Below are positions 1 to 13,937 of a stretch of 13,937 nucleotides of DNA, piece by piece. This stretch comes from Bdellovibrionales bacterium. GTDB taxonomy: Bacteria > Bdellovibrionota > Bdellovibrionia > Bdellovibrionales > DASUEL01. The stretch spans positions 1 to 13,937 of the forward strand of contig JBFWOZ010000062.1 in NCBI GenBank assembly GCA_050250255.1. Reading direction: 5' to 3'. The notes below the pieces were generated by a model that was given only the letters and a program-made list of their open reading frames with translations, did no database searches and had not been told where the DNA came from. The translations under genes and the position numbers were made by a program. Numbering within the stretch: position 1 is the first letter of the stretch; the number at the start of each line of letters is the position of its first letter.

Positions 1-1
1 T

Positions 2-211
2 CGCTATGAGGGGAAAGTACAAAAATCTCTCGATGCTCTCGCGCAGCTCCAGAGATTGTATCCTCAGCACTCAAAATTCTTTTCGGCCTATACGGTCAAA
101 TTCAAAGTGCCGATGTCGAAGGTTCATCAGAGTAATAGCCAATTCATTCTCACCGGTCCGGTGGGAACTACCGATATTACGTTCCCACCGGCGAGCGCCG
201 CTTCTTTATAA
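2..211 (+). CDS. 3' end of a hypothetical protein (partial, runs off the window's 5' edge)
   Basis: Frame +2 is open from position 2 to TAA at 209-211: RYEGKVQKSLDALAQLQRLYPQHSKFFSAYTVKFKVPMSKVHQSNSQFILTGPVGTTDITFPPASAASL*. The composition is protein-like and the stop abuts the stop of the convergent gene (TTATAA, 206-211). It is absent from the ORF track because its start lies outside the window. Confidence 0.65.
   Translation, partial: RYEGKVQKSLDALAQLQRLYPQHSKFFSAYTVKFKVPMSKVHQSNSQFILTGPVGTTDITFPPASAASL
158..191. repeat. Perfect 11-bp inverted repeat (CCGGTGGGAAC / GTTCCCACCGG) with a 12-nt loop
   Basis: Arms at 158-168 and 181-191. It lies 14 nt past the stop of the minus-strand lipoprotein gene and inside the plus-strand CDS. 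No U-tract follows on the minus strand. Confidence 0.6.
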
Positions 212-1918
212 AAGAATTGTCGATTGTGTGTATCGACTCATTAGTTCGATGACATCGCTATATTCTTTAGAGAGTTGATCATTACAAGGTAATGAGCTTT
301 CTGTTTTTCCTGAAGCCAAATTCCACTGAATCACTTGTACGCACGATTTACTTTTCGTCGCACGGAATTTGGAAAGTAGCATGCCAAGCGGTAAGCGAAG
401 CTCTTTTAATTTATCAGCCAGTACACTGGCCTTTTCTTCTGAACTCAAAAGAGCGTCGAGTTCTGATGAAGAAAACATTTTTGTTCCTACCAGCTGCGCT
501 AACTTTTTTCGAGAATAGAGAGGATTCATTTTCTCTAAATCTTGGGGGTTTTTGTCTGCATGATAAGAAAGCGCAAGATCTAGATAAATTACAGATCGAA
601 CAAGGCGTAAAAGATCTCTAAGTTTCATTGTAGTGGCGACTTTATCACCTTTTTCTGTGAGGATCATTCCGGCGGCTGCTTCGTCGGCTTTAAGAAGTTG
701 GCCTTTCGCATTCACCTTCTGGATATGGAAAGTCGAAAGATTTTTTAAGAGAATGGTAACAAGACCACACGAAAGTGCATGGGCTTCGGCAGGAAGAATC
801 GCTCTGCTGCTAGTGCTCGTAATATCCCCTAAAAGATAATCGGACTGCGCACGAACCCAAGGGGCTGAAGGGCTAGTCGCTTGGTAAGTGTAGACAAGTC
901 CTTCGAGGGTTTGAATCAAATGAGACAGAGAAGCGTCTTGAGATAACTCGAGCGACTTCTTTTCTGTGGGTGCGTATTCTGCGATATCTTTCTCCTCTAG
1001 AACTACGGAGTTTTTTGTATCACTTTCGATGAAGCTACCAGCCGTTGACGTGACTGAAAAGTTTGTCTGATACATCGAAAGCTTTTTCGCTTGAGCCGAA
1101 ACTGGCGAGCCCGAAGTAGATGTAAGGCTAACGCCTACATAACCTTTCATGTTCAAGAGCTGGGCAAAAGCTCTTTGCCAAAGCACAAGAGCACAGATTC
1201 GTTCTTTACGGCTCGTAACATCTTCGCCTGACATTTGTGAGCTCTTGACGGCCGCTGAAAGCGAAGTAAGCGCATCTTGATTGGACAGCGAAGACGTTAG
1301 GGACGCGGGTTGGGTGAGAAAAGTAGCGCTTACTAATTCAGTCCCAGGATTCATTTTCATGAACAGAAGTTTCATAAAAGACTTCTCCAGGCTTGCGGCC
1401 TGTCCAAACACACCTGGAAAAACTTCTTCCGTTTTTTCATTAAGAGCTTTTGCATGTAGGATGTTGAAAGCAAGAGGTGTAGCGACCCTTGTTTGCCAAG
1501 CGCTCCAAAGTAAATTCCACTTTATTGTACCTAAAGTCCCATTCATATATTCTTGCTCTGCGGCCTTAAAGAATTGTTCCGACGACAAATTCATTTTTTG
1601 TGGAATGATAATTTGGGCCAAAGGAAATGCCGAAAGATCCGTGCTGCCAATAAGTTCGGAATTTGACCCAGAATAAAGTGAGGTAAGAAGAGAAAAACGT
1701 TTGGCTCGAGGATTGGCTCTAAAGTTTTGCTGAAGTTCTTCGAGTCTTTGGCAGGCGCTTTGCTCCGAATTTTCAAAGGGATGAGGAATCAAATTTTGAA
1801 CGGCAACGTTTGAATTTTCTTTCTCTAAGTAAGTACGTGGCGTTTGTGGAGCTGACGTTTTGGCGCAGCCAAAGATAAGAACAAGAAGACCTATAAAAGA
1901 AATTTTTGATAAATTCAT
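206..1918 (-). CDS. Hypothetical lipoprotein (570 aa, predicted largely helical)
   Basis: Signal peptide with lipobox MNLSKISFIGLLVLIFG-C18. SD TAAGGAG sits just upstream of the ATG, overlapping the upstream gene's stop. No catalytic motif recognised. Confidence 0.85.
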   Translation of the reverse strand: MNLSKISFIGLLVLIFGCAKTSAPQTPRTYLEKENSNVAVQNLIPHPFENSEQSACQRLEELQQNFRANPRAKRFSLLTSLYSGSNSELIGSTDLSAFPLAQIIIPQKMNLSSEQFFKAAEQEYMNGTLGTIKWNLLWSAWQTRVATPLAFNILHAKALNEKTEEVFPGVFGQAASLEKSFMKLLFMKMNPGTELVSATFLTQPASLTSSLSNQDALTSLSAAVKSSQMSGEDVTSRKERICALVLWQRAFAQLLNMKGYVGVSLTSTSGSPVSAQAKKLSMYQTNFSVTSTAGSFIESDTKNSVVLEEKDIAEYAPTEKKSLELSQDASLSHLIQTLEGLVYTYQATSPSAPWVRAQSDYLLGDITSTSSRAILPAEAHALSCGLVTILLKNLSTFHIQKVNAKGQLLKADEAAAGMILTEKGDKVATTMKLRDLLRLVRSVIYLDLALSYHADKNPQDLEKMNPLYSRKKLAQLVGTKMFSSSELDALLSSEEKASVLADKLKELRLPLGMLLSKFRATKSKSCVQVIQWNLASGKTESSLPCNDQLSKEYSDVIELMSRYTQSTILL

Positions 1919-1930
1919 ATCAGGATCTCC

Positions 1931-3187
1931 TTAAAAATAAACGATCAGGTCCATACGACCATAAGAAAAATCTGGAACATTTTTTCCACTTAAAGCATGA
2001 TTGTAAAGTGCTTGAACTTCCATCGGAACGGAGAACTGTTTACGGCGAAATGCGGGAACCGTTGAATATCCAACACCAAGCTCGCCGGCTTGTCTTACTT
2101 GATCTGAATTTTTTCCAAGGCCTTCATAATACAATTCACCGGGACCACTGTACTTATCAGCGCCCTTTTCTGTGTACTGATAAGCGCCCCACATATTGAC
2201 GGTCTTATCCAGCATGAAGACAGTGGTTGAAAGTTCGGTGTCGAGTTGCATTCCTTGTTCACGTTTTACGTCTTGGACTTGTCCTGCTTCAGGCTTTACG
2301 TTAGGAAGGGCGTCGTTTGCATCTTTCGGGACAGCTCGTGCGCGTGTGTCGGTAAAGTTGTAGGTCACTTTTTCTGCAGCTCCGAACATGAGGTAAGGAT
2401 TTACTTCGTACTCTTGAAACAACTGAACACAAGTGGCCCAGGCGCCGTTTCCAGTTCCTTTATCATAAATATTTGTGAGCGAAGGATTGCTACCGGTCGG
2501 AGCGCGAGCGCCCCACAGTGCCGTTGCAAAAAAACCTGCGTTTTTATAAAAGTTGTATTTTGCACCGAACTCTAAATCACCAGCTTCGGTTTTTTCAAAA
2601 TCATGCGGAACTTCGTAGCCGTTTTTAGTAAAAACGGATTCTGCGAAAAAATTGGTGTCGAGTTGAAGTTGTCCCACCTGATCTAAGCCGGCAGCAAGTT
2701 CGGGAGTGGAGAGCTGTCCTAATTGGTTTTTAAGAGAGGCAGCATTGTTCGTGTAATCGGCGCGAAAACTTGCTCGCCCTGTACGTTTTACGATGGGAAT
2801 ACGAATACCAACGCTCAGCTCATCTGTGACCCCATACTCGAGCGCAGGAAGAATCGTACTGACTTGAAGGGAAAAATCACCATAGAGATTGGCGTTTAAC
2901 AATTTATCACCAGAACCCTCTTGCACCTTATTCATTGCTTGTACGAGCTGATCGAGTTTGGGATTTTGAGCTGCTAAATCTTTTGCGGTCAGGCTTTTAT
3001 TGAGAGGGGCGGAAAGATTTTCGATTTGCCCATGCTCATTGAATTTTTGAGAGAACTCTTGAGTTTGAATACCAACAACACGCGCACGGAAGATTCCTTT
3101 TGGCAAAACCTTGGCAGTTTCAGCGGCCCATGTTGTTTGAGCAACAAAAGTGAGTGCTCCTAAAATAGAAAGACAATTCTTTAGCAT
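1931..3187 (-). CDS. Outer-membrane beta-barrel protein, probably COG4313 / Phenol_MetA_deg (SphA-like) channel family
   Basis: Sec signal peptide (MLKNCLSILGALTFVAQTTWA|AE). Family-like motifs LEYGVTDELSVGIRIP, GDLEFGAKYNF and GARAPTG. The C-terminal amphipathic strand ends in Phe (GRMDLIVYF, BAM signal). SD AAGGAG upstream. Confidence 0.7.
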   Translation of the reverse strand: MLKNCLSILGALTFVAQTTWAAETAKVLPKGIFRARVVGIQTQEFSQKFNEHGQIENLSAPLNKSLTAKDLAAQNPKLDQLVQAMNKVQEGSGDKLLNANLYGDFSLQVSTILPALEYGVTDELSVGIRIPIVKRTGRASFRADYTNNAASLKNQLGQLSTPELAAGLDQVGQLQLDTNFFAESVFTKNGYEVPHDFEKTEAGDLEFGAKYNFYKNAGFFATALWGARAPTGSNPSLTNIYDKGTGNGAWATCVQLFQEYEVNPYLMFGAAEKVTYNFTDTRARAVPKDANDALPNVKPEAGQVQDVKREQGMQLDTELSTTVFMLDKTVNMWGAYQYTEKGADKYSGPGELYYEGLGKNSDQVRQAGELGVGYSTVPAFRRKQFSVPMEVQALYNHALSGKNVPDFSYGRMDLIVYF

Positions 3188-3226
3188 TCTTTGCTCTCCT
3201 TATATCGGTGGTCTGAGAAGACCGGA

Positions 3227-3232
3227 ATTATA
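3227..3232 (-). promoter_or_regulatory. Candidate -10 element for the barrel-lipoprotein gene pair
   Basis: Perfect TATAAT on the minus strand about 40 nt upstream of the ATG at 3187. No good -35 at 17 bp (TCGGAG). Confidence 0.35.
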
Positions 3233-3322
3233 CCCGTTGTGGGATAAGTCTCCGAGTACGCAGAGAGAGTTTTGTGATCATTACATAGCTGACTATGAGT
3301 TAGGCTCCGTGGGTTCAGCCTA

Positions 3323-4915
3323 TTAGCCGAGAATGGTGTCTTGTGGTTTTGCGTCAGCGACGGGGTAATCAAGGCTATAATGAATTCCAACAGATTCTTT
3401 TCTTTTTAAGGCACACTGAACTGTTAAGTGCGCGACCTGTGCTAGATTTCGAAGCTCGAGAATGTCGGGGTGAACTTTGAAGTTCCAGTAATATTCTTTT
3501 ATTTCGTTCGAAATATTGACTAAGCGATTCTCGGCGCGCTTGAGACGACGGTCGGTGCGCACGATACCTACGTAGTTCCACATGAGACGGCGAATTTCTT
3601 CCCACATGTGAGAGATCATGATCATTTCATCTTCGTTTTGGTTCCCGTGATAAACCCAAACCGGTGGTTTTAAATCTGTTGGTGTAAACTCCTCAAGATG
3701 TTGTTTGATGTATTCTGCCGCCGAATTACCAAATACCAAACATTCTAAAAGAGAGTTGGAAGCGAGACGGTTAGCTCCGTGAAGCCCGGTATTTGCGGTT
3801 TCACCTATGGCAAAGAGACCTGAGATATCCGTACGTCCCCATTTGTCGACGAGCACTCCACCGCATAGGTAGTGAGCTGCGGGCACAACTGGAATAGGTT
3901 GTTGCGTGATATCAATGCCGTACTGTTTGCACTTTTCAAAAATCATCGGGAAATGACTAAAGATAAAATCGCGTGAGAGATGTGTGATGTCGAGATAGAC
4001 GCAAGGATCGCCTGATTTTTTAATCTCGGCATCGATGGATCGCGCCACGATATCGCGAGGCGCAAGCGACTCCATAGGATGATAACGTTTCATAAAAATT
4101 TCACCCTTACTATTTTTTAAAACTCCACCTTCTCCACGAAGGGCTTCCGAGATTAAAAAATTATTGGCATCTGGGTGATAGAGGCAAGTGGGGTGGAATT
4201 GCATAAACTCAAGGTTTGCCACGCGAGCGCCAATTCGGTAGGCCATCGCGATTCCATCACCCGTTGCGCCAGACCAATTGGAAGTGTAGAGATAAACTTT
4301 TCCGACTCCACCCGTCGCAAGAACCGTGGCACGAGCCAAATAGGTTTCGACTTTAAGATTTTTTGTGTTGAGAGCGTAGGCGCCGATACATCGAGCAGGC
4401 CCCGTTTGAAGAGGGTCGACCTTTTTATCGGTGATGAGATCAATCGCCATTCGATTTTCATGAAGCTCAATGTTGGGATGTTCTAAACATTTCTTTAAAA
4501 GTTGAGTATGAACAGAATGACCTGTGTGATCTTGCACGTGAAGCACGCGGCGTTTGAGATGTCCACCCTCCCTGGTGAGATCTTTATCAAACTCTACGCC
4601 CCATTTTTGTAAATCATGAATACGTTCAGGCCCCTGTTCGACACAAAACTTCACAATCTCTTCGCGACAAAGACCAGCACCTGCTTTTAATGTGTCTTGA
4701 ATATGTTCTTCGAAAGAGTCTTCGGCAGACACAACCGCCGCGATCCCGCCTTGGGCCATATCTGTATTGCTGCGATCAAATTGGCTTTTGGAAAGAAGAA
4801 TGACTTTTGCCTGGTCTGCTAAGTGAAGCGCAAAAGAAAGCCCTGCGAGTCCAGTCCCGATGACGAGGTAGTCACAGACCACAGTTTTCTCAGTTTTTGG
4901 AGAGGGGGATCCCAT
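3323..4915 (-). CDS. nadB: L-aspartate oxidase
   Basis: FAD-binding VIGTGLAG plus AQGGIAA, REGGH, EFMQFHPT, LISEALRGEGG, LAPRDIVARSI, PAAHYLCGG, GLHGANRLASNSLLE and RKESVGIHY; 530 aa. Confidence 0.96.
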   Translation of the reverse strand: MGSPSPKTEKTVVCDYLVIGTGLAGLSFALHLADQAKVILLSKSQFDRSNTDMAQGGIAAVVSAEDSFEEHIQDTLKAGAGLCREEIVKFCVEQGPERIHDLQKWGVEFDKDLTREGGHLKRRVLHVQDHTGHSVHTQLLKKCLEHPNIELHENRMAIDLITDKKVDPLQTGPARCIGAYALNTKNLKVETYLARATVLATGGVGKVYLYTSNWSGATGDGIAMAYRIGARVANLEFMQFHPTCLYHPDANNFLISEALRGEGGVLKNSKGEIFMKRYHPMESLAPRDIVARSIDAEIKKSGDPCVYLDITHLSRDFIFSHFPMIFEKCKQYGIDITQQPIPVVPAAHYLCGGVLVDKWGRTDISGLFAIGETANTGLHGANRLASNSLLECLVFGNSAAEYIKQHLEEFTPTDLKPPVWVYHGNQNEDEMIMISHMWEEIRRLMWNYVGIVRTDRRLKRAENRLVNISNEIKEYYWNFKVHPDILELRNLAQVAHLTVQCALKRKESVGIHYSLDYPVADAKPQDTILG

Positions 4916-4942
4916 AGGATGTTAGTTACCGGAAATAGCCCC

Positions 4943-4965
4943 AAAAAGCTAGACTATAGTCCAGC
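4943..4965 (-). terminator. Terminator-like hairpin plus U5 in the nadB 5' leader (or an 18-bp operator dyad)
   Basis: The minus strand reads GCUGGAC-UAUA-GUCUAGC-UUUUU, a 7-bp stem with one G-U pair, ending 27 nt before the nadB ATG. Confidence 0.4.
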
Positions 4966-5013
4966 GGAGAGGTCGAGGAAGATCTAGTTTGGTCCTAAGT
5001 TCCGTCCAGCCTC

Positions 5014-5043
5014 TTGATAATTCTAAAGTCCTGAAATTAGAAT
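5014..5043 (+). promoter_or_regulatory. Candidate sigma70 promoter for the six-gene operon
   Basis: TTGATA (5014-5019), 18-bp spacer, TAGAAT (5038-5043). Implied TSS about 5050. Confidence 0.5.
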
Positions 5044-5048
5044 GAAAA
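5020..5048 (-). promoter_or_regulatory. Candidate sigma70 promoter for nadB, overlapping the divergent promoter
   Basis: Minus-strand TTTTCA (5048-5043), 17-bp spacer, TAGAAT (5025-5020). Implied TSS about 5013. Confidence 0.4.
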
Positions 5049-5083
5049 CTAGAGCATCTCCCACCCTAGGTGGGGCATGTTCA

Positions 5084-5116
5084 TGGACTAGGATGAGTCT
5101 ATTTTGGACTAGGATG
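5084..5116 (+). repeat. 12-bp perfect direct repeat TGGACTAGGATG x2, 21-bp period
   Basis: Copies at 5084-5095 and 5105-5116. The second overlaps the ribosome-binding region of the ATG at 5122. Confidence 0.85.
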
Positions 5117-5121
5117 GATCA

Positions 5122-7134
5122 ATGCGAATATCAATTACACTCAAGCTTTGTCTTGGAGTTTTTGCGATTTTAACTGGAGCACTCACCGTGCTTCTTTGGA
5201 AAACTTCGAGCATTTTAAAAGAAGATAAAATTTCTTATCTCAAAGAACAAACATCTCAGATTTCTTACGGCCTGGCTTTAGGCGCGAGCGAGAAAATGAA
5301 ACGTCTTGATCGCCAAATGACTTTCTACATGTCGGCGACTCCGTCAGCCGCTTTAGCAAGAGCCAGCAGCAATGAATTTTACTCTGTGGGCATGCTTTCG
5401 CGTGAACTTGGACAGCCTTGGAGTATTGATTGGAATTACAAATCCCAAGCGATCGACCAAGGTGTGGATGGACTCCTTGCAGATTTTTTAACAACGGTTC
5501 AAAAAAATCTTCAGTTGGATACAGTGAAGAGCGGAGATCAAACCCTCATTCGTCTTTTAACTCATGACAAACAACCTATCTTTGCGCTTCTCAGTCGACA
5601 GCCTAAGACAGATGAAGTCGCGGAGAAAATTGCGGTGAGTCTTCTTAAGACGTCGGTGTTTTTTGATCTCATCTCGATTTATAAAGGTGGCGTGCAGTCG
5701 GCCTACATCGTTGATGGTCAATCCGTTGTTTACGCGCACCCTTCGATTCATCTTACGGGAACCATCTTAAACGATGATCCCATCATGCAAGACATTCGCC
5801 AGAATTTTGCGGCCTCAACGGTAGAGCAATATGTGACAAGCGACGGGGACTCACTTATCGGAAGTTACGATCGTGTCCCTGGAACAAATCTCTTTGTGGT
5901 GACCGCTGTACCTTGGGAAGCAGCCTCAGCCGCGCTTGCGCAACTTCGTAGTAGTTTTATGATTCTTGGTTTGGGACTTATTTTTATTGCGCTCGCATTG
6001 ACCTACTGGTCTTCACAACTTTTGCGCCAACCACTTTTGAAAATTAAAAGAGCTATTGAAGACATCGCCGTGGGTCGCCCAACAATTATCGAGACGAGCT
6101 CAGATGATGAAATTGGGGATCTTGCTGAGAGTCTTTTTATAATGGATCAAAAGTTACGAACGAAAGAGCTTGAAACAAGAATCAACATGGCCGATCAGAT
6201 CTACCAAGGAAAAATGTCGGCTTTCAGTCAATTTAGCAGCGGGCTTGTTAATGAATTGCGTAACCCATTAATTGGCGTATTAGGGCATGTACAGCTGGCA
6301 AAAGAGAAGATGCGTGATTCCGAAGGCTTGAGACGACACCTCGATCTCATAGAGAATGATTGTCGCAAAACAAAAGAATTTATCGAAGACATCTCTCAAT
6401 TTACAGGCTCCGACAAGCTGGGTTTAGATAATATTAATATTTACGAAACGACCGTTGCGGCAATCGAGCAAGCAGAAAGAAGGTTACATCCACAAAATAT
6501 TTCTGTGATCAAAAACCTTTCTTCCAGTTCTAGCATTGTGGCAAACCCTGTTTTGATAAGAAAAGCGCTCCAGAATATTTTGGCTGCGGCTGGGCAGCTT
6601 TCTCCAGGCACAGAGCCACGAGACGTGATTGTTCGTCTCGAATCTTCTGATACGGAAGTGGATTTAACATGTGTGTTGAGCTCGCCTATTTTAGGCGACG
6701 TTAACTTTCAGAGCATCTTTGAACCGTTCTATAAAATTGGTATCGAAGAGACGGTGAACTTAGGACTCGATTTAGCCTTGGCCAAGGGAATTATCGAAGC
6801 GCACGACGGCAAAATTTCTTTTGAGCGTGTTCTCGAAAACCAATATCAGTTTAAAATTCAATTTCCTAAAGCTATGGAAGCGAAAGCGCCTGGCGTTCCA
6901 TTGGGACAGCTCGTTAGCGACCCGTTACACTTCAGTCTTCCGCATTTCTCGATCAAAGAAAAAAAGGAAGTCGCCATTTCTGATGTTCTCGCACAGCAAC
7001 CGGTTGTGATTGCCGTAGGAAAATCAGAAGAAACATCAGAGCCTGCGCCATTTTTGACAGAGAAAAAGTTTCTTGGAAAAGTGCCTATTGAAAAACTGAA
7101 AATTAGAATCAAACCACCAAGACTAAGGACATAA
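5122..7134 (+). CDS. Membrane sensor histidine-kinase-like protein (TM-Cache-TM-HAMP-HisKA-HATPase), predicted pseudokinase
   Basis: Two TM helices, a Cache-type motif (AYIVDGQSVVYAHP) and a HAMP domain (PLLKIKRAIEDIAVG...SDDEIGDLAES). The H-box reads LVNELRNPL (His->Asn), the N-box NILAAA, no DxGxG G1 box is visible, the F-box is IFEPFY and G2 is NLGLDL. Confidence 0.9.
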   Translation: MRISITLKLCLGVFAILTGALTVLLWKTSSILKEDKISYLKEQTSQISYGLALGASEKMKRLDRQMTFYMSATPSAALARASSNEFYSVGMLSRELGQPWSIDWNYKSQAIDQGVDGLLADFLTTVQKNLQLDTVKSGDQTLIRLLTHDKQPIFALLSRQPKTDEVAEKIAVSLLKTSVFFDLISIYKGGVQSAYIVDGQSVVYAHPSIHLTGTILNDDPIMQDIRQNFAASTVEQYVTSDGDSLIGSYDRVPGTNLFVVTAVPWEAASAALAQLRSSFMILGLGLIFIALALTYWSSQLLRQPLLKIKRAIEDIAVGRPTIIETSSDDEIGDLAESLFIMDQKLRTKELETRINMADQIYQGKMSAFSQFSSGLVNELRNPLIGVLGHVQLAKEKMRDSEGLRRHLDLIENDCRKTKEFIEDISQFTGSDKLGLDNINIYETTVAAIEQAERRLHPQNISVIKNLSSSSSIVANPVLIRKALQNILAAAGQLSPGTEPRDVIVRLESSDTEVDLTCVLSSPILGDVNFQSIFEPFYKIGIEETVNLGLDLALAKGIIEAHDGKISFERVLENQYQFKIQFPKAMEAKAPGVPLGQLVSDPLHFSLPHFSIKEKKEVAISDVLAQQPVVIAVGKSEETSEPAPFLTEKKFLGKVPIEKLKIRIKPPRLRT

Positions 7135-7135
7135 A

Positions 7136-8599
7136 ATGGAATTTACAAAAATTCGAAATGATTTTTCTGTCTATGTAGTCGATAGCGATCAGTCGAGTGG
7201 GGACCTCGCAACAGAGGCTCTTCGCGGTGTAGGGTATCACGTAGAAACTTTCCGCAAAGGTGAGGACGTTATTCTAGAAGCGACAAGACACCCCCCTCAT
7301 ATCATACTGACTGGAACTTACCTTATGGGTATGACCGGACTTCAGCTTTTGAGAAACATTAAAAATCTCAGCCCTGATATTCATGTGGTTTTCATGTCGA
7401 CCTACGCAGAAAACACTCTCACTCTTGAGGCTATTCAATCGGGAGCTTTTGATCGCATTTACAAACCGATTCAAGAGATTAATGAAATCATTACGACCGT
7501 TGATCGTGTTGCTGAGAAGATGTTTTTAGAAGCTTCCAACGAAGAACTGTACGCCAAGCTCGTGGCTAGTCGTTCGGCTCAGAAGAGACTTCGTAACCGA
7601 TTTAAATTTGAAAGAAAGTTTTTTCAGCAAATTCAGTCGCTCACGGGAACGCTGACAAAGTCTAAAGACACCCATGAGCTGATTCAAAATTTTCTAAAAG
7701 CGAGCCACAATACATTTGTCGAAACTCCGGTGGCATTTTTTAGATACTTACCGCTCCAGGATCAATTTATTCTCGCCCAGACGGCGGGATTGGATCAGGA
7801 ATCTCTCCAAGGGTTGCAACTAGAACTTTCGCCCGCGCAAATAGAACAAGACCCCGATGCTTTAAACGACTACACCATCTCCATTTTTGAAAAAGAAGGA
7901 TTTGAGTTTCGTTTCTTAAAAGAGGGTCCTCAAGTAATTGGCCTTTTTTTATTTTTGAAAAGCTTCAATGATCCGTTCGAAAAGAAATGTTTGTCTCAGC
8001 TATTTGAAATTTTTGAATTGAATTATCAAAAGCAGAGTTTTCAGAAAAAGCTTCATGAAAACACTATTTTTGATGAGGTCACGGGCATCTATACAAAATC
8101 CCAATTCCAAACACGGATTGCGGAAGAAATTAGCCGCTCTCGTCGCCTTTCTTTGCCAGTCTCTGTTTTACATATTGGTATTGATTCTGCTTATGAAATG
8201 AAACAAGGGCTCATGCCGAGCGAATGGAATGTGTTAGTGAGAGGTGTCGCTCAAAGTCTTAAAAAAACAAGTCGCGTGAACGACATTATTGCTCGTTATT
8301 CGGATCACGAGTTAGTCGTCATTCTTCCGCATACGGATCGTATGGGGGCGGCTATCAAGGCAGAAAAGTTTCGACGCTTTGTCGAGAGAACTCAGTTTTT
8401 AGAAAATAAGAATTTAAATATCTCGGTGACAGTTGGTGTGAGTGAATATCCTACGCTTTCTATGGATGCAGAAAATTTAGCATTGTCAGCGGATGCGGCT
8501 TACTTTCAAGTTAAAAAGATTGGCAACAAAGTGTGTATGGCCTCGGCTCCGCGCGGGTTGCAACCAGACTTTGAGGTGTCAACAGATCTTGGGACGTGA
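7136..8599 (+). CDS. Pseudo-receiver + GAF-like + degenerate GGDEF protein; probable c-di-GMP receptor (CdgA-like)
   Basis: REC fold motifs VYVVDSD, PHIILTG, VVFMST and RIYKP. GGDEF-domain motifs DEVTGIY, RVND-IIARY-SDHEL-VVILP, VTVGVSEYP, ADAAYF and GNKV. Confidence 0.88.
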   Translation: MEFTKIRNDFSVYVVDSDQSSGDLATEALRGVGYHVETFRKGEDVILEATRHPPHIILTGTYLMGMTGLQLLRNIKNLSPDIHVVFMSTYAENTLTLEAIQSGAFDRIYKPIQEINEIITTVDRVAEKMFLEASNEELYAKLVASRSAQKRLRNRFKFERKFFQQIQSLTGTLTKSKDTHELIQNFLKASHNTFVETPVAFFRYLPLQDQFILAQTAGLDQESLQGLQLELSPAQIEQDPDALNDYTISIFEKEGFEFRFLKEGPQVIGLFLFLKSFNDPFEKKCLSQLFEIFELNYQKQSFQKKLHENTIFDEVTGIYTKSQFQTRIAEEISRSRRLSLPVSVLHIGIDSAYEMKQGLMPSEWNVLVRGVAQSLKKTSRVNDIIARYSDHELVVILPHTDRMGAAIKAEKFRRFVERTQFLENKNLNISVTVGVSEYPTLSMDAENLALSADAAYFQVKKIGNKVCMASAPRGLQPDFEVSTDLGT

Positions 8600-9732
8600 G
8601 CGTGGTTCATCGGCTAAGGGGTACTTACGCAGAAATTCATCTTCCCCACTTAGCGGAAAACTACCGTACGCTCCGTAGTCTCTTGCCTTCTGAAAATTTT
8701 TTTTGCCCGATGATCAAAGCAAATGCCTACGGTCATGGGGATAAAGAAGTGGCCCTAGTCCTTCAAGATGCCGGTGCAGAACACGTGGGTGTGGTTCTTG
8801 TTGAAGAGGGGATTCGGCTCCGTGAGGCGGGCATCTCTATGGGAATTTTGGTTTTTGGTACATTTGATTCTGCCGCCGCTCAAGAATTTGTCCGTTACGA
8901 TCTCACTCCGGTCATTAGTAGTTGGCAGAGCCTCAAGATCTTTGAGGAGTCTTTGGAGAGCGATGCCTATTTAAGAGTGCATTTGAAATTTAATACCGGG
9001 ATGAATCGTTTGGGTTTTGAAGTAGAAGATGCCAAAAGATTAGCCCAGCACATGTCGGAGCAGTCCCGTTTTCAAGTCGTTGGCCTGTGTACACATTTGC
9101 TGAATGGAGAGGATGCCGGTATTGCTGACGGTTATTCTTCAAAGCAACAAGAAAGATTCTTAATGGTTCAAAAAGAATTTTCAGATCCTAAGATTCAAAT
9201 TCATTATTTGAATAGCTCAGCACTTTTAATGAATGTGGATTCTACATCTGGCGCTAGACCAGGAATTTCTATGTATGGCATTTACCCCCCTACTCACAAG
9301 AAACCTTCCGTACTTTTAAAACCGGTCATGAGTTTTCATAGCCATATCGCTCTTCTCCACCAGGTCAAAAAGGGTGAGGTTGTCTCTTACGGGGCGAAAT
9401 GGAAGGCCGAAAGAGATTCCATGATTGGATTAGTGCCTGTTGGCTATGCGGATGGTTACCCTAGAAGTCTCACGAATCGTGGACAGATGCTCGTCAGAGG
9501 AAAAAGAGTTCCGGTCACGGGAATTGTCTGCATGGATTATACGATGGTGAATTTAACAGATCTCCATTTACAAAAGCCTATCGAGCTCAACGAAGAAGTT
9601 GTGCTTTTCGGAAAGCAACTCGGACAAACTTTAAGTGTGCAGGAGTTAGCGGATTTAGCGGGAACGATTCCCTACGAAATAGTCACTCGCTTGGGAGCAA
9701 GGGTTTCAAAATCTTTTATTTATGAACATTAA
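8596..9732 (+). CDS. alr: Alanine racemase
   Basis: PLP-lysine motif MIKANAYGHG plus HLKFNTGMNRLG, RPGISMYG, catalytic Tyr in VSYG, PVGYADGY, GIVCMD and GTIPYE. The GTG start overlaps the upstream TGA (GTGA). No signal peptide. Confidence 0.96.
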   Translation: MSVVHRLRGTYAEIHLPHLAENYRTLRSLLPSENFFCPMIKANAYGHGDKEVALVLQDAGAEHVGVVLVEEGIRLREAGISMGILVFGTFDSAAAQEFVRYDLTPVISSWQSLKIFEESLESDAYLRVHLKFNTGMNRLGFEVEDAKRLAQHMSEQSRFQVVGLCTHLLNGEDAGIADGYSSKQQERFLMVQKEFSDPKIQIHYLNSSALLMNVDSTSGARPGISMYGIYPPTHKKPSVLLKPVMSFHSHIALLHQVKKGEVVSYGAKWKAERDSMIGLVPVGYADGYPRSLTNRGQMLVRGKRVPVTGIVCMDYTMVNLTDLHLQKPIELNEEVVLFGKQLGQTLSVQELADLAGTIPYEIVTRLGARVSKSFIYEH

Positions 9733-10513
9733 AACGATGAATCCACTCTATTGGGGAAAACAAGTTATCGAGGATGTAGGAATTTTTTCTACATTCGTAT
9801 TGGAATCCATACGCTGGGGTTTTCGCAAGCCATTTCGTTATAATGAGTTAATTGCTCATATTGAATTCATCGGAAACAAATCAGTTTTGATTATTACTCT
9901 CACTGGTGCGTTTACGGGAATGGTCTTCTCGTTTCAGGTGTATCAAGGTTTTAAAATTGTGAATGCGCAAAACCTCGTAGGTCCAACAGTAGCTCTTGGA
10001 ATTACACGAGAGTTGGGGCCGGTATTGACGGGCTTGATCGTGGCGGCACGAGCGGGTGGAGCTATGGCGGCACGAATTGGTACGATGAGAGTGACGGAGC
10101 AAATCGATGCACTTGAAGTGATGGGAGTAAACCCAAAACAATACCTCGCGGCCCCTCGTTTGTTAGCCGCATTGATTGCCACTCCTTTACTGACCGCACT
10201 TTTTATTTACGTGGCTCTCATAGGGGCACATTTTCTTTGTGTGAATTTATTGGGATTAGATGAGGCCATTTTTTTGAACAAAGTTTATTTATTCTTAGAG
10301 CCCAAAGACATTGCTCAAGGATTGATAAAAGCCGCTGTGTTTGGATTTATTTTTTCGACCATATGTATTTATAAAGGTTTTTTCACTAAGGGTGGCGCAC
10401 GTGGAGTAGGAAACGCTACGAATGAGGGTGTTGTTGCAAGTATGGTTCTCATCATTGTTTCCGATTATTTTATCACAAACTTAGCCGTTATTTTTTACAG
10501 GATTTTTCGATGA
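9722..10513 (+). CDS. mlaE: MlaE-family ABC transporter permease
   Basis: RELGPVLTGLIVAARAGGAMAARIGTMRVTEQIDALEVMGVNP, YLAAPRLLA and GGARGVGNAT. The start could be 9737 instead. Confidence 0.95.
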   Translation: MNIKTMNPLYWGKQVIEDVGIFSTFVLESIRWGFRKPFRYNELIAHIEFIGNKSVLIITLTGAFTGMVFSFQVYQGFKIVNAQNLVGPTVALGITRELGPVLTGLIVAARAGGAMAARIGTMRVTEQIDALEVMGVNPKQYLAAPRLLAALIATPLLTALFIYVALIGAHFLCVNLLGLDEAIFLNKVYLFLEPKDIAQGLIKAAVFGFIFSTICIYKGFFTKGGARGVGNATNEGVVASMVLIIVSDYFITNLAVIFYRIFR

Positions 10514-11361
10514 CCGCTAAAACTAATGAACAAATCATTCAAGAGCCTCCATTTACAGAAGACGAAGTGGCCATACAAGTCACGGGTCTTAAAAAAACTT
10601 TTAATGGAACAGATTTTGTTCTCAATGGTCTCAACCTAAGCATTCCTAAAGGGAAAATAACGGTTTTGATTGGATTTAGTGGTACCGGAAAAAGTGTGTT
10701 GATGAAACATCTGATGGGATTAGAAAAACCCACGGAAGGTTCGATACATATTTTGGGCGAGAATCTCACCATTATGACAGATGAACTTATCACTCTTTTT
10801 CGTCGCCGCTTTGGCGTGCTTTTTCAAAACGCAGCACTATTTGATGATATGACAGCGGCAGAGAATGTAATGTTTCCCCTCATGGAACACAGACCCGACC
10901 TTCGTCGCAATCAACAGAAGGATGTGGCCGTAGGCAAGCTAAAGCAAGTGGGGATCGTTGAAAAAGATTTTGATAAACTCCCCAATGAGCTCAGTGGTGG
11001 GATGCGGAAACGAGTAGGCCTTGCACGTGCTATAGCCCTAGATCCAGAAATCATCTTTTATGATGAGCCAACAACGGGTTTGGATCCCATTATGACAGAA
11101 ATGGTGGATAATTTAATATTAGGCACACATAAAAGCCGTGAAGGTTTGACTTCAATTGTGATTTCTCATGATTTGTCAGCCGCTTTTAGAATTGGTGATT
11201 ATGTGGCGATGTTAGATAAAGGGCAGATTTTGCTTTTTGGAACGCCTAAAGATTTTTTTGAAACGGATATTGAGCTCGTTCATCGATTTGTAACTAAAGG
11301 TTTACATCGAGAAACGCGTCATGGGGGGAACAACAAGAATGAACCTACTGAAGTCAGCTGA
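10510..11361 (+). CDS. mlaF: MlaF-family ABC transporter ATP-binding protein
   Basis: Walker A GFSGTGKS, Q-loop FQNAALFD, signature LSGGMRKRVGLARA, Walker B IIFYDEPTTGLDP and H-loop ISHD. ATGA overlap with mlaE. Confidence 0.95.
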   Translation: MTAKTNEQIIQEPPFTEDEVAIQVTGLKKTFNGTDFVLNGLNLSIPKGKITVLIGFSGTGKSVLMKHLMGLEKPTEGSIHILGENLTIMTDELITLFRRRFGVLFQNAALFDDMTAAENVMFPLMEHRPDLRRNQQKDVAVGKLKQVGIVEKDFDKLPNELSGGMRKRVGLARAIALDPEIIFYDEPTTGLDPIMTEMVDNLILGTHKSREGLTSIVISHDLSAAFRIGDYVAMLDKGQILLFGTPKDFFETDIELVHRFVTKGLHRETRHGGNNKNEPTEVS

Positions 11362-12721
11362 ACTTCGGGTTGGTTTTTTTGTTATCATCATTTTGGTGAT
11401 GATCGCTCTTCTCTCTATGCAAGCCAGTGAAGATCCGGGATATCTGGGCAGTTCCAAACACTACAAATTTAAATTAGACGACGCTAGCGGACTCATCGTA
11501 AGAAGTGCGGTGAAGGTTGCAGGGATTGATGTTGGTATCATTAAAAAAATGAGTTTCGACCGTGGCAAAGCTTTAATAGAAGTAGCCATGCGGGGCGATG
11601 TTCTCGTGACAACTTCGGCAGCTATTGAAGTTCGACCTAACGGCATTTTGGGAGATAAGTATGTTGAAATCCTTCCCGGAAATCCTGATGATTCTCCGTT
11701 AGAAAATGGTGCTGAAATTTTGATTGTGAACAATCGCGCTTCGATGGATGTGATCATGAAGGAAATAGGTAAGATCACCGAGTCGGTTTCGGAAGTGACG
11801 GAATCCTTGAAGCTCGCCGTGAAAGACGGAAACGAAAATTCAGGACCGCTCGCTCGAATCATTCATAACATTGAACGTCTGAGCAAAGATTTGGCCGATT
11901 TAAGTCACGGCAATAAAGATAAGCTCAATGAAATCGTGGATAATGTTCATCGTATTACTGACACGATTGATGGAATCGTGAGTGACGAAACGGATGAGGG
12001 TCTGAAGGCATCCTGGAGAAAGGTGGCGAGCAGTATCTCGAACATCGAAGAAGTCACGGAGAAGTTAAATAGCGGCAAAGGAACTATTGGTCGTTTGATC
12101 AACGATGAAGAGACCGTTGAGAAGTTAAATACGACAATCGACGGTGTGAATAGTTTTGTAGGTGGCGCGAATAAGATGACGACAGCCATCGATTTTCACT
12201 CCGAATACTTAATGGAGCAGTCTCTTGCAAAAAGTTATATCGGCATGCGACTCCAGCCAGGTTTAGATCGTTACTACGAATTAGCGATCGTGGATGATCC
12301 AAAGGGTGTCGTTGAACGTGTCGACACGACAACCACAGTGAATCCAGGCCCTAACGAATCGACAAATAAAACGAGAGAAATTAAATCCTTCAAAAACAAA
12401 ATCAAGTTCACGGCCCTTTTCGCGAAGAATTTTTATAACTTCACGGTGAAGGGCGGTTTGATTGAGAGTAGTGGTGGTTTGGGTTTTGATCTTCACTTCT
12501 TTAAGCGCTCACTCCGCTGGTCGACAGAGGCCTATGAGTTTTCTAACAATCCGCCGCACTTGAGAAGTTCTCTTCGCTACAATTTCTACCGTGGGATTTA
12601 CCTCATCGGTGGAGCCGATGACATCCTTTCTAAGGGCGGAACTTACTCCTCATTCCTTGGTGCCGGTATCGATCTCACCAACGACGACTTGAAGCTGCTG
12701 CTTTCGAAATCTCCGTTTTAG
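11339..12721 (+). CDS. mlaD: MlaD/MCE-family protein with helical extension and C-terminal beta-barrel-like domain
   Basis: N-terminal TM (ELRVGFFVIIILVMIALLSM), MCE motifs (DASGL..RSAVKVAGIDVGII, GILGDKYVEILPG), a heptad-rich middle and a beta-strand-rich C-terminus. Start 11339 is preferred over 11321 because GGGGGGA lies about 9 nt upstream of it. Confidence 0.92.
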   Translation: MNLLKSAELRVGFFVIIILVMIALLSMQASEDPGYLGSSKHYKFKLDDASGLIVRSAVKVAGIDVGIIKKMSFDRGKALIEVAMRGDVLVTTSAAIEVRPNGILGDKYVEILPGNPDDSPLENGAEILIVNNRASMDVIMKEIGKITESVSEVTESLKLAVKDGNENSGPLARIIHNIERLSKDLADLSHGNKDKLNEIVDNVHRITDTIDGIVSDETDEGLKASWRKVASSISNIEEVTEKLNSGKGTIGRLINDEETVEKLNTTIDGVNSFVGGANKMTTAIDFHSEYLMEQSLAKSYIGMRLQPGLDRYYELAIVDDPKGVVERVDTTTTVNPGPNESTNKTREIKSFKNKIKFTALFAKNFYNFTVKGGLIESSGGLGFDLHFFKRSLRWSTEAYEFSNNPPHLRSSLRYNFYRGIYLIGGADDILSKGGTYSSFLGAGIDLTNDDLKLLLSKSPF

Positions 12722-12726
12722 TTCTG

Positions 12727-13596
12727 TCATTCTCTAGCAATCTGCCGAACCATATCTGGAAGCCATTTTTGAATCGGCGAGGGTTGATAAGCGAATTGAC
12801 TTAGGTTCTGCGTATTCATGTACCAATCCTTTCCGATCCCAAAAGGAGAGGTCTCACCAAGCTTAGGATCAGAAACTACATTCGCCTTCTTGCCTAATAC
12901 TTCCTCTAAAACTTCAATGAATTCCTTTAGTGCGATAGGTTCTGTTGAACAGCAATTGATCGGTCCTGGGTTAAATGTCTCTGAGAACGATGCTAAAAAT
13001 CCAGCTGCATCATAAGAAGAGATAAATGAAATTTTCGCCTCTAGGTTAGGAAAGTAAATAGGCTTGTTTTCGAGAATTGCACGAACGTGAAAGTGAAGAC
13101 GTCTATCGTGATCGTCTTCCCCTAGGACAATTGGGAATCTAACAGATGCTATCGGAAAATCAGCAGTTTTAAAAAAAGTAGCTTCTGCCTGACGCTTAGC
13201 TTCTCCATAATCTACATCTCGAGTAATCGCTTTTCCAAAAGAATAGGCTGCAGGTTCAAAGGCAGTTTCTTTTATGGCTTCGCCAGGTCCATAAACAGAC
13301 TGTGAGGAGGTGAATACATATTGTTGGGTTCTCCCAGAAAAAGTTTGGCAAGCGCCCTCGGCTTCGAACGAATCATAACAAACTTGATCAAAAACTAAAT
13401 TCCACTTTTGGTTTCCGAGAATTGGATGCTGCTCTTTTAATTCTTTGCGATTAAAATGGATTCGATTTACCAGATTATTGAAGTCGTCTAGTCTCTGACC
13501 TCGGGTTAAAAGAGTAATCTCGTGACCTTGATTTAATAAATTATTGGTAAGTTTTTTTCCAAAAAATCTATTCCCACCAATAATTAGAATTTTCAT
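12727..13596 (-). CDS. NAD(P)-dependent epimerase/dehydratase family protein (atypical SDR)
   Basis: Rossmann motif MKILIIGGNRFFG, YVFTSSQSVY, YxxxK (YGEAK) and VRFPIVLG. Confidence 0.88.
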   Translation of the reverse strand: MKILIIGGNRFFGKKLTNNLLNQGHEITLLTRGQRLDDFNNLVNRIHFNRKELKEQHPILGNQKWNLVFDQVCYDSFEAEGACQTFSGRTQQYVFTSSQSVYGPGEAIKETAFEPAAYSFGKAITRDVDYGEAKRQAEATFFKTADFPIASVRFPIVLGEDDHDRRLHFHVRAILENKPIYFPNLEAKISFISSYDAAGFLASFSETFNPGPINCCSTEPIALKEFIEVLEEVLGKKANVVSDPKLGETSPFGIGKDWYMNTQNLSQFAYQPSPIQKWLPDMVRQIARE

Positions 13597-13812
13597 TCTA
13601 TTCTTAAATCAACCTCTGAATGAGCTGTCAATAAGGAGAATTTTTTTTCGATCATTTCTGTTATGGAAATCACTGACTTGATGTGCTAGTGTAAAAATAA
13701 TTTGACGTGTTTTCATCGTCTCATTTGAACTTGTGTTTAGATATTTTATAAATTTCTTTTATTTTAATTCGTTCTTAAAATGCATTCGTCATAAACGGAT
13801 TACTAGCGTTTA

Positions 13813-13937
13813 TGATCTTCCCCCCTTTGGATGGACACGTTTTTAAGAAAAACTAGCCAAGAAAAGGGAGAATTTTATGGCACTTAGGTCTTACTCGAAA
13901 TATTCTGATGACTTTAAAAGTCAGGCCGTTCGGTTGG
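13813..13937 (+). mobile_element. Left end of an IS3-family insertion sequence (truncated by the window)
   Basis: The 5'-TG terminus TGATCTTCCCCCCTTTGGATGGACAC (13813-13838) resembles IS3-type terminal repeats (TGATC...CCC...TGGACAC). It is followed by an SD and an OrfA-like reading frame. Confidence 0.82.
13877..13937 (+). CDS. IS3-family transposase OrfA N-terminus (partial)
   Basis: SD GGGAG at 13866-13870. MALRSYSKYSDDFKSQAVRL... matches the HTH_Tnp_1 start pattern (xYSxEFKxxAVxL). Confidence 0.82.
   Translation, partial: MALRSYSKYSDDFKSQAVRL

What the first reader, a model, noticed from the sequence alone, without database searches (positions are those of the whole stretch)
5122..8599. 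Phosphorylation-free two-component relic: pseudokinase paired with a pseudo-receiver / pseudo-cyclase
Seen: both adjacent genes (1-nt gap) keep full domain architecture and open frames yet lack each catalytic residue: kinase His->Asn with eroded N/G1/G2 boxes, receiver Asp->Gly, and GGDEF->SDHEL. The periplasmic Cache sensor, HAMP and RxxD I-site are retained. Targeted loss in both partners with intact ORFs argues for repurposing rather than decay. Established: pseudokinases (Caulobacter DivL) and degenerate-GGDEF c-di-GMP effectors (PopA; Bdellovibrio CdgA) act as scaffolds or localisation hubs. Inference: a membrane-anchored complex integrating an extracytoplasmic ligand and c-di-GMP purely allosterically through a DHp-REC contact. 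If the host is a predator, the pseudokinase could be the membrane anchor or sensor of a CdgA-type invasion-pole hub.
Basis: partly seen in the sequence, partly recalled or inferred. Interest (0 to 1): 0.78.

Follow-up and report, generated by a model that had tools for sequence, protein, structure and literature searches.

The report
CdgA and its disarmed sensor kinase
These two genes are the counterparts of the prey-invasion protein CdgA of predatory Bdellovibrio bacteria and of the sensor kinase beside it; here both have lost their catalytic residues, and the former kinase likely serves as a membrane anchor that holds the c-di-GMP-binding CdgA.

Summary
In detail: His→Asn377 with the ATP-binding residues gone, receiver Asp→Gly60, GGDEF→SDHEL, RxxD kept. 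The second gene is the orthologue of Bdellovibrio CdgA (Bd3125), a known c-di-GMP receptor at the invasion pole. The first sits at the position of Bd3126, and the order nadB | kinase–cdgA–alr–mlaEFD matches B. bacteriovorus.

What relatives add: the pair descends from a kinase + REC-GAF-GGEEF cyclase module whose catalytic motifs are still complete in 16 of 119 pairs, including another class. Catalytic residues were lost several times and in different orders; Bdellovibrio keeps the kinase His. In this window's clade the dead DHp and pseudo-receiver are the most conserved parts of their proteins, which argues against decay. Across all states two things persist: the I-site (119/119) and a C-terminal VxIRxP tail on the kinase (109/119), even where the kinase core is gone.

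Best reading (0.6, inferred): a membrane sensor-scaffold that holds CdgA without phosphotransfer. Binding is not shown. Known receptor, new variant, testable in B. bacteriovorus.

The parts
5014..5043 (+). Sigma-70-like promoter (TTGATA-N18-TAGAAT) upstream of the kinase gene; function inferred
   Evidence: Same pattern upstream of 46 of 105 orthologous loci against 0.4% of shuffles; the pattern was defined after seeing the loci
5122..7134 (+). Pseudo-histidine-kinase P0001 (670 aa), positional orthologue of Bd3126: TM-dCache-TM-HAMP-DHp-CA-disordered linker-tail
   Evidence: synteny
5212..5946 (+). Periplasmic dCache-like domain, residues 31-275; ligand unknown
   Evidence: Pfam dCache_1 E 8e-4, below cut-off; intact orthologue L035 E 1.4e-8; confident model
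6205..6411 (+). DHp, residues 362-430: His replaced by N377 (6250-6252); E378 and N381 kept
   Evidence: His absent in 6 of 6 clade proteins, 39 of 69 positions invariant; the helix-1 stretch after the H box matches intact kinases
6427..6876 (+). CA domain, residues 436-585, folded but lacking the N-box Asn (A489) and the G1 Asp (L519)
6877..7080 (+). Variable linker, residues 586-653, predicted disordered
   Evidence: pLDDT under 50; 33% identity within the clade
7087..7131 (+). Conserved C-terminal tail, family consensus [LV]-[DE]-x-[FY]-x-V-x-I-R-[RK]-P; candidate docking motif
   Evidence: Loose motif in 108 of 118 orthologues against 14 of 1366 genome ORFs; strict 76 of 118 against 3 of 1366; column counts
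7136..8599 (+). CdgA orthologue P0002 (487 aa): pseudo-REC, long helix, GAF-like domain, degenerate GGDEF
   Evidence: Reciprocal best hit with the GVNEF protein of L211; model
7163..7477 (+). Pseudo-receiver, residues 10-114: D16-S17, G60 in place of Asp (7313-7315), K110 kept
   Evidence: G60-T-Y-L invariant in 10 of 10 clade proteins
7670..8068 (+). GAF-like middle domain, residues 179-311; assignment inferred
   Evidence: Secondary-structure order in the model; Foldseek lists 4zmu and 5llw with long alignments; no Pfam hit
8273..8314 (+). I-site R380-V-N-D383 (8273-8284) and dead A-site S389-D-H-E-L (8300-8314)
   Evidence: RxxD in 119 of 119; E331 and R337 also invariant in 115 of 115
8596..9732 (+). 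Alanine racemase (Bd3124 position), overlapping cdgA by 4 nt; likely the same operon
9722..12721 (+). mlaE, mlaF, mlaD (MCE), conserved downstream genes
3323..4915 (-). nadB (L-aspartate oxidase), divergent upstream landmark
   Evidence: Pfam FAD_binding_2 + Succ_DH_flav_C; same position annotated L-aspartate oxidase in strain 109J

Best explanation
P0002 is the orthologue of the Bdellovibrio c-di-GMP receptor CdgA, and P0001 is its co-encoded sensor kinase that has lost its His and ATP-binding residues and likely acts as a membrane anchor holding CdgA without phosphotransfer. Shown: both proteins lack their catalytic residues, keep their folds in the models, and descend from a kinase + REC-GAF-GGEEF module whose motifs are intact in relatives. 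Established in B. bacteriovorus: CdgA makes no c-di-GMP, binds it (Kd about 2 uM), sits at the invasive pole and interacts with RomR and SgmX. Inferred: P0002 binds c-di-GMP made by other cyclases at its I-site; P0001 holds it at the inner membrane through the conserved C-terminal tail on a flexible linker and, in this clade, also through the preserved DHp-pseudo-REC surfaces. Least supported step: a ligand at the Cache domain changes that docking and so gates CdgA.
For: Orthology: reciprocal best hit, 1e-55 against next 2e-22 and 3.8e-53 against next 1.2e-12; L211 carries the published GVNEF motif; gene order equals that of strain 109J. Selection within the clade: DHp 72% and REC 59% identity against 44% for CA and 31% for the middle domain. 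Linkage: genes overlap by 4 nt in 58 and abut in 24 of 118 loci; conserved promoter-like site. I-site 119/119 and tail 109/119; the tail persists where DHp or the whole kinase core is undetectable. Published Tn-seq rows: the kinase gene W 0.07/0.70/0.52/0.44, the GGDEF gene 0.31/0.56/0.42/0.69 on four prey conditions, while downstream alr is 1.30 on the one condition seen. CdgA function: PMC3271064, PMC3983030 (passages). Four complete GGDEF-domain proteins elsewhere in the genome could supply c-di-GMP.
Against: No experiment links the two proteins. Bd3126 did not appear in the text or the two held supplement files of the RomR proximity paper. The Tn-seq values have large SDs (up to 0.78), and kinase insertions could be polar on cdgA. 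The DHp is usually the most conserved part of any kinase and also dimerises, so its conservation need not mean REC docking. For P0001 the reverse search is not a clean best hit: two unrelated kinases score above each of the syntenic protein's two segments, so its orthology rests on synteny and the forward hit. The tail motif is short; four other stretches in this genome score as high on a profile of it. No FHA-GGDEF (DgcB-like) protein was seen among four complete GGDEF proteins; two contig-edge ones were not scanned. A predatory lifestyle for this organism is inferred from its order.
Confidence: 0.6

Rival explanations
1. The two proteins are co-transcribed but no longer touch. The pseudokinase works on another partner (another kinase, as DivL does on CckA, or a hub protein such as SgmX or RomR through its tail), while CdgA is placed at the pole by RomR and SgmX alone.
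For: CdgA already has shown partners: RomR, SgmX and Bd1971. In 27 of 119 pairs the kinase keeps His and G1 while the REC is dead, which suggests another target. DivL acts on CckA (PMC9430884 passages).
Against: The adjacency and tight coupling persist across two classes despite loss of the flanking genes in the outgroup. In this clade the DHp helix-1 stretch and the REC beta5 K110-P111 are both preserved.
Confidence: 0.22
2. P0001 is a kinase-dead but phosphatase-competent sensor that dephosphorylates some other response regulator.
For: E378 and N381 are kept in 6 of 6 clade proteins. In HisKA proteins the Asn at this position is the residue needed only for phosphatase activity, and the His is not always required (PMC3510030 passages).
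Against: Its cognate receiver has no Asp to dephosphorylate (10 of 10). ATP-binding residues are lost. The same paper notes that PleC loses both activities without His. Other His-less orthologues do not keep the Asn (L044, L045, L053, L055, L061).
Confidence: 0.1
3. The pair is a decaying remnant kept open by chance or by translational coupling to alr and mla.
For: Degenerate orthologues have long branches; two Bdellovibrio-labelled MAG loci have short kinase ORFs (L087, L095); some lineages lost the kinase core.
Against: Frames are open and catalytic substitutions are fixed across a clade at 42-70% identity; 39 of 116 REC and 39 of 69 DHp positions are invariant; the I-site is invariant; cdgA deletion has a phenotype.
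Confidence: 0.04

Closest known systems
Bdellovibrio bacteriovorus CdgA (Bd3125)
   Same: Reciprocal best hit (27-28% identity), same locus, dead GGDEF with RxxD I-site, same length class and domain order.
   Different: A-site SDHEL rather than GVNEF. The receiver is still Pfam-detectable with Asp→Gly and Lys kept, whereas the GVNEF protein's receiver is not detected by Pfam. The neighbouring kinase has lost His here but keeps it there.
B. bacteriovorus Bd3126 ('histidine kinase', PMC11870529)
   Same: Same position between nadB and cdgA; TM-Cache-TM-DHp-CA-linker-tail layout; same tail motif.
   Different: The Bdellovibrio protein keeps ALAHEMRGPL, N, G1, F and G2; P0001 has lost His, the N-box Asn and G1. 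Only 20% identity.
Caulobacter PopA
   Same: c-di-GMP receptor with I-site and dead A-site, related to an active response-regulator cyclase (PMC10333796 passages).
   Different: PopA is REC-REC-GGDEF and coordinates CtrA degradation. P0002 is REC-GAF-like-GGDEF and degenerated in place, beside its cognate kinase.
Caulobacter DivL
   Same: Pseudo-histidine kinase with DHp and CA folds (4q20 among Foldseek matches); the kinase part is lost altogether in some lineages, as here.
   Different: DivL has PAS domains and reads phosphorylated DivK to control CckA. P0001 has a periplasmic Cache-like domain and a cognate partner that cannot be phosphorylated.
PleD / WspR response-regulator diguanylate cyclases
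   Same: Best structural and profile matches. Intact orthologues of the pair have all motifs of this type.
   Different: P0002 lacks the phospho-Asp and the A-site, and has a GAF-like domain in the middle.

Membership tests
CdgA (Bd3125) orthologues | Reciprocal best hit with the GVNEF protein | tested here: met
CdgA (Bd3125) orthologues | Locus kinase-cdgA-alr(Bd3124)-mlaEFD next to nadB | tested here: met
CdgA (Bd3125) orthologues | Degenerate GGDEF with RxxD five residues upstream | tested here: met
   RVND then SDHEL
CdgA (Bd3125) orthologues | Binds c-di-GMP and makes none | not testable with these tools
   Shown only for B. bacteriovorus (PMC3271064)
CdgA (Bd3125) orthologues | Sits at the invasive pole with RomR and SgmX | tested here: inconclusive
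   MglA-like (C13:63224) and RomR-like (C8:83304) genes found by recalled motifs; SgmX not searched; localisation not testable
Active HisKA histidine kinase | Phospho-accepting His in the H box | tested here: not met
   N377; absent in 6 of 6 clade proteins
Active HisKA histidine kinase | N-box Asn and G1 Asp for Mg-ATP binding | tested here: not met
   A489, L519
Active HisKA histidine kinase | DHp and CA folds | tested here: met
DivL-type pseudokinase | Kinase fold without His | tested here: met
DivL-type pseudokinase | PAS domains and a phosphorylatable DivK-type partner | tested here: not met
   No PAS hit; the cognate receiver lacks Asp
PleD/WspR-type active cyclase | Phospho-Asp receiver and GG[DE]EF A-site | tested here: not met
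   G60, SDHEL; met by 16 of 119 orthologous pairs
PopA | REC-REC-degenerate GGDEF architecture | tested here: not met
   One REC and a GAF-like domain

The most novel reading that the evidence does not exclude
The kinase's C-terminal tail is a phosphorylation-independent leash on CdgA that predates the loss of catalysis. It let a whole two-component cyclase module shed His, Asp, GGEEF and even the kinase core repeatedly while staying wired, and it makes the Bd3126-type protein the periplasmic sensor that positions and gates CdgA at the prey-invasion pole.
Probability: 0.2. Interest if true: 0.8.

Novelty: new variant of a known kind. Interest (0 to 1): 0.52.

Why it matters
CdgA has been known since 2012 as a c-di-GMP receptor needed for fast prey entry. 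In the passages I read, its membrane anchor, upstream input and origin are not given. This locus names a candidate anchor (the Bd3126-type protein) and a roughly 10-residue motif to mutate, both testable in a genetically tractable laboratory predator. The family also holds a living series from motif-complete module to double pseudo-enzyme to kinase-core-less sensor, a rare natural record of a two-component system turning into a scaffold. It further suggests that the reported absence of Bd3126 from epibiotic predators (PMC11870529) may be loss of the kinase core rather than of the gene.

Tried and rejected
Complex prediction of P0002 with the 35-residue kinase tail: score 0.27 against a mark of 0.32, no controls folded, no verdict; it is not evidence either way. 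The DHp-REC pair was not folded (one job only). The first genome-contig scan with P0002 alone found nothing; an alignment then found 78 loci. Sequencing runs: no RNA holder listed, no evidence on expression. The protein atlas gave no answer twice. Earlier scan findings: nothing by sequence or words. Rooting the neighbour-gene tree failed: only 1 of 5 outgroup genomes had an mlaF match. The source of the claim that Bd3126 is linked to host independence was not found: no '3126' in four cited papers, PMC3067643 is not held, and the sixth cited paper (Cotter and Thomashow 1992) was not looked up. dN/dS was not computed: no DNA of the 70%-identical relative was obtained (one search gave one clade locus, L147). 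Ribosome-binding-site constraint as the cause of the tail was considered: the motif starts 9-18 residues from the stop at variable distance, so it may explain only the last Gly/Lys/Arg positions. A profile of the tail found no convincing second carrier in the genome. A 19-nt direct repeat at 5084-5123 and CTAG-rich spacer DNA were not seen upstream of the 58 relatives printed. Decay was rejected on clade-level conservation.
Full report
Observation. The window holds nadB on the minus strand, then five or six genes in one direction: P0001 (5122-7134), P0002 (7136-8599), alr, mlaE, mlaF, mlaD. In P0001 the H-box His is N377, the second N-box Asn is A489 and the G1 motif reads LSSPI. In P0002 the phospho-Asp is G60, the acid pair is D-S, the A-site is SDHEL and RxxD is intact. 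AlphaFold2 gives P0002 as REC (10-114), a long helix (115-174), a GAF-like domain (179-311, my assignment from topology and Foldseek matches) and GGDEF, at pLDDT 95.8. P0001 folds as Cache-like, DHp and CA domains with an unstructured stretch from 590 to 653.

Identity. P0002 is CdgA. Locus L211 (handle G151) carries the GVNEF motif published for Bd3125, and the two proteins are reciprocal best hits by about 33 and 40 orders of magnitude. In the Tn-seq supplement of PMC6561027, Bd3124 is alanine racemase (EP01_RS00905), flanked by a GGDEF protein (RS00910), a sensor kinase (RS00915), L-aspartate oxidase (RS00920) and three ABC/Mla genes. That is the window's gene order; equating RS00910 and RS00915 with Bd3125 and Bd3126 is my inference from adjacency. 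P0001 is the best hit of the L211 kinase in this genome, but the reverse search ranks two other kinases above each of its two segments, so its orthology rests mainly on synteny. The genome is in the same order as these loci and has MglA-like and RomR-like genes, recognised by recalled motifs.

The family. I tabulated the window plus 118 orthologous pairs. Dropped beforehand: nine duplicates, L034 (near-duplicate), and loci whose CdgA was cut or under 440 aa or had no adjacent upstream ORF. The set is biased towards Bdellovibrio-like sequences by the pattern. Results: 16 have His, G1, a complete receiver and GGEEF (L149 and L199 miss by one motif); 27 keep His and G1 beside a dead receiver and A-site (these include the Bdellovibrio-labelled genomes); 26 lack His but keep G1 (two, L087 and L095, are short ORFs and may be miscounted); 32, including the window, lack both; 4 have a degenerate kinase with GGEEF kept; L038 lacks His with an intact receiver; 11 have a cut kinase gene. 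Intact pairs occur in another class of the phylum (L196-L200, L207-L209), and a CdgA tree rooted on that class places intact lineages at the base. The ancestor therefore had a motif-complete kinase and response-regulator cyclase; activity itself is inferred.

How many losses. Both trees need four changes between intact and degenerate. On the tree of four neighbouring genes (41 rows, unrooted) a single degenerate clade is rejected (AU p 8e-7), and joining the window's clade to the Bdellovibrio-like clade is rejected at p 0.013 (that group was named after seeing the tree). Against this, the CdgA tree puts the window's clade next to the large degenerate clade at unstarred support 90-92, among long branches. 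Repeated loss is well supported; whether this clade lost catalysis independently of Bdellovibrio is likely but not settled.

Selection. In the window's own clade, G60-T-Y-L, K110-P111 and RxxD are invariant in 10 of 10 CdgA proteins at 42-70% identity while the A-site varies freely. His is absent in 6 of 6 kinases while 39 of 69 DHp positions are invariant. DHp (72%) and REC (59%) are the most conserved regions. Four of the five clade kinases share a longest-contig length with a clade CdgA, which suggests they are neighbours. This is repurposing, not decay.

What never goes. RxxD is present in 119 of 119. A tail motif, [LV]-[DE]-x-[FY]-x-V-x-I-R-[RK]-P, ends 108 of 118 orthologous kinases against 14 of 1366 long ORFs of this genome, after an acidic variable linker. 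It persists in 34 proteins with a periplasmic domain but no detectable DHp, 11 of which also lack a detectable CA domain. A DHp-REC contact therefore cannot be the general link, though it remains plausible in this clade, where the helix-1 stretch matches intact kinases. The genes are tightly coupled behind a conserved promoter-like site.

Mechanism. Established for B. bacteriovorus: CdgA has no cyclase activity, binds c-di-GMP at about 2 uM, marks the invasive pole, speeds prey entry, and interacts with RomR, SgmX and Bd1971. RomR itself is reported not to need phosphorylation. Tn-seq insertions in the kinase gene lower predatory fitness about as much as those in cdgA (0.07-0.70 against 0.31-0.69), and the value on planktonic V. 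cholerae passes that paper's W<0.1 cut; the SDs are large and polarity is not excluded. My inference: P0001 is an inner-membrane scaffold that holds CdgA through the tail and the DHp-pseudo-REC surfaces, CdgA reads c-di-GMP made elsewhere, and Cache ligand binding may modulate the docking. I give this 0.6. Rivals: a different partner for the pseudokinase (0.22), phosphatase-only activity through the kept N381 (0.10), decay (0.04).

Comparison and novelty. P0002 works like PopA and is a member of the CdgA group; P0001 works like DivL but fails its membership test. A search for 'Bd3126' found one work, which calls it a histidine kinase absent from epibiotic predators. In my data, Pseudobdellovibrio-labelled loci (L108, L121, L128, L130, L131, L132, L137) keep a homologous upstream gene with the tail and no detectable DHp; I did not check which of these are epibiotic. 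Searches found no account of CdgA's receiver, its intact relatives, or the tail; most subscription journals are not searched. Verdict: a new variant of a known system, interest 0.52.

What I saw of each paper. Passages: PMC3271064 (its Text S1, an old .doc with the domain figure, was not read and may describe CdgA's N-terminus), PMC3983030, PMC11025332 (plus a term search of two supplement files; no proteomics table among them), PMC11870529 (abstract, passages, reference list), PMC6561027 (passages and single supplement rows), PMC3510030, PMC6428892, PMC6733907, PMC6717892, PMC10333796, PMC9430884. Term searches only: PMC2277423, PMC3818213, PMC3013116, PMC11323537. Not held: PMC3067643. The roles assigned to N-box, G1 and receiver residues are general knowledge, recalled.

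Noticed in passing
window:1931-3187 (-) and window:206-1918 (-): Two long ORFs (418 and 570 aa) with signal-peptide-like N-termini and no Pfam or NCBIfam hit. A homologue of the 418-aa protein lies near the intact pair in outgroup locus L200, beside a 570-aa ORF.
   Followed up: partly
window:5084-5123: Two copies of a 19-nt direct repeat spaced 21 nt just before the kinase start; its 11-nt core occurs only here in the genome, and the 206-nt spacer has 6 CTAG against 1.1 per kb genome-wide. Not seen in the relatives printed.
   Followed up: partly
L153 and L158; L063: The same receiver Asp→Gly change appears in L153/L158, whose closest relatives L149/L152 are intact, and in L063 from the window's family: likely convergent in the first case.
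   Followed up: partly
L201, L203-L205 (other class): Opposite state: kinase degenerate beyond recognition except for the tail, receiver acid pair altered, GGEEF intact. Candidates for a cyclase controlled without phosphorylation.
   Followed up: no
L084, L086, L088, L092, L096, L103, L211: Bdellovibrio kinases keep all catalytic boxes although their cognate receiver is dead, so they may have a different phospho-target.
   Followed up: no
window:8564-8572: CdgA ends in a conserved P-D/E-F motif beyond the GGDEF domain (P477 88%, F479 90% of 115); E410, R413 and E437 are also near-invariant. Possible docking surface.
   Followed up: no
window:8596-12721: cdgA is followed directly by alr and mlaEFD in most loci of the order, linking it to D-alanine synthesis and MCE lipid transport; the MlaD is long (466 aa). 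The next gene varies: purH in L031 and L035, a TPR protein in L042, an opposite-strand epimerase here.
   Followed up: partly
G000:C13:63224-63823 and G000:C8:83304-84401: MglA-like small GTPase and RomR-like receiver protein, recognised by recalled motifs.
   Followed up: partly
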